Of a stretch of 64,000 nt of DNA, positions 1 through 64,000 are shown piece by piece. A program made the translations under genes and the position numbers. The DNA is from Actinomycetota bacterium. Its GTDB lineage: Bacteria > Actinomycetota > Actinomycetes > S36-B12 > FW305-bin1. How positions within the stretch are numbered: the stretch's first letter is position 1; every line of letters starts with the position of its first letter. The stretch spans positions 79,440-143,439 of the forward strand of contig SCTR01000002.1 of the NCBI GenBank assembly GCA_004297305.1, in the 5' to 3' direction. The notes under the pieces are model-generated. The model saw only the letters and a program-made list of their open reading frames with translations, did not search any database and had not been told where the DNA came from.

Positions 1-639
1 CTCGACCGGCTGCAGACGGAACTGGCCGACGTCCGATCGTTGTTGCGGGACGAGGGGACCACCATCCGGCTGGTGCTGACCCCCGAAGCTGTCGTGGTCG
101 CCGAGGCCCGCCGGACGCTGACGACGTTGGCGTTGTTCGGATATCGCGTGGACGCCGCCATCGCCAACCGGCTGGTACCCCCGGGCGCCGATCCGTGGCG
201 GTCGGCGCTGGCCGCAGCCCAGGCTCAACAGTTGGCCCAGGTGGCCGCAGACTTCGCCCCGCTGCCCGTGCTATCGGTACCCTACGAAACTGTCGAACCG
301 GTCGGGATGGACTCGCTGAAGACGTTGGGGCAGAGCCTCTACGGCGACCTCGACCCGATTGCCGAGTTGAGCGTCGTCCCGGTGTCCCGGGTCGAGCAGA
401 CCGACGACGGCTACGCGCTGATCCTGCCCGTGCCGCTTGCCGAGCGCGCCACGGTCGAACTCGAACGAATCGGCGACGACCTCGTCGTCGGTGTGGGCGG
501 GCAACGGCGGATCGTCGGGTTGGTCTCGGCGTTGCGGCGCTGCCGGGTGGTCGGTGCCAGCCTCGCCGGTGGCGAGCTCACGGTCCGCTTCGTTCCGGAT
601 CCAGCGCTGTGGCCGAACGTGAACCGGCGGCAGGGGTGA
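1..639 (+). CDS. ArsA/Get3-family anion-transporting ATPase, C-terminal part (5' end outside window)
   Basis: Frame 1 is open from base 1 to TGA 637-639 with high GC3. The C-terminal region looks like actinobacterial ArsA-like ATPases. The stop overlaps the next start (GTGA). Confidence 0.7.
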   Translation, partial: LDRLQTELADVRSLLRDEGTTIRLVLTPEAVVVAEARRTLTTLALFGYRVDAAIANRLVPPGADPWRSALAAAQAQQLAQVAADFAPLPVLSVPYETVEPVGMDSLKTLGQSLYGDLDPIAELSVVPVSRVEQTDDGYALILPVPLAERATVELERIGDDLVVGVGGQRRIVGLVSALRRCRVVGASLAGGELTVRFVPDPALWPNVNRRQG

Positions 640-1052
640 ACGCCGTACGGCCGGATCCGTGGTGGTTCACCGGAGAAGGTGGACCGCAGGAGGCAGCACA
701 ACGCGATGACTCCGGTGATCGGCGCGACCCCGGTGGTGACTCCGGCCGTCAGCACGACTCCGCCGGTGCCGCAAGCGATCACCACGACCTCGGCCACGAC
801 CACGGGGCCGACGACTCGGTGTGCGCGATCTGTCCGGTGTGCCAACTGTTACGGGTGGCTCGCCGGTTGCGACCCGAGACGGTGGAACACCTGACCCGAG
901 CAGCGACAGAGTTGGGCGCGGCGCTGCAGTCGTTGGCCTCGTCGTCCCCGGTCCGATCAGACCCCAGCGGCGACAGCGACTCGGTCGCCGAGCCGCCACC
1001 CCGTCCCCGCCAGCGGGTCCCGCTGGACGAGCCCGAGGAAGGTTCGGCATGA
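636..1052 (+). CDS. Small acidic Cys-motif protein (possible SCO2127/DUF5304-type, glucokinase-associated)
   Basis: GTG 636 overlaps the upstream stop (GTGA), and its TGA overlaps the glk ATG (ATGA 1049-1052). The 138-aa product carries the motif SVCAICPVCQ. The position between the ArsA-like ATPase and glucokinase matches the Streptomyces SCO2127 slot (from memory). Start and family assignment are uncertain. Confidence 0.5.
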   Translation: MNAVRPDPWWFTGEGGPQEAAQRDDSGDRRDPGGDSGRQHDSAGAASDHHDLGHDHGADDSVCAICPVCQLLRVARRLRPETVEHLTRAATELGAALQSLASSSPVRSDPSGDSDSVAEPPPRPRQRVPLDEPEEGSA

Positions 1053-1993
1053 CGCTGACGATCGGCATCGACATCGGTGGGACCAAGATCGCGGCTGGCG
1101 TGGTGACCGAGGACGGCACCATCGTGGCCGACACCCGCCGCCCCACACCGGTTCGCGACGCCGACGCCGTGGTGGCGACGATCATCGACCTGGTGGCCGA
1201 GTTGCGCCAGGACAGGCAGATCGAGGCGATCGGCGTCGGTGTGGCCGGGCTGGTGGACTCCGATCGCGCGCGGGTGATGTTCGCGCCCAACCTCGGATGG
1301 GTGGAGCAGCCGCTGCGCGCGGAGATCGAACACGGTACGAACCTGCCCACCGTGGTCGAGAACGACGCCAACGTCGCTGCCTGGGGCGAGTACCGGCACG
1401 GTGCGGGACGGGGCCACGACGACGTGACCGTGATCACCGTCGGTACCGGTATCGGCGGCGGGATCGTGCTGGGCGGCAACCTGATCCGCGGCGCGCACGG
1501 TGCAGCCGCGGAGATCGGCCATCTGCAATTGGTGCCGGACGGTCGGCCCTGCGCGTGTGGCCGGCGCGGCTGCTGGGAGCAGTACGCGAGCGGAAACGCC
1601 CTGGTGCGTGAGGCTCGGTTGCTTGCCGCGGAACGCCGACCCGACGCCAAGCTGATGCTGAGCCTCGGGGACGGTACGCCGGAGGGTGTCCAAGGGCGCC
1701 ACGTGACCGACGCGGCTCGCAAGGGCGACCCGGTCGCGCTCGAGGCGTTCCAGCGCGCGGGTACTGCGCTCGGTGAGGGACTGACCGACCTCGTGGCCTT
1801 GCTCGACCCGGCGTCGTTCGTGCTCGGCGGCGGGGTGGCGGAGGCCGGCGACCTCCTGCTGGTTCCGGCGCGCACGGTGCTCGCGCGCGACGTGATCGGC
1901 GGCGTACACCGGCCGGTGCCGGAACTCCGCATCGCCGAGTTGGGCAACCTCGCCGGGCTCATCGGTGCCGCCGACCTCGCCAGGACTCGCTGA
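1049..1993 (+). CDS. glk: ROK-family glucokinase
   Basis: N-terminal ATP motif IGIDIGGTKIA, ROK signature and Zn-site CACGRRGCWEQYASG. ATG 1049 is inside the 821-1993 ORF. Confidence 0.9.
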   Translation: MTLTIGIDIGGTKIAAGVVTEDGTIVADTRRPTPVRDADAVVATIIDLVAELRQDRQIEAIGVGVAGLVDSDRARVMFAPNLGWVEQPLRAEIEHGTNLPTVVENDANVAAWGEYRHGAGRGHDDVTVITVGTGIGGGIVLGGNLIRGAHGAAAEIGHLQLVPDGRPCACGRRGCWEQYASGNALVREARLLAAERRPDAKLMLSLGDGTPEGVQGRHVTDAARKGDPVALEAFQRAGTALGEGLTDLVALLDPASFVLGGGVAEAGDLLLVPARTVLARDVIGGVHRPVPELRIAELGNLAGLIGAADLARTR

Positions 1994-2109
1994 ACTCGCC
2001 AGGACCCGCTGACCGGCATCCCTGACCCTGGTACCCGCTCACCGCGCCGGCACACGCCCAACTCGGCCCGCAACCGACCCTCGACCCGACTGGCCCAGGT
2101 TTCGCCGTA

Positions 2110-2157
2110 CCACCGCAAGGGCGCCCTAGCCGCTCGCATTCGCCGCCCTTGCGGTGG
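2110..2157. terminator. Perfect 14-bp inverted repeat (CCACCGCAAGGGCG / CGCCCTTGCGGTGG, 20-nt loop) between convergent glk and tadG-like genes; candidate bidirectional terminator
   Basis: The arms at 2110-2123 and 2144-2157 are exact reverse complements. Located in the 184-bp convergent spacer. No U-tract. Confidence 0.4.
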
Positions 2158-2177
2158 CACGGCGGACGAGCGGGTGG

Positions 2178-3254
2178 CTACTGGACGAGGCGGACGGCGG
2201 AAGCCGGTGTGCCGCAGACGATGGCGTCTTCGTGGGCGGCGCAGTATGCCGTCACGTCGGCGATTGCCAGGTAGCCGTCGGAATCGCCGGGCAACGTCGC
2301 TGCGGTCAGGCGTAAGGCAGGGCTGAAATCGGTGTCCATCGGGCCGGTCGGGAATGGGCCGCCGCAATGACCCGGAACCTCATTGCTGTTGCGCCCGGTA
2401 GTGGGACTGTCCTCCAGCTGCCAGCCGCAGAGCCGCACTGCCTGCAGTCCGGTGACGTTCAAGGGATTCGCGGGGGCGCCGTAGATGGGGAGCACGACAA
2501 TGCGCTGTGTCCGTACGAGCTCGTCGAGCGCGTCGCCGACGCTGTCAGGACCCGTGCCGGCGGCCGGCAGACCACGAGATTGCAGCCGGAGTGTCTGTCC
2601 GTCGAGTTCCATGATTGCGCTGAAACCGTTCGCGAGCCAGGAAGCGACCTCGGAATCGGTGATGGCGCCGGCGTCGACTGGTCCGACGACCAGGCCAGGG
2701 CATCCGGGTGCCTTGAGATCGAATCCCTCGGGCCCACCTCCGGGCACTCGCCGGCACAACGAGAAGGGCAGCATGCCTTCCACCACTTGTGGTGTCCCGA
2801 CTGCAGCGGTCGCCTGTCGGCCAACCGTGTAGTCATCAACGCCGAAGATCCCCCCGAATACGGCCGCCGTCGTACCGGTTCCGACGACCTGGACGGTCAT
2901 CGTCTCCCCGACGCACGCCGTCGTCACTGTTCGGTCCCAGGGACCAGTGCCGCCGTTGTCCGCATGGGTATCGAAGAAGCCTTCTGCTGCGGCGACGCCG
3001 GCGGCCTGAATGGCTGGTGGTGTGGTCGAGCAGGGTTGAGACGGGTCGCTGAGAGCGGCGATCCTGCTAGCCCCGGCCAGGGCGGCGGCGTCGACAGCGC
3101 TCTGCAGCGTCGATCGGGCGGTGTAGGCGAGACCGAAGTCGACGCTGAAAGCCACCAGCGGAACGAGGACGAACGTGACGAGGACGGCGACAAGGATCGC
3201 GACGGCACCGTCGTCGCGCTGCACGGCCGGCCAGCGGCCGAGCCGGGTCGTCAT
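2178..3254 (-). CDS. TadG-like (Tad/Flp pilus-assembly domain) secreted or membrane-anchored protein
   Basis: N-terminus MTTRLGRWPAVQRDDGAVAILVAVLVTFVLVPLVAFSVDFGLAY is typical of TadG/pilus-assembly N-terminal domains, followed by a Cys-rich domain. ATG 3254 overlaps the tadE-like stop (ATGA). Confidence 0.7.
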   Translation of the reverse strand: MTTRLGRWPAVQRDDGAVAILVAVLVTFVLVPLVAFSVDFGLAYTARSTLQSAVDAAALAGASRIAALSDPSQPCSTTPPAIQAAGVAAAEGFFDTHADNGGTGPWDRTVTTACVGETMTVQVVGTGTTAAVFGGIFGVDDYTVGRQATAAVGTPQVVEGMLPFSLCRRVPGGGPEGFDLKAPGCPGLVVGPVDAGAITDSEVASWLANGFSAIMELDGQTLRLQSRGLPAAGTGPDSVGDALDELVRTQRIVVLPIYGAPANPLNVTGLQAVRLCGWQLEDSPTTGRNSNEVPGHCGGPFPTGPMDTDFSPALRLTAATLPGDSDGYLAIADVTAYCAAHEDAIVCGTPASAVRLVQ

Positions 3255-3730
3255 GGCTTGTACTCGCACCGATAGGTCGCTGCGCTGGTGAGGGTGAAGC
3301 TGTTGTTCAGCACCAACGGGATCGACAGCGTGACGTCGTACGACACGGTCACGGTGAGGTCGCTGAATGCACCCGGCGAAGGTGCGTCGCAGGGCGGGTT
3401 GGTGCTGCAGCCAGCGGTGGCCGCTGGTGCGGCGATGGCGAGTTGCCCGGTCAATGCGTCCCGGGCGACCGCTTCTATCTGTGCGCAGGTGGGCGCCGGG
3501 CCGCCGATGGGACGGACGACCCCGAAGCGGGCGGCGGCCTGCGCGGCGTTGGACAGTGCAAGCTTCTGCGACAGCAGGATCCCGAGTCCGACGACGCCGA
3601 AGACCAAGATGACGAGGACAGGAAGGACGAGCGCGAACTCGACTGCCGCTGCGCCGCGGTCGAGCTGGGCGCGGGAGACGCGGCGGTGGACGCGGCGCAG
3701 CGCGGCGCGGCATCGCCGCCCACAACTCAT
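3251..3730 (-). CDS. TadE-like pseudopilin-type protein
   Basis: TadE motif RGAAAVEFALVLPVLVILVFG. SD GGGGAAGG lies 6 nt upstream of ATG 3730. Confidence 0.75.
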   Translation of the reverse strand: MSCGRRCRAALRRVHRRVSRAQLDRGAAAVEFALVLPVLVILVFGVVGLGILLSQKLALSNAAQAAARFGVVRPIGGPAPTCAQIEAVARDALTGQLAIAAPAATAGCSTNPPCDAPSPGAFSDLTVTVSYDVTLSIPLVLNNSFTLTSAATYRCEYKP

Positions 3731-3904
3731 CTGGCACCTTCCCCGCTCGCCGCCTGCCCCGGTGGATGGTCGCACGGCGTGGCGGTGACCGTCAGCCCAC
3801 CCTTCGGCCCGGCAGCGCAGCGACCCGCCCCGGCGTTCTGCCGCTACCGGCCGTTCGGCACGACCGGGCGCCTCGGCGCGCGGCGACGGACGGGCGCCGA
3901 CCGT

Positions 3905-4888
3905 TCAGACGACGGCGCCGTCCTCGGGGCCGTCGTCGCCTCGGTCGTCCCGCATCCGTGCGACCAGGGTCACGAAACCGGCGACGAAGCCAAGGACCGC
4001 CAGCGCCGACAGGTACCGGTCCAGCCGCCAGCCCAGCAGGTACGTCACCAGAAGCAGCAGCGGACCGCCGAGTACCCCGACCCAGGCCAACCGGGTCAGG
4101 GTGTCCCCGCGGGGCAGCGGCGGCGGCGTGGGCGGGACGAAGTGGTCGCCGGGATCGTCGTCCGGGCTGCCCGCCTGCGGTCCGGCCTCGGTCCGGCCGG
4201 CGTCGGCCGCGGGCTGGGACGCGAAGCCGGGCTGATCGCTGGGCAGATCCGAGGAGCCGTCGGGGCGGGCCCGCCGGATCAGTCGCCCGCTCAGTCCGCT
4301 GGCCGGCGGTCCGTCGCCGGGGCGTGCCCGCCCGGTGTCGGCGGCACCGTCCGGTCGGCTGGCACCGTCGGTCGGTGCGCCCCCTCGCGTCTCGGCGGCG
4401 CCTGCCGGTCCACCCGCCGACCCGGGGCTGTCGAGGACCGACGGCCCGGCTCCGGCGGCAGGATCCTCGCCGTCAGTCGGTACGGCGGTGTCCGGCGGCA
4501 GCCGTGGCGTCCGGGGAGCGGCGGTGTCGGCGTACCCGGCGACGATCGCCGCCCAGGCCGCGTCGACCTCCGCTGCTTCCATCGCTGCGCGGTCGGTGCG
4601 CGCCGCGGCGTCGGCGAGGAAGTCCGCGCGCATTCCCGGCAGCGTCGCCTCGATGACCTGCCGGGCTCGGTCGGCAGCGGCCCGATCGACGTACAGCCGT
4701 GACGTCGGCCGGCTCGGCGGGCGCAGGTCCCGGTACGGCCCGGTGACGCCGGGCACCGGCTCGACGTACGCCGCGACCCCGGCGTCCCGCAATGCCGCGA
4801 GGACCTGGTCGGACAGCGGCGGGTCCACGTCGGCCAGCGCCACCCACGACGAGGCCGGGCCGAGTCCGTTGTCGCGGGCCACTGTCAA
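3905..4888 (-). CDS. Conserved membrane protein (soluble N-domain, Pro/Gly/Ala-rich linker, two C-terminal TM helices)
   Basis: 327-aa ORF whose ATG overlaps the upstream esterase stop by 4 nt. C-terminal hydrophobic segments LAWVGVLGGPLLLLVTYLLGW and ALAVLGFVAGFVTLV. Function unknown. Confidence 0.6.
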   Translation of the reverse strand: MTVARDNGLGPASSWVALADVDPPLSDQVLAALRDAGVAAYVEPVPGVTGPYRDLRPPSRPTSRLYVDRAAADRARQVIEATLPGMRADFLADAAARTDRAAMEAAEVDAAWAAIVAGYADTAAPRTPRLPPDTAVPTDGEDPAAGAGPSVLDSPGSAGGPAGAAETRGGAPTDGASRPDGAADTGRARPGDGPPASGLSGRLIRRARPDGSSDLPSDQPGFASQPAADAGRTEAGPQAGSPDDDPGDHFVPPTPPPLPRGDTLTRLAWVGVLGGPLLLLVTYLLGWRLDRYLSALAVLGFVAGFVTLVARMRDDRGDDGPEDGAVV

Positions 4889-5646
4889 CCGTCCCGTACG
4901 CCTGCGGTGACCCGGTCGATGAAATCGCTACTGCCCGAGAAGATCTCGGCAGCGTCGTTGTCGAGGGTGGCGACGTGGAACGAGTCGTGCAGCACGCGCT
5001 CGGCCGTGTCCGTACTGCTCACGTGGTCGAGTATGTACGCGGTATTGGACGCCTCGACGACGTGATCGACCTCGCTGCGAAAGACGAGGACCGGGGCGAC
5101 GACCGTCCCGAGGTCGGCGCGCACCACCGACCACAACTGGGACAGCGAGTACGCCGCGCGCAGCGGCGTACGGTCGTAGGCGATCTCGTCGACGCCGGCG
5201 CGCTTGATGTCGTTGGCGACGCCGGGCACGGACGGCAGGAGGAACCGGGCGGCCGGCAGGGCGAAACGGTCCTTGCGTTCGGTGAACACCGACGGGTTGA
5301 CCAGGACCAGCCCGGCGACCTCGCGCGGATGTCGTTGCGCCAGCCGCAATGCGAGCGTGCCACCCATGGACAGGCCGCCGACGGCGACCGCCCGAGTGAC
5401 CTCGCGCAGCGCGAGGTAGGCCCGTTCGACCTCGGCGTACCAGTCCTGCCACCGGGTCGCGTTCATGTCCTGCCACCGTGTCCCATGGCCCGGCAGCCGG
5501 GGCGCGCTCACGGTGAAGCCCTGCTCGACCAGGTACGTCGCCCACGGCAGCATCGAGGCCGGCGAGCCGGTGAAGCCGTGCACGAGCAGGACGCCGACCG
5601 GGCCGTCGCCACCGCGGAAGGGTTCCGCACCAGGAAGCAGGGGCAT
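4885..5646 (-). CDS. Alpha/beta hydrolase (carboxylesterase/lysophospholipase-like)
   Basis: HGFTGS oxyanion region and nucleophile elbow GLSMGG. SD GGGAGGA lies 5 nt upstream of ATG 5646. Confidence 0.85.
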   Translation of the reverse strand: MPLLPGAEPFRGGDGPVGVLLVHGFTGSPASMLPWATYLVEQGFTVSAPRLPGHGTRWQDMNATRWQDWYAEVERAYLALREVTRAVAVGGLSMGGTLALRLAQRHPREVAGLVLVNPSVFTERKDRFALPAARFLLPSVPGVANDIKRAGVDEIAYDRTPLRAAYSLSQLWSVVRADLGTVVAPVLVFRSEVDHVVEASNTAYILDHVSSTDTAERVLHDSFHVATLDNDAAEIFSGSSDFIDRVTAGVRDG

Positions 5647-5800
5647 GCTGGTCCTCCCGCTCCGGTGGTCAGCCGCGACAGTCGACGAGCCGATCGTGGC
5701 ACACCGGTCGGACGGCGCTGCGGCGTTGTCGCCCGGGTACGGCCCGACCGCCTATCCTGAGCCGGATCGGCGGGGTGCGCCGTCGGAGGAGGTCTGGCGG

Positions 5801-6535
5801 GTGCTGTACTGGCTGCTCAAGCGGGTCCTCGTCGGGCCGTGGCTTCGGGTGCTGTATCGCCCCTGGGTCGAGGGCCTGGAGAACCTCCCTGCCGAGGGGC
5901 CGGCCATCATCGCCAGCAACCACCTGTCGTTCTCCGACCACTTCTTCCTGCCCCTGGTGTCCCGCCGCCGGATCACCTTCCTGGCCAAGTCCGACTACTT
6001 CACTTCGCCGGGGATCAAGGGCTGGTTCACCAAACTGTTCTTCTCCGGCGTCGGGCAGGTCCCGTTGGACCGCTCGGGCGGCCGCGCCTCCGAGGCGGCA
6101 CTGGCGACGGCCCTGCGGATCCTCGGCGAAGGTGAGCTGCTCGGGATCTATCCGGAGGGCACCCGCTCCCCGGACGGCCGGCTGTACCGCGGCAAGACCG
6201 GCGTGGCGTACCTCGCGCTGGAGTCCGGCGTGCCCGTCATCCCGGTGGCCATGATCGGGACGTACGAGGTCCAGCCGCCAGGCCAACGCCTGCCGCACGT
6301 GCGCCGGGTGGGCATCCGGATCGGCGCGCCGATGGACTTCTCCCGGTACGAGGGAATGCAGTCCGACCGTTTCGTGGTCCGCTCGGTCACCGACGAGATC
6401 GTGTACGCGCTGATGCACCTGTCCGGCCAGGAGTACGTCGACATCTACGCGCAGACGGCCAAGAACCGTGCGCGCCCGTCGGCCGAGCCCGCGCGCGGTG
6501 TCGACCCGGCTGACACGCCGCGACTGGCCGGCTGA
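5801..6535 (+). CDS. plsC: 1-acyl-sn-glycerol-3-phosphate acyltransferase
   Basis: Acyltransferase motifs NHLSFSDH (HX4D) and YPEGTRS. GTG 5801 is preceded by GGAGGAGG. Confidence 0.85.
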   Translation: MLYWLLKRVLVGPWLRVLYRPWVEGLENLPAEGPAIIASNHLSFSDHFFLPLVSRRRITFLAKSDYFTSPGIKGWFTKLFFSGVGQVPLDRSGGRASEAALATALRILGEGELLGIYPEGTRSPDGRLYRGKTGVAYLALESGVPVIPVAMIGTYEVQPPGQRLPHVRRVGIRIGAPMDFSRYEGMQSDRFVVRSVTDEIVYALMHLSGQEYVDIYAQTAKNRARPSAEPARGVDPADTPRLAG

Positions 6536-6664
6536 GCGTCACCGCGGAAGGCCGGCCCGCTGAACCTCGTCGGGCTGAATGTCAATGAGTTGCGAGCCGC
6601 CGGTTGAGCGTGGCAACGCCGCGGACGACGTGTCGGGGCCGGCGGCCTGGCTACTGTGGCGCGC

Positions 6665-7693
6665 ATGCGTGTCGGAGTCCTGACCGGCGGCGGCGACTGC
6701 CCCGGTCTGAACGCAGTCATCCGTAGCGTGGTACGGCGCGGCATCGCCGTGCACGGCATGCAGATCGTCGGCTTCGCCGACGGCTGGCGGGGCCCGTTGG
6801 AGGGCCTCACGGTGCCGCTGGACGAACGACGGGTGCAGGGCATCGAATCGGTTGGCGGCACGATCCTGGGTTCGTCGCGGACCAACCCTGCTGCCCTACC
6901 CGACGGCATCGAGCGGGTCCGGGCAAACCTCGCCGCCGCGGGGATCGACGCGCTGGTCGCCATCGGCGGCGAAGACACTCTCGGGGTGGCCGCAGAACTC
7001 GCCCGAGTGGGCGTCGACGTCGTCGGCGTCCCCAAGACCATCGACAACGATCTGTCCGGCACCGACTACACCTTCGGTTTCGATACCGCCGTGAACATCG
7101 CCGTCGAGGCGTTCGACCGGCTGCGGACCACGGCCGAGTCGCACCACCGCACCCTGGTGGTCGAGGTCATGGGTCGTCACGCCGGCTGGATCGCGTTGCA
7201 CGCCGGCCTCGCCGGTGGCGCGACGGTGACGCTGATCCCGGAGGCCCCCTTCGACCTCGACGAGGTCGCCGCGTGGGTATCGGCCTGTGCCGCAACGGGT
7301 CGGGCGCCACTGGTCTGCGTCGCGGAGGGAGCGGTGCCGCAGGAGACGGGACTGGTGACCCGCGACGACAGCATCGACGCGTTCGGGCACGTCAAGCTGT
7401 CCGGAATCGCCGACCGGCTCGCCGGGCAGCTCGAACGGCGTACCGGGATCGAGTCGCGCAGCGTGGTGCTCGGCCACCTGCAGCGCGGTGGGCCACCGAC
7501 CGCCTTCGACCGGGTGCTGGCGACCCGACTCGGCCTGTGCGCCATCGATTCGGTGGCCGCCGCCGAGTTCGGTGTGATGGCAGCGCTGCACGGCACGGAG
7601 GTCGGCACGGTGCCGCTCACAGCCGCGGTGGGCACGCTCAAGACCGTGCCCATGGACCGCTACGAGGAGGCGCGGGTGTTCTTCGGGACATGA
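6665..7693 (+). CDS. pfkA: 6-phosphofructokinase
   Basis: MRVGVLTGGGDCPGLNAVIR, GGEDTLG, PKTIDNDL and MGRHAG motifs. ATG 6665 sits 7 nt after TACTGT (6652-6657), which is leaderless geometry. The alternative GTG 6656 would overlap that hexamer. Confidence 0.9.
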   Translation: MRVGVLTGGGDCPGLNAVIRSVVRRGIAVHGMQIVGFADGWRGPLEGLTVPLDERRVQGIESVGGTILGSSRTNPAALPDGIERVRANLAAAGIDALVAIGGEDTLGVAAELARVGVDVVGVPKTIDNDLSGTDYTFGFDTAVNIAVEAFDRLRTTAESHHRTLVVEVMGRHAGWIALHAGLAGGATVTLIPEAPFDLDEVAAWVSACAATGRAPLVCVAEGAVPQETGLVTRDDSIDAFGHVKLSGIADRLAGQLERRTGIESRSVVLGHLQRGGPPTAFDRVLATRLGLCAIDSVAAAEFGVMAALHGTEVGTVPLTAAVGTLKTVPMDRYEEARVFFGT

Positions 7694-9312
7694 GCGCTCC
7701 GGCCCCGACCGTCCCCGATATCGCCCGCAGGCCGGCCCACGCCGGTCTGGTCCTGGCCACGTTGATCCTCGGCGCGGTCGTGGCCAACATCAACCTCGGA
7801 ATCGCGAACGTCGCGTTGCCCACCATCGGCCGGGAACTGCAGGCGAGTCAGACCCAGCTCACGGCGGTCGCCAATGCGTTCTCGCTCGGTCTGGCCTGCT
7901 CGGTGCTGTACTTCGGCGCCATCGGAGACCGCTACGGCCGCAAACTGTTGTTCCTCATCGGTGCGGCGGCGTCGATACCGACCGCCATGCTGGCGGCGTG
8001 GGCCAGCGATCCGCAGCTGCTGGCCGCCTATCGCTTCCTCGGCGGGTTGTCGGCCGGCCTGTTGTTCCCGACCACGCTGTCGTTGATCACCGCCTTGTGG
8101 TCGGGACCGGCGCGCACCAAAGCCATCGCGCTGTGGTCGGGGATCGGCGGCGGCATGGCGCCGCTGGGCCCCATCGTGGGCGGCTGGCTGCTCGAGCACT
8201 TCTGGTGGGGCTCGGTCTTCCTGCTGACAGCGCCGTTCGCCGCCCTCGCCCTGGTGCTCGGGATCTTCCTGGTCCCTGGCCGGACCCGGACCGATCCGGC
8301 TCGGGTCGACCACCTCGGTGGTGTGCTGTCGGTGATCGGCGTAGCGGCCCTGGTCTTGGTCATCGAACGGGTCAGCGGCGGGCTCACTCCGTTGTGGCTC
8401 ACCGCTTTCGGCGTGGCGCTGGTCATCCTGGCGGCCTTCTTCTGGCGGCAGACGCGGGCGCCGCATCCGCTGGTCGACCTGACGCTGGCGAAGGCCACCA
8501 CGTTCTGGGTCGCGGTCGTCGCCGGCATGATCACCTTCGGTTCGCTCATCGGCGCGATGTTCATCGGGCAGCAGTTCACCCAGAACGTCCTGGCGATGGA
8601 GCCGCTGAACGCCTCGCTGTGTGCGCTCCCGGCCGCGGCGGCCATGGTGCTGGGTGCGCCGGTGGCCGGTCAGTTGCTGCTGCGCCGGGGCGGACGAGCC
8701 ACTTTCGCGCTCGGCCTGCTCAACGTCGCGCTGGGTTTCCTGGTGATGCTGGTGACCTGGCGGCCGGGCGCGTCGGTGACCTGGGTCTGCGTGGGCTACC
8801 TGTTCGTCGGTCTCGGTGTCGGCTTCTCCGCGACTCCGGCGTCACGGTCGCTGATGAGTTCGTTGCCGGTACGCCGGGCCGGCATGGGCTCGGCGTTCCT
8901 CGACCTCACTCGCGACCTGGGCGGATCGATCGTGCAAGCCGCCATGGGCGCGCTGCTCGCCGTCGCGTACACCGGCTACTTCACCCAGGCGTTCGCGGCC
9001 TTGCCACCGCAGCAGGCTCAGCAGCTCGGATCGCAGGCAGCCCAGACGATCGGTTCGTCGTACGCCGGTGCCGCGGAGGTCGCGACCGGGTTCCCGCAGG
9101 CGCAGGCCGCGCAGATCGTCGCTGCCGCCAACACCGCGTTCACCGAAGGCAAGAGCGCGGCGATCGGGCTCGCGCTGCTGCTGACGCTCGTCGCGCTCGG
9201 GCTGGTGCTGTGGCGCTATCCGCGCCAGCAGCAGGAGGAGGCGTTCTTCGCCTCGGTGGCCGCTGCCGACGCGGCCGCGCCGCCGGCGTCTCGCCCAGCT
9301 TCGGCCCGCTGA
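7690..9312 (+). CDS. MFS transporter, DHA2 (EmrB/QacA-like, about 14 TMS) family
   Basis: ATG 7690 overlaps the pfkA stop (ATGA). N-terminal MFS motifs (LGIANVALPTIGREL, GAIGDRYGRKLL) and multiple TM segments. Confidence 0.85.
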   Translation: MSAPAPTVPDIARRPAHAGLVLATLILGAVVANINLGIANVALPTIGRELQASQTQLTAVANAFSLGLACSVLYFGAIGDRYGRKLLFLIGAAASIPTAMLAAWASDPQLLAAYRFLGGLSAGLLFPTTLSLITALWSGPARTKAIALWSGIGGGMAPLGPIVGGWLLEHFWWGSVFLLTAPFAALALVLGIFLVPGRTRTDPARVDHLGGVLSVIGVAALVLVIERVSGGLTPLWLTAFGVALVILAAFFWRQTRAPHPLVDLTLAKATTFWVAVVAGMITFGSLIGAMFIGQQFTQNVLAMEPLNASLCALPAAAAMVLGAPVAGQLLLRRGGRATFALGLLNVALGFLVMLVTWRPGASVTWVCVGYLFVGLGVGFSATPASRSLMSSLPVRRAGMGSAFLDLTRDLGGSIVQAAMGALLAVAYTGYFTQAFAALPPQQAQQLGSQAAQTIGSSYAGAAEVATGFPQAQAAQIVAAANTAFTEGKSAAIGLALLLTLVALGLVLWRYPRQQQEEAFFASVAAADAAAPPASRPASAR

Positions 9313-9427
9313 CCGACGCGGCCATCGACCTGCCCGGCCACTGGTCCCGCACGGTGTTCCGTCGGCGCGCTGATCTTGTCGGCCGGCTGCCCGGTTCGGA
9401 CTGCGGGCATCCCCTAGGGTGCGGCTC

Positions 9428-9712
9428 ATGTGCTGCCTTGCCCTCATCGCCGGGCTCATCGGTCCCCGGGTCGCGTTCCTGCTGACGTGGATCTTCGCCA
9501 ACGACCGGGTGAACGCAGCATTCAACGGTGGCTGGGTGGTGCCGCTGCTGGGACTGCTGTTCCTGCCGTGGACGACCCTGGTCTACACGTTCGCCTGGAG
9601 CGTGGTGGGCGGCGTCACCGGCATCGGCTGGGTCTTCGTCGGCCTCGCCTTCCTCGCCGACTTCCTGTCGTGGACCGGCGGGCTGCGGGGCCGTCGTACG
9701 GCGCGGCGCTGA
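9428..9712 (+). CDS. Small integral membrane protein (3 predicted TM helices)
   Basis: Strong GC3 bias and a hydrophobic product. ATG 9428 lies 7 nt after TAGGGT (9415-9420), suggesting a leaderless start rather than the GTG 9419 given in the ORF track. Confidence 0.6.
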   Translation: MCCLALIAGLIGPRVAFLLTWIFANDRVNAAFNGGWVVPLLGLLFLPWTTLVYTFAWSVVGGVTGIGWVFVGLAFLADFLSWTGGLRGRRTARR

Positions 9713-9778
9713 CCGATCGCGGTGCCGGCGGCGGCCACCTATGGCCGTGTCGCGATGCTGACGACGGCCTCCGGTCGG

Positions 9779-9865
9779 TCAGAGGCGGTTGCGGCCCTTC
9801 ACGAAGAAGGCGACGACGGCGATCACGACGATGAAGGCCAAGACGATGGCACCGGGGAACCACAT
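9779..9865 (-). CDS. Unannotated 28-aa hydrophobic micro-protein MWFPGAIVLAFIVVIAVVAFFVKGRNRL
   Basis: ATG 9865 to TGA 9779. 27 of 28 sense codons end in G/C. Single TM helix with a basic C-tail. TAGAGT (plus-strand coordinates 9874-9879) ends 8 nt upstream of the ATG. Below the ORF-track size cutoff. Confidence 0.4.
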   Translation of the reverse strand: MWFPGAIVLAFIVVIAVVAFFVKGRNRL

Positions 9866-9942
9866 GGCGCCGGACTCTAGCGGTCGCCGCTGCCCACGGC
9901 CGGATGGCGCATCCGAGGAGGTCGGGCGCGTACCCTCGTGGC

Positions 9943-11271
9943 GTGTCCGACGTCGTGAACTGGCCTGAGCTGCCGGCCGCCCAGCAGCCGGCTTGGCCCG
10001 ACCAGGACGCGCTGCGCGCCGCGCTCGGACAACTTCGATCGCTGCCCCCGCTGGTGTTCGCCGGCGAATGCGACCAACTCACCGACCGACTCGGGCAGGC
10101 CGCGCGAGGTGAGGCCTTCGTGCTCATGGGCGGGGACTGCGCGGAGACGTTCGCGGCCAACACCGCCGATTCGATCCGCGCCCGCTTGAAGACCGTGCTG
10201 CAGATGGCCGTGGTACTCACCTACGGCGCTTCGCTGCCGGTGGTCAAGGTCGGCAGGATGGCCGGCCAGTACTTCAAGCCGCGCAGCAGTCCGACGGAGT
10301 CCCGTGACGGGGTCGTCCTGCCGTCGTACCTCGGTGACGCGGTCAACGCACTGCCGTTCACCGCAACGGCCCGGACCCCCGATCCGGGCCGGCTGGTCGC
10401 GACGTACCACGCGTCGTCGGCCGCGCTGAATCTGGTGCGGGCCTTCACCCAGGGCGGATACGCCGATCTGCGCCAGGTCCACGCCTGGAACCAGGACTTC
10501 GTCCGCGAGACCGTGGCCGGCCTGCGCTACGAGCGGATGGCGGGGGAGATCGACCGGGCGCTGTCGTTCATGCAGGCCTGCGGCGCGGACCCCGAGGAAT
10601 TCAAGCGGGTCGAGTTCTACGCCGGCCACGAGGCGTTGTCGATGGACTACGAGCGGGCCCTGACCCGCATCGACTCCCGGACTGCCACGCCGTACGACGT
10701 GTCCGGCCACTTCTTGTGGGTGGGGGAGCGGACCCGGCAACTGACCGGTGCGCACGTCGACTTCGCCGCCACGATCCGCAATCCGGTGGGGGTCAAGGTC
10801 GGCCCCACCGCCGATCCGGACGATCTGATCGGCTTGGTGGAACGGCTCAACCCCGACCGGGTCCCCGGTCGGCTGACGCTGATCACCCGGATGGGCGCCG
10901 GGGTGGTCCGTGACGTCCTGCCGGGCATCGTGTCGAAGATCGAGGCGACCGGGAATCCGGTCGTATGGGTCTGCGATCCCATGCACGGCAACACGTACGA
11001 GGCGCCCAGCGGGCACAAGACCCGCTCCTTCGACGACGTCGCCGACGAGGTGCGAGGGTTCTTCGACGTCCACCGGTCGCTGGGCACGATTCCCGGTGGT
11101 GTCCACGTCGAGTTGACCGGAGACGACGTCACCGAGTGCATCGGCGGTACCGAAGGCGTCGCCGCGGAGGATCTCGGCGACCGCTACGAGACCGCCTGCG
11201 ATCCGCGACTGAACCGGGTGCAGGCCCTGGAACTGGCGTTCGGTATCGCCGAGATGCTGGTACGCCGCTGA
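9943..11271 (+). CDS. aroG: 3-deoxy-7-phosphoheptulonate (DAHP) synthase, class II
   Basis: Class II hallmarks LPAAQQPAWPD, PPLVFAGECD, GEAFVLMGGDCAETF, KPRS and CDPMHGNT. GTG 9943 is 6 nt after TACCCT (9931-9936). The alternative ATG 9904 has no SD or -10. Confidence 0.88.
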   Translation: MSDVVNWPELPAAQQPAWPDQDALRAALGQLRSLPPLVFAGECDQLTDRLGQAARGEAFVLMGGDCAETFAANTADSIRARLKTVLQMAVVLTYGASLPVVKVGRMAGQYFKPRSSPTESRDGVVLPSYLGDAVNALPFTATARTPDPGRLVATYHASSAALNLVRAFTQGGYADLRQVHAWNQDFVRETVAGLRYERMAGEIDRALSFMQACGADPEEFKRVEFYAGHEALSMDYERALTRIDSRTATPYDVSGHFLWVGERTRQLTGAHVDFAATIRNPVGVKVGPTADPDDLIGLVERLNPDRVPGRLTLITRMGAGVVRDVLPGIVSKIEATGNPVVWVCDPMHGNTYEAPSGHKTRSFDDVADEVRGFFDVHRSLGTIPGGVHVELTGDDVTECIGGTEGVAAEDLGDRYETACDPRLNRVQALELAFGIAEMLVRR

Positions 11272-11352
11272 CGCGATCGGCCGGCAACCAAGGCGAGGTG
11301 CCTGTCCGAAATCCGCTAGTCCGGTGGCCTGCGATCGGGTGAGGATGGCGCG

Positions 11353-12858
11353 GTGACGCAACCGGCGACCCTCACCGACGACCACCCGGCGTACCGGGCG
11401 CTGGTCGCGCGGGACCCGCGGTTCGACGGCCGGCTGTGGTTCGGCGTCACCTCCACCGGGGTGTACTGCCGGCCGGTGTGCCCGGCCAGAACCCCGCTGT
11501 CGCGCAACGTCCGGCCGTTTCGTTCGCCGGCAGCCGCGGTGGCCGCGGGATTCCGTGCCTGCCGGCGTTGCCGGCCGGACACCGCCCCCGGTTCGCGGCA
11601 GTACGACGCTCGCGGTGACCTCGCGGCCCGGGCGTTGCGGGCCATCGCCGCCGGGGATGCCGACGACGGCGGCGTGGCAGGGCTGGCGTCGCGACTGCAC
11701 GTCTCACCGCGACACCTGCACCGCATCCTGGTGTCCGAGGTCGGTGTCGGGCCGTTGCAGCTGGCGTCGAGCCGGCGGGCGCGCACCGCGGCCCTGTTGG
11801 TCGAGCAGAGCGCCTTGCCCTTGTCCGACATCGCCTTTGCGGCGGGCTTCGCCAGCATCCGGCAGTTCAACGACGTGATGCAGCGTGAGTTCGGCCTGCC
11901 GCCGTCGGCACTGCGGCACCGCTCGCGGCGGCGCGACGAACGGCGTCCGGTCGAGCGTGGATCGCCGTTGACCCTGCGGTTGCGCTGGCGACCGCCGTAC
12001 GACGTGGCCGCGATGCTGGCCCACGTGGCCGCGCGGGCGGTGGCCGGTGTCGAGCTCGTGGACGTCGCGGCCGGCACGGTCAGCCGGCTGCTCCCGTTGC
12101 CCCACGGGCCAGCCGGCGTCACCGTGCGGTTCGACGAGCCGGCCGAGTCGCTGGTCGTGTCCGCGACCGACGTCGATATCGCCGACGTCGGTGCGCTGGT
12201 GCCGCTCGTGCGGCGCTGGTTCGACCTGGACGCCGCACCGCTCGCGGTCGCCGACGCGTTGCGACGCGATGCCGTGCTCGCCCCGCTCGTGCAACGGCGG
12301 CCAGGTTTGCGTGTCCCGGTGACCCCGACACCGTGGGAGGCACTGGTGCGTGCCATTGTGGGGCAACGGATCAGCGTCGCGGCGGCCAGGGCGGCCCTCG
12401 GCCGGATCGCCTCGGCGTGCGGTGCGGCGGCCGTTGCCGGACCGCCGGGACCGCTGGTGTGCCAGGAGTTTCCGACGGCGGCGACGGTGCTGGCCCTGGG
12501 CACGACGGGGCTCACCGCGGCCGGGATCACCGCGGGGCAGGCTCGTGCGCTGGTCGTGGCCGCCGAGCGAACGGTCCGCGGCGACCTGGACCTGACGGCG
12601 TCGGCGTCGCCGGCGCAGCTCCGCCAGCAGCTGCTCGAGATCGGCGGCGTAGGCCCGTGGACCGCGCAGTACGTCGCGCTGCGTGGTCTGGCGGACCCCG
12701 ACAGCTTCCCGGTCGGCGACGCCGGGTTGCAGCGCGCGGCTCGGTCCCTCGGGCTCGGCCCGCACGATCTGGTGGCCCGCTCGACAGCCTGGGCGCCCTG
12801 GCGTTCCTATGCCGCCCAACAACTCTGGACGTTCGACCCGCAGGAGGAACCAGCATGA
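11353..12858 (+). CDS. ada: Ada-type regulatory/AlkA fusion: Ada Zn-finger + AraC HTH + DNA-3-methyladenine glycosylase II
   Basis: Cys4 Ada motif (YCRPVCPAR..FRACRRCRP), AraC-type HTH (IAFAAGFASIRQFNDVMQREFG), and a C-terminal HhH-GPD (GVGPWTAQYVALRGLADPDSFPVGD). SD GAGGA lies 7 nt before GTG 11353. Confidence 0.85.
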   Translation: MTQPATLTDDHPAYRALVARDPRFDGRLWFGVTSTGVYCRPVCPARTPLSRNVRPFRSPAAAVAAGFRACRRCRPDTAPGSRQYDARGDLAARALRAIAAGDADDGGVAGLASRLHVSPRHLHRILVSEVGVGPLQLASSRRARTAALLVEQSALPLSDIAFAAGFASIRQFNDVMQREFGLPPSALRHRSRRRDERRPVERGSPLTLRLRWRPPYDVAAMLAHVAARAVAGVELVDVAAGTVSRLLPLPHGPAGVTVRFDEPAESLVVSATDVDIADVGALVPLVRRWFDLDAAPLAVADALRRDAVLAPLVQRRPGLRVPVTPTPWEALVRAIVGQRISVAAARAALGRIASACGAAAVAGPPGPLVCQEFPTAATVLALGTTGLTAAGITAGQARALVVAAERTVRGDLDLTASASPAQLRQQLLEIGGVGPWTAQYVALRGLADPDSFPVGDAGLQRAARSLGLGPHDLVARSTAWAPWRSYAAQQLWTFDPQEEPA

Positions 12859-13382
12859 CCAGCGAGCCGCTGCTCACCGACGTCCTGGACACGCCCGCTG
12901 GTCCGCTGGCGATCGTCGTGGATCCGGCCGAGGACGGTGCCGTCGTCCTGTCCGGGTACGCCGACCTCGTCGTCCTGCTCGGTTTCGCCGCCGGCGCGTT
13001 CGCCGGGCGCCCGATCGAGCGGTCGCGTCACATCGGGCCCGCCGGGATCGCGGTCGCGGACTACGCGGCCGGCGACGTCGGCGCGCTGGACCGGGTCCGG
13101 GTGCTGCAGCCGGGCGGGCCGTTCCGGGCCAAGGCGTGGGAGGCGATGCGGGCGATCCCGGCCGGCCGCACCATCAGTTACGCCGAACTCGCGGCATCGG
13201 CCGGTAGCCCGACGGCCGTACGGGCTGCCGGCAGTGCGTGCGCCCGCAACCGGGTCGCGCCGTTCGTCCCCTGCCACCGGGTGGTCCGCTCCGACGGCAG
13301 CCTGGGAGGTTATGCCTACGGGTTCACCGTGAAGCAGGCGTTGCTGCGCCACGAGGCGACGTGGGCCCGGCAGTCGGGCTGA
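12855..13382 (+). CDS. ogt: Methylated-DNA--protein-cysteine methyltransferase
   Basis: Active-site PCHRVV and ISYAELA motifs. ATG 12855 overlaps the upstream stop (ATGA) and is preceded by AGGAGG. Confidence 0.9.
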   Translation: MTSEPLLTDVLDTPAGPLAIVVDPAEDGAVVLSGYADLVVLLGFAAGAFAGRPIERSRHIGPAGIAVADYAAGDVGALDRVRVLQPGGPFRAKAWEAMRAIPAGRTISYAELAASAGSPTAVRAAGSACARNRVAPFVPCHRVVRSDGSLGGYAYGFTVKQALLRHEATWARQSG

Positions 13383-13467
13383 CTCGCCGCGCGCGGCTCT
13401 CCGATGACGCTCGATGCGGTCATCGCCGACTGCACTGACCAGCGGGGGCCGGGTGACGGGCGCGGAC

Positions 13468-15651
13468 CTACGGCGCTGCCGCCGTCTGCTCCAGCGATTG
13501 GCCACCGGCCGGCAGCGCGGTGGCGCCCGGGGTCTGGGCCACCACGCCGGTGACCGGATCGTTGGCGGCCAGCGTGACCAGCCGGTCCAGTCCCTCGCTG
13601 CCCGGGACGTTCCACTGGCTGAGGGTCTTCTGCACGGCAGCCTTCGCCTTGTCCAGCTGCTCGGCGACGATCTGCCGCTGGGCCCAGCGCAACTCGCGGT
13701 CCCGCAGTGCCTTCTCCATCGACGCGGCCTGCTGCGGCGTGGGCTGGAAGCCGAACACCGCCCCGGTGAACACCGGCAGGTCGGCCCGGTAGTCGTGTCC
13801 GCTATTGCCGAACACCCCGGGCACGACGTGCATGGCGTTGAGGACATCGGCCAGGGTGACGAAGAAGGACATGAACGGCAGCCACTTCATCTCCGGCGGA
13901 ACGCCTTGTGGCCGCGTCCGGGCCGGCCCGAGCCACGACGGCTGCTGGATGGCGATCTCCGGGCCGAACTTGCCGATCGGGTCCTCGTGGTGGGTGAGCA
14001 GCACGAAACGGGCGCGAGCGCGGACCTCGGCCGGCAGCGCGCTGAACTCGTCGTACGAGGCGACCTCGACGACCTCTCCCGCCGGGTCGCACAGGGCCGG
14101 GTCGGCACGCCAGCCCTTGGCCCACTTGCTGCCGTCCGGCGTCCCGATGAACAGCGCCCGGTCGACTCCGGCGCGGTGCAGGCCGTCGGTGCCCTGGTGC
14201 AGGAAGGCGTCCTGGGCGGTGTGTGCGCCCAGACTCTCGCCGAACAGCAGCAGCCGTGGCCGGTCAGCAGCCGGCATGGTCTGCAACTTCCGTTGCAGTT
14301 CATGGAAGAACGCGATGTTGTTCTCACGGCCGACCCGAACCCGGTCCAAGGACAGGAACGACGGGCGCAACGAGTACTGGATCCCGGCGGTCGCGCAGTC
14401 GCCGAGGGTGAGGTACTCCAGCGCCTCGGTGAGCACGTAGTTGATGTAGCCGGTCCCCGTCGGCGAGGCGAAACACAACACCTGCCGCTCGAAACCGCCG
14501 AGCCTGTCGAGTTCCTCGACCAGCAGCCGGGCCCGATCCTGCGGGGTCGGCGCGGACTCCAGGCCGACGAACGCCCGGACCGGCTGCCGCGCGCTGTCGG
14601 CGCCCATGACCGACGCGATCGCCTGCGGCGACAACACCATGTTGACGAAGCGCCGACCTTCGCGGCTGAGCGTCGTCCAGTCCACGGCGCTGCCCGGACC
14701 GCCGGACACCGTGGCGGCCTCCGGCGGCGCGCTGTAGGCGCCTTCCACGACATCCCCGGCCTGCTCGGTCGACCGGTAGACGCGTTCGATGCCGAATCCG
14801 ATGCCGCCCACCAGGATTCCCAGCCCCAGGCAGTGGCCGACGGCCAGCCGGATGTCCGAGTGGTGCGGCAGTACGGGCCGCAGTCCGCGGGCGACCAGCC
14901 GGGCGAACAGTTCCTCGCTGCGGCCCAGCGCCACGAGGCCCACGCTGGCGGCCACGCCGGCGGCACCCGACATGAGCGCGGAGGTCCGGGTGTCCTCGGT
15001 CGACAGGTCGTCGGCGGCCATCCCGCTGCCTTCCGGTGCCGGAGTGGCGGTCGCCGCGCGTTCGGCATCGAATCTGGCGCCCCTCCGTCGTTGCGAGTAG
15101 ACCGTCCAGCCGGCGATGGCCGATCCCAGCAGGACGGTGATCGCCGCGGAGTTGACGACCTTCCGGGAGACATGCAACCGGTCGGCCACCTCGTCGGTGG
15201 CGTCGAGTACGGCGGCGGTCACCGCTCCGGCCAGCGCCGCGCGCCTGATACGGGTGCCGAATGTCCGGATGGCTGCCCGCCGCAACGGCTCGCCCGGCTT
15301 CTGGGCGAAGGCGAGTTCCAGGCTGGCTCCGGCGGCGACCGCGGCGACGTTGGTGCCGTGGACGATGAGACGCTCGAGCCGCGGTGGCGGGTCCTCGCCG
15401 GCCGGCCATACCGCCGGCAGGACGCCGGATACCGCGAGGCGGGCCGCCGACCAGTACGCGGACTGCATCGCGGTGACGGTGCCGTAGTTCAGGGCACCGG
15501 TCATCCCCGTCGCCAGTGCCTGGCCCAAGACGGTGCGCGGCATCAGGCTGCGGGTGAACGTATGACCCGACAGCGCGATCGAGGCGTAGAGACCGGTGCG
15601 TTCAGCGAGCGTGTCGCCGAGTTCGGAGAACATCCATCGCTGGCCGCCCAT
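13468..15651 (-). CDS. Membrane-anchored alpha/beta-hydrolase family protein (Abhydrolase_9-like)
   Basis: 727-aa ORF with an N-terminal multi-TM region and a C-terminal hydrolase fold including GESLGA (GxSxG). The start is uncertain: 15651 or the internal ATG 15633. Confidence 0.65.
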   Translation of the reverse strand: MGGQRWMFSELGDTLAERTGLYASIALSGHTFTRSLMPRTVLGQALATGMTGALNYGTVTAMQSAYWSAARLAVSGVLPAVWPAGEDPPPRLERLIVHGTNVAAVAAGASLELAFAQKPGEPLRRAAIRTFGTRIRRAALAGAVTAAVLDATDEVADRLHVSRKVVNSAAITVLLGSAIAGWTVYSQRRRGARFDAERAATATPAPEGSGMAADDLSTEDTRTSALMSGAAGVAASVGLVALGRSEELFARLVARGLRPVLPHHSDIRLAVGHCLGLGILVGGIGFGIERVYRSTEQAGDVVEGAYSAPPEAATVSGGPGSAVDWTTLSREGRRFVNMVLSPQAIASVMGADSARQPVRAFVGLESAPTPQDRARLLVEELDRLGGFERQVLCFASPTGTGYINYVLTEALEYLTLGDCATAGIQYSLRPSFLSLDRVRVGRENNIAFFHELQRKLQTMPAADRPRLLLFGESLGAHTAQDAFLHQGTDGLHRAGVDRALFIGTPDGSKWAKGWRADPALCDPAGEVVEVASYDEFSALPAEVRARARFVLLTHHEDPIGKFGPEIAIQQPSWLGPARTRPQGVPPEMKWLPFMSFFVTLADVLNAMHVVPGVFGNSGHDYRADLPVFTGAVFGFQPTPQQAASMEKALRDRELRWAQRQIVAEQLDKAKAAVQKTLSQWNVPGSEGLDRLVTLAANDPVTGVVAQTPGATALPAGGQSLEQTAAAP

Positions 15652-15666
15652 CGCCGGGATGGCCGC

Positions 15667-16146
15667 TCAGCTGGCGGGCTGTTCGACGAGCTGAGCCAGG
15701 TAGAGCCCGAGCCCCAGGCGCTCGATCAGCTCGAGTTGGGTCTCCAGGTAGTCGATGTGGCCTTCCTCGGAGGCGAGGATCTCCTCGAAGATGCGTGCGC
15801 TGGTCACGTCGCCGACCGAACGCATGTACTCGATGCCGGTGCGGAGTCGTTCCACCGCATCGACTTCGACCGCCAGGTCGGCTCGCAACTGCTCGGGCAC
15901 GGTCTGGCCGATCCGTAGCGGATACAGCCGCTGGTAGTTCGGCAGGCCGTCCAGGTACAGGATGCGATCGGTGATCGTCTCCGCGTGCTTCATCTCGTCG
16001 ATGGACTCGTGCCGGGTGTGCTTGGCGAGCTTCACCAAACCCCAGTTCTCCTGCATCTTCGCGTGCAGGAAGTACTGATTGATGGCGGTCAACTCGCCGG
16101 ACAGCTGGTCGTTGAGAAGCTCGAGGACGCGCGGATCACCCTGCAT
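15667..16146 (-). CDS. bfr: Bacterioferritin
   Basis: MQGDPRVLELLNDQLSGELTAINQYFLHAKM..ESIDEMKHAE..EEGHIDYLETQL (ferroxidase ligands and heme Met). TAGAGT (plus-strand coordinates 16154-16159) ends 7 nt upstream of ATG 16146. Confidence 0.95.
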   Translation of the reverse strand: MQGDPRVLELLNDQLSGELTAINQYFLHAKMQENWGLVKLAKHTRHESIDEMKHAETITDRILYLDGLPNYQRLYPLRIGQTVPEQLRADLAVEVDAVERLRTGIEYMRSVGDVTSARIFEEILASEEGHIDYLETQLELIERLGLGLYLAQLVEQPAS

Positions 16147-16241
16147 GGACGGGACTCTAGCGCGCCGGCCCAGCCCGAACGAGTGGACGCGAGGAGCCGC
16201 TGTCCGGCCTCGCGCGGCTGGCTTTTCGATCGAATGTCCGC

Positions 16242-16454
16242 TCAGGCAGCCGAGGTCCGGTGCGGCCCGACGAGTCGCCCGCCGTCGTGCAGCTCGGTCA
16301 GCGCCGCCACCAACTCGCACACCCGTTCGGTACAGGCGCCGCACCCACTGGTCGCGTACGTCCGCTCCGCTACGGCCTCGACGGTTCGATGGCCCTCGCA
16401 GACGGCGGTATGCACGTCCTTGTCGGTGACGGCGTTGCAGAGGCACACGTACAT
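16242..16454 (-). CDS. bfd: Bacterioferritin-associated ferredoxin (BFD-like [2Fe-2S])
   Basis: 70-aa product MYVCLCNAVTDKDV...SGCGACTERV with the C-x-C...C-x2-C pattern. SD GGGAGG lies 6 nt upstream of ATG 16454. Confidence 0.85.
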   Translation of the reverse strand: MYVCLCNAVTDKDVHTAVCEGHRTVEAVAERTYATSGCGACTERVCELVAALTELHDGGRLVGPHRTSAA

Positions 16455-16503
16455 GCGCGACCTCCCGCTGCCCTCGACGCGCCCGCTCCCGGCAGGCTCG
16501 TCT

Positions 16504-16524
16504 CCAAGGTAAGGCAATCCTTGG
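16504..16524. promoter_or_regulatory. Candidate IdeR/DtxR-family iron box upstream of bfd
   Basis: The palindromic CCAAGGTAAGGCAATCCTTGG contains a 19-mer matching TWAGGTWAGSCTWACCTWA at 15/19 positions. It is centred about 60 nt upstream of the bfd ATG. Confidence 0.45.
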
Positions 16525-16615
16525 TCGGGCACAAGACGGGGCGCCTGCGGCCGGCGGGTCGGCGCCGCCGCAGTTGCGGGGCTGTGCCGTCGCTCGTGCG
16601 GCGTCTGCGCTGTCG

Positions 16616-17653
16616 CTACTGCCCCGTGGCCGGCTTGCGGCCCAGCAGCGGGGCGAACTGGCGTACGGCCTGGGCGAGCGCGCGCAGGTCGCTGTCGATC
16701 AACGCCTGCGGGCCGTCGCACCGAGCGCTCTCCGGATGGGGATGGACGTCGACGATGATCCCGTCGGCGCCGACCGCGATCGCCGCTCGCGACAGCGGCA
16801 CCACCAGATCGCGCCGGCCGCCCGAATGTGACGGGTCGACGACCACCGGCAGGTGCGACAGCCCGTGCGCGACGGCGACCGCGGCGATGTCCAGGGTGTT
16901 GCGGGTCGCGGTCTCGAAGGTCCGGATGCCGCGCTCGCACAACACGATGTCGAGATTGCCGCGCTGCGCGATGTACTCGGCGGCCATCAGCCATTCCTCG
17001 ATCGTCGCGCTCATCCCGCGCTTCAGCATGACCGGCTTGCCGGCATCGCCGACCGCCTGCAGCAGAGCGAAGTTCGCCATGTTGCGGGTCCCGACCTGCA
17101 GCATGTCGGCGTGGGCGGCCACGACCTCGACGTCGGCGGCGTCGACGACCTCGGTGACCACGGGAAGCCCGCTGCGGCGGCCGGCCTCGGCCAGGATCGT
17201 CAGGCCCTCACGGCCCAGACCCTGGAAGGCGTACGGCGACGTGCGCGGCTTGAACGCGCCGCCCCGCAGCAACGTCGCGCCGGCCGACTGTGCCATCTGC
17301 GCGGCCTGCCACGTCTGCTCGGGGGTCTCCACCGCGCAGGGTCCGGCGATCAGGGTGAAGGTGTCCGGTCCGATGGGGACCCGGTTGCCGGCCGGTCCGA
17401 CGTATACCGTCGACATGTCCGGGTGGTGGTCGCGCGAGACCAGCTTGTACGGCGTGGACACCCGGACGACCTCGGCCACACCGGCGAGTGCCCGCAGATC
17501 CACGCCGGACAGCCGGTCGGGATCCCCGACCAGTCCGACGATCGTGCGGGTCTCGCCGCGACTGACGAAGGCGTCGACGCCGGCCGCGCGCACGTGCGCG
17601 ACGACCGCCTCGACATCGTCCGCGGTGGCGTGCGGCGACATGACGACGACCAT
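16616..17653 (-). CDS. DAHP synthase, type Ibeta, with N-terminal ferredoxin-like/ACT-type regulatory domain
   Basis: KDO8P/DAHPS Ibeta motifs (IAGPCAVE, LLRGGAFKPRTSPYAFQG, MLKRG, VVDPSH). About 70 aa of N-terminal extension (MVVVMSPHATADDVEAVVAHVRAAG...). SD AGGAG lies 5 nt upstream of ATG 17653. Confidence 0.9.
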   Translation of the reverse strand: MVVVMSPHATADDVEAVVAHVRAAGVDAFVSRGETRTIVGLVGDPDRLSGVDLRALAGVAEVVRVSTPYKLVSRDHHPDMSTVYVGPAGNRVPIGPDTFTLIAGPCAVETPEQTWQAAQMAQSAGATLLRGGAFKPRTSPYAFQGLGREGLTILAEAGRRSGLPVVTEVVDAADVEVVAAHADMLQVGTRNMANFALLQAVGDAGKPVMLKRGMSATIEEWLMAAEYIAQRGNLDIVLCERGIRTFETATRNTLDIAAVAVAHGLSHLPVVVDPSHSGGRRDLVVPLSRAAIAVGADGIIVDVHPHPESARCDGPQALIDSDLRALAQAVRQFAPLLGRKPATGQ

Positions 17654-17700
17654 GACTACTCCTGGACGGTCGGTCCGGGTCGACCGGTCCGGGCATGGCG

Positions 17701-17729
17701 CGAGCCCCGGCCGATCGGCTCGGGGCTCG
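17701..17729 (-). terminator. Very stable GC hairpin (9-bp outer stem, A bulge, 3-bp inner stem, GAUC loop) between the leader ORF and the DAHP synthase; candidate attenuator terminator and/or kinase-gene terminator
   Basis: RNA CGAGCCCCG-A-GCC-GAUC-GGC-CGGGGCUCG. No U-tract. Lies 47 nt upstream of the DAHPS ATG. Confidence 0.5.
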
Positions 17730-17750
17730 TGGTGGGGGCGGGGTGCCGGG

Positions 17751-17828
17751 TCAGGCGTGGACTACCCGGCGGCCCGCCCGGACGGTCCCGGGCGCGTCAC
17801 CATAGGTAAACCACCACGACGCGTGCAC
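17751..17828 (-). CDS. Candidate leaderless leader peptide VHASWWFTYGDAPGTVRAGRRVVHA (aromatic-codon run)
   Basis: GTG 17828 to TGA 17751. Codons 5-9 are UGG UGG UUU ACC UAU. TACGCT (plus-strand coordinates 17835-17840) ends 6 nt before the GTG, with TCGACG 18 nt further upstream. Alternative pairings with downstream segments exist (see findings). Confidence 0.4.
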   Translation of the reverse strand: MHASWWFTYGDAPGTVRAGRRVVHA

Positions 17829-17926
17829 GCGCGCAGCGTACGACGCCGACCCGCGAGGCGTCGACCCGGCCGGCGCCCGGTGTCGTCAGGCGCGGTCACC
17901 GCGCCCGGGCGGGGAGCCGACGGCGG

Positions 17927-19864
<1,938 letters not shown>

Positions 19865-19935
19865 GATGGCGCGAGTCTACGTTCGTCGGCGCCGCGGACC
19901 GGGGAGCCGCGACGTGCCGGATCCGCGGCCGTTGC

Positions 19936-20943
<1,008 letters not shown>

Positions 20944-20947
<4 letters not shown>

Positions 20948-22101
20948 GCCCGTACTCCTGCGGGGGTGAAGCGCAACGGATCGGTGGCCGCCGCGTCGTC
21001 CGGCAAGGTCCCGTCGAGGATCCAGCCGGCCACGGCGTCGGCGGTGGTGGGGGACTGCAGGATCCCGTTGCGGCCGTGCCCGGTCGCCAGGACCAGACCC
21101 GGACCGGCCGGGCCGACGAGCGGCACGTGGTCGGGGGTGACCGGACGCAGTCCCGCGCGCGCCTCGACCAGCTGCAGTTCGCCGACGACCGGCAGCACCG
21201 CCCGGGCGTCCCGCAGCAGCTGAAAGACCCCGCCGGCGGACACCGTCACGTCCTGGCCCCGCTCGTCGGTCGTCGCGCCGACGACGACCTCGCCGTCGGC
21301 TCGGGGGACCAGGTACACCGGGTAGCCGTGGACCAGGGCCCGCAGGGTGTGCGTCAGTACCGGCCCGCTGCTGCCGGTGGTCGCCAGTCGCAGGATCTCG
21401 CCGCGGACGGCGCGGACGGGCACGACGACGTCGCGGAGTCCCGGCAGCCCGGCTGCCGCGACGCCGGTGGCCACCACCGTGGTGTCGGCGTACAGCTCCG
21501 CTCCAGTCACCAGCCGTACTCCGGTCACGCCCCGCGGCGAGGACAGCACGGTCTCGACCGCCGCCGGCTGCCATCGCACCCCCGCGTCGCGGGCCGCCCG
21601 CTGCAAGGCGGCCAGCAGCAGCCGGTTGTGCACGGAGGTGTCGTGCTGCACGAGCAGGGCCGCGCTGATGCCCGGGGCCACCAACGGCTCCAGCGTCCGG
21701 GCTTCGCGGGTGGTCAGCGACTGGCTGGGGAGGCGGTAGCGGTCGTGCAGTTGCCGTACCCGTCCGAGTTCGGCGCGGTCGTCGTCGTCGACGGCGACGA
21801 CGAGCGTGCCGTCGGTGCGGTAGCCGACCGGCAGGCCGCTGGCCGCTTCGACCGCGGGCGCCCAGCTGGCCCAGCGGGCCGCGGACCGAACGGCCAGGTC
21901 CAGGCCTCGCTCGTCACCGATGTGGTGCTCGGTGACCGCGGCCAGCATCCCGGCACCGACGTACGAGGTGCCCTGGCCCGGCGCGGGATCCACCACGGTG
22001 ACTTCCGCGCCGCCGCGGGCCAGCAGCCAGGCGCACGACAGGCCGATCACACCGCCGCCGACGACCAGGACGTCGGCGGATCCGGCGTCGTCGCGGAACA
22101 C
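20944..22101 (-). CDS. thiO: Glycine oxidase ThiO
   Basis: FAD motif DVLVVGGGVIGLSCA and a C-terminal HGRNGIL. GTG 22101 is preceded by GGGAG, which lies in the 3' end of the TPP riboswitch. Confidence 0.88.
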
Positions 22102-22192
22102 GACGCTCCCTTCGCCGGCATGACCCGGATCAGGTTCGACGGTCAGGGGCGCCAGCCCCTCTCTCAGCCCACTCGGGTGGGCTCCCGTGGTC
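22102..22192 (-). promoter_or_regulatory. TPP (THI-box) riboswitch controlling thiO-thiS-thiG
   Basis: The minus-strand RNA ACGGGAGCCCACCCGAGUGGGCUGAGAGAGGGGCUGGCGCCCCUGACCGUCGAACCUGAUCCGGGUCAUGCCGGCGAAGGGAGCG contains the conserved CUGAGA and ACCUGAUCNGGNUNAUGCCNGCGNAGGGA cores. Confidence 0.85.
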
Positions 22193-22222
22193 GCATCAGG
22201 GTACGCCGGGCAGGATGACCGG

Positions 22223-22897
22223 GTGCCCGGCCCCCGCGATCGCGACGAACGGGCCGCCCGACTGGCCGACAGCGTGCTGTACCTGTGCACCGACGCCCGG
22301 CAGGCCACCGGCGACCTGCCCGAATTCCTCGACGCCGTGCTGGCCGGGGGCGTCGACATCGTGCAACTGCGGCAGAAGGGCATGGAGGCCCGCGACGAGC
22401 TCGCCGCCCTGGCCACGGTCACGGCGGCGTGTTCCCGGCACCAGGCGCTGGTCGCGGTCAACGACCGCGCCGACCTGGCCGTCGCGGCCGCTGCCGACGT
22501 GCTGCACCTCGGTCAGGACGACCTGCCGGTGCCGGTGGCACGCCGGATCGTGGGGGAGGCGATGCTCGTCGGGCGGTCGAGCCACGCGTGGCACGAGTCC
22601 GCCGAAGCGCTGCGCGAGCCTGCCGTGGACTACGTCGCGGTGGGCCCGTGCTGGCCGACCCCGACCAAGCCCGGCCGGCCCGCCCCGGGGCTGCCGCTGG
22701 TACGGCAGGTCGCGGCGGCGGATCCGGCGCGGCCCTGGTTCGCCATCGGCGGCGTCGACGAGTCGACGTTGGGGGCGGTCCTGGACGCCGGGGCGCGGCG
22801 GGCCGTCGTCGTCCGCGCCTTGACCGAGGCGGCCGATCCGTACGCGGCGGCCCGCGAGTTGTCCAGCCGGTTGCGCGCCGCGGCCGGCCAGGACTGA
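22223..22897 (+). CDS. thiE: Thiamine-phosphate synthase
   Basis: [16 protein letters not shown] and IGGV motifs. GTG 22223 has AGGA 7 nt upstream. The ORF-track start 22187 would overlap the divergent riboswitch. Confidence 0.88.
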
Positions 22898-22909
22898 CCG
22901 AGCAGCCGG

Positions 22910-23245
22910 ATGCGCGCGACGTACCTGCTCGTGCTGGCCGGGGTGCTCGCCGCGTCGGTGTGGCTGGAGATCGCGTTGCGGACCCGGGTGCTGCAGCGGT
23001 GGCGGCGCCTGCTGCTGGCCGTCGTGCCCGTGGTAGTGGTGTTCGGGGCCTGGGATCTTGCTGCCGTGGCAGCCGGGCACTGGAGTTTCGACGCCGCCCG
23101 CATCGTCGGGATCGTGCTGCCCGGCGGGCTGCCGATCGAGGAAGGGCTGTTCTTCCTCGTCGTCCCGACTGCCGCGATCCTCACGTTCGAGGCTGTCCGG
23201 TCGGTGCGCGGCTGGTCGGTCGGCGACGAGGACGAGTCCCCGTGA
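22910..23245 (+). CDS. crtYc: Lycopene cyclase domain protein (heterodimeric CrtYc-type subunit)
   Basis: 111-aa, 3-TM protein with the PIEE-type motif ([14 protein letters not shown]) typical of lycopene-cyclase domain proteins. Confidence 0.8.
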
Positions 23246-23670
23246 CTTACACTGCCGCAGCGGTTATCGCGGTCGTCGCGGTGGCCGCGTTCGACCTCGT
23301 GGTGGCCCGGACGCGGCTGCTGCGGCGGCGGGTGTTCTGGGTGTCGTACGCGATCATCTGCTGTTTCCAGCTGATCGTGAACGGTGTGCTCACCGCGACC
23401 GGGACAGTGCGTTACGACGGCGCCGCCATCGTCGGTTCGACCAGCCCGGCCGGTCAGCGGCCGCCGTTGCTGGGCGACGGCCGGGTGATGTTCGCGCCCG
23501 TCGAGGATCTGCTGTTCGGCTTCGCCTTGATCCTGCTCACGCTGGTGCTCTGGGTTCTCTGGGGCCGTCGCGGTGTGCAGCGCACGCCGTACGCCGGACC
23601 GCCGCGGTCCTGGGTCATCCGGGCGCTGGGCGGGCGACGCGCCCGCCCGGTCAGCGACCGGCGGCGCTGA
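23242..23670 (+). CDS. crtYd: Lycopene cyclase domain protein (CrtYd-type subunit)
   Basis: GTG 23242 overlaps the crtYc stop (GTGA). Hydrophobic 142-aa product with the [15 protein letters not shown] motif. Confidence 0.75.
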
Positions 23671-24604
23671 CCGCGGGCTGCGGGCCGGTGCCGAACCGCC
23701 GCCGGGCCAGGACCGCGTGAAGCCAGGCGGGCAGCGCGACGCCGAGCCGCCGCGACATCGGTACGGCTGCCCGGCGGTCGAAGACCTGGTAGTCGGCCGC
23801 TTCGACCGCATCGACGATGCCGCAGTAGAGGATCCGGGCCGCATCGACGCACGGCCGCGACGACGGGTGCAGCATCGCCGCGCCGGGGCGGGCCCGTTCG
23901 GCCAGTGCCCGTACCCGGGCGACCTGGTCGCGCAGCGCGGCCCGCAGTTGCGGGGTCACCTGCCGCCGCTGCAGCATCGCGCGGTCCACGCCGTGCGCGG
24001 CGAGCTCGTCCAGCGGCAGGTACACCCGACCCCGGTCGAGGTCCTCGCCGACGTCGCGGATGAAGTTCGCCAACTGGAACGCCAACCCGAGGTCCATCGC
24101 GTACTCGTAGGCCTCGGGTCGGGTCGGTCCCAGGATCGGGACCAGCTGCAGGCCGATGACCGCGGCCGAGCCGTAGGTGTAGCGGAGCAGGTCCGCGTAC
24201 GTGTCGTACGACGTCACCGTGAGATCCATCGCCATGGATTCCAGGAACGCCTCGAAATGGGACCGCGGCAGCTCCCACCGCACGACGGTGTCCACGACCG
24301 CGCGACGCACGACGTGGTCGGACCAGCCGCGGTCGAGGTCGGCGAAGAACGCGTCGCGCAACCGGGCCAGTCGGGCGGCGCGCTCGGCGACACCGGTGGC
24401 GGGGTGCAGCTCGTCGACGATCTCGTCGGCGTACCGGGCGAAACCGTAGAGCGCGTGGACGTACGGGCGCTTGGCCGGTGGCAGCAGCAGCGTCGCCAGG
24501 TAGTACGTCTTGCCGTGCGCCAGGTGGAGTCGCCGGCACTGCTCGTAGGAGGCCCGCAGGCGGGGCTCGACGATGCCGGCCGCGTCCAACGCTCGGGTAC
24601 TCAC
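23651..24604 (-). CDS. crtB: Phytoene synthase
   Basis: Squalene/phytoene synthase motifs ([44 protein letters not shown]). GTG 24604 has AGGA 8 nt upstream. The 3' end overlaps crtYd convergently by 20 nt. Confidence 0.9.
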
Positions 24605-24650
24605 CGGGCCGATCCTGCCGCCCGGCCGGCGTTCCTGCAGCAGTGCGACG

Positions 24651-26090
24651 TCAGCGGGAACCGATCGCGTCCGGCTCGTCGGCACCCGCCGGCGCAGCCT
24701 GGCCACTGCGGTCGGTGAGCACGACGCTGGCCTGAGTGGCGCCGGCCTGACTGGTGCTGTCCGCAGTGGCACGGCTGCGGCCCGGCCGTCGCGTGCCGAC
24801 CCAGGCGCGGCCGACGGCGTACCCGACGAGTCCCACCAGGACGAGGTTGCGGACAGCGAGCATCGAGACGCCGAGCGGGTTGGCCCAGTACGGCGTGGTG
24901 AGCCACAGGTAGGTGACCGGATAGATGACCTGGGTGAGGATCCCGAGGCCGAACAGCGCCAGGGTCCACCGCCGCGCCGCCACGTCGTGGCGGCTGCTCA
25001 CCGCGACCAGCGCGACGGCAACCGGGCTGAGCCACAACAGGTACTGCGGGCTGAACACCTTGTTGGTCACGATGAGCAGTCCGATGCCGGCCAGCAGGAA
25101 CCACCCCACGGTGACCGGCGTCAACGCGCGGCCGATCCGCCAGGCCCGGTACGACAGCACCGCCAGCAGCCCGATCGCCCCGAGCATGGCGAGATTGGCC
25201 AGCGCCAGCATCAGCCGGTCGCCGGGTCCGGAGATCTCCATCGACACGTAGTTGCTGAAGTAGGTGTGCCAGCGAGAGGAGTCGGTGACCCAGCCGATCA
25301 TCAGCGGCAGGGCCGGCACCGACTCGATCTGCAGGCCGCGTTCGCTCTGCCAGGTCAACGGCGACAGCGACCGCGTCAGCCCGGCACCGGCGAGGCAGCC
25401 GACGGCGATGACGGCGAGGGTGACCCCGGCGCCGACGAGGACGCGGACCCGGCCGGCCACCCGGGCAGCCAGCATCGGCACCAGGATGATCGGCCAGAGC
25501 TTCAGACCGGCTCCGACCACCACCAGGGCCCCGGACCACGCCGGCCGGCGCAGCAGGACCAGCAGGGCGGCGCCGACCAGGACGCCGGTCAGCAGGTCGA
25601 AGCGAGTGATCGCCAGTGGCCCGAGCGCCGGACCTGCCAGCAGCCACAACGTGACCGCGGTGGACTGCCGTCGTCCCGCACTGCGGAACAACAGGATCGT
25701 GAAGGCGGCGTCGACGGCGAACATGAACGCGATGAACAGGACCAGGTAGACGTTCTCGCTGCCGAACGACACCAGCCACGGCGGTGTCAGCACACCGAGC
25801 ACCGGCAGCGGATACTCGCGCAGCGTCAGTTCCAGCGAGCCGCCCTCGACCATGCCCGCGACATTGCGGGCGTAGTAGAGGACGTCGTTGATGATCGTCT
25901 GCTGTGTGCCGATGAGCAGGCCGAGGACCAGCAGCCGGGTCAGCACCCACTCCAGGGCCACTCGCCGACCCTCGTGGCGGGGGAGCAGTCGCGACGTGAG
26001 CACCCGCTGGGCGCCGTCCCAGGTGCGGTCCAGGGCGACCAGCGTGACGCGACCGCCGGCAGTCCTACGGGGCGCTTCGGCGTCAAGCAC
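24651..26090 (-). CDS. Polytopic GT-C glycosyltransferase (GT87/DUF2029-like, Rv2181-type mannosyltransferase candidate)
   Basis: 479-aa multi-TM protein. The start overlaps the upstream gene by 8 nt. Family assigned by overall architecture and neighbourhood, from memory. Confidence 0.65.
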   Translation of the reverse strand: MLDAEAPRRTAGGRVTLVALDRTWDGAQRVLTSRLLPRHEGRRVALEWVLTRLLVLGLLIGTQQTIINDVLYYARNVAGMVEGGSLELTLREYPLPVLGVLTPPWLVSFGSENVYLVLFIAFMFAVDAAFTILLFRSAGRRQSTAVTLWLLAGPALGPLAITRFDLLTGVLVGAALLVLLRRPAWSGALVVVGAGLKLWPIILVPMLAARVAGRVRVLVGAGVTLAVIAVGCLAGAGLTRSLSPLTWQSERGLQIESVPALPLMIGWVTDSSRWHTYFSNYVSMEISGPGDRLMLALANLAMLGAIGLLAVLSYRAWRIGRALTPVTVGWFLLAGIGLLIVTNKVFSPQYLLWLSPVAVALVAVSSRHDVAARRWTLALFGLGILTQVIYPVTYLWLTTPYWANPLGVSMLAVRNLVLVGLVGYAVGRAWVGTRRPGRSRATADSTSQAGATQASVVLTDRSGQAAPAGADEPDAIGSR

Positions 26091-27642
26091 TGCGGATCAC
26101 CAATCGCTGCTGTCGGGCCTGGGCGGGACGGTCTTCCGGGAGCAGGCCCGCGGCGAACGACTCGCCGAGGATCAAGGCGCGTTCCCGTGGGCTGGCGAGC
26201 ACGACGAGGATGACCACGACGACGGCGGCCACGATCGAGACACCGTCGGAGAGGTCGAGCAGGGAGTCGGCGGTGGCGCTGGTCTCGGCGATACCGAAGA
26301 TCACGAAACAGGCGGTCAGCGCGATCGTGGCGCGCAGCTCGCGGGGCCGTAGGCCCGATGCGGCGAACAGCGGCAGCGCCCACAGCAGATACCACGGCTG
26401 CAGCGCGGGACCCAGCAGGGCGACCGTCAGCAGGGCCAGCGCCGCGCCCCGTACCGCCGTACGACCGGCGGGGCGTACCGCGAGGCGGACCAGGATCACC
26501 ACCGCGGCGGCGATCCCCAGCAGCCGGACGACGGTCACCGCGCCGTCGTTGGTCTCGGTCAGGCCGATCGTGGACAGCAGGTCGCCGCCGAGCATGCCGA
26601 GGCTGGTCGACGGCGACAGCCAGGTGCGCACGCTGCCGGGCGTGGTGAGCGCGCCGATCCAGCCCAGGCCGACGCCGGCCACGAGCATCAGGCCGGCGAA
26701 GACCCCGGTGGACACGGCCACCGTCTTGGCCCAGGCGAGTATCCGGTGCCGCCACGACGCTCGCGTGCCGGCCCACAGCAGGCCGACGAAGGGCAGCGCG
26801 ATCAGCGCGATCGGCTTGACCGCAGCGGCACAGGTCACCAGGACGACGCCGGCCGGAGCGCGGCCCTCCGCGGCCAGCGCGAGACCCGCGACGAGCAGCG
26901 CGACCATGAGTGCGTCGTTGTGCGCCCCGGCCACGAAATGCATGATCACCAACGGGTTGAGCACGCCCAGCCACAGTGCCTTGCCCGGATCGATACCGCC
27001 GGCGAAGGCCAGCCGCGGCAGGTAGTAGGCCAGCAGCGCGACGCCGGCGACGGCCACCAGCCGGAACACCAGCCCGCCGAGGTAGGCGTCGTCGCCGACG
27101 AACCGGGCTACGCCCCGTTCGACGAGCAGGAAGGCCGGCCCGTACGGCGTCGGGGCCTCGCCCCACATCGGGTCGACGCCGTCGCTGAACCACCCCGGGA
27201 CCTGCGCGACGCCGGCGCTGTACGGGTCCAGGCCGCCGACCATGAGCTTGCCCTGCACGTAGTACGAGTAGACGTCACGGCTGAACAGCGGCGGTACCAG
27301 GACCAGCGGGGCGCACCAGGCGGCGAGCACCGCGGTGAGCCGGCGTACATCCTGCCGGGGGCCGGTCAGCAGGTCGTAGCCGACGACCAGCCAGGACTGC
27401 AGCAGCATCGCGACGCCGACCACGACCATCACCCGCGACAGCAGCGTCCCGGGTCCGGAGGTGCGCAGGACGTCGACGGCGGGGTTGTCGACCAGGTCGG
27501 TCGTCAGCGGCAGCCAGCCCACCCCGAATGCGCCGACGGCGATCAGGCACGTGGCGAGCATCCCGGGCAGGGCGTACCGCAGCAGGAAGGACAGCCACGG
27601 CTCGTCGAGGGCCGGTTCGTCAGGACGCGCGGCCGGCTGCAC
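26083..27642 (-). CDS. Polyprenol-phosphate-mannose-dependent alpha-(1-6)-mannosyltransferase family protein (MptA/MptB-like GT-C)
   Basis: 519-aa polytopic protein with the SRDVYSYYVQG loop motif characteristic of MptA/MptB-type enzymes. Confidence 0.7.
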   Translation of the reverse strand: MQPAARPDEPALDEPWLSFLLRYALPGMLATCLIAVGAFGVGWLPLTTDLVDNPAVDVLRTSGPGTLLSRVMVVVGVAMLLQSWLVVGYDLLTGPRQDVRRLTAVLAAWCAPLVLVPPLFSRDVYSYYVQGKLMVGGLDPYSAGVAQVPGWFSDGVDPMWGEAPTPYGPAFLLVERGVARFVGDDAYLGGLVFRLVAVAGVALLAYYLPRLAFAGGIDPGKALWLGVLNPLVIMHFVAGAHNDALMVALLVAGLALAAEGRAPAGVVLVTCAAAVKPIALIALPFVGLLWAGTRASWRHRILAWAKTVAVSTGVFAGLMLVAGVGLGWIGALTTPGSVRTWLSPSTSLGMLGGDLLSTIGLTETNDGAVTVVRLLGIAAAVVILVRLAVRPAGRTAVRGAALALLTVALLGPALQPWYLLWALPLFAASGLRPRELRATIALTACFVIFGIAETSATADSLLDLSDGVSIVAAVVVVILVVLASPRERALILGESFAAGLLPEDRPAQARQQRLVIRSA

Positions 27643-27720
27643 GAGCGGATCCTACCTTCGCGACCGCGTCCCGGCTCTGTCTCGGTTGTGTCTCATGTCA
27701 CGAGGCGTCGCAGTGTCACG

Positions 27721-29295
27721 TCAGCGCGTGACGGGTGGTGCCGGCTCCTCGACCGCACGTGGCCGGGCGCGCAGCGGTGACCGCGCGCTAGCTCGGCGGG
27801 GCCGGGGGCGGGAACCGACCACCCCGCTCGGGCCGATGATGCGTTCGGCGGCCAGCCGGCCGCTGATGACCACCATCGGCACCCCCACCCCGGGGACGGT
27901 GCCGGATCCGGCCAGCACGACGTTGTCGCCCCACAGGTTCGGTGGCCGGAACGGGCCGGTCTGCCAGAACGTGTGGGCCGCGGCGAACGGCGTACCCCGC
28001 TCGAAACCCTGCCGTTCCCAGTCCCACGGCGTCACGGTCCGCTCGACGTCGATGGCGTCGCCGAACCCGACATAGCCGCGGGCCTCCAGCACGGCGAGCA
28101 ACTCCTCGCGGTAGCGGGGTCCGGTTGCCGCCCAGTCGATGTCGGCATCGAGGTTGGGGGCCGGTGCCAGCACGTAGTAGATCTGGTGCCCGGCGGGGGC
28201 CAGGGCCGGATCCGACCGGGTCGGATTGCTCACCAGGAAACTCGGGTCCGCCATCAGCCGGCCGCGCTTGATGACGTCGTCGAAGACGCCGCGCCACTGG
28301 CGGCCGAAATGAAGATTGTGGTGCGCGGTCCGGGAGTACGTCGCGGTCGATCCGGCCAGCAGCAGGACACACGACGGGGAGTAGCGCAGCCGGCGGACCC
28401 GGGCAGGGGTGTGGCCGAGCAGATCGCGGTAGGCCACCGGCAGGTCGGCGTTGAGGACGATCACGTCCAGCGGCACGCGCTCACCGGCCGCGGTGTGGAC
28501 GGCGACCGCGCGGCCGGAGCGGCTCTCGACGCGGACGACCTCGGTGTCGTACCGGATGTCGACGCCGTGGCGAGTGGCCGCGGCGGCCATCGCCTCGCCC
28601 ACCGCGTGCATGCCGCCGACCGGGAAGTACACGCCGGCCACCGAGTCCATGTAGGCGATGACCGCGTACAGCGCGGCCGCGTCGTACGGCGACAGCCCGG
28701 CGTACATCGACTGGAACGACATGATCCGTTGGGTGCGTGGATCTTTCAGGTACTGCGCGACCTTGCCGGCCAGCCGGCGGAAGCCGCCCGCGGCGACCAG
28801 CGGTGCCAGCTGCGGACGCAGCAGGTCCCAGGGCGAGTCGACGTTGCGGTCGATGAACGCGTCCATCTCCAGGCGGTACAGCCGGTGCAGGAAGGCCACG
28901 TAGCGGCGGTAGCCGGCTGCCTCGTCCGGGCTGATGACGGTCGCCACCTGCTCGGCCATCGCGTCGAGGTCGGTATAGACGTCCAGCTGCGTGCCGTCGG
29001 CGAAGAATGCCCGGTAGAGCGGATCCACCGGCCGAAGGTCCAGCCAGTCGGTCAGTTCCTCACCGACACAGGCGAAAGCGTCGGCGATGAGGTCGGGCAT
29101 GGTCAGCACGGTGGGCCCGGTGTCGATGCGATAGCCGCCCGGCGCCCACAGCCCGGCGCGTCCCCCCGGGACGCTGCTGCGTTCCAGTACCGTCACCTGC
29201 CGGCCGGCCCCGGCCAGCCGCAGTGCCGCCGACAGGCCGCCGAGTCCCGCGCCGACGATGACGACCCGGTCGGTCGGGCCGGTGACCGTGCGCAT
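27721..29295 (-). CDS. crtI: Phytoene desaturase
   Basis: N-terminal FAD fold VVIVGAGLGGLSAALRLAGAG..VLE, and a C-terminal CrtI signature (VVLAGSGTVPGVGVPMVVISG). Confidence 0.9.
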   Translation of the reverse strand: MRTVTGPTDRVVIVGAGLGGLSAALRLAGAGRQVTVLERSSVPGGRAGLWAPGGYRIDTGPTVLTMPDLIADAFACVGEELTDWLDLRPVDPLYRAFFADGTQLDVYTDLDAMAEQVATVISPDEAAGYRRYVAFLHRLYRLEMDAFIDRNVDSPWDLLRPQLAPLVAAGGFRRLAGKVAQYLKDPRTQRIMSFQSMYAGLSPYDAAALYAVIAYMDSVAGVYFPVGGMHAVGEAMAAAATRHGVDIRYDTEVVRVESRSGRAVAVHTAAGERVPLDVIVLNADLPVAYRDLLGHTPARVRRLRYSPSCVLLLAGSTATYSRTAHHNLHFGRQWRGVFDDVIKRGRLMADPSFLVSNPTRSDPALAPAGHQIYYVLAPAPNLDADIDWAATGPRYREELLAVLEARGYVGFGDAIDVERTVTPWDWERQGFERGTPFAAAHTFWQTGPFRPPNLWGDNVVLAGSGTVPGVGVPMVVISGRLAAERIIGPSGVVGSRPRPRRASARSPLRARPRAVEEPAPPVTR

Positions 29296-29301
29296 CGGCA
29301 G

Positions 29302-30363
29302 TCAGCCCACGCGGACCGTGGCGACGGCCGCCAGTTCCCGCAGCGCAGCCGCGGATTCGGCTGCGACAGGACCGGTCTCGAGCGCGGCAACGGCGCGGTC
29401 GGCGAGCTGGGCGATCCGCCGCTCGACCAGGTCGAGCGCCCCGGTCGCGACGATCAGCTCGCGCGCGCTGTCGACGCCGGCGTCGGACAGGCCGGGATCC
29501 CCGAGCAACTGCTGCAGCCGGCTGGCCTGCCGGGCGTCGGCGGCGGCCAGCGCGAAGGCCACCAGCATCGTCTGCTTGCCCTCGCGCAGGTCGTCACCGG
29601 CCGGCTTGCCGGTCCGTTGCGGATCTCCGAACACGCCGAGGACGTCGTCGCGCAGTTGGAACGCCTCGCCCAGCGGCAAGCCGTACTCGCTGTACGCGGT
29701 CAGCAGGGCAGCCGAACCGCCGGCCAGCGCCGCGCCGAGGTGCAGCGGCCGTTCCACCGTGTACTTCGCGGTCTTGAATCGCATCACCCGCGACGCGCCT
29801 TCGACCGTCGCGGTACAGCGAGCCTGTTCGAGCAGGTCGAGGTACTGGCCGGCCATGAGCTCGGTCCGCATCGTGTCGTAGACCCGCTTGGCCGCAGCGA
29901 GTCGGGCGCCAGGCAGGCCGCAGCCGAGCAGGACCTCGTCGGCCCACGACAAACACAGGTCACCCAACAGGATCGCCGCGCCCACGCCGAACCGGTCGGC
30001 GGATCCCTGCCAGGCCTGCCGGTCGTGCAATGCGGCGAATCGGCGGTGGGCGGCCGGCTGTCCCCGGCGGGTGTCGGAGCCGTCCATCACGTCGTCGTGC
30101 AGCAGGGCGCACGCGTGCAGCAGTTCCAGGGACGCCGCTGCGGCCACGACCTGGTCACAGTCCGGCTGCCCGGCGCCGCGCCAGCCCCAGTAGCAGAAGG
30201 CCGGTCGCAGCCGTTTGCCGCCGGCCAGCAGGTCGCGCAGGGCGGCGAGCAGGGGAAGCAGATCAGGGGAGATCTCGCCGAGAGCAGGCAGGTGGGCCGC
30301 CAAGACGCCGTCGAGATGCTGTTGCACCCGGACCCGCAGGTCAGCGGCATCAAGGGAACTCAC
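29302..30363 (-). CDS. idsA: Polyprenyl (geranylgeranyl) diphosphate synthase
   Basis: FARM LLHDDVMD and SARM QLRDDVLG. GTG 30363 is 7 nt after TACCCT (plus-strand coordinates 30371-30376). The alternative ATG 30432 would overlap the metF leader. Confidence 0.85.
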   Translation of the reverse strand: MSSLDAADLRVRVQQHLDGVLAAHLPALGEISPDLLPLLAALRDLLAGGKRLRPAFCYWGWRGAGQPDCDQVVAAAASLELLHACALLHDDVMDGSDTRRGQPAAHRRFAALHDRQAWQGSADRFGVGAAILLGDLCLSWADEVLLGCGLPGARLAAAKRVYDTMRTELMAGQYLDLLEQARCTATVEGASRVMRFKTAKYTVERPLHLGAALAGGSAALLTAYSEYGLPLGEAFQLRDDVLGVFGDPQRTGKPAGDDLREGKQTMLVAFALAAADARQASRLQQLLGDPGLSDAGVDSARELIVATGALDLVERRIAQLADRAVAALETGPVAAESAAALRELAAVATVRVG

Positions 30364-30459
30364 AGGGGCGAGGGTACGGCTGTACCGGTCAGCCGCCACC
30401 GGAGCACCTATCCTGCTCGCGTGCCCTCCCATCAGCCGCCGCAGCCGAGGGTTCGTGAC

Positions 30460-31326
30460 GTGATCGCGGCGGGCGGACGTTCTTTCTCGTTCGAGTTCTT
30501 CCCGCCGAAGACCGATGAGGGCGAACGCGCGTTGTGGCAGGCGCTGCGGGAGTTGGAGCCGCTGCGTCCGACGTTCGTGTCGGTCACGTACGGCGCCGGT
30601 GGCAGTACCCGGGACCGGACGGTCCGGGTCACCGCGCGGATCGCGCAGCAGACGACGATGACCCCGGTCGCCCACCTGACCTGTGTCGGGGCCAGCCCCG
30701 ACGAGCTGCGGGCGGTGGTCGCCCAGTACGCCGACGCCGGGGTGCGGACCATCCTGGCGCTGCGCGGCGATCCGCCCGGCGGACCCGGGCAGCCGTGGGT
30801 GCAGCATCCCGGCGGGCTCGCGCACGCCGACGAGCTGGTCCGGCTCATCCGTTCACTGGGCGACTTCAGCGTCGGCGTGGCCGCCTTCCCGGACAAGCAT
30901 CCCGAGGCGGTCGATCTGGAGGCCGACGCGGTCGCGCTGGCGCGCAAGCAGGACGCCGGTGCGGACTTCGCGATCACGCAGTTCTTCTTCCGGGCCCGGG
31001 ACTACTTCGAGCTGGTCGAACGCGCGGCACGGCACGGGTGCGACCTGCCCATCATCCCGGGGCTGATGCCCGTCACCAATCTGGCCCAGATCTCGCGCTT
31101 CGCTGCCTTCTCCGGTGCGGCGCTGCCGGACGAACTCACGGCGCGGTTCGCGGCTCTCGGCGACGATCCGGACGCGGTCCGCCGGCTCGGCGTCGAGATC
31201 ACCACTGCCTTGGCCGACGACCTGCTCGCCGCGGGTGCCCCAGGGCTACACCTCTACACGCTCAACAGATCCACGGCCACCCGCGAGATCTATGCGGCCC
31301 TGGGGGCTGCCGTCGGCAACCGCTGA
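30460..31326 (+). CDS. metF: Methylenetetrahydrofolate reductase
   Basis: SFEFFPPKT, VSVTYGAGGSTR and THLTCVG-type motifs. GTG 30460 has GAGGG 8 nt upstream. It is the 3' part of the 1117-aa track ORF. Confidence 0.9.
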   Translation: MIAAGGRSFSFEFFPPKTDEGERALWQALRELEPLRPTFVSVTYGAGGSTRDRTVRVTARIAQQTTMTPVAHLTCVGASPDELRAVVAQYADAGVRTILALRGDPPGGPGQPWVQHPGGLAHADELVRLIRSLGDFSVGVAAFPDKHPEAVDLEADAVALARKQDAGADFAITQFFFRARDYFELVERAARHGCDLPIIPGLMPVTNLAQISRFAAFSGAALPDELTARFAALGDDPDAVRRLGVEITTALADDLLAAGAPGLHLYTLNRSTATREIYAALGAAVGNR

Positions 31327-31377
31327 CGCCGACGACACGATGACGGCCGGTCGCCTCCTGACGACAGTTCCTCGATC

Positions 31378-32877
31378 ATGACGACCGACCAGCTGTCGGT
31401 CGTCATCCTGCTCGGGTCGGCGATCGTGCTCGTCGCCGTGGTCGGCGTGCGACTGGCCGCTCGCCTGGGCGTTCCCGGTCTGCTGCTGTACCTCTTCCTC
31501 GGCATCGCGCTCGGCGAGGACGGGCTCGGCATCGTCTTCGACGACGCGGACCTGGCCACCGTCCTCGGCTACGTCGCGCTGGCGATCATCCTGGCCGAGG
31601 GCGGTCTGACCACCCGGGTGACGCAGCTGAGACCGGTTGCGGCGCCGGCACTTGCCCTGGCGTCAGTGGGTATGGCGGTGTCCATCGGCGTCGTCGCCAC
31701 GGTGCTGCACGTCGGCCTGGGTACCGACTGGCGGACTGCACTGCTCCTCGGCACGGTGCTGGCGCCGACCGATGCCGCGGCGGTGTTCTCGGTGCTGCGC
31801 TCCAGCCGGGTCGCACCGCGGCTGCGGGTCCTGCTCGAGGCCGAGGCCGGATTCAACGACGCGCCAGCCGTCGTGTTGGTGGCGGTGTTGTCCAGCACCG
31901 CCTTCGGCGACGCCTCGCCCTGGCTGATCCCGGTCGTCGTGCTGATCGAACTCGTCGCCGGCGCCGTGATCGGGCTCGCGGTGGGTTACGTCGCGCGGGT
32001 GCTGTTGCCCCGGTTGGCGTTGCCGGCCTCGGGGCTGTATCCGATCGCCACGCTGGCGTTCATCGCGACTGCCTACGGCCTCGCGTCGTTCCTGCACACC
32101 AGCGGGTTCATGGCCGTCTACGTCGCCTCGGTGCTCATCGCGGCATCGCCCATCCCGCATCGCCGCTCGGTGATCGGGTTCGTCGAGGGTCTCGCGTGGA
32201 CCGCCCAGATCGGGCTGTTCATCATGCTCGGGCTGCTGTCCGATCCGTCCCGGCTCACCGATGCCGTCGGCATCGCCGTGGTGACCTGCCTCGCGCTGGT
32301 CTTCCTGGCCCGGCCGTTGAGCGTCGTGGTCTCGCTGGTGCCGTTCCGGCTGCCCCCTCGATGGCGGCTCTATCTGAGCTGGGCCGGTCTGCGGGGCGCG
32401 GTCCCCATCGTCTTCGCGTCAATCCCGTTGGGCGAGAACGTCCCGGACAGTGCAGTCATCTTCGACGCCACGCTGCTGGTGGTCGTCGTCCTCACCTTGG
32501 TGCAGACACCGACGCTGCCGTGGTTCGCCCGCCGGATCGGGGTCGAGGAGTCGACACCGGTGGGTGAACTCGAGGTCGACAGCGCACCGCTGGACGGTAT
32601 GCGGGCCGGCTTGCTCGGCCTCGACGTCCCGGCCGGTTCCAACCTGGTCGGTACCTACGTCCGGGAACTCGGCCTGCCCGACGGCGCCGTCGTCTCGCTG
32701 GTCGTCCGGGACGGCGCAGGCATGGTGCCGGACCTGCAGACGAGGCTGCGGGCCGGCGACCGGCTGCTCGTCGTGGCTACCGACGACGTGCGGTCAGCCG
32801 CCGAGCGCCGGTTGCGGGCGGTGAGCCGGCGGGGCCGGCTGGCGGCCTGGCTCGGGGACTCCGGCGATCCGGACTGA
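31378..32877 (+). CDS. K+/H+ (CPA1, NhaP2-type) antiporter with C-terminal TrkA-C/RCK domain
   Basis: Multi-TM Na_H_exchanger core (APTDAAAV, EAGFNDAPAVV), followed by a soluble TrkA_C-like tail (GDRLLVVA). Confidence 0.85.
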   Translation: MTTDQLSVVILLGSAIVLVAVVGVRLAARLGVPGLLLYLFLGIALGEDGLGIVFDDADLATVLGYVALAIILAEGGLTTRVTQLRPVAAPALALASVGMAVSIGVVATVLHVGLGTDWRTALLLGTVLAPTDAAAVFSVLRSSRVAPRLRVLLEAEAGFNDAPAVVLVAVLSSTAFGDASPWLIPVVVLIELVAGAVIGLAVGYVARVLLPRLALPASGLYPIATLAFIATAYGLASFLHTSGFMAVYVASVLIAASPIPHRRSVIGFVEGLAWTAQIGLFIMLGLLSDPSRLTDAVGIAVVTCLALVFLARPLSVVVSLVPFRLPPRWRLYLSWAGLRGAVPIVFASIPLGENVPDSAVIFDATLLVVVVLTLVQTPTLPWFARRIGVEESTPVGELEVDSAPLDGMRAGLLGLDVPAGSNLVGTYVRELGLPDGAVVSLVVRDGAGMVPDLQTRLRAGDRLLVVATDDVRSAAERRLRAVSRRGRLAAWLGDSGDPD

Positions 32878-32887
32878 CCGCGACCGA

Positions 32888-34387
32888 TCAGGCCCGGCCG
32901 ACGAGGTCGGCCACGATCTCCGCGGACAGGCCGACCAACGGCAATCCGCCGCCGGGGTGGGCGGACCCGCCGACCAGGAAGAGTCCGGGCAGCGGGGACC
33001 GGTTGGCCGGCCGCAGGAACGCCGCTCGCGGTCCGTTGCTGGCCGAGCCGTAGATGGCGCCGCCGGGCGAGTGGGTGTCCGCGGCGATATCGGCCGGCGT
33101 GCGGATTGCCCGCCACAGCACGCGGTCGCGGATGTCGACCCCGCGCCGCGCCAGGACGGCCAGCAGGTGATCGGCGTACGCCTCGGCCACACCGGGCGCC
33201 CGCCAGTCGACGGTGCCGTCCTGAGCCGCCGCGCTGCCGTGGCGCGGTGCGTTCACCAGGACCGACCAGGCCTGCCCGTCCGGTGGCCGCATCGCGTCGT
33301 CGTCCGGATTGCAGATGTAGATCGCCGGATCGTCGACCGGTCGCGGGTCCCGGCCGAACAGTGCGTCGAACTCCGCGTCGTAGTCGGCCGGGAAGAACAC
33401 GTTGTGGTGCAGCAGCTTCGGGTCTCTGCCGCGGAGGGCCAGCAGGAGGGAGAAACCCGACGACGAGGCGGTCGCCCGGCTCACCCGCCGTACGGCGCCC
33501 CGCAGCCGGCGGTCGCTCGGGACCAGTTCGGTGTACAACTGTCGCGCGTCGGTGTCGGCGACGACGACGTCCGCGGCCAGCCGCTCCCCGCCGGCCAGCG
33601 CGACTCCGGTGACCCTGCCGCCGTCGGCGGTCACCTGGACGACCTCGGTGCCCAGCCGCAGCTGCACACCTCGTTCCCGGCACCGCTCGGCCAGCGCGTC
33701 GGCCAGCGTGGCGAGTCCACCACCGAGGTGCCAGGCGCCGAACAGTTGTTCCACGTACGGGATCGTCACGAGGGCTGCCGGTGCCCGGCGCGGATCCGCC
33801 CCGGTGTACGTCGCGTACCGGTCCAGCAGCGTGACCAGCCGTGGATCGGCGAAGTGGCTGCGCCCCAACGAGTGCAGCGACCGCCAGGGGGCAACCGCGC
33901 GCAGGTCCTGCGGCCGGCGGGCGAGCGGGAGCAGGTCGCGGGCGCCGGCCACGGGCGAGGACAGCACCGGGCCGCGGGTCAGCGACCACACCGCCGCCGC
34001 GCGCTGCATCAGTGCGCGCCAGTCTGCCGCGGCCCGGCCGCCGAAGGCGTCGCCAAGGGCCTGCGCGCAGCGACCGGGGTCGACGCCGGGCATCGTCAGG
34101 TGCGTGCCGTCGGCGAAGTGGTAGCCGAACCCGGGATCGACCGGACGCAGGTCGACCGACTCCTCCAGCGCGCGACCGGTCTTGTTGAACAGGTCCCGGT
34201 AGACCGCCGGCAGCGTCAGCAAACTCGGCCCGGTGTCGAAGACGAACGCGCCGTGCCGGGTGCTGGCCAGTTTGCCGCCGTACGTCGTGGCCTGTTCGAC
34301 GATGGTGACGTCGTGCCGTTTCACTCGCAGCCGGGCAGCGACCGCCAGGCCGGCGACGCCGGCACCGATCACCACGATCCGGGCCAC
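32888..34387 (-). CDS. Phytoene-desaturase-family oxidoreductase (CrtD-like hydroxycarotenoid 3,4-desaturase candidate)
   Basis: FAD motif IVVIGAGVAGLAVAARL and a CrtI-family C-terminus (LFLVGGSAHPGGGLPLV). GTG 34387 is 8 nt after TAGGGT (plus-strand coordinates 34396-34401). Confidence 0.8.
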   Translation of the reverse strand: MARIVVIGAGVAGLAVAARLRVKRHDVTIVEQATTYGGKLASTRHGAFVFDTGPSLLTLPAVYRDLFNKTGRALEESVDLRPVDPGFGYHFADGTHLTMPGVDPGRCAQALGDAFGGRAAADWRALMQRAAAVWSLTRGPVLSSPVAGARDLLPLARRPQDLRAVAPWRSLHSLGRSHFADPRLVTLLDRYATYTGADPRRAPAALVTIPYVEQLFGAWHLGGGLATLADALAERCRERGVQLRLGTEVVQVTADGGRVTGVALAGGERLAADVVVADTDARQLYTELVPSDRRLRGAVRRVSRATASSSGFSLLLALRGRDPKLLHHNVFFPADYDAEFDALFGRDPRPVDDPAIYICNPDDDAMRPPDGQAWSVLVNAPRHGSAAAQDGTVDWRAPGVAEAYADHLLAVLARRGVDIRDRVLWRAIRTPADIAADTHSPGGAIYGSASNGPRAAFLRPANRSPLPGLFLVGGSAHPGGGLPLVGLSAEIVADLVGRA

Positions 34388-34414
34388 GGCGGCCGACCCT
34401 AGACGGCCACCGCG

Positions 34415-35557
34415 TCACGGCAGCCGGCGGTCCTTCCAGGTCAGTGAGCCTCGGCGATGCCGTTGGTACGACAGCCACGACAGCGCCGCCAGGCAGCTGA
34501 TCGACACCGGATGGGCCAGCGCGTCCGGCCAGCACCGTGAGCCGGTGCGACGCCCGCAGATCACCCGGCTCGCGACCCCGGCCGCGTAGCCGGTGGCACC
34601 CAGCAACCGGGTCGCGGTGTCCGGCGACAGGATTGCGGCCGCCGGCGGCACGACGTAACAACCCAGCAGCAACGCGACGATCGCTGCCGACCGACCGGGC
34701 GACCCGCCGGCCGCCCACAGCGACTTGGCGTACCCGTCGACCAGGGCGCGGGCGCCGACGTACATCCGGCATCGCGCGATCGTCGACCCGTCCGCGACGC
34801 TGCCGCGACCTCCGGTGGCGAGGACGCGGCGCAGCAGGGCGATGTCGTCGAGCACCTCCCCGCGGATCGCCGCATGGCCGCCGGCGCGCCGGTAGGCGGC
34901 GGCGTCGACGGCGAGAAGTTGCCCGTTGGCGACGGCCAGCGACGGCCGGGGAGACCGCTCGGCCCACCGCAGTGGCACGGTGGTGAGCCACGACCAGCAC
35001 AGCAGCGGTTGGACCAGCCGTTCCAGCCAGCTGTCCGCCAGCTGCCGCGGGTACGGCGACACCAGGGCATACCGGTTGCGCCGCAACAGGTCGACCGTGG
35101 CAGCGACGCCGTGCGGGGCGACCACCACGTCCGCGTCGAGGAAGACCAGGACCGAACCGGTCGCAGCGTCCCCGAGTTGCTGGCAGGCCCACGGTTTCCC
35201 CAGCCAGCCCGCCGGTGGCTCGGACGCGACGCCGGACAGCAGCCGGACCCGGGGGTCGGCAGCCGCGAGCGCCGCCACGACGGCGGCTGTGTCGTCGCGC
35301 GAGGCGTCGTCGAGGACGAGGAACTCGGCGTACGGCAGCCCGGTCTGCTGCTGCAACGCCGCGACACATGGCCCGATGGTCGCCGCCTCGTTGCGGGCGG
35401 GAATGAGCACGGACACCTTCTCCTGCACCGGTTCCGGGTTCTGGCGTGGCCGGCGTAGCAGCCGCGCGTTGATCCCGCTGTGGATCGCCCCGGCGATCGC
35501 GGCCGCTGCTGCCGCCGCCACGACGGTCCGGACGGCGAGCGCGCCGGTCGGCCTCAC
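34415..35557 (-). CDS. Family-2 glycosyltransferase with C-terminal TM region (carotenoid glycosyltransferase candidate, CruC/CrtX-like)
   Basis: GT2 motifs VSVLIPARNE, VLDDASRDDT and FLDADV. GTG 35557 overlaps the upstream stop (GTGA). Confidence 0.75.
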   Translation of the reverse strand: MRPTGALAVRTVVAAAAAAAIAGAIHSGINARLLRRPRQNPEPVQEKVSVLIPARNEAATIGPCVAALQQQTGLPYAEFLVLDDASRDDTAAVVAALAAADPRVRLLSGVASEPPAGWLGKPWACQQLGDAATGSVLVFLDADVVVAPHGVAATVDLLRRNRYALVSPYPRQLADSWLERLVQPLLCWSWLTTVPLRWAERSPRPSLAVANGQLLAVDAAAYRRAGGHAAIRGEVLDDIALLRRVLATGGRGSVADGSTIARCRMYVGARALVDGYAKSLWAAGGSPGRSAAIVALLLGCYVVPPAAAILSPDTATRLLGATGYAAGVASRVICGRRTGSRCWPDALAHPVSISCLAALSWLSYQRHRRGSLTWKDRRLP

Positions 35558-36348
35558 CGGCGCGCGGTCCAGGTGGTCCAGGCCCAGGGCAGGACGACCA
35601 GGCCCATGAGCAGCCCGCCCCACAGCGCCACTGCCGGCCGGTCGAAGAAGACGGCGTTGGCCACGACGTTGCCGACGAAGGTCCACGTCAGCAGCAGGGC
35701 CGGGACGCCGTCACTGGCGCGTCGGTCCGGCAGCCGATCCAGCAGCAGCATGAGGACGAAGGCCGTGAGCAGCCAGCCGACGTAGTTCTGCAGCGGCACA
35801 GCGGGAATCCCCGGCAACGCCGGATCGGTGACCGACCAGAGCCAGTGCCCGTCGGCGACCATCTGGCTGTCCAGGAAGATGTCCCAGGTGGCCAGCAACC
35901 AGGCTGCCAGCAAGGGCCGCAGCAAGGGCGAGGCGGACAGCGCCCGGCCGGCCAGCAGACAGGGATAGGCCATCATCGACCAGGCCAGGGCCACCACGAC
36001 CGGGACGTCGCCGATCCGTGGACCGAGCGAATCCCCATACACATACTCCCCGAAGGGGAATCCGGTACGAGTTCCCAGGATCTCGACGGCGAGGCCGAGC
36101 CCGGCGGAGATGACCAGGAAGCCGCTGGCCCACGCCAGGCCGCGATGCAGCAGCGCATGGCTGGCCGAGGCGAGGAAGAAGCAGCACACCACCGCGATGG
36201 TGAGCGCGTCGCGGTCGCCGTCGACGAGCACCCAGACGATCTGCAATGCCACGGTCGCCACGGTGAGGCACCAGGGCACGACCTGACGCAGTCCACCCAC
36301 CGGCGACGCCCGGTTGGAGTGCGGCCCGGTGTAGACGCGCACGCTCAC
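35554..36348 (-). CDS. Carotenoid biosynthesis membrane protein (PF04240/CruF-like 1',2'-hydratase candidate)
   Basis: Polytopic 264-aa protein with GFPFGEYVY and LAWSMMAYP-type motifs seen in the 'carotenoid biosynthesis protein' family. The start is uncertain (36348 or GTG 36300). Confidence 0.65.
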   Translation of the reverse strand: MSVRVYTGPHSNRASPVGGLRQVVPWCLTVATVALQIVWVLVDGDRDALTIAVVCCFFLASASHALLHRGLAWASGFLVISAGLGLAVEILGTRTGFPFGEYVYGDSLGPRIGDVPVVVALAWSMMAYPCLLAGRALSASPLLRPLLAAWLLATWDIFLDSQMVADGHWLWSVTDPALPGIPAVPLQNYVGWLLTAFVLMLLLDRLPDRRASDGVPALLLTWTFVGNVVANAVFFDRPAVALWGGLLMGLVVLPWAWTTWTARR

Positions 36349-36405
36349 CGGGGCGCCTGCCAGTGCGGCGGGAGCGGCCGGCCGGCGCGGGACACGCAGC
36401 GCATC

Positions 36406-37152
36406 CTAGGGACGGCGGACCGGCTGGCCGTCGAAGGTTCCCTCGACGTCGTCCAGGGCGAACCGGGCGAACAGTTCCTCGCCGTACCAGGCTCGATCGC
36501 GGGTGGCCGAGATCACGGAGCGATGCGCCGAGCGGCGATGGGCGAACTCGACGAGTTCCTCGGCGCTGGCCCAGATGCTCACGGTCCCCTGCAGCAGGAC
36601 GGGAGCTTCGCCGACGGCCACGGCGAGCAACGGACGGGGTCCGCCGGACCACAGGTCGGTGGTGACGGCGGGGACCGCGGCGGCGAACTCCCGCCAGCGG
36701 CCCGGTCGGACCCGCGCCCGCGTGACGGCCACCACCGGTCCCTGCCAGGGCTGACGCCGTGCCCCGGCCGCACCGGCCGGACTGCCGAACGGTTCGCTGC
36801 CCGACCAGCTGCCGCGGCTGCTCAGCGGCCGCAGCCGTAGCCGCAGCCGCTCGGTGGCCATCGCGTTCCACCCCCGCAGGGCGGGCTGCTGGTCGGCCCG
36901 GTCGGCGTCCTGCGCCCGGTCCCAGGCCACCAGCGCCGCCCATCGTCGTACGTCGGCGCCACCGGCACCGAAACTCGTCCCCGGGCCGGTCCCGAGGAGT
37001 TTGGCGAAGCGGACGCCGGGGAGCCGGCGCAGTTGCCGGCGCCCGGTCGCCACCCGCAGCAGCGCGCGGGGGACCGCGGCGCGCGAGATCCGCCAGACGT
37101 CGAAGGTGACCAGCTCGGGAGGGTCCGGCGACCTCGCGGCGGAGCCGGACAT
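36406..37152 (-). CDS. CrtA (spheroidene monooxygenase)-like two-repeat protein; carotenoid oxygenase candidate
   Basis: 248 aa built from two similar halves of about 110 aa (VTFDVWRISRAAVPRAL... and VVAVTRARVRPGRWREF...). The position is contiguous with the carotenoid genes. Family recalled, not verified. Confidence 0.45.
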   Translation of the reverse strand: MSGSAARSPDPPELVTFDVWRISRAAVPRALLRVATGRRQLRRLPGVRFAKLLGTGPGTSFGAGGADVRRWAALVAWDRAQDADRADQQPALRGWNAMATERLRLRLRPLSSRGSWSGSEPFGSPAGAAGARRQPWQGPVVAVTRARVRPGRWREFAAAVPAVTTDLWSGGPRPLLAVAVGEAPVLLQGTVSIWASAEELVEFAHRRSAHRSVISATRDRAWYGEELFARFALDDVEGTFDGQPVRRP

Positions 37153-37225
37153 GGCTGGACCGTACCGGCCCGATCCCGTCCGCCGAAGGGGTTGCGCTCA
37201 AGCTGCGGATCCACGACGCTAGGAG

Positions 37226-37241
37226 TCGAACACACGTTCGA
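37226..37241. promoter_or_regulatory. LexA (SOS) box, actinobacterial type
   Basis: A perfect TCGAAC-ACAC-GTTCGA palindrome matching the TCGAAC-N4-GTTCGA consensus. It lies in the divergent spacer, 125 nt upstream of the HEPN-like gene. Confidence 0.7.
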
Positions 37242-37365
37242 TCGTGACTGGTTCGGCCCGTACCGACGCGGTTGTCAGACCGTCGGACCAGCATCGAGCA
37301 GTGGCCGGGTGGCCGGGCGCGGCTGACCGCGACCGACCCCCACCGACCGCGACAGAGGAGGGCAC

Positions 37366-37899
37366 ATGGGATCACTGCAGACCGCCACGACTCGGGAGAC
37401 CCGTGCCCGACGGGCCGCGGTCGAACACGCCCGGGGGCGACGAGGTGTGCCGCGGCCGCCGGTGCCGGTGGCCGCTCGCGACCTGCTCAACGGGGCGGCC
37501 CATGGTCTGCAGGAGGCGGGTCACGCCGTGCAGATCCCGCAGCGCTACGCCCTGGCGCATCTGGCGGCGCTGCGAGCCGCGGCAGCGGTCCTGGCTGCCC
37601 GGGCCCAGGCTCCGATGGGTCGATCACGGGTTCGCAGCGTCTGGGCGCTGCTGCCCGATGTCGCTCCCGAACTCGCGGAGTGGTCGGCGTACTTCGCCGC
37701 CGGAGCCGGCAAGCGGGCCGCAGCCGAAGCAGGTCTCTCGCGGGCGGTGACCGCCCGCGAGGCCGACGACCTGCTGCGCGCCGCCGAGACCTTCCTCGCT
37801 CTGGTGGACACGACGCTCGGGGTCGATCGCTACCCGGCCCGTCCCGACTGGCCGGTCGAGCGCGTCGACGCCGGGGTGCAGCTCCGACCGGTCGGCTGA
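37366..37899 (+). CDS. HEPN-domain protein (SAV_6107-family-like)
   Basis: 177-aa Ala-rich helical protein with the R-x4-H motif RYALAHLAALRAAAAVLA and a ...VTAREADDLLRAAETFLALV segment. SD GAGGAGGG precedes ATG 37366. Confidence 0.65.
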   Translation: MGSLQTATTRETRARRAAVEHARGRRGVPRPPVPVAARDLLNGAAHGLQEAGHAVQIPQRYALAHLAALRAAAAVLAARAQAPMGRSRVRSVWALLPDVAPELAEWSAYFAAGAGKRAAAEAGLSRAVTAREADDLLRAAETFLALVDTTLGVDRYPARPDWPVERVDAGVQLRPVG

Positions 37900-37996
37900 G
37901 CGCCCAGGAATTCCCGTACGGCTGCGTCGTGTCGGCGGAGCGCGTCGATGCGGCGGCCGGGGTAGGGGTCGGGATACTCCAGTTGAGGAGGACGAG

Positions 37997-39361
37997 GTGA
38001 GTCGCAGCCAGCTTCGCCGGTCCGGTGGGACGGCGAGCCGACCGCGGCCTGCTGCTGACGACGCCGAGGCGACGGTCCTCCACGTCGACATGGACGCCTT
38101 CTACGCCTCGGTGGAACTCATCGACCGGCCGGAGCTGGTCGGCCGCCCTGTCATCGTCGGCGGCGCCAGTCCGCGCGCCGTCGTGCTGTCAGCGACGTAC
38201 GAGGCGCGCGCTCTCGGCGTGCACTCGGCGATGCCGATGGGCCGGGCGCTCCGGTTGGCGCCCCGGGCGGTGGTCATCGAACCCGACCACCGGCGGTACA
38301 CCCGGGTCAGCGAAGGGATCATGGCCGTCTTCGGCGACATCACGCCGTATGTCGAGCCGCTCAGCCTGGACGAGGCATTCCTCGACGTGAGCGGCGCGGT
38401 CCGCCGGCTCGGCAGTCCCGCCGCGATCGCCGCGCTGATCCGGGCCAGGATCCGCGACGAGCAGGGCATCACCTGTTCGGTCGGCGCAGCCAGCACGAAG
38501 TTCGTCGCGAAGCTGGCCTCGACGCAGGCCAAGCCGGACGGGTTGCTCGTCGTCGCACCGTCCGAGGTGGTCGCCTTCCTCCATCCGTTGCCGATCGGCG
38601 CGCTGTGGGGCGTCGGCGAACGGACCGAGCAGGCGCTGGTGCGTCGCGGGCTGCTGACAGTGGGCGATGTGGCGCAGCTGCCGGTTGAGACGCTGCAGCG
38701 AACTCTCGGGCCCGCCGCCGGCGCCCACCTGGCGGCGCTGGCGTGGGGTCGCGATCCGCGCCGGGTCGACCACACCGCGCGCGAACGCAGCATCGGCGCG
38801 GAGGAGACGTTCCCCCGTGACGTGACGGACGTCGACGTGCTCGCCCGCGAACTGCTCCGGCTCTCCGAACGGGTCGCGCGCCGACTGCGGGCGGCCAACC
38901 TGGTGGGGCGGACCGTGGCGTTGAAGGTCCGAGACCCTGACTTCACGACGGTGACGCGGTCCCGAAGCCTGCGCGATCCGACCGACGTGGCTAAGGAGAT
39001 CTACGCGACGGCGTGCTCGCTGCTGGCCGGGCTTGGCCGCGGCGCGGCTCCGACGCGGCTCGTCGGGGTCCGGGTCGAAGGGCTGACCGACGTCGCGACC
39101 GCCTCGCGGCAGCTCACCTTCGGTGCTGCTGACCACGGCTGGCGTGATGCCGAACGGGCCGTGGACCGCTTGGCCGACAGGTTCGGCAAGGGCTCCGTCC
39201 TGCCGGCGAGCCTGGTCGCCGCGCGAGGGGATGGGAGCGTCGTACGCCGAGCGACCGGCGACGAGCCGTCCGCGCGCCGACCGCCGGGGGACGACGGCGT
39301 CCGCCGCCGGGAGAAGAAGGGTGTGCCGGCGCCGCCGCGCCGGCGCGGACCGGACCGGTGA
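37997..39361 (+). CDS. dinB: DNA polymerase IV (Y-family)
   Basis: VLHVDMDAFYASVE, SLDEAFLDVSG and CSVGAASTKFVAKLAS motifs. GTG 37997 is preceded by GAGGAGGACGAG. Confidence 0.9.
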   Translation: MSRSQLRRSGGTASRPRPAADDAEATVLHVDMDAFYASVELIDRPELVGRPVIVGGASPRAVVLSATYEARALGVHSAMPMGRALRLAPRAVVIEPDHRRYTRVSEGIMAVFGDITPYVEPLSLDEAFLDVSGAVRRLGSPAAIAALIRARIRDEQGITCSVGAASTKFVAKLASTQAKPDGLLVVAPSEVVAFLHPLPIGALWGVGERTEQALVRRGLLTVGDVAQLPVETLQRTLGPAAGAHLAALAWGRDPRRVDHTARERSIGAEETFPRDVTDVDVLARELLRLSERVARRLRAANLVGRTVALKVRDPDFTTVTRSRSLRDPTDVAKEIYATACSLLAGLGRGAAPTRLVGVRVEGLTDVATASRQLTFGAADHGWRDAERAVDRLADRFGKGSVLPASLVAARGDGSVVRRATGDEPSARRPPGDDGVRRREKKGVPAPPRRRGPDR

Positions 39362-39518
39362 GGCTGTTCGGGAACGGCCTCACCGGCGCCGGCGTTGCCC
39401 GAATGCGCCCAGTACGGGACGTCAGGACACGGTTTGGCACATCCGCGCCCGACTCGGGTTTCCACCCGGGCGGGGCCTGCCTATCCTGTGCATACCAGGT
39501 CGGGAGGAGGGGACGGCC

Positions 39519-39932
39519 ATGCCGCTCTCCGAGCACGAGCAGCGACTGCTCGAGCAGATGGAACGGGCCCTCTATCAGGAGGACCCGAAGTTCGCGTCCA
39601 CGCTGCGTAGCGGCGCGTCCGGACGCGCCCACCGCACCCGGGCGATCCTGGGCATCGTCGCCTTCCTCGGCGGTATCGCCCTGCTGCTGTCGGGGGTTGC
39701 GACGACCTGGATCTGGCTCGGCGTGCTGGGCTTCGCCGTGATGCTGGCCGGTGCGCTGCTCGCCTACGGAGCCCTGCGGCCTCGGGCGCAGCCGGCGGCC
39801 GCCGGCGAGGGCCCGCGAGAGGCCCCCGGCCCCGGTCCGGCCCCTGCTGCGGCCAAGAAGCCGCGGTCGTCGACGTTCATGCACCGGGTCGAGGAGCGGT
39901 GGCGTCGCCGGCGGGACTCCGGCGACATCTGA
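39519..39932 (+). CDS. DUF3040-type small membrane protein
   Basis: MPLSEHEQRLLEQMERALYQEDPKFA N-terminus followed by two TM helices. SD GGGAGGAGGGG precedes ATG 39519. Confidence 0.75.
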   Translation: MPLSEHEQRLLEQMERALYQEDPKFASTLRSGASGRAHRTRAILGIVAFLGGIALLLSGVATTWIWLGVLGFAVMLAGALLAYGALRPRAQPAAAGEGPREAPGPGPAPAAAKKPRSSTFMHRVEERWRRRRDSGDI

Positions 39933-40095
39933 CCAAGGCGCCACCTCACCCACCCGGCGGTCCTCGTTCGGGCCGACGTCGCCTCAGGACGTGTGACGAC
40001 TCTGTCCGTATGGGCTGTCGTCGTCCGGCTGCGACCCTCAGGCGTTCCGTTGTGGCTGCTGTCCGCGACGTGCTGCCGTCGGGGTGCCGGGCGGA

Positions 40096-42462
40096 CTACG
40101 GCCGCTCGCCGTACAGCGATCGCGGCATCAGCCGGGCCCGCAGCCGCGCCCATCGGGTGACCGAGGCGTCGAAGCCGCGGCGGATGGCCGCGACATCGGT
40201 GCCCAGATCGTCCTCCACAGCGCCGGCGCGCGCATAGCGACTGTGTTCTGTCGCCTGCACGATTCGTTGGAGCGCAACCGATTCCGCTGTCCCGACAGCT
40301 CCGGTCGAGACCAGGCGGGCGCCGGCCTGCCGGGGAGTGTCGGCGTCCCGCCACGGCAGGCCGTAGTCGACCGCGCTGTCCCGCAGCTCCGCCCAGGCCC
40401 CTTCGGCCAGCGCGGCCGGTGCCGTGGCGGTGAGCCGTCGCCGGCGTCGTAGCGCGCGGGCCAGACCCGGGGCCGCACCAGCCAGCAGGGCGGCCGCCAC
40501 GATCGCCACGACGAGGAAGCGACGTCCCGCCCCGGCTCCGTCCGACACCTCGGCTTCGGGGTCCGGTGCCGCCGTCGTAGCAGGGTCCTCGCCGACCTCG
40601 GCCGCCGCAGTCGGCTCCGGGAGTGATGGCGGGTCCTCGGTCGTGCTGGTCTCGGGGGCCGCGTACGGCGGGGTCGTCACACCGGCGGCGTCCGCGCGCG
40701 GCGTCGGCTCGAATCGCACCCAGCCGACGCCCCCGAACCACAGCTCGGGCCAGGCGTGCGCATCGTCCGCGGCGACCACGAAGCTGCCGTCCTGTTGCCG
40801 CTTGCCGCCGGTGAAGCCGACGTCGACCCGGGCCGGTATTCCCAGGGTGCGGGCCATGATGGCCATGGCAGCCGCGAACTGTTCGCAGTAGCCGACCCGT
40901 TCCCGCAGGAACTGCACCAGGTGGTCCTCGCCGCTGCCGGAGGACACGGTGGTGCTGTAGCGGAAGCCGCCGTCGCGGGTGAACCAGTCCTGCAGCGCCC
41001 GCGCCCGGTCGTACGGATTGGTCGCGCCGCTGGTGACCTGGCTGGCGATCCGGCTGATCTCGGAGGGCAGGTCGGCCGGCACCGCCAGCACGCTGCGCAG
41101 CGATTCGGTCGGTTCGGCGGTGGCGGCGCGTAGCTGCCGGGCGGAGGTCGGCAGGTCGTACAGGTTGGCCGTGATCGTCTTGCCTCGGGCAGTGTCGGTG
41201 GGGGAGAAGATGACCTGGGTGTCGGCGTCGAAGTACCAGGCACCGCTGACGGCGAGGTCGCGCGCCGGATACGGCAACGGCAGGACGGAATTGCCGAGTT
41301 CGCCGATCTTCAGCGTGATGGCGGTGACCGCTGGCTGCGCGGACAGGGTGTAGTCGGTCAGGGCCGGCAGCCGGTCGGCGCGTCGCCGCGGCGAGGGGGT
41401 GTAGGTGTCGGCGCTCCACGACTGACCGTCGAAGTTCTCCAGGGCATACATCCGCAGATACCGCGGCTGGCCGTCGTCGGTGGTGTACGTCGCCACCTGC
41501 CGGCCAGAGTTGTCGACCAGGTCACGTCGTAGCGACACCAGCGGGTCGAGGTTGACCGTGGCACCGTCGCCGGAGGCGCTACCCAGGCGGGCGAACAGCG
41601 GTGCGGTGAAGCCCGGGACAACGGACGGCAGGACGACCGCCGCGGCCAATGCCAGGACCGCGGCGACGGCGAGCCGCCGGCTGTCGGTGCCGGCCAAGGC
41701 TGCTCGGCGGCGCCGGGGATGCGCCCTGGGCCCGGACGACAGTGCTGGCCGTGACGACGGCACTGGCCCGAAGGACGGTGCTGTCCCCGACGACAGTGCG
41801 GGCCGGGTGGTTCGCGGTGGCCGGCCGGTGGCGGCTCGACCCCACCGTCGGACGTGCCCGCGCTGGTCGACCGCGAGCAGCAGCAGCCAGCCCGCGGCAC
41901 CGGCGACGAACGCCCAGGCCGGAACGCCGGTCGTCCACAGCACTGCGGAGGTGACGATGTACAGCCCGAGCAGCGGTACGCCGGCCAGGGCCGGGTGACC
42001 GAACCCGACGGCGAGGGCGTCGACGGCGATCGCGACCAACGCGAGCGCTCCGACGGTCAGCGGCAGCAGGCCGGCGGTGACCGGTACCGGGATGACGAGC
42101 GCCGCGCTGTCGTTCATCCCCGAACGCACCAACGCGCGCAGCGTCTCCAGCGCGGCTGGACTCGGCACGAAGCGCAGCAGAGCGGCGCCGGGGGCGTACA
42201 GCGCCGTCAGGAACGTCAGGACGGCAGCGGCCTGCAGCAAGGGCATCACCGCGGCGGGCACCCGGATCGCTCGGCCGACCAGACCTGCCCCCGCGACCAC
42301 GACCACCGCGATCGCCGCCGCCGGCAGCCACTGCGCGGTCCGGAACACCGGCAACAGCCCGAGGCTGGTGAGCAGGGTGGCGCCCGCCGCCGCAGCCGTC
42401 GCGGCCGGCCTGGCCCGGTCCCGCCACCGACTGACGCGGCCGCCTCGACTCACGATCGCCAC
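40096..42462 (-). CDS. Transglutaminase-like membrane protein (TgpA/DUF3488 + transglutaminase core)
   Basis: N-terminal multi-TM region. Cys-His-Asp core GYCEQFAAAMAIMARTLGIPARV...DAHAWPELWF. GTG 42462 lies 4 nt after the DUF58 stop. Confidence 0.85.
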   Translation of the reverse strand: MAIVSRGGRVSRWRDRARPAATAAAAGATLLTSLGLLPVFRTAQWLPAAAIAVVVVAGAGLVGRAIRVPAAVMPLLQAAAVLTFLTALYAPGAALLRFVPSPAALETLRALVRSGMNDSAALVIPVPVTAGLLPLTVGALALVAIAVDALAVGFGHPALAGVPLLGLYIVTSAVLWTTGVPAWAFVAGAAGWLLLLAVDQRGHVRRWGRAATGRPPRTTRPALSSGTAPSFGPVPSSRPALSSGPRAHPRRRRAALAGTDSRRLAVAAVLALAAAVVLPSVVPGFTAPLFARLGSASGDGATVNLDPLVSLRRDLVDNSGRQVATYTTDDGQPRYLRMYALENFDGQSWSADTYTPSPRRRADRLPALTDYTLSAQPAVTAITLKIGELGNSVLPLPYPARDLAVSGAWYFDADTQVIFSPTDTARGKTITANLYDLPTSARQLRAATAEPTESLRSVLAVPADLPSEISRIASQVTSGATNPYDRARALQDWFTRDGGFRYSTTVSSGSGEDHLVQFLRERVGYCEQFAAAMAIMARTLGIPARVDVGFTGGKRQQDGSFVVAADDAHAWPELWFGGVGWVRFEPTPRADAAGVTTPPYAAPETSTTEDPPSLPEPTAAAEVGEDPATTAAPDPEAEVSDGAGAGRRFLVVAIVAAALLAGAAPGLARALRRRRRLTATAPAALAEGAWAELRDSAVDYGLPWRDADTPRQAGARLVSTGAVGTAESVALQRIVQATEHSRYARAGAVEDDLGTDVAAIRRGFDASVTRWARLRARLMPRSLYGERP

Positions 42463-42466
42463 CGGG

Positions 42467-43813
42467 TCACGCCGGCGCCCCGGCGCTACGGGCCGGCGGC
42501 TGCCGCAGTACTCCGGCACCCGACGGGCCTGCCGTGCCCGCGATCGATGGGCCCGTAACCGATGGGCCCGCTATCGATGGGTGGACCAGCCGGCGCCAGA
42601 TGTCCGGTACCGGCTCGGTGGCCGACGCCGGGACCGCCTGCCAGCCGGCCCGCCGCAGCCGGCTCGCCGTACCCGCCGCGCCCCGATCGTCAGCGCCGTT
42701 CGGCGCGTGTCGGACGTCGGCCGGATCGGTGCGCAGGGCGACGGCCAGCCCGACCACGCTGCCGGCCCGCAACCGGCTCAGCTGCTCAGCCTCGACGGCG
42801 TCGAGTTCGCCCAGGACCGCCACGATCAGGCCCGCGCCCCGGGTCGCTGCAGCCGACGGCCGCCACGCCCGTGACGGTGTGGGCTGCAGGACCGCCAGCG
42901 CGTCGAGGAGTCCTGCCTCGGCTTCCGTGCCTGGCCGGTCGGCCGTCACCAGGACCCCGCCGTCGCCGTCGATCACCACGACGGCCCAGCCCCGCCGGAT
43001 CAGGTGGACTCCGACGCTGGCGACCGCCGAACAGGCCCATTCGAAGGTGGACTGCGCTCCGGTGCCGCGGTGCGCGCTCGATCGGGTGTCGAGCAGGATC
43101 GCCGCCCGGCTACGCCAGGGCCGTTCCTCCCGGCGCACCATCAGCGCACCCGCCCGGGCTGTCGACCGCCAGTGGACTCGCCGCAGTTCGTCGCCCACGT
43201 GGTACGGCCGGGGGATGACGTCGTCGTGACCGGCGCTGGACATGGTGCCGGCGCGGCTGTCGCCCTGCCCGCTCAGGTGACCGGCCAGCGGCAGGTCCGG
43301 CAGCCGGTGGACCGGGGGCGTCACCAGCAACGTGTCGGTCGCGGTGAACGAGCGGGATACCCGAGTCAGCCCGAACGGGTCCACCAGGCGGACCGACAGC
43401 GGGCCGACGGCGAAGCGGCCGCGTTGCTGCGGCCGCAGCCGGTAGTCCAGCGCAGCCGATCCGTACGCCGGCACCTGGTCCAGGACGAAGCGTTCGCCCG
43501 GGCCGAGCGCGGCGGGCACGGCGTCCTGGCACAGCACGAGCCGCGCCGGCAGCCGGGAGGCGTTGTCGATGGTGAGCCGTACCGTCGCGGTGCTTCCCAT
43601 CGCCACCCGGGGCTGGTCCAGGCCACGGGTACAGGCCAGCCGCTGTCGTGACCGGCTGACGACCACTGCGCAGCCGATCGGCAGCGCCAGCACGAGGACC
43701 GCGACGCGCAGCAGGTCGCGTTCGCCGATGAGCATCGCGCTGCCGAGCAGGCCGACGCCGGCGGCCAGCAGCACCCGGCCGCGCGCGGTCAACGCCCGCA
43801 GGGCCGCTCGCAC
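42467..43813 (-). CDS. DUF58-domain protein (MoxR-associated)
   Basis: Two N-terminal TM helices and the DUF58 core (RPYHVGDELRRVHWRSTAR). The start shares 1 nt with the moxR stop (TAGTG). Confidence 0.8.
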   Translation of the reverse strand: MRAALRALTARGRVLLAAGVGLLGSAMLIGERDLLRVAVLVLALPIGCAVVVSRSRQRLACTRGLDQPRVAMGSTATVRLTIDNASRLPARLVLCQDAVPAALGPGERFVLDQVPAYGSAALDYRLRPQQRGRFAVGPLSVRLVDPFGLTRVSRSFTATDTLLVTPPVHRLPDLPLAGHLSGQGDSRAGTMSSAGHDDVIPRPYHVGDELRRVHWRSTARAGALMVRREERPWRSRAAILLDTRSSAHRGTGAQSTFEWACSAVASVGVHLIRRGWAVVVIDGDGGVLVTADRPGTEAEAGLLDALAVLQPTPSRAWRPSAAATRGAGLIVAVLGELDAVEAEQLSRLRAGSVVGLAVALRTDPADVRHAPNGADDRGAAGTASRLRRAGWQAVPASATEPVPDIWRRLVHPSIAGPSVTGPSIAGTAGPSGAGVLRQPPARSAGAPA

Positions 43814-44826
43814 TAACGCCGACCCGGGCCGCCGACCGGCACCCGGTGCAGCAGGTCGACGATGACGTCCTGCGGGCGGAGCCCGGCGACCTGCGCTTCG
43901 GCCGTCAGCAGCAGTCGGTGGGCGAGCACCGGGACGGCGAGCCGTTGCACGTCGTCGGGCAGCACGTGGTCGCGGCCGTCGAGCGCGGCTGCGGCCTTGG
44001 CCGCTCGTACCAGGTGGAGCGTCGCGCGGGGCGAGGCCCCCAGCCGCAGGTCGCCGGACGATCTGGTGCCGACGGCGAGGTCGACGACGTACTGCCGGAT
44101 GGCCGGCGCGACGTAGATGTCCCGGACGATCTTGACCAGGGCCGCGATGGTGGTGCCGTCGGCGACGGGACGGACCTCGTCCAGCCGCGAGCCACCGTCG
44201 TGGCTGGCCAGCATGGCCAGCTCACTGGACTCGTCGGGGTAGCCCATCGAGATCCGCGCCAGGAAGCGGTCCCGCTGGGCTTCCGGCAGCGGGTAGGTCC
44301 CTTCCATCTCCACGGGGTTCTGTGTGGCCATGACCATGAACGGAACCGCGAGCAGGTACGTCGCGCCGTCGACGGTGACCTGCCGCTCCTCCATGCACTC
44401 CAGCAGGGCTGACTGCGTCTTCGGCGAGGCTCGATTGATCTCGTCGCCGAGGACCAGGTTGGCGAACACGGCGCCCGGCTTGAACTCGAAGTCCCGGGTT
44501 TCCTGATTGAAGACGCTGACGCCGGTGAGGTCACCGGGCAACAGGTCCGGCGTGAACTGGATGCGGCCCACCGAGCAGTCCAGCGTGCGCGCCAGGGCCT
44601 TGGCCAGAGTCGTCTTGCCCACGCCGGGCACGTCCTCGATGAGCAGGTGACCCTCGGCCAGCATCGCGGTCAGCGCAATCCGTATGACGTCGGCCTTGCC
44701 GGAGATGACCGTCTCGACGCTGGCTCTGATGCGCGCGGCAACCTCCAGCAGGTCGCCGAGGTCGCCGAGGTCGCTGTCCGCCCCACCGTCTCCGACGGAT
44801 CGAACGGCGGGGGGATAGGTCGTCAC
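43813..44826 (-). CDS. moxR: MoxR-family AAA+ ATPase
   Basis: Walker A EDVPGVGKTTLAKA, Walker B LGDEINRASPKTQSALLE and MATQNPVE. GTG 44826 is preceded by GGAAGGAAG. Confidence 0.9.
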   Translation of the reverse strand: MTTYPPAVRSVGDGGADSDLGDLGDLLEVAARIRASVETVISGKADVIRIALTAMLAEGHLLIEDVPGVGKTTLAKALARTLDCSVGRIQFTPDLLPGDLTGVSVFNQETRDFEFKPGAVFANLVLGDEINRASPKTQSALLECMEERQVTVDGATYLLAVPFMVMATQNPVEMEGTYPLPEAQRDRFLARISMGYPDESSELAMLASHDGGSRLDEVRPVADGTTIAALVKIVRDIYVAPAIRQYVVDLAVGTRSSGDLRLGASPRATLHLVRAAKAAAALDGRDHVLPDDVQRLAVPVLAHRLLLTAEAQVAGLRPQDVIVDLLHRVPVGGPGRR

Positions 44827-45010
44827 CGCGCTTCCTTCCTGCCAGCCACGTGCGCCAGGAAGCCCGGCCCCCTCACGGACGCTCGTCCTCCGGCGTGCAG
44901 ATCCCACCATCGCTGAGTTCGTTCAGTTGCGCCAGACGCCCATCCGCGGATGCCGCCAGGCCGGTCCGGATGAACGACACCCACCCGAGCGGACCAGCCG
45001 TGTCGCGTTG

Positions 45011-45056
45011 GTGGTTGACGGTGGGGTGATGTGGGGTACGGTGGGGCGCCATGGGG
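45011..45056 (+). promoter_or_regulatory. MraZ operator-like array of five 10-bp-phased direct repeats overlapping a candidate mraZ promoter
   Basis: GTGGTT(45011) GTGGGG(45021) GTGGGG(45031) GTGGGG(45041) ATGGGG(45051). The promoter candidate is TTGACG (45015-45020), a 16-nt spacer, then TACGGT (45037-45042). Confidence 0.6.
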
Positions 45057-45118
45057 AGCCAGACCGGTCTCGGGGCAGTCCGGGTGACCGATCGAGCGGG
45101 AGAGGTGGTGGGGCGCCG

Positions 45119-45550
45119 ATGCTGCTGGGCACCCACGCTCTGCGGCTCGACGACAAGGGCCGGCTCTTCCTGCCACCCCGGTCACGCGACGAGCTGGCCG
45201 GCGGCGTCGTGATGGCCAAGGGTCAGGACCGGTGTGTCGTGCTCTGGCCGGACGCGGTCTTCCGTGACAAGGCCGCCCGCGCCAGCGAGGTGTCGCGAGG
45301 CAACGCCACCGTCCGGTCGTACCTGCGCGTGTTGTTCTCCAGCGCCTACGACCAGGTTCCCGACCGCACCGGCCGCATCACGGTGCCGTCGACGCTGCGG
45401 GACTACGCCGGCCTCGGCCGCGACGTCGTCCTGGCCGGCAACAACGACAGCTTCGAGATCTGGGACACCAACGCCTGGGAGGCCTACCTGGCCGCGCAGG
45501 AAGCGACGTACGCCGAACAGTCCGAGGAGGTCATGCCCGGGTTGTTCTGA
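45119..45550 (+). CDS. mraZ: Transcriptional regulator MraZ
   Basis: [19 protein letters not shown] and a second SpoVT/AbrB-like repeat DRTGRITVP. 143 aa. Confidence 0.95.
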
Positions 45551-45879
45551 GAAGTCAGCGACAACCGCCGCAACACCACACCGCAGCAACAACCAGACCG
45601 ACGTGGCGCGAGGTCTCCACCCGCTCGCAACACCCTTCTCGGGCACCTCACCTGGCGCACCTTCCCCGGTGCCAGGCGGGAGCGGGCGGGGACCTGGCGC
45701 CCACGTCGAACGCCGAAAGTCGCTGGGAGCCAACCGATCCGGTACGACCGGATCCAAGGACGACGGTACAACGACGGATCCGGGGGGTCCGCAGCACGCA
45801 GGGACCGATTCCCGACCGCATCGACGGGCGAGGCCGCTCGCGGCGCGATCGTCGGACGACGACACGAGAGGTGCCCGAT

Positions 45880-46038
45880 ATGGCGGCGACCGGCATCGGC
45901 CCGACGGATCCCGGCGCCGCGCGATCACTTCCCGGCGTCGTCGCCGCGTTGCGGGCGCTGGCCATCCTGGCGCTCGCGACAAGCCTGACGGCCGCCGCAC
46001 TGCTCGGCGTCGGTGCCCTGGTCGACCGGTGGGGCTGA
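45880..46038 (+). CDS. Candidate 52-aa membrane micro-protein in the mraZ-rsmH spacer
   Basis: ATG 45880 (AGAGG 8 nt upstream) to TGA 46036-46038, ending 8 nt before the rsmH ATG. GC3 is about 87% in this frame versus about 65% in the rsmH-extension frame. One hydrophobic helix ([25 protein letters not shown]). Confidence 0.35.
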
Positions 46039-46046
46039 GCGGGTCG

Positions 46047-46994
46047 ATGGCAGTTCACGTCCCCGTCCTGCTGGATCGTTGCGTGGCGCTTCTCGGACCG
46101 GCGCTCGCCGGTGACCGGCCGGTGCTGGTCGACGCCACCTGCGGCCTCGGCGGCCACAGCGAGGCGCTGCTGGCTCGCTTCCCCCGCCTGCGGGTGGTCG
46201 GCCTCGACCGCGACCAGCAGGCGCTGGCGATCTCGGCTGACCGGCTCGCGCCGTACACGGAGCGGGTGACGCTGGTCCACGCCGTCTACGACGAGATCGG
46301 CGACGTGCTGGCCGGGCTCGGGTTGCCCGCCGTCGACGGCGTGCTGTTCGACCTCGGGGTGTCCTCGCTGCAGCTCGACGAGGTGTCGCGCGGCTTCTCC
46401 TACGCGCACGACGCTCCGCTGGACATGCGGATGGATGCCACGTCGGGTGCCACGGCGGCCGACGTGGTGAACACCTACCCGGCCGGCGAGCTGGCACGGG
46501 TGCTGCGGGTCTACGGCGAGGAGCGCTTCGCCCGGCAGATCGCCCGTCTCGTCGTACGCGAGCGCGAGGCGGCACCGTTCACCAGCAGCGCACGCCTGGT
46601 GGAGGTGATCCGGCAGGCCATACCTGCCGCCGCACGGCGAACGGGCGGGAACCCGGCCAAGCGCACCTTCCAGGCGCTGCGGATCGAGGTGAACGGCGAA
46701 CTCGACGCGCTACGGCGCGCGATACCCGCTGCGCTGCAAGCACTCACCGTCGGCGGCCGGATCGTGGTGATGTCGTACCAGTCACTGGAGGACCGGCTGG
46801 TCAAGGGCGTCCTGCGGGACGGTGCGACGGTCCAGGCGCCGCCGGGGATGCCGGTGATCCCGGAGCAGGCACGTCCGTGGTTGCGCCTACTGACCCGGGG
46901 TGCCGAGACGGCGTCGGCCGCGGAGCAGGAGGCGAACCCCCGAGCGGCGTCCGTCCGGCTCCGTGCGGCGGAGAAGCTGCGGGACGTGGCATGA
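46047..46994 (+). CDS. rsmH: 16S rRNA (cytosine1402-N4)-methyltransferase
   Basis: [26 protein letters not shown] and SYQSLEDR motifs. Confidence 0.95.
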
Positions 46995-47767
46995 GCCTGT
47001 CCGCACCGGCCTGGCGCGGCCGATCGTCGGGTCCGGCCACCCGCCGACCCGACCGGACGACCCGTCCCGCAGGGCCGGCACGACGAGCCGTGCCGCGCCG
47101 GCCGGCGACGGGGCGCCCGGCCACTGCGGCCGGGGTCCGCGCCGCGGTCCCGCCGGCCACCCATCGCGCCGGCCGCGGGGTGTTCGTCCTGCTGGTGTGC
47201 CTGCTGCTCGGTGCCGGCCTGCTCGGCCTGCTGTTCATCAACACGCTGCTGGCGCAAGGCGCGTTCGCGATGGCCGACCTGCGGGCCCGGTCCAGCAGCC
47301 TGGCCGATACCGAACAGACGCTCGCCCAAGCTGTCGCCGGGCAGTCCTCGCCGGTGAACCTGGAGCAGCGGGCCCGCGCGCTGGGCATGGTGCGCAGCCC
47401 CGCCCCGGTGTTCCTGCGGCTCGCCGATCGCAAGGTGCTGGGTACGCCGATACCCGCCCCGCTGCCGAAACGGCAGGGCACGGAACCCGCCACCGGCGGT
47501 GCGGATCCGGCCGCCGGCACCGCCACACCGGTCGCCGCGCCACCGGCAGATACAGCGCAGGCCGCCGGAACGCAGGCCGGTGGCGCCTCGGCGGCGACCG
47601 GTACGGCGGCGACGGGCGGTACCGCAGCGGCAGGCACCGCCACGACAGGAGGAACGCCTACGCCGGGTGCGGACGCGGCGGCGGCCCCCGCTGCGTCGGG
47701 CGTGACGGCGGTCGACGACGGCGCCAAGCCCGACCCGGTCCCGGCCACCGGCGCGAGGCAGCGGTGA
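46991..47767 (+). CDS. ftsL: FtsL-like septal membrane protein with long Ala/Thr/Gly/Pro-rich tail
   Basis: ATG 46991 overlaps the rsmH stop (ATGA). Basic N-tail, single TM ([20 protein letters not shown]) and a short coiled segment. The position between rsmH and ftsI supports the call. Confidence 0.7.
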
Positions 47768-49671
47768 GTACGACCACGCCGCCACGGCGTCCCGCGCCCG
47801 CCCGCCGCCCGGCTCCCAGCCGTCGCACCGCAGCCACCGGTCGGGTCGCGCCGACCGAACTCCGCGCCGCGCCGCCCCGCCGTACGCCGCCGCGCCGTAC
47901 GTCGCCGCGCCCGGCGACCGCCGGCGGCACGCTGCGCCGTCCGCCGCGACGATTGCGCACGGGCAGCCCGCGCCGCCGGGCGTCCATGGCGCTGGTGGTG
48001 ATCCTGGTGTTCCTCACCATCTTCGCCGGCCGGCTGCTGGAACTGCAGGCCGTGCGGGGCGAGGCGCTGGCGGGAGCCGCTCTGGGACAACGACTCCGCA
48101 CCGTCGACCTGCCGGCCGGCCGCGGCACCATCCGGGACGCCGCCGGCACGGCGCTCGCGGTGACCGTCGACGCGGTGAACATCACCGCGGACCAGACGCA
48201 GGTACGTGACCCGCAGGCCGCAGCCGCCGCGCTCGCCCCCGTCCTCGGCATCGACGCGGCGATCCTCGCCGACCGGCTGACCGGCACCCGGCGATTCGTC
48301 TACCTGAAGAAGGAAGCGACGCCCGCGCAGTGGGCCGACGTCCGGGCGTTGGGCCAGCCGGGCATCTTCAGCGAACCGAGTACGAAACGCACCTATCCCG
48401 CCGGGGAACTCGCGGCCAATCTCATCGGCTTCGTCGGCGCGGACGGCAAGGGGCTGGGCGGCCTGGAGTACGGACTGCAGTCCGAGCTCGCCGGCAAGGA
48501 CGGCAGTCGCACCTACGAACGCAGCGCCGGGGGCGGCGAGATCCCCACGGCCGACGACAGCGAGATCGCCGCGCAGCCCGGCCTGGACGTGAACCTGACG
48601 ATCAACGGCGACATCCAGTGGGTGGCGCAGCAGGCCTTGGCGCAGAAGGTCAAGCAGTCGCACGCCGACAGCGGCACGGCAGTGGTGATGAACCCGCGGA
48701 CCGGGGAGATCCTGGCACTGGCCACGGTGCCCACCTTCGACCCGAACCAGCCTGCGGAGGCGGCCGTCGCCGATCGCGGCAACCGGGCCCTCAGCGACGT
48801 CTTCGAACCCGGCTCCACCAGCAAGGTGATGAGCCTGGCCGCCGTCATCGAGGAAGGGAAGGCCGACGCCGGGACCGTATTCGACATCCCGGCGAAGCTG
48901 GCGGTCGGCGGAGCGACGTTCGGCGACGACTTCAACCACGGCGACATCAAGCTGACGCTCAACGGGATCCTGGCCAAGTCCAGCAACATCGGCACGATCG
49001 AAGCGACCCGGCTGATCGGCCAGGACACGCTGTACCGCTACCTCAAGGCGTTCGGCGTGGGCGAGCCGACGGGGCTGCGGTTCCCGGGTGAGGCCCGCGG
49101 TTACGTCCCGCCGACCTCCGCCTGGTCGGCGACCTCGTTCCCGACGATCTCCTTCGGCCAGGGCCTGTCGGTCAACGCCGTCCAGGCCGCGAGCATCTAC
49201 GCGACGATCGCCAACGACGGAGTCCGGGTGCAGCCGAGCCTGGTCAGGAGCTACGTCGCCGCCGACGGCAGCACGACGCCGGTGGCCGCGCCGACCTCGA
49301 CCCGGGTGGTGTCCGCGCAGACCGCGACGACGATGCGCCGGATGCTCGAGACCGTGATCACCAACGGGACCGCGCCGCTGGCGAAGATCGACGGCTACCG
49401 GGTGGCCGGCAAGACCGGCACCGCGCAGCGGGTCAACCCCAACGGACGCGGCTACGACGGTTACGTCGCCTCGTTCATCGGGATGGCGCCGGCGGACGAT
49501 CCGCAGCTGGTGGTCGCCGTATCGATCAACAACCCGCAGACCAGTCACTACGGCGGCACCTTGGCCGCACCCGTGTTCGCCCAGATCATGACCTCGGCGC
49601 TGCAGACCCTGCATCTGCCGCCGACCGGCACCGTCGCGTCGCCGCTCAAGGTCACCCCGGACGGCCGGTAG
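47764..49671 (+). CDS. ftsI: Peptidoglycan D,D-transpeptidase FtsI (class B PBP)
   Basis: GTG 47764 overlaps the ftsL stop (GTGA). Contains the STSK, SSN and KTGTA motifs and an Arg/Pro-rich cytoplasmic N-extension. Confidence 0.9.
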   Translation: MSTTTPPRRPAPARRPAPSRRTAATGRVAPTELRAAPPRRTPPRRTSPRPATAGGTLRRPPRRLRTGSPRRRASMALVVILVFLTIFAGRLLELQAVRGEALAGAALGQRLRTVDLPAGRGTIRDAAGTALAVTVDAVNITADQTQVRDPQAAAAALAPVLGIDAAILADRLTGTRRFVYLKKEATPAQWADVRALGQPGIFSEPSTKRTYPAGELAANLIGFVGADGKGLGGLEYGLQSELAGKDGSRTYERSAGGGEIPTADDSEIAAQPGLDVNLTINGDIQWVAQQALAQKVKQSHADSGTAVVMNPRTGEILALATVPTFDPNQPAEAAVADRGNRALSDVFEPGSTSKVMSLAAVIEEGKADAGTVFDIPAKLAVGGATFGDDFNHGDIKLTLNGILAKSSNIGTIEATRLIGQDTLYRYLKAFGVGEPTGLRFPGEARGYVPPTSAWSATSFPTISFGQGLSVNAVQAASIYATIANDGVRVQPSLVRSYVAADGSTTPVAAPTSTRVVSAQTATTMRRMLETVITNGTAPLAKIDGYRVAGKTGTAQRVNPNGRGYDGYVASFIGMAPADDPQLVVAVSINNPQTSHYGGTLAAPVFAQIMTSALQTLHLPPTGTVASPLKVTPDGR

Positions 49672-49680
49672 CCTCGAGCC

Positions 49681-51192
49681 GTGCCGAGCGCGCCCCGACC
49701 CGCCCCGGTGCCCAGGCCCCTCGCGGAGGCCGCCGCGCTGTTGCACCTGTCCCCGCCTGAGTCGCCCGTCGCCGTGCTGGGTGTCAGCCACGATTCGCGT
49801 GCCGTGCAGCCCGGCGACCTGTACGCCGCGCTGCCCGGCGCGCTGACCCACGGCGCGCGGTACGTCGACCAGGCCCGGTCGGCCGGCGCGGTTGCCGTGC
49901 TGACCGATCCGACCGGGCAGGACGCGGCACGGCAGACCGGGCTGCCCGTCCTGGTCGTCCCCGATCCGCGTGCGGCACTGGGCGACGTGGCCGCCTGGGC
50001 GTACGGCTACCCCGCACACCGGTTGCTGCTGGTCGGCATCACCGGGACCAACGGCAAGACGACCGTGTCGTACCTGGCGGCGCGCGGCCTGCGGCTGGCC
50101 GGGCATCGCACCGGGGTCGTCGGCACCACCGGCGCGCTGATCGGCGACGAGCAGGTCCCGTCCGCCCGCACGACGCCGGAGGCGACCGACATCCACGCCC
50201 TGTTGGCGGTCATGGTGGAGCGCGGCGTGACCGCGGCCGTCCTTGAGGTGTCCAGCCACGCCCTGGCGCTGGGGCGGGTCAACGGCCTGCGGTTCGACGT
50301 CGCGGTGTTCACCAACCTGTCGCAGGACCACCTGGATTTCCACGGCGGGCTCGAGGAGTACTTCCAGGCCAAGTCCCGGCTGTTCACCCCCGCGCACGCG
50401 CGGACCGCGGTGGTGTGCGTCGACGACGACTGGGGCCGGCGGCTGGCCGCGGCCACGGCTCTGCCGGTCACCACGTACGGCGGCCCGGACACGCCGGCGG
50501 ACTGGCAGCTGCGCGCAGCGACGCCGTCGGGGACCGGACAGGACGTGTCGGTCATCGGGCCCGCCGGCCGGCACCGGCTGCTGCACGTCGACCTGCCCGG
50601 CCCGTTCAACGCACTCAACGTGCTCGCCGCCGATCTCGCGGTACGGGCGGGTGGGGCGGAGCTGGACGACGCCGCCGCGCTCGCTCTCGGCCGGCTGGTC
50701 GTCCCGGGCCGGATGGAGCGCGTGGCCGGCACGGACGGCGTCGAGGTCTTCGTCGACTACGCCCACACCCCGGACGCGGTCGACCGGGTGCTGCGCGCGA
50801 CCCGACCGGCCCCACCCGGCCGCGTCCTGGTCGTGCTGGGTTGCGGCGGCGACCGTGACCGCGGCAAGCGGCCGGTGATCGGGGCCGTGGCCGCCCGGCT
50901 GGCCGATCTGCTGGTGGTGACCGACGACAACCCGCGCAGCGAGGACCCGGCGGCCATCCGGGCGGCGGTGCTGGCCGGAGCAGCCGACGTCCCCGAGGCG
51001 GAGCGGGCCGAGGTTGTCGAGCTCGGCTCGCGGCAGGCGGCGATCCGGGCGGTGGCCGATGCCGCCCGGCCCGGGGACGCCGTGCTGATCCTGGGCAAGG
51101 GTCACGAGGACGGCCAGGAGATCGCCGGTCAGCGGTACCCGTTCGACGACCGGGTGGTCGCGGCGGAGGCGTTCGCGGCGGTACGCCGGTGA
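49681..51192 (+). CDS. murE: UDP-MurNAc-L-Ala-D-Glu--2,6-diaminopimelate ligase
   Basis: Mur ligase motifs GITGTNGKTT and DYAHTPDA, plus a DNPR motif. Confidence 0.95.
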   Translation: MPSAPRPAPVPRPLAEAAALLHLSPPESPVAVLGVSHDSRAVQPGDLYAALPGALTHGARYVDQARSAGAVAVLTDPTGQDAARQTGLPVLVVPDPRAALGDVAAWAYGYPAHRLLLVGITGTNGKTTVSYLAARGLRLAGHRTGVVGTTGALIGDEQVPSARTTPEATDIHALLAVMVERGVTAAVLEVSSHALALGRVNGLRFDVAVFTNLSQDHLDFHGGLEEYFQAKSRLFTPAHARTAVVCVDDDWGRRLAAATALPVTTYGGPDTPADWQLRAATPSGTGQDVSVIGPAGRHRLLHVDLPGPFNALNVLAADLAVRAGGAELDDAAALALGRLVVPGRMERVAGTDGVEVFVDYAHTPDAVDRVLRATRPAPPGRVLVVLGCGGDRDRGKRPVIGAVAARLADLLVVTDDNPRSEDPAAIRAAVLAGAADVPEAERAEVVELGSRQAAIRAVADAARPGDAVLILGKGHEDGQEIAGQRYPFDDRVVAAEAFAAVRR

Positions 51193-52595
51193 ACCCGCTG
51201 CGACTGCGTGACCTCGCGGCCGACGTCGACGGGGACCTGGTCGACGTGCCCGATCCCGAGGCGACTGTCTGCGGTGCCGTCGCCGACTCGCGGCAGGTCA
51301 GCGAGGGCGACCTCTACGTCGCCATCGCGGGGGAGCGGGTGGACGGGCACGACTTCGCCGCGGGCGCGGTGGCCGCCGGTGCGGCGGCGGTGCTGGCCGC
51401 CCGACCGGTTGGGGTCCCGGCCGTCGTCGTACCCGATCCGGTGGCCGCCCTGGGCCGCCTCGCGGCGGCGACACTCGCGCGGCTGCGGGTGCGCGGCGGA
51501 CCGCGGGTCGTGGCCGTCACCGGCAGCAGCGGCAAGACGACCACCAAGGACCTGCTCGCGTCGGTGCTGGGTGCGGCCGGGCCCGTGGTGGCACCGGTCG
51601 GCTCGTTCAACACCGAGGTCGGCGTCCCGCTGACGATCCTGCGCAGCGACGACTCGACAGCGACGCTGGTGCTGGAGATGGGCGCCCGCGGGGTCGGCCA
51701 CATCGCGTACCTGACCCGGATCGCGCCACCGGACATCGCGGTCGTGCTCAACGTGGGATCGGCGCACCTGGCGACGTTCGGCGACCGGGCCACGATCGCC
51801 GCCGCCAAAGGCGAGCTGGTCGAATCCGTTGCACCGGAAGGCCTCGCGGTGCTCAACGCCGACGATCCGCTCGTGGCGGCGATGCGGGACCGGACGCCGG
51901 GCCGGGTCCGGACCTTCGGCGAATCCGCGGCGGCCGACGTGCGGGCGGACTCCGTGCGCCTCGACGAACTGGGCCGGCCGTCGTTCCGCCTGGTCAGCGA
52001 CGGGCAGGCGGAGCCCGTGTCGCTGCCGTTGCACGGCGCGCACCAGGTCAGCAATGCGCTGGCTGCGGCCACGGTCGCGCTGGAGTGCGGCCTGCCGTTG
52101 CCGGCGGTTGCCGCCGGGCTGTCGGCGGTGGTGCCGGCCAGTCGCTGGCGGATGGAGGTCAGCCGGACGGCGGCCGGGGTGACGGTCATCAACGACGCCT
52201 ACAACGCCAACCCGGACTCGATGCGCGCCGCGTTGAAGGCGCTGGTGGCGATGTCCGCCGGGCACCGGTCCTGGGCGGTCCTCGGCGAGATGCGCGAGCT
52301 CGGCCAGGACGCCACGGCCGAGCACGACGCGATCGGGCGGCTGGCGGTCCGGCTCGACGTGTCCCGGCTGGTCGCCGTGGGCGCCGGCGCCCGCCCGATC
52401 CACCTGGGCGCCAGTCACGAAGGGTCCTGGGGACAGGAATCGCAGTACGTCGAGGATCCCGACGCCGCCATCGCGGTGCTGCTGGCGGAGCTGCGTCCCG
52501 GCGACGTGGTGCTGGTCAAGGCATCCCGGGCGGTGGGCCTGGAGCGCGTCGCCGAGGCGCTGCTGGCAGGCGCCGCAACGGGAGAGCGGCCATGA
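51189..52595 (+). CDS. murF: UDP-MurNAc-tripeptide--D-Ala-D-Ala ligase
   Basis: GTG 51189 overlaps the murE stop. Motifs VTGSSGKTTTKD and NDAYNANPDS. Confidence 0.95.
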   Translation: MNPLRLRDLAADVDGDLVDVPDPEATVCGAVADSRQVSEGDLYVAIAGERVDGHDFAAGAVAAGAAAVLAARPVGVPAVVVPDPVAALGRLAAATLARLRVRGGPRVVAVTGSSGKTTTKDLLASVLGAAGPVVAPVGSFNTEVGVPLTILRSDDSTATLVLEMGARGVGHIAYLTRIAPPDIAVVLNVGSAHLATFGDRATIAAAKGELVESVAPEGLAVLNADDPLVAAMRDRTPGRVRTFGESAAADVRADSVRLDELGRPSFRLVSDGQAEPVSLPLHGAHQVSNALAAATVALECGLPLPAVAAGLSAVVPASRWRMEVSRTAAGVTVINDAYNANPDSMRAALKALVAMSAGHRSWAVLGEMRELGQDATAEHDAIGRLAVRLDVSRLVAVGAGARPIHLGASHEGSWGQESQYVEDPDAAIAVLLAELRPGDVVLVKASRAVGLERVAEALLAGAATGERP

Positions 52596-53656
52596 GGCTC
52601 ATCGTCGTCGGCGGCGGGCTGTCGATCCTGGTGTCGCTGTTCGGAACGCCGTTGCTCATCCGCTTCCTGCGCCGCCACGGCTACGCCCAGGCGATCCGGG
52701 TCTCCACTCCGGACGAGCCATATCCGCAGCACGAGGGCAAGCGGGGCACCCCGTCGATGGGCGGGCTGGCCATTCTCGTGGCCGTGCTCGCCGGCTACCT
52801 CGGCGTCCACCTGCTGCTGTGGCGGCCGCCGTCGGCCTCCGGCCTGCTGTGCCTGTTCCTCATGATCGGGCTCGGGCTGGTCGGCATGGCCGACGACTAC
52901 CTGAAGATCTTCAAACAGCGCAGCACCGGTATTCGCGCCAGCACGAAACTCGCCGGGCAGGCGGCGGTCGCCGTCGCCTTCGCCCTGCTGTCCGTGCAAT
53001 TCGAGGACGCCAGCGGAAACACTCCGGCGTCGATGGCGGTGTCGTACGTCCGCGACAGCTCGATCGTGCTGCCGTTGGCGGTGTTCGTCGTCTGGGTCTG
53101 GTTCCTGGTCACCGCGACCACCAACGGGGTGAACCTCACCGACGGGCTCGACGGCCTGGCGACCGGGGCGAGCCTCATGACGTTCGCCGGCTACATCCTG
53201 CTGGGCGTCTGGCAGTACAACCAGGCGTGTACCGCTGCACACGTCGCCCGCTGCTACGACGTGCGTGATCCGCTGGACCTGGCGGTGTTCGCCGCCGCCT
53301 GCGCCGGGGCGACGTTCGGTTTCCTCTGGCACAACACAGCGCCGGCGAAGATCTTCATGGGTGACACCGGCTCGCTGGCGCTCGGCGGTGCCATCGCCGC
53401 GCTGGCGATCTTCACGCGTACCGAGTTGCTGTTGCCGTTGATGGCCGGCCTGTTCCTGCTCATCGTGCTGTCGGTCATCGGGCAGGTCGGGTCGTACAAG
53501 CTGACCGGCCGCCGGATGTTCCGGATGGCGCCGCTGCATCACCACTTCGAGATGCTGGGCTGGCCGGAGATCCAGATCGTGGTGCGGTTCTGGATCATCC
53601 AGGGGCTGTGTATCGGAGCGGGCCTCACCCTGTTCTATGCCGAGTGGGTCGCGTGA
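52592..53656 (+). CDS. mraY: Phospho-MurNAc-pentapeptide translocase
   Basis: ATG 52592 overlaps the murF stop (ATGA). Motifs MGGL, DDYLK, NLTDGLDGLA and FMGDTGSLALGG. Confidence 0.95.
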   Translation: MRLIVVGGGLSILVSLFGTPLLIRFLRRHGYAQAIRVSTPDEPYPQHEGKRGTPSMGGLAILVAVLAGYLGVHLLLWRPPSASGLLCLFLMIGLGLVGMADDYLKIFKQRSTGIRASTKLAGQAAVAVAFALLSVQFEDASGNTPASMAVSYVRDSSIVLPLAVFVVWVWFLVTATTNGVNLTDGLDGLATGASLMTFAGYILLGVWQYNQACTAAHVARCYDVRDPLDLAVFAAACAGATFGFLWHNTAPAKIFMGDTGSLALGGAIAALAIFTRTELLLPLMAGLFLLIVLSVIGQVGSYKLTGRRMFRMAPLHHHFEMLGWPEIQIVVRFWIIQGLCIGAGLTLFYAEWVA

Positions 53657-55095
53657 GCCTGGCGGTCGGCGCGTTGCACCGGGACTCGGACTGGTCCGCG
53701 GTCCACGTCGTCGTAGCCGGGATCGGCGTCGCCGGTTTCGCCTGCGCCGATGCGCTGTGCCAGCTCGGCGCCCGGGTGACGGTGACCGACAGCGCCTCCG
53801 GCGAGGCGCAGCAGCGCCGCGCGGAGATCCTGGAGCTGATCGGCGCCACGGTGATCCTCGGCGCCGGCGACGAGCTGCCGGCCGGTGCCGACCTGCTCGT
53901 GGTGTCGCCCGGTCTGCGGCCCGACGCCCCGCTCGTCGTTGCTGCGCAACGGCGGCAGGTCCCGGTCTGGGGTGAGCTCGAACTGGCCTGGCGGCTGCGC
54001 CCGGCGGTCGACCCGGCGCCCTGGCTGCTGGTCACCGGGACCAACGGGAAGACGACGACGACGCTCATGCTCGAGTCGATGCTGCGGGCGGCGGGGCGGC
54101 GTACCGTCGCGGCGGGCAACATCGGGCGATCCCTGGTCGACACCGTGATGCACGACGACGTCGAGGTCATCGCGGTCGAGGTCGGCGCGCCCCAACTGCC
54201 GTTCCTGCACACCGTGTCCCCGCTGGGCGCCGCCTGCCTGAACGTCGCCGCCGACCACGTGGACCATTTCGGTTCGTGGCAGGCGTACGTCGCGGCCAAG
54301 GGCCAGGTGTACGCCCGCACCCAACTGGCCTGCGTCTACAACGCCGACGAGCCGTTGACCGAGGAACTGGTCCGCGCTGCCGACGTCGTCGACGGCGCCC
54401 GGGCCGTCGGATTCACGCTGGGGGTGCCGGACGTCGGCATGCTCGGCGTCGTCGACGGCCTGCTGGTCGACCGCGCGTTCGGGCCGGACCGCCACCGCGC
54501 CGCGCAGCAGCTGGCCGAGGTCGGCGACGTCGTCCCGGCGGCGGCCCACAACGTGGCCAATGCGCTGGCCGCGGCTGCGCTGGCCCGCGCCTACGGCGTA
54601 CCGGCGGCAGCGGTGCGCGACGGGTTGCGCAGCTTCACCCCGGCCGGTCATCGCATCGCCGAGGTCGCCGTGGTCGGCGGCGTGCGCTACGTCGACGACT
54701 CGAAGGCCACCAACGCCCACGCCGCGCAGACCTCGTTGGCCGCATACCGTCCGGTGGTCTGGATCGCCGGCGGGATGGCGAAGGGCCAAGCCTTCGACGA
54801 GCTGGTGGCAGCCGCTGCCGCCGGTCTGCGCGGTGCGGTCCTGCTCGGGGTCGATCGCGAGGTGCTGGCCGCGGCGCTGGCCCGACACGCGCCCGAGGTC
54901 CCCGTGGTCGAGGTGAGCCGCACCGACACTGATGCCATGGACGACGTCGTACGAGCGGCCGCCGCACTGGCGCAGCCCGGTGACACGGTGCTGCTGGCCC
55001 CCGGGTGCGCGTCCTGGGACATGTTCCGCGATTACGCCCACCGAGGTGACGAGTTCGCCGCAGCCGTCCGCCGGTTGAGCGGCGCGCCGTCGTGA
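53653..55095 (+). CDS. murD: UDP-MurNAc-L-Ala--D-Glu ligase
   Basis: GTG 53653 overlaps the mraY stop (GTGA). Motifs VTGTNGKTTTT and DDSKATN. Confidence 0.95.
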   Translation: MSLAVGALHRDSDWSAVHVVVAGIGVAGFACADALCQLGARVTVTDSASGEAQQRRAEILELIGATVILGAGDELPAGADLLVVSPGLRPDAPLVVAAQRRQVPVWGELELAWRLRPAVDPAPWLLVTGTNGKTTTTLMLESMLRAAGRRTVAAGNIGRSLVDTVMHDDVEVIAVEVGAPQLPFLHTVSPLGAACLNVAADHVDHFGSWQAYVAAKGQVYARTQLACVYNADEPLTEELVRAADVVDGARAVGFTLGVPDVGMLGVVDGLLVDRAFGPDRHRAAQQLAEVGDVVPAAAHNVANALAAAALARAYGVPAAAVRDGLRSFTPAGHRIAEVAVVGGVRYVDDSKATNAHAAQTSLAAYRPVVWIAGGMAKGQAFDELVAAAAAGLRGAVLLGVDREVLAAALARHAPEVPVVEVSRTDTDAMDDVVRAAAALAQPGDTVLLAPGCASWDMFRDYAHRGDEFAAAVRRLSGAPS

Positions 55096-56315
55096 CGGCA
55101 CCGGTCGAGTGGCGCGAGCAGCCGGGGTCGCTCGGGCCGGCGGTGACCGTCGAGGACGGCCGCGCCGCGGACTCGTTGCGGGCGCGGCTGCTGGATCATC
55201 CGCTGTCGCTGTACTACCTGCTGGCCGGCGCGACGCTGCTGCTGCTGGCTCTCGGTCTGGTCATGGTCTGGTCGGCGTCGGCGATCGAGAGCATCAAGAT
55301 CTTCGGGTCGCCGTACGAACTGGCCGGCCGGCAGTTGCTGTTCGCCGGCATCGGCGTCGTCGGCATGCTCGTCGCATCGCGGTTGCCGCCGACCTGGTTC
55401 GCCCGGACCGCCTGGCTTGCCCTGATCATCGCCGTCGTCCTGCTGGTCCTGGTCCTGCTGGTGGGGCGCTCGGTCGCCGGGCAGCGCAACTGGATCGAGC
55501 TGTTCGGCCCGTTCCGCTTCCAGCCGTCGGAGGTGGCCAAGCTCGCGCTGGTCGTGTGGTCGGCGAACCTGTTGGCACGCAAGGACATGCTGCTGGACCG
55601 GTGGTCGCATCTGCTGCTGCCGTTGCTGCCGGTGACCGGGCTGCTGATGGTGCTGGTGCTGGCCGAGGGCGACTTCGGCAACGCCCTGGTGCTCGGTCTC
55701 ATCGCGGCCGGCGTGCTGTTCGTCGCCGGTGCGCCGCTGCGACTGTTCGCCGGACTCGCGGCGCTCGCCGGGCTCGGCGTCGTGGCGCTCTCGCTGGCAG
55801 CGCCTTATCGGCTCGAGCGTTTCAGCGCGTGGCTGGACCCGGCCGCTGACCGGCTGGACGGCGGCTGGCAGCTCATGCAGGGCACCTACGCGCTCGGCAC
55901 GGGCGGCTGGTGGGGGGTGGGACTCGGCGCGAGCCGGGAGAAGTGGGGCAGCCTGCCGGAGGCCCACACCGACTTCATCCTGCCGGTGATCGGCGAGGAA
56001 CTGGGCCTGGTCGGGACGTTGCTGGTCCTCGCGCTGTTCGCCGTGCTCGGGATCGCCGCGTTCCGGCTCGCTCGGGGATCGGCCGACCGGTTCACGCAGC
56101 TGGCCGCAGCCGGTGTGGGCAGCTGGATCCTCGCCCAGGCGGTGGTCAACATCGGCGGGGTGCTCGGCCTGCTGCCGATCACCGGCGTCCCGCTGCCGCT
56201 GGTCTCGTACGGCGGCTCGTCGTTGATCCCGGTCCTGCTCGCCCTCGGCATGCTCATGGCGTTCGCCCGCCGGGCCGGCCGCGCGGCGCGGCCGGGCGCT
56301 CCCGCGGAGCGGTAG
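55092..56315 (+). CDS. ftsW: SEDS-family peptidoglycan polymerase/lipid II flippase FtsW
   Basis: GTG 55092 overlaps the murD stop. Motifs QPSEVAKL and [13 protein letters not shown]. Confidence 0.95.
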
Positions 56316-57427
56316 TGGGCGCACTGCGGGTGGTCGTGGCCGGCGGTGGGACGGCCGGGCACATCGAACCGGCGCTCAACCTCGCCGATGCCTTGCGCCG
56401 CAACGACCCGGACACGTCGGTCACCGTGCTCGGCACCGAGCGCGGGCTGGAGACCACGCTGGTGCCCGCCCGCGGCTACGAGCTGACGGTGATCCCGCCC
56501 GTCCCGTTGCCCCGCAAGCTGACGGCCGACCTGTTCTCGCTGCCGGCCCGGTTGCGCCAGGCCGTCGCCGCGGTACGCCGGATCCTGGACGACGTCGGCG
56601 CGGACGTGCTCGTCGGGTTCGGCGGGTACGTCGCGCTGCCCGGCTACCTGGCCGCGCGCCGGGCCGCCGTACCGATCGTGGTGCACGAAGCCAATGCCCG
56701 TCCCGGCCTGGCGAACCGCCTGGGTGCCCGGCTGACGCCGTACGTCGCGGAGACCGTGCGCGGCAGCCTGCGCGGCGCCCGGCTGGTGGGCCTGCCGCTG
56801 CGCCCGGCCATCAGTGGCCTGGACCGGCAGGCCGAGCAGGCTGCGGCCCGGCAGTTCTTCGGCCTGCAGCCGGAGCGTCCCACGCTGCTGGTGATGGGGG
56901 GCTCGCAGGGCGCCGTGCGGCTCAACACCGCAGCGACGGCTGCCGCCGACGCCTTCGCGGCAGCCGGGATCCAGGTGCTGCACGCGGTCGGCGCGCGCAA
57001 CGAGCTGCCCGTGGCGCACGCCGCCGCCGGATCGCCGCCGTACGTCGCGGTGCCGTACCTCGACCGGATGGATCTGGCGTACGCCGCTGCCGACCTGGCC
57101 TTGTGCCGGGCCGGCGCGATGACCTGCGCCGAGGTCGCCGCCGTCGGGTTGCCCGCGGTCTACGTCCCCTTCCCGATCGGCAACGGCGAGCAGCGTCGCA
57201 ACGCGATGCCGGTCGTGCAGGCCGGCGGCGGACTGCTGGTCGACGACGCCGACCTGACCGGCGACTGGGTCCGCGACCACGTCGTCGGGCTCATCGGCGA
57301 CCCGGCACGGCTGCGGTCGATGGCCGCCGCTGCCGCGTCGTGCGGCGTGCGGGACGCCGATGTGCGGCTCGTCGACCTGATCGGTGAGGCTGCCGCCTCG
57401 CGCAGCCCCGCGGAAGGACACCGATGA
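56315..57427 (+). CDS. murG: UDP-GlcNAc--lipid I GlcNAc transferase
   Basis: GTG 56315 shares 1 nt with the ftsW TAG. Motifs [17 protein letters not shown] and GGSQGA. Confidence 0.95.
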
Positions 57428-58860
57428 GCACTGCTTCTGCGGCACAGCCGCTTGCCGGCCCGGTCCACGTGGTCGGCATCGGCGGGGCCGGGATGTCCGG
57501 TATCGCCCGGATTCTGCTGGCCCGCGGCGTCACGGTGTCCGGCAGCGACGCCAAGGACTCCCGCCGGCTGTCCGCGCTGCGCGCGCTCGGCGCCACTGTG
57601 CACGTCGGCCACGCCGCCGGCCACGTCGCCGGCGCGGCGGTCGTGGTCGTGTCCACGGCGATCAAGGAGTCCAACGTCGAACTTCTCGAGGCGCGCCGCC
57701 GCGGCGTACCGGTCCTGTCGCGGGCCGCGGCGCTCGCGGCGATCATGGCGGGGCAGCGGGGCGTGGCCGTCGCGGGCACCCACGGCAAGACGACCACCAC
57801 CTCGATGCTCACCGTCGCGTTGCAGCACTGCGGTGCGGATCCGTCCTTCGCCATCGGCAGCGAACTGAACGAGTCCGGTTCGAACGCGCACCTCGGCACC
57901 GGCGAGTTGTTCGTCGTGGAGGCCGACGAGAGCGACGGGTCGTTCCTGCACCTGGACTGTGTGGCCGGCATCGTGACCAACGTGGAGGCCGACCACCTCG
58001 ATCACTGGGGCACGCTGACCGCGATCGAGGCGGCCTTCGAGTCGTTCGCGGCACGGATCGGTGGCCGGGACGGCTTCCTGGTGTGTTGTGCCGACGACAT
58101 CGGGGCCGCGAAACTCGCTGCGGCGGCGCGTGTCCAGGGCATCGACGTACGAACGTACGGCCGGTCGCCGGCGGCGGATTTCGTGGTGCACCCGCTGCCG
58201 GCCGAGTCCGGTACGCCGCGGTTCGACGTCAGCCATCGGGGGGTGCGACTGGGCACGACGACCCTGGCCGTTCCTGGTGCCCACAACGTCCTGAACGCCA
58301 CAGCGGCCTGGGCCACCGGAATCGGACTCGGGTACTCCGCGGGAGACCTGCGGGTCGGGCTGGAGTCGTTCAGCGGTACCCGGCGGCGTTTCGAGTTCCG
58401 GGGGCAGGCCGACGGCGTCCGGGTCTTCGACGACTATGCCCACCACCCCACCGAGATCGCCGCCACGCTCACTGCCGCACGCGATGTCGCGGGCGGTGGC
58501 CGGCTGGTGGTGGCGTTCCAAGCGCACCACTACTACCGGACGGCGCTGTTCGTGAAGGAGTTCGGGGCGGCCCTCGGGCTGGCCGACGAGGTCGTGGTCC
58601 TCGAGGTGTTCGCGCCCGGCGAGGCGCCGATTCCGGGGGCCAGTGGGCAACTGATGGCTGCCGCCGTGCCGCTGCCGGAGGCCAACGTCGTGTTCGAGCC
58701 GAGTTGGTCCGCGGTCGCCTCCCGATTGGCCGACCGGGCGCGCCCCGGCGACCTCGTGATGACCTTGGGCGCCGGCGACATCTCCATGATCGGGCCCGAG
58801 GTGCTGGAGTTGCTGCGTCGGCGCGCGTCGGCGGCGGCCGGTCCGCGGGCCGGCCGATGA
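57424..58860 (+). CDS. murC: UDP-MurNAc--L-alanine ligase
   Basis: ATG 57424 overlaps the murG stop (ATGA). Motifs [25 protein letters not shown] and DDYAHHPTE. Confidence 0.95.
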
Positions 58861-59699
58861 ACGCCCCCGCCGGCCCCGCTCGGGCCGTGGCTGTCGGTAC
58901 GGCGCCGCACCGTCAGGACACGGCAGCCGGCGGTTCGCCGAGCGGTTCGGTGTCGGGCCCGTCGCGGCGCGGGCGTCGGGTGCTGTCGCGGCTGCGGCTG
59001 CGGCTGCGGCTCGGCGGGTCCGGCGGCGGGCGGCGGCGTCGGCGGACCGCTGTCGTGGCCGGCGTCGTGCTGGCGGCGCTGCTGCTGATCGGCGGCTGGC
59101 TGGTGGGGTTCTCCGGCGTCCTGGCGCTGCGGACGGTGACGGTGCAGGGCGCATCCGAGGCGACGATGACCGCCGTCCGCGACGCCGTGGCCGACGAGGT
59201 CGGCCGGCCGCTGCTGCGGGTCGACACGGCCGCGGTGCAGTCCCGGATCGCGGCGATCCCGCTGGTGGCGACCGCGACGGTGACCCGCAGCTGGCCGGAC
59301 TCGGTCATCGTGGTGGTCACCGAACGGATCGCCGTGGCCGTCGTCGGAGATGCCACGGGCGGCTTCCGCGTCGTCGACGCGACCGGTGTGACGCTGCGGA
59401 CCACGGCGAGTCGGCCCAGCGACCTGCTGTTCGTCAAGGACGTCACGGAGCCCGCCGCGCTGGCGGCGGCCGTCGCCGTCGCGGCGACGCTGCCGGCCGA
59501 CCTGGCCGGCCAGGTGATCGCGATCTCCGCCACGTCACCCGACGCGGTGTCGCTCAAGCTGTCCGGCGGTGCCGTCGTGCGCTGGGGCAGTGCCGAACGG
59601 CCTGAACTGAAGGCGGCCGTCCTCGCCGCCTTGCTGCCCCGCCACGCGACGACCTACGACGTCTCGGCGCCCGAACTCCCCACGACCTCAGGCGGCTGA
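58857..59699 (+). CDS. ftsQ: Cell division protein FtsQ
   Basis: ATG 58857 overlaps the murC stop (ATGA). Basic N-tail, TM helix, POTRA-like segment (LRTVTVQGAS...VRDAV). Position before ftsZ supports the call. Confidence 0.85.
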   Translation: MNAPAGPARAVAVGTAPHRQDTAAGGSPSGSVSGPSRRGRRVLSRLRLRLRLGGSGGGRRRRRTAVVAGVVLAALLLIGGWLVGFSGVLALRTVTVQGASEATMTAVRDAVADEVGRPLLRVDTAAVQSRIAAIPLVATATVTRSWPDSVIVVVTERIAVAVVGDATGGFRVVDATGVTLRTTASRPSDLLFVKDVTEPAALAAAVAVAATLPADLAGQVIAISATSPDAVSLKLSGGAVVRWGSAERPELKAAVLAALLPRHATTYDVSAPELPTTSGG

Positions 59700-60030
59700 C
59701 CCGGCGGCGTTCGGCTCGGCGAGCGGCTCAGGCCGGCCGAGGACGTCTCGCACGCCACCTGGGTGCCAGCTGGCGTGACGCGGGGCACATGCCCCGGTGC
59801 CAGCTCGGCCGACTGCTTGCGCCGTAGCGCGCGCAGCACCTAACCTCACGAGCAGCCGCAGGTTGACATAATGCTAAACCTCTGCTTGAGGTGGAGGTCT
59901 GAGCAGGACTCAATCCGCGCCTGAGGTCGACCCGTGCGCTGGGCTTGCACCATTGGTCCGGGCACGGGCCGCCGACGTGTCAGCGCACCCTGCGTCGAAC
60001 CATGTCCAGCAGAGAGAAGGGCGGTCTGCC

Positions 60031-61191
60031 GTGGCGGCACCGCAGAACTACCTCGCCGTGATCAAGGTGGTCGGGATCGGCGGCGGCGGCGTCAACGCCG
60101 TCAACCGCATGATCGAGGTCGGTCTGAAGGGCGTCGAGTTCATCGCCATCAACACCGACGCGCAGGCCCTGCTCATGAGCGACGCGGACGTCAAGCTCGA
60201 CATCGGCCGGGAGTTGACCCGCGGCCTGGGCGCCGGTGCGGATCCCGATGTCGGCCGCCGGGCCGCCGAGGACCACGCCGAGGACATCGAAGAGGTCATC
60301 AAGGGCGCGGACATGGTCTTCGTCACCGCCGGCGAGGGTGGCGGGACCGGCACCGGCGGTGCGCCGGCCGTCGCCAAGATCGCCCGCTCGCTCGGCGCCC
60401 TGACCATCGGGGTGGTGACCCGGCCGTTCGGCTTCGAGGGGCGTCGCCGGCAGACCCAGGCCGACGAGGGCGTCGAGGCACTGCGAGCCGAGGTCGACAC
60501 CCTGATCGTGATCCCGAACGACCGGCTGCTGCAGCTGACCGATCGCAACATCAGCATGGTCAACGCCTTCGGGCAGGCCGACCAGGTGCTCTTCCAAGGG
60601 GTGTCCGGGATCACCGATCTGATCACCACTCCCGGCCTGATCAACCTGGACTTCGCCGATGTCAAGAGCGTCATGCAGGGCGCCGGTTCCGCGTTGATGG
60701 GCATCGGTTCAGCCCGCGGCGAGGAGCGGGCGGTGCAGGCTGCGCAGGGCGCTATCTCCAGTCCGCTGCTGGAAGCGAGCATCGACGGCGCCCACGGCGT
60801 CCTGTTGTCCATCGCCGGCGGCAGCGACCTCGGGCTCTTCGAGATCGACGAGGCGGCCAGGATGGTGGCCGACGCCGCCCACCCGGACGCCAACATCATC
60901 TTCGGTGCCGTGATCGACGACACCCTCGGCGACGAGGTACGCGTCACCGTGATCGCCGCCGGCTTCGACGGCGGCGCGCCGCCGCCGCGCTCCAGCCGGC
61001 CGGTCACCCGTCGTACCGCCGCCGAGGCCCCTGTCGCAGCCGACCCGGCCACGGGCACCGCCGACAGTGCCGCGGCACCGGCCAACCCGGTCCCGGCTCC
61101 TATCGAGCCGCGCGCCGTCCCCAAGCCGCAGCCACGGAAGATCGTCTTCGACGACGCCGACGACCTCGACGTCCCGGACTTCCTGAAGTGA
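60031..61191 (+). CDS. ftsZ: Cell division GTPase FtsZ
   Basis: The N-terminus (V)[26 protein letters not shown] is typical of actinobacterial FtsZ, with [10 protein letters not shown] and a C-terminal [13 protein letters not shown] 60031 has AAGGG 9 nt upstream. Confidence 0.95.
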
Positions 61192-61207
61192 CACCCCACC
61201 GGTCGCG

Positions 61208-62011
61208 GTGACCACTGCCGCAGCGGTGACCGGTTCTGCAGCCCTGTCGCCGCCCGCCGGGTCGCCCGGCGCGGCGGGCTGGCGGCTCCGCGGGCGCATC
61301 GGCGCTGCCCGGTGGGTGGTGACCGACCGGAGCGGCGGCGTCTCGCGACCGCCGTACGACGGCCTGGACCTCGCCGGCCACGTCGGCGACGACCCGGTTG
61401 CAGTGGCCGCCAACCGGGCCGCGCTGGCCCGCTCGCTCGCCGTACCGGTCGACCGGCTGGTCGTCACCGGCGCGGTGCACGGTCGAGAGATCGGCTGGGT
61501 CGAAGGCCCGGTCCCCGGCGGCGACCTGGCCGGCGTCGACGCGCTGGTGACCGCCACGGCCGGACTGGCCCTGGTCGCACTTGCCGCCGACTGCGTCCCG
61601 TTGGTCCTGGTCGATCCGGTGGTCGGGCTGGCCGCGGTGGTCCACGCCGGCTGGCGTGGGCTTGCCGCCGGGGTGATCGAGGCCACGCTGGAGGTGTTGC
61701 GCGGTCGGGGGGCCCGGGCCGGTCAGCTCGCCGCAGTCGTCGGCCCGTCGATCTGCGCCCGCTGCTACCCCGTGCCCTCGTCGCGCCGGGACCAGGTCGC
61801 CGCCCGGCTGCCGGCCGCGTCGTCGCAGTCGTCGGCCGGGCTGCCGTCGGTGGACCTGCGCGCCGGGGCCGTGTCGGTGTTGCGCGCCCACGGCGTTGCC
61901 GTCCGGATCGACGCGGGCTGCACCGCGGAGGACCCGACGCTGTACTCCTACCGACGCGACGGTCGCACCGGCCGTCACGGGGTCGCCGTCGTACTCGACG
62001 GGACGCCGTGA
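61208..62011 (+). CDS. pgeF: Peptidoglycan editing factor PgeF (YfiH/laccase-domain protein)
   Basis: AADCVPLVL and HAGWRGLAAGV motifs, plus SYRRDG near the C-terminus. Starts 16 nt after ftsZ. Confidence 0.85.
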   Translation: MTTAAAVTGSAALSPPAGSPGAAGWRLRGRIGAARWVVTDRSGGVSRPPYDGLDLAGHVGDDPVAVAANRAALARSLAVPVDRLVVTGAVHGREIGWVEGPVPGGDLAGVDALVTATAGLALVALAADCVPLVLVDPVVGLAAVVHAGWRGLAAGVIEATLEVLRGRGARAGQLAAVVGPSICARCYPVPSSRRDQVAARLPAASSQSSAGLPSVDLRAGAVSVLRAHGVAVRIDAGCTAEDPTLYSYRRDGRTGRHGVAVVLDGTP

Positions 62012-62088
62012 GCCAGACGCGTGAACGAGCCGCCGTAAGCGAGACGCCGTGAACGAGGCGCCGTGCACGGGGACGCGGTGACTGCCGA
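62006..62088. repeat. Tandem 14-nt repeat (consensus CCGTGARCGAGNCG), four clear plus two degenerate copies, spanning the pgeF stop and the yggS start
   Basis: CGT registers at 62007, 62020, 62034, 62048, 62062 and (62076). The units are ccgtgagccagacg / (g)cgtgaacgagccg / ccgtaagcgagacg / ccgtgaacgaggcg / ccgtgcacggggac / gcggtgactgccga. Confidence 0.55.
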
Positions 62089-62803
62089 CGGTCGCACGGC
62101 GGAGCTCGCCGCCGCCCTTACCGCGGTCCGGTCGCGCATCGCCCGGACCTGCAATCGGGTGGGCCGCGACCCCGCCGAGGTGACGGTGATCGCGGTCACC
62201 AAGACCTGGCCGGCGGCCGACGTACGCCGGCTGGCGAGCCTCGGGATCGTCGATGTCGGGGAGAGCCGGGACCAGGAAGCAGCGGTCAAGGCGGCGGCGT
62301 GCGGTGAGCTGCGCCTCCGCTGGCACTTCGTCGGTCGCCTGCAGCGCAACAAGTGCCGGTCGCTGCTGCGCTACGTCGCCGCGGTGCACTCCGTGGACCG
62401 GCCGGAACTGGCCACCGCGCTCGATGCGGCGGCCGTTGCCGCGGGCCGCCGGGTCGAGGTGACGATCCAGGTCTCGCTGGATCCCGGCTGGTGGTCCGGC
62501 CGGCCGGTCGACCCGGGGCGGGGCGGGGCCGCGCCGCAGACCGCGGTGTCCTTGGCCGACGCGGTCGCCGGTTGCGCGGGGTTGCGGCTGGCCGGCGTCA
62601 TGGCGGTGGCACCGCGCGGCAGCGATCCGGACGTTGCCTTCGGCAGGCTGGCGGAGATCGCGGCCGGCGTGCGGCAGCGCCATCCGGCCGCGACGTGGCT
62701 GTCCGCCGGCATGAGCGGCGACTTCGAAGCGGCGGTGGCGCACGGGGCGACACACGTTCGCATCGGCGCGGCAGTGCTCGGTGGGCGTGCCGCCCTCGGG
62801 TAA
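62063..62803 (+). CDS. yggS: YggS-family pyridoxal-phosphate homeostasis protein (YlmE)
   Basis: VIAVTKT (PLP Lys), HFVGRLQRNK and MSGDFEAAVAHGATHVRIG motifs. Alternative start at GTG 62078. Confidence 0.9.
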   Translation: MHGDAVTADGRTAELAAALTAVRSRIARTCNRVGRDPAEVTVIAVTKTWPAADVRRLASLGIVDVGESRDQEAAVKAAACGELRLRWHFVGRLQRNKCRSLLRYVAAVHSVDRPELATALDAAAVAAGRRVEVTIQVSLDPGWWSGRPVDPGRGGAAPQTAVSLADAVAGCAGLRLAGVMAVAPRGSDPDVAFGRLAEIAAGVRQRHPAATWLSAGMSGDFEAAVAHGATHVRIGAAVLGGRAALG

Positions 62804-62863
62804 CCTCGGGCCGCGAGACGAGCGCCACCCGGGCCGTCCGCAAGCCCCACCCGAGGAGCGATC

Positions 62864-63403
62864 ATGGCCGGCGCGATGCGCAAGATGGCGGTCTACCTCG
62901 GTCTGGTCGAAGACGATCCGGACTACGACGGGTACGACGATGACCTCGACGATCGCCGCCGCAGCAACAGCAGCGACGTGCGCGTCCGGTCCACCCCGGA
63001 ACGGGCCGACACCCGCGAGCAGCGCTCGGTCAGCGTGGCCGAGCCGCGGTCGGTCCGGACCTTTCGCGACGAGGCGTCGACCGATCGACGCCCGGCTCCC
63101 GCGCCGGCAGCACCGGTGACCGGCGACTACCGGATCCACACCATTCATCCGCGCAGCTACAACGATGCTCGCCGGATCGGTGAGGAGTACCGGACGAATA
63201 TCCCGGTGATCATGAACCTGACCGAGATGGACGACGTCGACGCCAAGCGCATCGTCGACTTCGCGGCGGGTCTGGTGTTCGGCCTGCACGGCAGCATCGA
63301 GCGAGTGACGAACAAGGTGTTCCTGTTGTCGCCGGCGAATGTGGATGTCCGCGCCGAGGCCGCCGCGCAGCTTGCCGAGGACGGTTTCTACAACCAGAGT
63401 TGA
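62864..63403 (+). CDS. sepF: Cell division protein SepF
   Basis: N-terminal MAGAMRKMAVYLGLVED amphipathic helix and a C-terminal core (YNDARRIGEEYRTNIPVIMNL...GSIERVTNKVFLLSP). SD GAGGAG. Confidence 0.9.
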   Translation: MAGAMRKMAVYLGLVEDDPDYDGYDDDLDDRRRSNSSDVRVRSTPERADTREQRSVSVAEPRSVRTFRDEASTDRRPAPAPAAPVTGDYRIHTIHPRSYNDARRIGEEYRTNIPVIMNLTEMDDVDAKRIVDFAAGLVFGLHGSIERVTNKVFLLSPANVDVRAEAAAQLAEDGFYNQS

Positions 63404-63407
63404 GTTT

Positions 63408-63427
63408 GCCGGCGACCGCCGGTTTTC
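63408..63427 (+). terminator. Weak stem-loop plus T-run just after sepF
   Basis: gCCGG-cgaccg-CCGGtttt, a 4-5 bp GC stem followed by TTTT, 5 nt after the sepF stop. Confidence 0.3.
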
Positions 63428-63620
63428 AGTGGCCCGTGTGGTCGGCATGTCGGGGCCGCTTGGTCTTTGGTGACGTCGTCCGCGCCCAGGTTTCTGTCGG
63501 CGATCAGCGTTGTCCCCCAAGCGGAATCTCGATTTGTCCCCCGATAACGAATTGATATACCTTTCGCCCGCTTTGTGCCGGTTGGCGGCCTTAGCGTGGT
63601 GAGAGAGGTAGTGCAGTTTC

Positions 63621-64000
63621 ATGACAAGGATGTTGTGGCGAAAGCCACCTTTGCTGGCCGTGGCGGCCACCCTGGTGCTGGGCCCCGCGTTGGCGGCCTG
63701 CGGGAGTGGGGCGTCGTCGGACAGTGCATCCGGGGGAGCCACCGAGCATGTGTCCGTTGCCACGGGCGCGGTGGCGATCACATTGTCGCCGTTGTGGATC
63801 GCGCAGCAGGCCGGCTACTTCAAGGACGCCGGAGTCGACACCACCATCACCGTTGCCGGGGGCCAGGTGTCGACCTCGGTCACCTCTGGGCAGAGTGACA
63901 TCGGCAACCTGGGTCTGCCGGGTGCGCTGACGGTGGCGAACCAGGGCCGTCCTACGTCAGTTATCTTGTGGGAGTTGGGAAAGCGCGGTTCCGGTTTCGC
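63621..64000 (+). CDS. Lipoprotein, ABC-transporter substrate-binding protein (NMT1/SsuA/TauA-like), 3' end outside window
   Basis: Absent from the ORF track because it has no stop in the window. ATG 63621 opens a frame running to 64000. Signal peptide plus lipobox (LVLGPALAAC GSGASS). The mature part VAITLSPLWIAQQAGYFKDAGVD is typical of this SBP family. TTG/AGT/GTT-type codons are noticeably more frequent than in neighbouring genes. Confidence 0.6.
   Translation, partial: MTRMLWRKPPLLAVAATLVLGPALAACGSGASSDSASGGATEHVSVATGAVAITLSPLWIAQQAGYFKDAGVDTTITVAGGQVSTSVTSGQSDIGNLGLPGALTVANQGRPTSVILWELGKRGSGF

Follow-up and report, generated by a model that had tools for sequence, protein, structure and literature searches.

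A putative leaderless aromatic attenuator upstream of type Ibeta DAHP synthase genes in actinomycetes

A leader ORF, a hairpin and a DAHP synthase gene

To characterize the region upstream of a DAHP synthase (DAHPS) gene, we analyzed a stretch of 64,000 nucleotides of DNA from an Actinomycetota bacterium (the window), together with orthologous loci from related genomes. The shikimate pathway begins with DAHP synthase. The gene was classified as type Ibeta because its product combines PF00793 with the ferredoxin-like N-terminal domain PF18152, in keeping with an earlier note on this DNA that had been made from the sequence alone. Its orthologues are 70 to 82% identical, and the best of them (81 to 82%) come from an Actinomycetes MAG and from Longivirga aurantiaca. 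Upstream and in the same orientation lie a short leader ORF and a GC-rich hairpin, and the features of this part of the locus are as follows.

16616..17653, minus strand: type Ibeta DAHPS with N-terminal ferredoxin-like regulatory domain (PF00793, E 2e-77; PF18152, E 1e-19)
17659..17663, minus strand: Shine-Dalgarno (SD) sequence AGGAG of the DAHPS gene
17702..17728, minus strand: terminator-type GC hairpin of 11 bp, GAGCCCCGAGCC-GAUC-GGCCGGGGCUC, with the arm also written GAGCCCCG(A)GCC
17751..17828, minus strand: leader ORF of 25 codons, GTG 17828 to TGA 17751, product VHASWWFTYGDAPGTVRAGRRVVHA, read V/M-HASWWFTYGDAPGTVRAGRRVVHA
17802..17816, minus strand: regulatory codons UGG UGG UUU ACC UAU (Trp Trp Phe Thr Tyr), leader codons 5 to 9
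17835..17840, minus strand: -10 promoter box TACGCT, ending 6 nt before the leader GTG
17859..17864, minus strand: TCGACG, the -35 candidate of the earlier note, 18 nt further upstream of TACGCT

The leader ORF and its aromatic codons were present just as the earlier note had read them, and the SD sequence and ATG of the DAHPS gene likewise lie just past the hairpin. Specifically, the ATG (17653) is 48 nt beyond the hairpin and 97 nt beyond the leader stop codon, a distance that ranges from 63 to 148 nt across the family of leaders described below. On the other side of the leader, a separate hairpin (about 17889-17905) follows the stop codon of the upstream kinase gene.

No SD sequence precedes the leader GTG in the window, and the spacing of the -10 box puts the predicted transcription start on the GTG or immediately beside it, which would make the mRNA leaderless. 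The two observations on which the earlier note had based this geometry extend well beyond the window. A TANNNT motif ends 6 to 9 nt ahead of the start codon in 48 of 51 family leaders, and an SD-like motif was found before only two of the 51 leaders versus 48 of the 51 DAHPS genes. Relatives keep an extended -10 form (TGnGnTAnnnT), and the window copy is without the TGnGn extension. The earlier note had paired TACGCT with TCGACG; both hexamers exist and the -10 box is conserved, but the -35 hexamer is not. We rejected it as a conserved element, with NNGACN at 16 to 19 nt from the -10 box in only 7 of 48 relatives, and TCGACG is probably not significant as a -35. At the locus, neither a sigma-70 promoter nor a U-tract terminator was picked up by a simple scan. 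Such a blank in a simple sigma-70 scan is expected of actinobacterial promoters.

Conservation and codon usage of the leader family

Of 80 actinomycete genomes, 54 carry a homologous leader upstream of the orthologous type Ibeta DAHPS gene; a pattern search for ORFs with an aromatic run found 50 of them, and a covariance model found four more. Carriers include Streptosporangiales, Nocardioidaceae, Frankiales and Motilibacteraceae MAGs, Longivirga, Trebonia, and a Nanopelagicales MAG; in the remaining 26 relatives the leader was either lost or never present. The earlier note had named beforehand the absence of the aromatic run from orthologous loci as a finding that would count against its idea, and its presence in 54 of 80 genomes leaves that idea standing. 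Family statistics given here refer to 51 leaders, namely those of the 50 relatives and the window. The covariance model (R1, 131 positions) was built from relatives only, with the window left out. It matched the window at 17693-17828 on the minus strand over its full length (model positions 1-131 of 131) with 44.0 bits and an E value of 7.7e-10. This full-length match was unique in the 64 kb, and the next match, an unrelated one, had an E value of 2.2.

Searches of reference collections were blank at the leader. With Rfam, there was no match at the leader at a permissive threshold (E ≤ 10) in window positions 16500-19000 or at the gathering score in the whole window and 12 relatives, and no Pfam or NCBIfam model matched the leader peptides. 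A collection of 15 billion proteins contained just one of seven leader peptides tested, which was unnamed. The element is missing from Rfam, Pfam, and NCBIfam, and it represents a new leader family with at least 55 members by model R1. A search of the openly accessible literature found no prior description of the family.

It could be argued that the ORF and the hairpins arose by chance in a GC-rich intergenic region, given that such DNA readily yields extended frames free of stop codons as well as numerous stable stems, and that the hairpin is merely the terminator of the upstream kinase gene. The fold of the whole leader, with a z-score of just -2.0, would fit this view. However, 54 genomes from several orders share the ORF with its -10 spacing, its aromatic run, and the hairpin, and the kinase stop codon already has a hairpin of its own. 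We also scanned both strands of the window for TANNNT followed after 6 to 8 nt by a start codon and an ORF of 12 to 40 codons with at least three aromatic residues in five. This pattern occurred at one locus only in 64 kb, compared with an average of 0.05 in dinucleotide shuffles. The comparative data effectively refute a chance origin of the ORF, to which we assign a very small probability.

Codon usage sets the leaders apart from the genes that they precede. Family leaders carry a run of three to five Phe, Trp, or Tyr codons, and the window run has four aromatic codons in five, including the rare UUU and UAU. Across the family, aromatic residues account for 18.9% of leader codons versus 3.5% of DAHPS codons. 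Phe is encoded by UUU in 53 of 96 cases (55%) in the leaders and in 4 of 312 (1.3%) in DAHPS (P = 6e-35), and Tyr by UAU in 42 of 66 (64%) and 4 of 232 (1.7%), respectively (P = 2e-29). In genomes of about 70% GC, UUU and UAU are enriched about 95-fold (odds ratio) over the adjacent gene, which makes the sensor codons a clear example of enrichment for rare codons. Phe, Trp, and Tyr codons occur together in 38 of 51 leaders, which bears out the suggestion of the earlier note that all three end products are represented in one peptide. Nocardioides-type leaders use F and Y only in their runs, and Streptosporangiales leaders use F, W, and Y.

Terminator hairpin and competing helices

The GC hairpin, described in the earlier note as a very stable stem at 17729-17701, folds at -24.7 kcal/mol with its closing C-G pair. 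A homologous hairpin was found in 51 of 51 leaders, with compensatory changes at three stem pairs, and it was the only structure that RNAalifold returned for the whole 51-sequence alignment. The absence of a U-tract, which the earlier note had regarded as a weakness, turned out to be specific to the window. There, the hairpin is followed by CUCGCGCCAUGC, with two U residues in 12 nt, the lowest number among the 51 copies. The 12-nt tails of the relatives have a median of five U residues and a minimum of three, and UUU is present in 30 of 50. U-tracts are weak also in the three closest relatives (L002, L003, and L004; 3 to 5 U in 12 nt). Canonical intrinsic termination is doubtful in the window organism because its U-tract is the poorest of the 51. 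The weakness is softened by a count of hairpin-plus-U-tract terminators across 60 kb of the window, where six were found and about 10 were expected by chance; canonical terminators are nowhere above chance in the window. We infer that the window hairpin would terminate transcription without a U-tract.

It is possible, if unlikely, that the element switches in the manner proposed below and that its output in the window is non-canonical, be it factor-assisted termination (NusG/NusA-stimulated, or Rho-dependent via the C-rich spacer), a pause, or an RNA-stability element. The poor U-tract and the lack of enrichment of canonical terminators would both fit, as would the C-rich, G-poor stretch (CCCGGCACCCCGCCCCCACCAC) that separates the stop codon from the hairpin. 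In addition, leader peptides without U-rich terminators are known from Streptomyces lividans (PMC8079986). Against this, most relatives have ordinary U-tracts right after the homologous hairpin, so the ancestral output was probably intrinsic termination. A simple model of Rho polarity would have the wrong sign, with stalling cutting DAHPS expression, and the C-rich stretch extends over no more than about 25 nt.

We predicted several helices that compete with one another or with the terminator, formed by the following segments.

17757..17814, minus strand: ORF hairpin H1, the anti-antiterminator or "1:2" element, leader nt 15 to 72, with apex CGCCCGGG-ACCG-UCCGGGCG
17782..17796, minus strand: region 2, codons D-A-P-G-T-V, leader nt 33 to 47; 5' strand of the outer helix; can pair within H1 instead
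17765..17779, minus strand: 5' strand of the inner helix, GGGCGGGCCGCCGGG, codons R-A-G-R-R, leader nt 50 to 64
17736..17750, minus strand: 3' strand of the inner helix, CCCGGCACCCCGCCC, leader nt 79 to 93, directly after the stop codon
17716..17730, minus strand: 3' strand of the outer helix, leader nt 99 to 113, overlapping the whole 5' arm of the terminator
17727..17735, minus strand: CCACCACGA, complement of the Trp-codon segment UCGUGGUGG (17811-17819)

In H1, which has a predicted -35.5 kcal/mol, the 3' half of the ORF folds back on the aromatic codons (W6-F-T-Y) and those that follow. The ORF folded more stably than its shuffles in 50 of 51 leaders (median z, -1.67), and the three codons past the aromatic run are 86% paired across the family. 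RNAalifold gave no consensus structure on an ORF-only alignment because the pairing register shifts between clades. In silico, the 1:2 pairing is predicted to be open to disruption by a ribosome halted at the aromatic codons.

The outer helix emerged from ribosome-masked folds of RNA truncated before the 3' arm of the terminator. In the window it is interrupted, with 13 bp and three bulges or mismatches, and the antiterminator (nt 33 to 113) folds at -43.0 kcal/mol. For the segment reaching from past the aromatic run to the terminator loop, RNAalifold likewise returned a helix that joins the leader to the terminator's 5' arm, with GC/AU covariation. In relatives, 91.5% of the cells of this helix are paired, with two covarying pairs (GC/AU and GC/CG), and pairing dropped to 53 to 60% when the partner was slid by one column. 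The covariation score of the outer helix exceeded all 500 shuffles. Covariation in the family stems from a few clade-level events rather than from many independent ones. Furthermore, family-wide, none of 10,000 permutations of the pairings reached the stability of the duplexes between the leaders and their own terminator arms. The window departs from this pattern, and its leader pairs worse with its own terminator arm (-10.6 kcal/mol) than with the arms of other species (-15.8 kcal/mol).

The inner helix joins the 3' part of the ORF to the spacer after the stop codon. It corresponds to one of two alternative stems proposed in the earlier note, GGGCGGGCCGCCGGG with CCCGGCACCCCGCCC, which are complementary at 13 of 15 positions with the leader stop codon in the loop. 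We found this stem to be part of a conserved antiterminator. In the window the duplex has a predicted -31.2 kcal/mol; across the family, pairing between the ORF 3' part and the spacer was stronger than in shuffles in 48 of 51 leaders (median z, -1.56), and own pairings exceeded permuted ones in all 10,000 permutations. Tested per sequence against shuffles, the duplex of leader and terminator arm gave a weak signal (median z, -0.95). Per-sequence duplex z-scores were modest overall (medians of about -1 to -1.6) because all segments are GC-rich, so we relied on cross-species permutation and column counts instead. In these models the main antiterminator strand is the D-A-P-G-T-V segment paired with the 5' arm of the terminator, an assignment new relative to the earlier note. 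Antiterminator and terminator are mutually exclusive both in the predicted folds and by the family-wide helix.

The other stem proposed in the earlier note, between the Trp codons and the segment just ahead of the terminator, had a different fate. The 9-bp complementarity of UCGUGGUGG and CCACCACGA is perfect in the window, and 9 bp were reached in 14 of 2,000 shuffles. The stem was rejected as a family feature (median z, +0.49; permutation P = 0.35), and it appears to be lineage-specific or incidental.

Equilibrium folds of the full leader were uninformative, with the terminator about 100% formed under every ribosome mask. In the truncated mask folds, the 5' arm of the terminator was sequestered with the ribosome on the early aromatic codons and freed once the A-site had passed the run. 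The thermodynamic model also predicts antiterminator pairing with the ribosome at the stop codon. Since the stop-codon and stalled states are alike thermodynamically, discrimination between them would rest on kinetics and sterics.

Perhaps the family is a true attenuator but the window copy is a decaying relic, with erosion of its U-tract, its extended -10 box, and some of its antiterminator; the leader would then have ceased to regulate, and read-through into DAHPS would be constitutive. The window is indeed an outlier in U content and in pairing with its own terminator arm, its -10 box is without TGnGn, and the leader is absent from 26 of 80 relatives. Yet the aromatic run, the ORF frame, the stop position, the inner helix (-31.2 kcal/mol), and the 11-bp hairpin are all intact, and R1 still gives the window 44 bits over its full length. 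The weak U-tracts of L002, L003, and L004 suggest lineage-wide GC drift rather than decay of a single copy, and we regard a relic as quite unlikely.

A further set of constraints concerns the residues after the aromatic run. Almost all 51 peptides have kept a Gly right after the run and a Pro two to four residues on, with differing codons. In principle, a peptide conserved in this way (aromatic run, G-x-x-P-G) could act as a TnaC-like nascent-chain arrest sequence that senses free aromatic amino acids rather than tRNA charging. However, both H1 and the antiterminator engage the G and P-G codons in base pairs, and Pro is encoded by CCC in 51 of 72 cases in the leaders compared with 281 of 1,039 in DAHPS. 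The genomic preference is CCG, and CCC fits CCCGG pairing, which suggests RNA-level selection on the P-G codons; such constraint would be enough to explain the conservation. Sensing of free amino acids would also induce DAHPS under aromatic plenty, the wrong sign for a biosynthetic gene, and we hold this alternative to be very improbable. There is a slim chance that the Gly and Pro-Gly residues form a nascent-chain element that tunes ribosome pausing, through slow Pro/Gly bond formation or exit-tunnel sensing, in a combined codon-plus-peptide sensor, with non-canonical factor-dependent termination in lineages without a U-tract.

Proposed mechanism and relation to known systems

We favor the interpretation, at a probability of about 0.72, that the element is a ribosome-mediated transcription attenuator of the type Ibeta DAHPS gene, of the classical kind represented by trpL, pheL, and the Corynebacterium aroR leader. 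Attenuation had already been suggested in the earlier note, and the conservation, the predicted leaderless start, the alternative stems, and the aromatic codon mix all argue for it.

Under this mechanism, transcription would begin on the leader GTG or right beside it and give a leaderless mRNA. A 70S ribosome would load on the 5' end and translate the 25-codon leader behind the advancing RNA polymerase. When charged Trp-, Phe-, and Tyr-tRNA are plentiful, the ribosome would reach the UGA and cover the post-stop strand of the inner helix. The ORF behind it would then refold as H1 (nt 15 to 72) and sequester region 2, so that the GC hairpin (17728-17702) could form and transcription would be halted or strongly cut before DAHPS. 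When aromatic aminoacyl-tRNA is scarce, the ribosome would stall on UGG UGG UUU (ACC) UAU and hold the 5' strand of H1, which would leave the 3' half of the ORF free to form the inner helix with the post-stop spacer. The D-A-P-G-T-V segment would take the 5' arm of the terminator in the outer helix, and with no terminator formed, polymerase would read through into DAHPS. By the predicted geometry, a stall on either Trp codon or on the Phe codon leaves region 2 free, and about half of it would be hidden when the ribosome stops at the Tyr codon, for a predicted hierarchy with Trp and Phe ahead of Tyr.

Control of actinomycete DAHPS has been discussed almost wholly as allosteric feedback, for example, in the engineering of Nonomuraea glycopeptide production (PMC13543061). 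A conserved attenuator would add a transcriptional layer in which the charging of tRNAs for two or three end products is read together. The leader occurs in genera that make antibiotics derived from aromatic amino acids (Nonomuraea, Actinomadura, Streptosporangium, and Microbispora), and its deletion or recoding may offer a simple engineering handle. Members with and without U-tracts form a natural series on the termination needs of high-GC actinobacterial RNA polymerases.

The candidate attenuator shares the four-segment logic of Escherichia coli trpL and pheL (Rfam Trp_leader and Phe_leader). In both, the regulatory codons fall within or beside segment 1, the pairings are 1:2 (hairpin), 2:3 (antiterminator), and 3:4 (terminator), and the stop codon is near segment 2/3. 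In contrast to the SD-led E. coli leaders, the present leader is predicted to be leaderless, had no Rfam leader match even at E ≤ 10, and has a two-helix antiterminator stack with the stop codon in the inner-helix loop. Its target is the entry enzyme of the common pathway and not of a terminal branch, and the window copy lacks a U-tract. A second likeness is the uORFC-13-1 motif, a predicted uORF upstream of aroF in Acholeplasma (PMC8632094), where a Phe-codon uORF directly precedes an intrinsic terminator and a DAHP synthase gene. This motif differs in that it belongs to AT-rich Mollicutes, is SD-led, encodes Phe only by a U-run, and is unrelated in sequence.

Closer in phylogeny are mycobacterial uORFs, including the "LVVI" uORF attenuator of Mycobacterium tuberculosis ilvB1 (PMC13236596) and leaderless polycysteine sORFs, which act mainly through translation or operon polarity rather than by way of a terminator hairpin (bioRxiv 10.1101/834739). 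These too are short, often leaderless actinobacterial ORFs in which translation senses amino acid supply and controls biosynthetic genes downstream. Reasoning from the ribosome footprint holds for them as well, but other amino acids are sensed. Streptomyces has leaderless attenuators as well, namely trpL1 (MFAHSTRNWWWTAHPAAH) upstream of trpE, leuL, and ilvL, and the S. lividans leader study lists no aro or DAHPS leader (PMC8079986). They resemble the present leader in their high-GC actinomycete background, in an ORF at the 5' end of the transcript, and in a regulatory run followed by hairpins, sometimes without a U-tract. The run of trpL1 is Trp-only and its gene is trpE, whereas the run here is mixed and precedes DAHPS.

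The nearest precedent is an actinobacterial one. Neshat et al. (2014) reportedly described the aroR leader peptide upstream of aroF in Corynebacterium glutamicum. The product of C. glutamicum aroF is a different class I enzyme that is not known to carry the FXD domain of the type Ibeta DAHPS considered here. The aroR precedent, named in the earlier note, proved real (PMC11802643, PMC4046766): aroR has consecutive Phe-Tyr-Phe codons upstream of the DAHP synthase gene aroF, and ribosome-mediated attenuation is relieved by Phe limitation (PMC11802643, PMC4046766, PMC7356990). Compared by description rather than by sequence, both are short actinobacterial leader ORFs with consecutive aromatic codons directly before DAHPS. 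The aroR run is Phe-Tyr-Phe, whereas Trp, Phe, and Tyr codons are combined here (WWFTY in the window; 38 of 51 leaders have all three kinds), and aroR is corynebacterial, whereas the present family extends over several non-corynebacterial orders.

A leader ORF upstream of the DAHP synthase gene

The minus-strand gene at 16616-17653 encodes a protein with PF00793 and an N-terminal ferredoxin-like domain (PF18152), which identifies it as a type Ibeta DAHP synthase (DAHPS), as the earlier note had proposed. That note had also described, from sequence alone, a leader peptide with a WWFTY run, two stems, and a hairpin lacking a U-tract, and had read them as a candidate aromatic attenuator. All of these elements, including the spacing of TACGCT and TCGACG, were found on the minus strand.

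17828-17751, minus strand: leader ORF of 25 codons, GTG to TGA, product VHASWWFTYGDAPGTVRAGRRVVHA
Codons 5-9 of the ORF, minus strand: aromatic run UGG UGG UUU ACC UAU
17840-17835, minus strand: -10 box TACGCT, with a 6-nt gap to the leader GTG
18 nt 5' of TACGCT, minus strand: TCGACG, the earlier note's -35 candidate
17728-17702, minus strand: GC hairpin with no U-tract 3' of the stem

One stem is a perfect 9-bp complementarity between UCGUGGUGG and CCACCACGA; the other pairs GGGCGGGCCGCCGGG with CCCGGCACCCCGCCC at 13 of 15 positions and holds the leader stop codon in its loop. The hairpin lies 48 nt from the DAHPS AGGAG/ATG, and the gene 5' of the leader encodes a PASTA Ser/Thr kinase. A search of the 64-kb window, covering each strand, for a -10 box followed after 6-8 nt by a start codon and a short ORF with at least three aromatic residues in five matched the leader locus alone (0.05 matches in shuffled sequence).

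Several neighboring features were recorded on the same strand. About 20 nt 3' of the kinase stop (17927) and 5' of the leader promoter, a perfect 7-bp GC hairpin without a U-tract (GGCGCGG-UGA-CCGCGCC, about 17889-17905) may serve the kinase gene as terminator or act as an insulator. Directly 3' of the leader hairpin (17654-17701), GCGCCAUG pairs in the minimum-energy fold with the DAHPS start region CAUGGUC, a pairing that may weakly occlude the start codon. Two mechanically called ORFs 3' of DAHPS (15667-16446 and 16242-16994, approximate starts, as the calls overlap and their 5' ends are over-extended) encode Bfd-like [2Fe-2S] (PF04324) and ferritin-like (PF00210) proteins, the latter probably a bacterioferritin. 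A TPP riboswitch (22089-22198; RF00059, 65.7 bits, E = 1e-10) lies 5' of thiamine genes that include ThiG (19936-20745, PF05690).

Distribution and predicted leaderless start of the family

Among 80 orthologous DAHPS loci (70-82% identity; one genome per species scanned), pattern searching placed a leader ORF with an aromatic run 5' of the gene in 50, with peptides such as MRTAFWFWYGDGPVRTVRHQVLR, MRQQFWFWFGYRPGSRTVARQTLR, MASTYFFGHLPGAPVRAVPM, and VRTRWYGFPDRDSRPGAC, each followed by a stop. A covariance model (R1) trained on those 50 relatives alone, with the window excluded, gave a full-length match to the window leader (44 bits, E = 7.7e-10) at 17693-17828, minus strand. Elsewhere in the window it matched only noise (E = 2.2), apart from the opposite-strand reading of the hairpin palindrome (E = 0.033). 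R1 also added four relatives that the pattern search had missed (L007, L020, L057, and L067), so the family is present in 54 of 80 loci, and the aromatic run is indeed kept upstream of orthologous genes. Carriers include Nonomuraea, Streptosporangium, Microbispora, Herbidospora, Planotetraspora, Sphaerisporangium, Actinomadura, Spirillospora, Actinoallomurus, Nocardiopsis, Trebonia, Nocardioides, Marmoricola, and Longivirga, together with metagenome-assembled genomes of Frankiales, Motilibacteraceae, and Nanopelagicales.

The leader is missing from roughly one third of the orthologous genes (named loci: L006, L008, L013, L015, L021, L025, L041; L019, L026, L047, L049, L060, L061, L076). In most of these, another gene terminates 10-80 nt 5' of the DAHPS start. 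For one group this is the PASTA kinase gene, at a distance of 10-70 nt; for another, with different synteny, it is an ORF whose product ends in ...VPHIAV or ...VxHLxV, at 11-83 nt. Leader presence varies among several Nocardioides species, indicating that gain or loss was recent.

The leaders of the window and the 50 relatives share the geometry of leaderless transcripts that had been proposed for the window. A TANNNT box lies 6-9 nt 5' of the ATG or GTG in 48 of 51 (6 nt, n = 17; 7 nt, n = 25; 8 nt, n = 5; 9 nt, n = 1), and SD-like motifs precede 2 of 51 leaders versus 48 of 51 DAHPS genes. An extended -10 (TGnGnTAnnnT) is common to the relatives; in the window, TACGCT stands 6 nt from the start codon without TGnGn. 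The proposed -35 hexamer TCGACG did not hold up, as NNGACN occurred at suitable spacing in just 7 of 48 leaders and no conserved hexamer was found there. The same geometry has been described for leaderless leader peptides of Streptomyces (PMC8079986) and mycobacterial leaderless sORFs (PMC4633059; bioRxiv 10.1101/834739).

Putative sensor codons and alternative RNA structures

Of all leader codons, 18.9% are aromatic, versus 3.5% in the adjacent DAHPS genes. The suggestion that one peptide integrates all three aromatic amino acids fits 38 of 51 leaders, in which Phe, Trp, and Tyr fall within seven codons; 11 leaders, mainly Nocardioides-type, have Phe and Tyr only, and two have Phe and Trp. 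Codon choice is strongly skewed toward rare codons, with UUU used for 53 of 96 Phe codons in leaders versus 4 of 312 in DAHPS (Fisher P = 6e-35) and UAU for 42 of 66 Tyr codons versus 4 of 232 (P = 2e-29). This bias is expected if the codons were selected for slowness and sensitivity to tRNA charging, and it is hard to explain in an untranslated RNA. Rare CUA codons in the E. coli leu leader offer a parallel. The Gly after the run and the subsequent Pro-Gly are nearly invariant, and a role for the nascent peptide is unlikely. Their codons are base-paired in both H1 (the ORF hairpin) and the antiterminator, and Pro is encoded by CCC in 51 of 72 cases against a local preference for CCG (708 of 1,039 in DAHPS); CCCGG pairing in the RNA therefore suffices to explain the conservation.

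A GC hairpin with the core GCCCCGGG...CCCGGGGC, the putative terminator, lies 8-30 nt past the stop codon in 51 of 51 leaders, with compensatory changes at three stem pairs (RNAalifold). In the relatives, A-rich sequence borders the stem 5' and U-rich sequence borders it 3' (median of 5 U in the 12 nt past the 8-bp core; UUU in 30 of 50). In about 40 of 51 leaders, (R/G/L)-P-G codons 4-9 nt past the last aromatic codon resemble the 3' arm of the terminator, whose 5' arm they pair with to form an outer antiterminator helix. This pairing tracks clade-specific sequence changes: GGACCCG pairs with CGGGUCC in the "GDGP" clade, GGCCCGG with CCGGGCC in the "YRPG" clade, and GCCGGGG with CCCCUGGC in Nocardioides-type leaders. 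RNAalifold returned the helix from the segment between the aromatic run and the terminator loop, with one pair as GC in 19 and AU in 11. In this helix 91.5% of cells were paired; a one-column shift of the partner left 60% and 53%. Covariation scored 0.238 versus 0.132 ± 0.014 in shuffles (0 of 500 as high), and this covariation stems from few clade-level events. Own leader:terminator-arm duplexes beat permuted pairings in 10,000 of 10,000 permutations.

The 13/15 stem proved to be the window's version of an inner antiterminator helix, which joins the 3' part of the ORF to the post-stop spacer with the stop codon in its loop. The inner helix is stabler than shuffles in 48 of 51 leaders (median z = -1.56; 0 of 10,000 permuted sets equal), and the window's is the strongest (-31.2 kcal/mol). 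The stem between the Trp codons and CCACCACGA was not conserved (median z = +0.49; permutation P = 0.35). H1, folded from the ORF alone, is stabler than shuffles in 50 of 51 leaders (median z = -1.67). Pairing reaches 86% in the three codons past the aromatic run, and a CCCGG...CCGGG palindrome forms the apex. Since H1 shares nucleotides with both antiterminator strands, it would act as an anti-antiterminator.

Beyond the leader terminator, two Trebonia-like loci (L053:2911-3000 and L046:2912-3000) carry 2-4 tandem units of about 17-20 nt before the DAHPS start (L053, ...GAGCACACGCTTTTCAT / GAGCACATGTTTTTCCT / GAGCACGCGCTTGTCCT...; L046, GGGCAGTCACGGTTTCGCC twice), which may be an extra operator array or a repeat expansion. 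Short U-rich direct repeats at L055 (about 2946-3000; TTTTCCAGCGG three times) and L035 (about 2909-3000; GATTTCC-like) extend the 5' UTR to 60-100 nt.

Window folds gave the following elements, where leader nt n is window coordinate 17829-n.

nt 15-72, minus strand: H1, -35.5 kcal/mol
nt 33-113, minus strand: antiterminator, -43.0 kcal/mol
nt 33-47 with nt 99-113, minus strand: outer helix
nt 50-64 with nt 79-93, minus strand: inner helix
nt 101-127, minus strand: terminator, -24.7 kcal/mol including the closing pair

On RNA ending short of the terminator's 3' arm, 28-nt ribosome masks on W5, W6, or F7 left the antiterminator as the minimum-energy fold, and masks past Y9 abolished the outer helix. 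Because a Tyr stall half-covers region 2 (nt 33-47, the 5' strand of the outer helix), Trp and Phe stalls are predicted to be most effective and Tyr stalls less so. Thermodynamic folding does not distinguish a ribosome at the stop codon from a stalled one. These states would be told apart by sterics and kinetics; a terminating ribosome would cover the post-stop strand, and H1 would re-form behind it.

The window copy has weak points. Pairing of the leader is weaker with the window's terminator arm (CCCCGAG, one A bulged) than with the consensus arm, and the hairpin is followed by CUCGCGCCAUGC, with 2 U in 12 nt, the fewest of all copies; the closest relatives (L002-L004) are likewise weak (3-5 U). 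Hairpin-plus-U-tract terminators were not enriched on either strand of window positions 1-60000 (6 found versus about 10 expected from shuffled sequence), and the missing U-tract is therefore a property of the genome and not of this site. Dependence on U-tract terminators seems unlikely in this organism. Even so, termination at the window hairpin is a prediction.

Interpretation and relation to known attenuators

The observation is confirmed, and the evidence supports its interpretation in essentials. We put the probability that the leader family is a ribosome-mediated attenuator at about 0.85. The overall reading, in which the window copy also terminates transcription, is likely but held less firmly, because termination at its U-less hairpin is less certain.

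No Rfam family matched the leader (leader locus, whole window, and 12 relatives), no Pfam or NCBIfam model matched the leader peptides, and the peptides are essentially without annotation in protein collections. We found no prior description of the family in the openly accessible literature searched. Streptomyces has leaderless trpL, leuL, and ilvL attenuators, and the study on them lists no aro leader (PMC8079986); M. tuberculosis ilvB1 has a recently demonstrated uORF attenuator (PMC13236596); and a Phe-codon uORF (uORFC-13-1) is predicted 5' of aroF in Acholeplasma (PMC8632094).

The element is a newly recognised, widely conserved representative of a well-known regulator type. It is of use for annotation and strain engineering and has a neat rare-codon signature, and it will not surprise specialists. 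The mechanism is not new: trpL and pheL work by the same classical attenuation. Compared by description, the nearest precedent in function is aroR-aroF of C. glutamicum, whose aroR leader the earlier note had mentioned. There the leader encodes Phe-Tyr-Phe and Phe limitation is reported to relieve attenuation (PMC11802643, PMC4046766, PMC7356990).

Follow-up and report, generated by a model that had tools for sequence, protein, structure and literature searches.

DnaE2-dependent mutasomes drive damage-induced mutagenesis and the evolution of drug resistance in actinobacteria. The ImuA'-ImuB-DnaE2 cassette is known from mycobacteria (Warner et al., 2010, cited in PMC8682763), and in Mycobacterium tuberculosis imuA'/B is under the dual control of a LexA box and a PafBC-type promoter element, the PafBC/RecA-NDp promoter motif having been defined in the same paper (PMC8682763). 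Two other modules of Actinobacteria, DnaE2B-[ImuB-C]-PolY-RecA and DnaE2-[ImuB-C], have also been described (PMC12926913, NAR 2026; PMC6511836, NAR 2019), and genomes with DnaE2B-type polymerases were found in the 2026 survey to lack imuA and imuB (PMC12926913). A further stand-alone ImuB-C is encoded in a Geobacter operon, lexA-imuB-C-polY (PMC6511836).

The window (the whole 64-kb stretch of DNA analysed in this study) carries a shorter arrangement, in which a LexA box precedes a gene for a SAV_6107-family HEPN-fold protein and dinB (Table 1). This segment is very probably the remnant of an actinobacterial, DNA-damage-inducible SOS translesion cassette. Taken as a whole, the locus is best explained, and with fair likelihood, as a reduced translesion operon encoding a HEPN-fold accessory factor of SOS polymerases.

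Table 1. Features of the HEPN-dinB locus and its surroundings (positions in the window)
Feature	Position	Strand	Remarks
CrtA-like gene	36406..37152	-	divergent, last of carotenoid cluster; context, outside cassette
Candidate LexA-controlled promoter P1	37192..37220	+	inferred from alignment with 11 relatives
LexA operator (SOS box) TCGAACACACGTTCGA	37226-37241		perfect palindromic consensus
Second promoter-like element, RecA-NDp/PafBC type	37263..37294	+	cCGACG-4-TGTCAG-N10-CAGCAT; function inferred
SAV_6107-family HEPN-fold protein, 177 aa	37366..37899	+	PF18726 match
HEPN-dinB spacer, 97 nt	37900..37996	+	carries dinB Shine-Dalgarno
dinB (DNA polymerase IV, Y family), 454 aa	37997..39361	+	NF003015, PF00817, PF11799
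DUF3040/SCO2097-family membrane protein	39519..39932	+	NF058603 (E 1.9e-45), PF11239; conserved downstream cassette boundary

The LexA box and its promoter context

The first-pass annotation had described a perfect LexA consensus box in a 213-bp divergent spacer (37153-37365), followed by a 177-aa reading frame and, after a 97-nt gap on the same strand, by dinB; letters, coordinates, lengths and strand were all borne out. The box consists of TCGAAC and GTTCGA separated by ACAC, which is the operator of the actinobacterial LexA (SOS) regulon. A pattern scan for zero-mismatch TCGAACN4GTTCGA sites returned this one only in the 64-kb window, in which about 0.001 are expected from base composition. 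The ATG at 37366 sits 124 nt past the end of the box, and the start of the divergent CrtA-like gene is only 74 nt from it.

About 90 related loci were compared, and boxes and gene context were counted on 80 of them. A perfect LexA box was found upstream of the family gene in 42 of the 80 loci and a box with at most one mismatch in 71. The 85 kb upstream of family genes contain 43 perfect boxes, and 548 kb of other sequence contain 2, a roughly 140-fold enrichment per kb. Two of the loci (L039 and L054) carry the same 16-mer as the window in the orthologous place, and L083-L086 also have perfect boxes. In the relatives' conserved promoter the box has a fixed position 8-9 nt past the -10, that is, at the transcription start, and it is kept there upstream of orthologues in many actinomycete orders; the operator is thus conserved at orthologous promoters, as in a LexA regulon, in most of the 80 loci. 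The four Streptomyces-type orthologues amongst the 80 are box-less, and no SAV_6107-family gene is listed in the supplements of the LexA ChIP/RNA-seq work on S. venezuelae.

The promoter of the 11 aligned relatives reads TTGACG/TTGCG-(TGTCGG)-N-TACNNT-8 nt-box. At the corresponding place in the window (P1) the -35 is TTGCGC (37192-37197), as in L039, and the -10 column is CACGAC (37212-37217), so that the window departs from the relatives at the two nearly invariant T's of the hexamer; TGTCGG is also missing upstream of the box. A generic sigma-70 scan gave nothing at P1. The second promoter-like element starts 21 nt past the end of the box, with its TGTCAG core 31 nt past it, and its TGTCAG-N10-CAGCAT portion (37273-37294) is a weaker variant of the TGTCGG element with a TANNNT -10. 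Upstream of family genes, the pattern TGTCRG-N10-YANNNT, with its relaxed -10 (YANNNT), has 28 matches in 90 kb, compared with 9 in 1283 kb of other sequence; it occurs in 28 of 85 related loci, approximately 44-fold enriched and mostly as TGTCGG-N10-TANNNT. All four box-less Streptomyces-type loci have TGTCAGTG-N8-CAnnAT at the place of the window's second element. The window's single good TGTCAG-type promoter is downstream of the box, beyond occlusion by LexA, and this speaks against the LexA model. The conserved leader RNA (model R1) had no match in the window leader, and Rfam returned nothing in this region of the window or in six related loci.

The departures from the relatives' promoter could also mean that the box is a relic, or that it serves the crtA-like and other carotenoid genes, with HEPN-dinB expressed constitutively or from the downstream TGTCAG-type (PafBC-like) promoter. 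This is improbable in our judgement. The loss of both -10 T's and of TGTCGG would fit such a reading, as would the full downstream element with its resemblance to the box-less Streptomyces loci, and a CACGAT hexamer directly adjoins the box on the minus strand, so that a crtA-directed start inside the box is conceivable. However, all 12 of the 12 consensus positions have been kept while adjacent promoter bases changed, which is unexpected for a relic. The -35 was kept as well, and an alternative -10, GACGCT (37215-37220, 17-nt spacer), would put the start inside the box. Furthermore, the divergent neighbour varies among relatives (tRNA_edit, peptidase S8 or DM13 genes), whereas the box remains at the HEPN operon, and to our knowledge carotenoid genes are not under LexA control. 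The window's divergent gene matches the spheroidene monooxygenase model NF045923 at E 8e-43 but reaches 146 bits where the cutoff is 300, and can be termed CrtA-like only. A palindromic box in a divergent spacer could by its nature serve this gene too, or this gene alone.

The box probably confers LexA repression on HEPN-dinB in the source genome; repression is less certain here than in the relatives because the surrounding promoter bases differ from the family consensus. The LexA control put forward in the first-pass annotation is accordingly upheld by the conservation of the box at orthologous promoters and weakened by the window's own promoter, which departs from that of the family. By the geometry of the relatives, LexA on the box would repress a promoter starting at or just before it, and RecA-stimulated cleavage of LexA after DNA damage would release the HEPN-dinB transcript. 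The TGTCAG-type promoter downstream may add PafBC-dependent, LexA-independent induction.

The HEPN-fold protein

A good Shine-Dalgarno sequence (GAGGAGGG, 37355-37362) precedes the 177-aa reading frame. Residues 55-147 match PF18726 (HEPN_SAV_6107) at E 2.6e-34, and because the score (118.1 bits) is far above the gathering cutoff (27.2), the family resemblance that had been suggested proved right. The 5770 homologues are likewise labelled with PF18726, and the family comprises 949 clusters at 50% identity. Ten long members (239-302 aa) considered as Rosetta-stone fusions carry PF18726 alone, and the extra N-terminal sequence probably comes from miscalled starts.

The AF2 model (pLDDT 87.8, pTM 0.74) has four helices (35-53, 57-79, 101-121 and 130-151) and an insert at 80-100. 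Its top three Foldseek matches in the PDB are all HEPN proteins (2hsb, 1wol and 3o10; probability 1.0, TM 0.60-0.64), and the protein has the fold of the HEPN superfamily, at Foldseek E-values that are modest (0.04-0.26). A sequence search of solved structures yielded nothing meaningful, the best match being to a designed protein (E 0.26).

Within this fold, RYALAH (R60 to H65) had been proposed as the HEPN catalytic signature. Both residues are indeed kept in at least 90% of family members, and H65 is the sole conserved histidine of the family, but the motif lies in the N-terminal part of helix 2 and not at the canonical site. The Rx4-6H of catalytic HEPN proteins closes helix 3 or opens the loop between helices 3 and 4 (PMC3710099), and at this site the present protein reads K116-R117-A-A-A-E-A-G123; the arginine is invariant, and a histidine at 122-124 is absent in 81 of 81 sequences. 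The 177-aa protein therefore lacks the canonical catalytic motif of HEPN RNases, and Anantharaman et al. (2013; PMC3710099) enter the SAV_6107 family as 'No' for the motif in their table. From its sequence, the chance that the protein is non-catalytic may be put at about even.

The conserved polar residues are R60, H65, R70, R79, K116, R117, E121, R131, E132, D134, D135 and R138. In the model, all of these except R70 and R79 appear to share one end of the helix bundle: by its up-down topology the N-terminus of helix 2, the C-terminus of helix 3 and the N-terminus of helix 4 would come together, so that the conserved residues cluster at the place of the HEPN active site. In another reading, the catalytic histidine has been relocated to helix 2 (H65) and would act together with the canonical arginine (R117). 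The protein might then be induced in the SOS response to cleave or bind RNA, so as to slow growth or translation, or to clear RNA, during the work of translesion polymerases. The best fold match, 2hsb, is AF_0298, and alternative histidine positions have been noted in AbiV and AF0298-like HEPNs (PMC3710099).

Such a role is nonetheless unlikely. A precedent for it is found in Escherichia coli, in which the LexA-regulated dinB operon encodes the YafN-YafO toxin-antitoxin pair and YafO is an mRNA interferase. Against it stand the missing canonical histidine, the lack of an MNT or antitoxin partner in the window and in ten annotated contexts, and the search with PADLOC defence and toxin models, in which no match was significant (best E about 0.03). 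The tight operon slot between ImuB-C and polymerase genes in relatives suggests a subunit of a complex instead. The plasmid collection gave a single match, to an 11.85-Mb Nonomuraea 'plasmid', and the same search showed no SAV_6107 match for pvnz_37140-37135, a LexA-regulated operon on the S. venezuelae plasmid pSVJI1.

Gene context across the family

In 71 of the 80 loci the family gene is located directly upstream of genes for a DnaE2-type polymerase, ImuA'-ImuB or DinB, and in nearly all cases it takes the first or second place in the mutasome operon. A DnaE-family polymerase gene follows in 21 loci (class I), with DUF6504 just upstream of the HEPN gene in 19 of them. Another 46 loci have HEPN-ImuA'-ImuB (class II), in which ImuA' matches NF058630 (E 7e-53) and a dnaE2 gene is present downstream of imuB in most loci whose sequence reaches far enough. 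HEPN-MT-dinB, with a methyltransferase (MT) gene in the middle, was found in four loci, and HEPN-MT-DUF3040 with no adjacent polymerase in the four of Streptomyces type. The remaining five are solo or short and all have a perfect LexA box; solo family genes are those of L051, L067 and L088. Nine further members with Pfam-annotated contexts all have DUF6504-HEPN; the six loci amongst these that reach far enough continue in every case with a DnaE-type polymerase, sometimes MT, and then DinB, with DUF3040 after DinB where the annotated loci reach it. Gaps in four well-resolved loci are 4-21 nt between DUF6504 and HEPN and 5-49 nt between HEPN and the polymerase gene, and gaps reach 166 nt in L086, L090 and L091.

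The equation of DUF6504 with ImuB-C was tried by hhalign and had to be dropped there, as only 10 columns aligned with Micromonosporaceae ImuB C-termini. With hmmsearch the signal was weak (E about 6e-4 among 46 sequences), and a Pfam scan of the ImuB tails gave nothing at E 10. With these comparisons null or weak, it is composition and the literature that identify DUF6504, probably, as a stand-alone ImuB-C.

The fullest order in the relatives is a PafBC-type TGTCGG promoter, the LexA box at its start, a structured leader, DUF6504, HEPN, a DnaE2-type polymerase, a SAM methyltransferase in some, dinB and DUF3040. Of this series only the box, HEPN-fold gene and dinB are kept in the window, which misses DUF6504, the DnaE gene and the methyltransferase. 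Neither genes nor remnants of DUF6504, MT, ImuA' or ImuB were found in the 64-kb window, the gene for a DnaE2-type polymerase is absent from it, and tblastn found no methyltransferase or DnaE remnant in the 97-nt spacer. Having neither a DnaE2-type polymerase nor an ImuB or stand-alone ImuB-C, the window is a remnant of a DnaE2-based mutasome cassette and not a member. Its flanks are as in the relatives, with the carotenoid cluster on one side and DUF3040, transglutaminase and dcw genes on the other. This flanking synteny is shared with L086 and L089, and the order after DUF3040 (transglutaminase, DUF58, MoxR, mraZ) with L086, L089, L090 and L091. The HEPN-dinB arrangement is no assembly artefact, since the gene order of the window recurs in NCBI GCA_040959485.1 and in Logan SRR25508712, which are independent assemblies.

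The retained polymerase gene begins with GTG at 37997, behind a Shine-Dalgarno sequence (GAGGAGGA, 37985-37992). Its product scores 399 bits (cutoff 367) against the NCBIfam model for DNA polymerase IV PRK03858 (NF003015), contains the IMS and IMS_C domains and, by its D-x-D and S-L-D-E catalytic motifs, looks active. It is 54-66% identical to the DinB that closes the full cassette in relatives; no match to DUF4113/RecA-NT was found in its C-terminal tail even at E 10. A consensus scan of the spacer gave no terminator-like or promoter-like site, and HEPN and dinB may well be co-transcribed.

The functional link to a Y-family polymerase that the first-pass annotation had drawn is thus partly sustained: translesion polymerase genes adjoin in the 71 loci, but DinB is not the usual partner. 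DinB does close the full cassettes, yet direct HEPN-dinB adjacency is confined to this window, with a DnaE2-type polymerase with or without MT, or ImuA'-ImuB, lying between or instead elsewhere. The adjacency might also be no more than a conserved neighbourhood by the dcw cluster, the family having a role in DNA damage unrelated to polymerases (checkpoint, cell division or morphology). The constant proximity of DUF3040 (the SCO2097 'morphological protein' family), transglutaminase, MoxR and mraZ, the polymerase-free Streptomyces loci and the existence of solo copies with LexA boxes agree with such a role. In Micromonosporaceae, on the contrary, the gene sits elsewhere, at the head of the order HEPN, ImuA', ImuB, DnaE2. 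Because this neighbourhood differs, the mutasome association holds in two independent genomic contexts, and together with the short gaps to DUF6504 and polymerase genes it makes a role apart from polymerases quite unlikely.

That the HEPN-fold protein works with translesion polymerases is slightly favoured. Most likely this small helical protein, which has no canonical Rx4-6H histidine, would assist or regulate SOS polymerases by means other than canonical RNase chemistry, and its conserved polar end (R60, H65, K116, R117, E121, R131, E132, D134 and D135) may bind a protein partner or nucleic acid. An unrecognised, non-catalytic mutasome component is the form of this idea to which we give somewhat less than an even chance. 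Only a slim chance is given to a mutasome subunit or regulator whose rebuilt pocket (R60/H65 with R117) is catalytic on RNA at stalled forks, such as transcripts, R-loops or primers; if true, a HEPN RNase would for the first time be coupled directly to translesion synthesis. Gene association as such gives no mechanism, and the family persists solo and, in Streptomyces, polymerase-free.

Comparison with known systems

The proposal that this is not a described system holds for the gene's membership of the cassettes and for its LexA control, neither of which was found described; the Pfam family and the surrounding cassettes are known (PMC6511836, PMC12926913). No paper was found in the literature searched that links HEPN, SAV_6107 or DUF6504 to LexA, imuB, dnaE2 or mutasomes. 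The terms 'HEPN', 'DUF6504', 'PF18726' and 'SAV_6107' are absent from the main text and supplements of PMC12926913, and 'HEPN' from the main text of PMC6511836. The HEPN-fold gene is the most persistent element of the cassette, stands first or second in the operon, shares its LexA and PafBC-type control and is missing from current inventories of mutasome components. For these reasons it is a concrete candidate for a missing accessory factor in the assembly or control of the DnaE2B systems that lack ImuA and ImuB. It would also exemplify recruitment of the HEPN fold outside toxin and defence contexts, and the window illustrates cassette erosion in which operator, HEPN-fold gene and Pol IV were kept.

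The full cassette of the relatives resembles the DnaE2B/ImuB-C modules in its small stand-alone beta-rich protein (DUF6504), DnaE2-type polymerase and active Y-family polymerase, and both are restricted to actinobacteria. The descriptions of those modules omit the SAV_6107 HEPN-fold gene, and in the window DnaE2 and ImuB-C are gone, with only HEPN and PolY left. With the ImuA'-ImuB-DnaE2 system the family loci share the LexA box and PafBC-type element, and the Micromonosporaceae gene heads exactly this operon, whereas no HEPN-fold member has been described in M. tuberculosis and the window has no imuA', imuB or dnaE2. Upstream of imuA', rv3395A was considered as a counterpart of the family gene and rejected, its arrangement being divergent and unrelated (PMC8682763).

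The family differs from the HEPN RNase toxins (HEPN-MNT, RnlA/LsoA, Cas13 and Csm6) in having no canonical histidine and no MNT or antitoxin partner, and in its context of a chromosomal SOS operon with no defence island. The dinB-yafN-yafO-yafP operon of E. coli is alike in being LexA-repressed and in coupling small accessory genes, including one for an RNA-targeting toxin, to Pol IV, but it is built from unrelated families, has dinB first and includes a cognate antitoxin. Small subunits of SOS polymerases such as UmuD', YolD/YqjX and stand-alone ImuB-C are likewise encoded upstream of, and co-regulated with, their polymerase. These are beta-rich (SH3-like or beta-barrel), in contrast to the all-alpha HEPN fold of the SAV_6107 protein, the gene of which occurs together with ImuB-C and not in its place.

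The LexA box and its neighbours in the window

The window holds a single zero-mismatch match to the consensus TCGAAC-N4-GTTCGA, against about 0.001 perfect boxes expected from its base composition (72.6% G+C). As the first-pass annotation had stated, this predicted LexA operator lies in a divergent spacer upstream of the HEPN gene, and both sequence and coordinates agree (see the table). Sites with at most two mismatches number 9 in the window vs 2.5 expected, a count reached in 0/100 shuffles; one of them falls within the HEPN ORF.

The ORF had been likened to SAV_6107-family HEPN proteins, which is borne out by a Pfam match to PF18726 ('SAV_6107-like HEPN', E 2.6e-34). The dinB gene described behind it was likewise recovered on the same strand, scoring above the NCBIfam cutoff for Pol IV and encoding IMS and IMS_C domains. 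Gene order is identical in two independent assemblies of the organism, and both flanks are conserved with distant relatives, the same flanks being present in two of the related loci (L086 and L089).

Features of the window and of related loci (handles beginning with L denote related genome loci compared with the window)
Feature	Position	Strand	Remarks
Carotenoid side	32888-37152	-	CrtI-like oxidase, GT2, CruF-like and CrtA-like genes
Divergent gene	start 37152	-	CrtA-like only; score below NCBIfam cutoff
Divergent spacer	between 37152 and 37366		213 bp; holds the LexA box
-35 element	37192-37197		TTGCGC, kept as in L039
Shifted -10 candidate	37215-37220		GACGCT; 17-nt spacer
LexA box	37226-37241		TCGAACACACGTTCGA
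Second predicted promoter	37263-37294		TGTCAG type, cCGACG-4-TGTCAG-N10-CAGCAT
Tandem direct repeat	37303-37318		GGCCGGGT/GGCCGGGC
Shine-Dalgarno	37355-37362		GAGGAGGG
HEPN gene	37366-37899	+	177 aa
LexA site, at most 2 mismatches	37620-37635		within HEPN ORF
dinB	37997-39361	+	GTG start; 97 nt after HEPN gene
Downstream side	39519-43813		DUF3040 (SCO2097 family), transglutaminase, DUF58, MoxR, mraZ, rsmH
TGTCRG-N10-YANNNT match	58892-58913		TGTCGGTACGGCGCCGCACCGT
Candidate leader RNA, relatives	e.g. L033:3638-3731; L039:3608-3698; L086:5363-5452; L007:3775-3863
DnaE-family polymerase after HEPN	L083:6535-10632; L084:6506-10483; L086:6599-10744; L089:7488-11423		1311-1381 aa
Class I SAM methyltransferase	L054:4413-5117; L030:4465-5214; L083:10682-11443		weak CmoM-like match, below cutoff
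Zeta-toxin/ParD-like pair	L091:4545-5507		inserted upstream of cassette
Solo family gene, Nonomuraea gerenzanensis (L088)	NZ_LT559118.1 4336547-4336813		two 1-mismatch LexA boxes 480-520 nt upstream

Conservation of the box and operon contexts

Scanning a single genome for each species yielded 80 loci encoding relatives. Within 1.1 kb upstream of the family gene, a perfect box was found in 42 of these and one with no more than a single mismatch in 71, so that the association with the HEPN gene proposed in the first-pass annotation extends across the family; four more loci, from an exact-protein look-up, likewise have perfect boxes. Perfect boxes occur 43 times in 85 kb of upstream sequence vs twice in the other 548 kb of the loci. 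On the divergent side the adjacent gene varies (tRNA_edit protein, peptidase S8, DM13 protein and, in the window, a CrtA-like protein), so the box goes with the HEPN operon. As judged from these comparisons, the predicted operator is a property of the HEPN-gene family, beyond the window locus alone.

Using tblastn with locus-derived queries, the 80 loci were divided into classes. Class I (n=21) has the HEPN gene followed directly by a DnaE-family polymerase gene, with a box of at most one mismatch in 19 loci and a small DUF6504 gene (PF20114) between box and HEPN gene in 19. Class II (n=46), mostly Micromonosporaceae with a few unclassified MAGs, has HEPN, ImuA' (NF058630, E 7e-53) and ImuB, with DnaE2 next in most loci, and 43 have such a box, as do all four class III loci (HEPN, methyltransferase, DinB). 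Class IV (three Streptomyces and one MAG; HEPN, methyltransferase, DUF3040) has no box and carries TGTCAGTG-N8-CAnnAT in 4/4, while the other loci, solo or too short, have a perfect box in 5/5.

Nine other members with Pfam-annotated contexts all show a divergent tRNA_edit gene (peptidase S8 in L083), then DUF6504 and HEPN. The six contexts that are long enough continue with a DnaE-type polymerase (~1190-1380 aa if called whole), in some cases a methyltransferase, and next DinB; wherever the annotated locus extends that far, DUF3040 and transglutaminase come after it. Gaps in four well-resolved loci are 4-21 nt (DUF6504-HEPN) and 5-49 nt (HEPN-polymerase), and reach up to 166 nt in L086, L090 and L091. 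Against the NCBIfam models of replicative DnaE and error-prone DnaE2, the class I polymerase stays under the cutoff in both cases. It is unusually long in L083, L084, L086 and L089, shares only 31-35% identity with the DnaE2 behind imuB in Micromonosporaceae, and presumably corresponds to the 'DnaE2B' group (PMC12926913). Many cassettes carry the methyltransferase gene ahead of dinB, behind either the polymerase or the HEPN gene. In Streptomyces it still adjoins the HEPN gene, while neither the window nor L086 has it.

Membership in operons with SOS polymerases is therefore family-wide and spans two different chromosomal contexts, and the suggested link of the HEPN gene to translesion polymerases is supported by its shared operons with DnaE-type, ImuA'-ImuB or DinB genes. 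The direct HEPN-dinB adjacency, however, was found in the window alone among the loci compared. No DUF6504, DnaE or methyltransferase gene occurs anywhere in its 64 kb, and the closest relatives compared (64-69% identity) still have DUF6504-HEPN. From its gene content, the window is taken to be a deletion derivative, an eroded instance of an SOS mutagenesis cassette. A damage function unrelated to polymerases and tied to the dcw neighbourhood is weakened by the Micromonosporaceae context and seems very improbable.

Some individual loci deserve mention. A MAG labelled Bifidobacterium breve (L076, CAMDKQ010000009.1) carries a class I cassette (LexA box, DUF6504, HEPN, DnaE-type polymerase, DinB) and may be mis-binned, since this cassette was otherwise met only in other actinomycete lineages among the loci compared. 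The polymerase gene of L091 is called in fragments, which may reflect long-read frameshifts. With 11.85 Mb and hardly any annotation, the PLSDB entry for 'plasmid I' of Nonomuraea gerenzanensis is evidently a chromosome.

Promoter architecture

In the relatives, the 45 nt preceding the box form a conserved promoter: TTGACG or TTGCG, usually TGTCGG, a TACNNT -10 element, 8-9 nt and the box. It is shared by Frankiales, Nanopelagicales, Propionibacteriales, Jiangellales, Micromonosporales, Kitasatosporales and many MAGs. The box would lie at the transcription start, since it begins 8-9 nt past the -10. The RecA-independent/PafBC element of mycobacterial imuA'/B and recA consists of TGTCGG set at a constant spacing from the -10 (PMC8682763). 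The pattern TGTCRG-N10-YANNNT has 28 matches per 90 kb upstream vs 9 per 1283 kb elsewhere (~44-fold enrichment), and dual LexA/PafBC control of the relatives is suggested because this RecA-NDp/PafBC-type element directly precedes the LexA box, ~30 nt upstream, in most related loci.

The window departs from this arrangement. Aligned with the relatives, its hexamer at the -10 position is CACGAC, without both nearly invariant T's, and no TGTCGG precedes the box; the shifted -10 candidate would still put the transcription start inside the box. A generic consensus scan of 37100-39560 found no promoter and no terminator. These departures would suit a box that is a relic, or that serves the divergent crtA-like gene. 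Such a reading is nevertheless improbable: the box keeps 12/12 consensus positions, and among loci it stays with the HEPN operon while the divergent neighbour differs. LexA control is accordingly still predicted as likely for the window genome, because of those 12 retained positions, and is less secure than in the relatives.

The second predicted promoter starts 21 nt past the box and has its core, TGTCAG, at 31 nt. The element is complete but weaker, and resembles the box-less Streptomyces loci (TGTCAG..CAnnAT near the gene); in the window it stands downstream of a box, whereas the Streptomyces-type loci have no LexA box at all. A LexA-independent PafBC-type input is thus plausible for the window. 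The sole other TGTCRG-N10-YANNNT match in the window, with a chance expectation of about one per 128 kb, lies downstream of mraZ and rsmH at a distance of ~15 kb, in a region where cell-division (dcw) genes are expected.

A candidate leader RNA

Of 89 related loci, 51 contain a two-hairpin 5' leader in the stretch from the LexA box to the operon's first gene. The first hairpin has a long GC stem capped by the invariant loop GUGGGGAAGC; the invariant loop of hairpin 2, C(C/U)UUCC(U/C)CCG, is anti-Shine-Dalgarno-like, and the two loops are complementary to each other. Compensatory changes occur in 11/19 pairs. A covariance model (R1) gave 51 matches at E<0.01 in the 89 loci, all on the plus strand in the leader and none elsewhere in 748 kb, and the leader matches no Rfam family. 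The leader is put forward as a candidate for a new cis-acting regulatory RNA in SOS mutasome operons. The model has no match in the window, where the tandem direct repeat in the HEPN leader partly resembles the hairpin 1 5' arm of the relatives (GCCGGCCGGGTG) and may be a leader remnant.

The HEPN protein

The family comprises 5770 matches (949 clusters at 50% identity). Among 81 locus-derived sequences and 84 diverse representatives, the conserved residues include R60, Y61, A64, H65, L69, R70, R79, W93, P101, E105, W106, F110, K116, R117, E121, G123, R131, E132, D134, D135, R138 and F143. AF2 gave a confident model (pLDDT 87.8, pTM 0.74), with helices at 35-53 and 57-79, a helical insert, and helices at 101-121 and 130-151. 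Its best PDB matches are the HEPN proteins 2hsb, 1wol and 3o10 (probability 1.0, E 0.04-0.26, TM 0.60-0.64), so the expected fold is present. The motif that defines catalytic HEPNs is missing. That motif, Rx4-6H, lies where helix 3 ends, and SAV_6107 was listed without it in the HEPN-M clade, with no genomic context noted (Anantharaman et al., PMC3710099). The corresponding position here is K116-R117-AAAEA-G123, where the Arg never varies and no His occurs in the 81 locus-derived sequences. The R-x4-H (RYALAH) first read as the catalytic signature is indeed conserved, but belongs to the N-terminal part of helix 2 and hence not to the canonical site.

Going by the topology of the bundle, nearly all conserved polar residues appear to gather at the canonical active-site end, because the helix-2 N-terminus, helix-3 C-terminus and helix-4 N-terminus share one end of the bundle. 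An active site could conceivably have been rebuilt there, and the protein might then be an RNase or growth brake induced in the SOS response, its His relocated; with the defining motif missing, this is unlikely. No locus encodes an MNT or antitoxin partner, and defence-system models reach E ~0.03 at best for the protein. The protein most likely serves translesion polymerases in an accessory or regulatory role, and would act through the conserved polar end. LexA would repress the HEPN-dinB transcript and release it after damage, with a possible PafBC input.

Comparison with known mutasome modules

DnaE2B-[ImuB-C]-PolY-RecA and DnaE2-[ImuB-C] modules have been described in Actinobacteria only (2019 paper, PMC6511836; 2026 survey, PMC12926913), and the class I cassette matches them in composition. 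On that basis it is probably the described DnaE2B/[ImuB-C] module, with DUF6504 as a stand-alone ImuB-C, direct tests of this equivalence being weak or negative. The system had been annotated as not described. This does not apply to the family (Pfam, 2013 census) or the cassettes (2010, 2013, 2019 and 2026 papers), which were already known; it does apply to their association, as no paper or supplement was found placing the SAV_6107 family in these cassettes or in a LexA regulon. What is new, compared with the known modules, is an SOS mutagenesis cassette with a conserved, previously undescribed HEPN-fold member.
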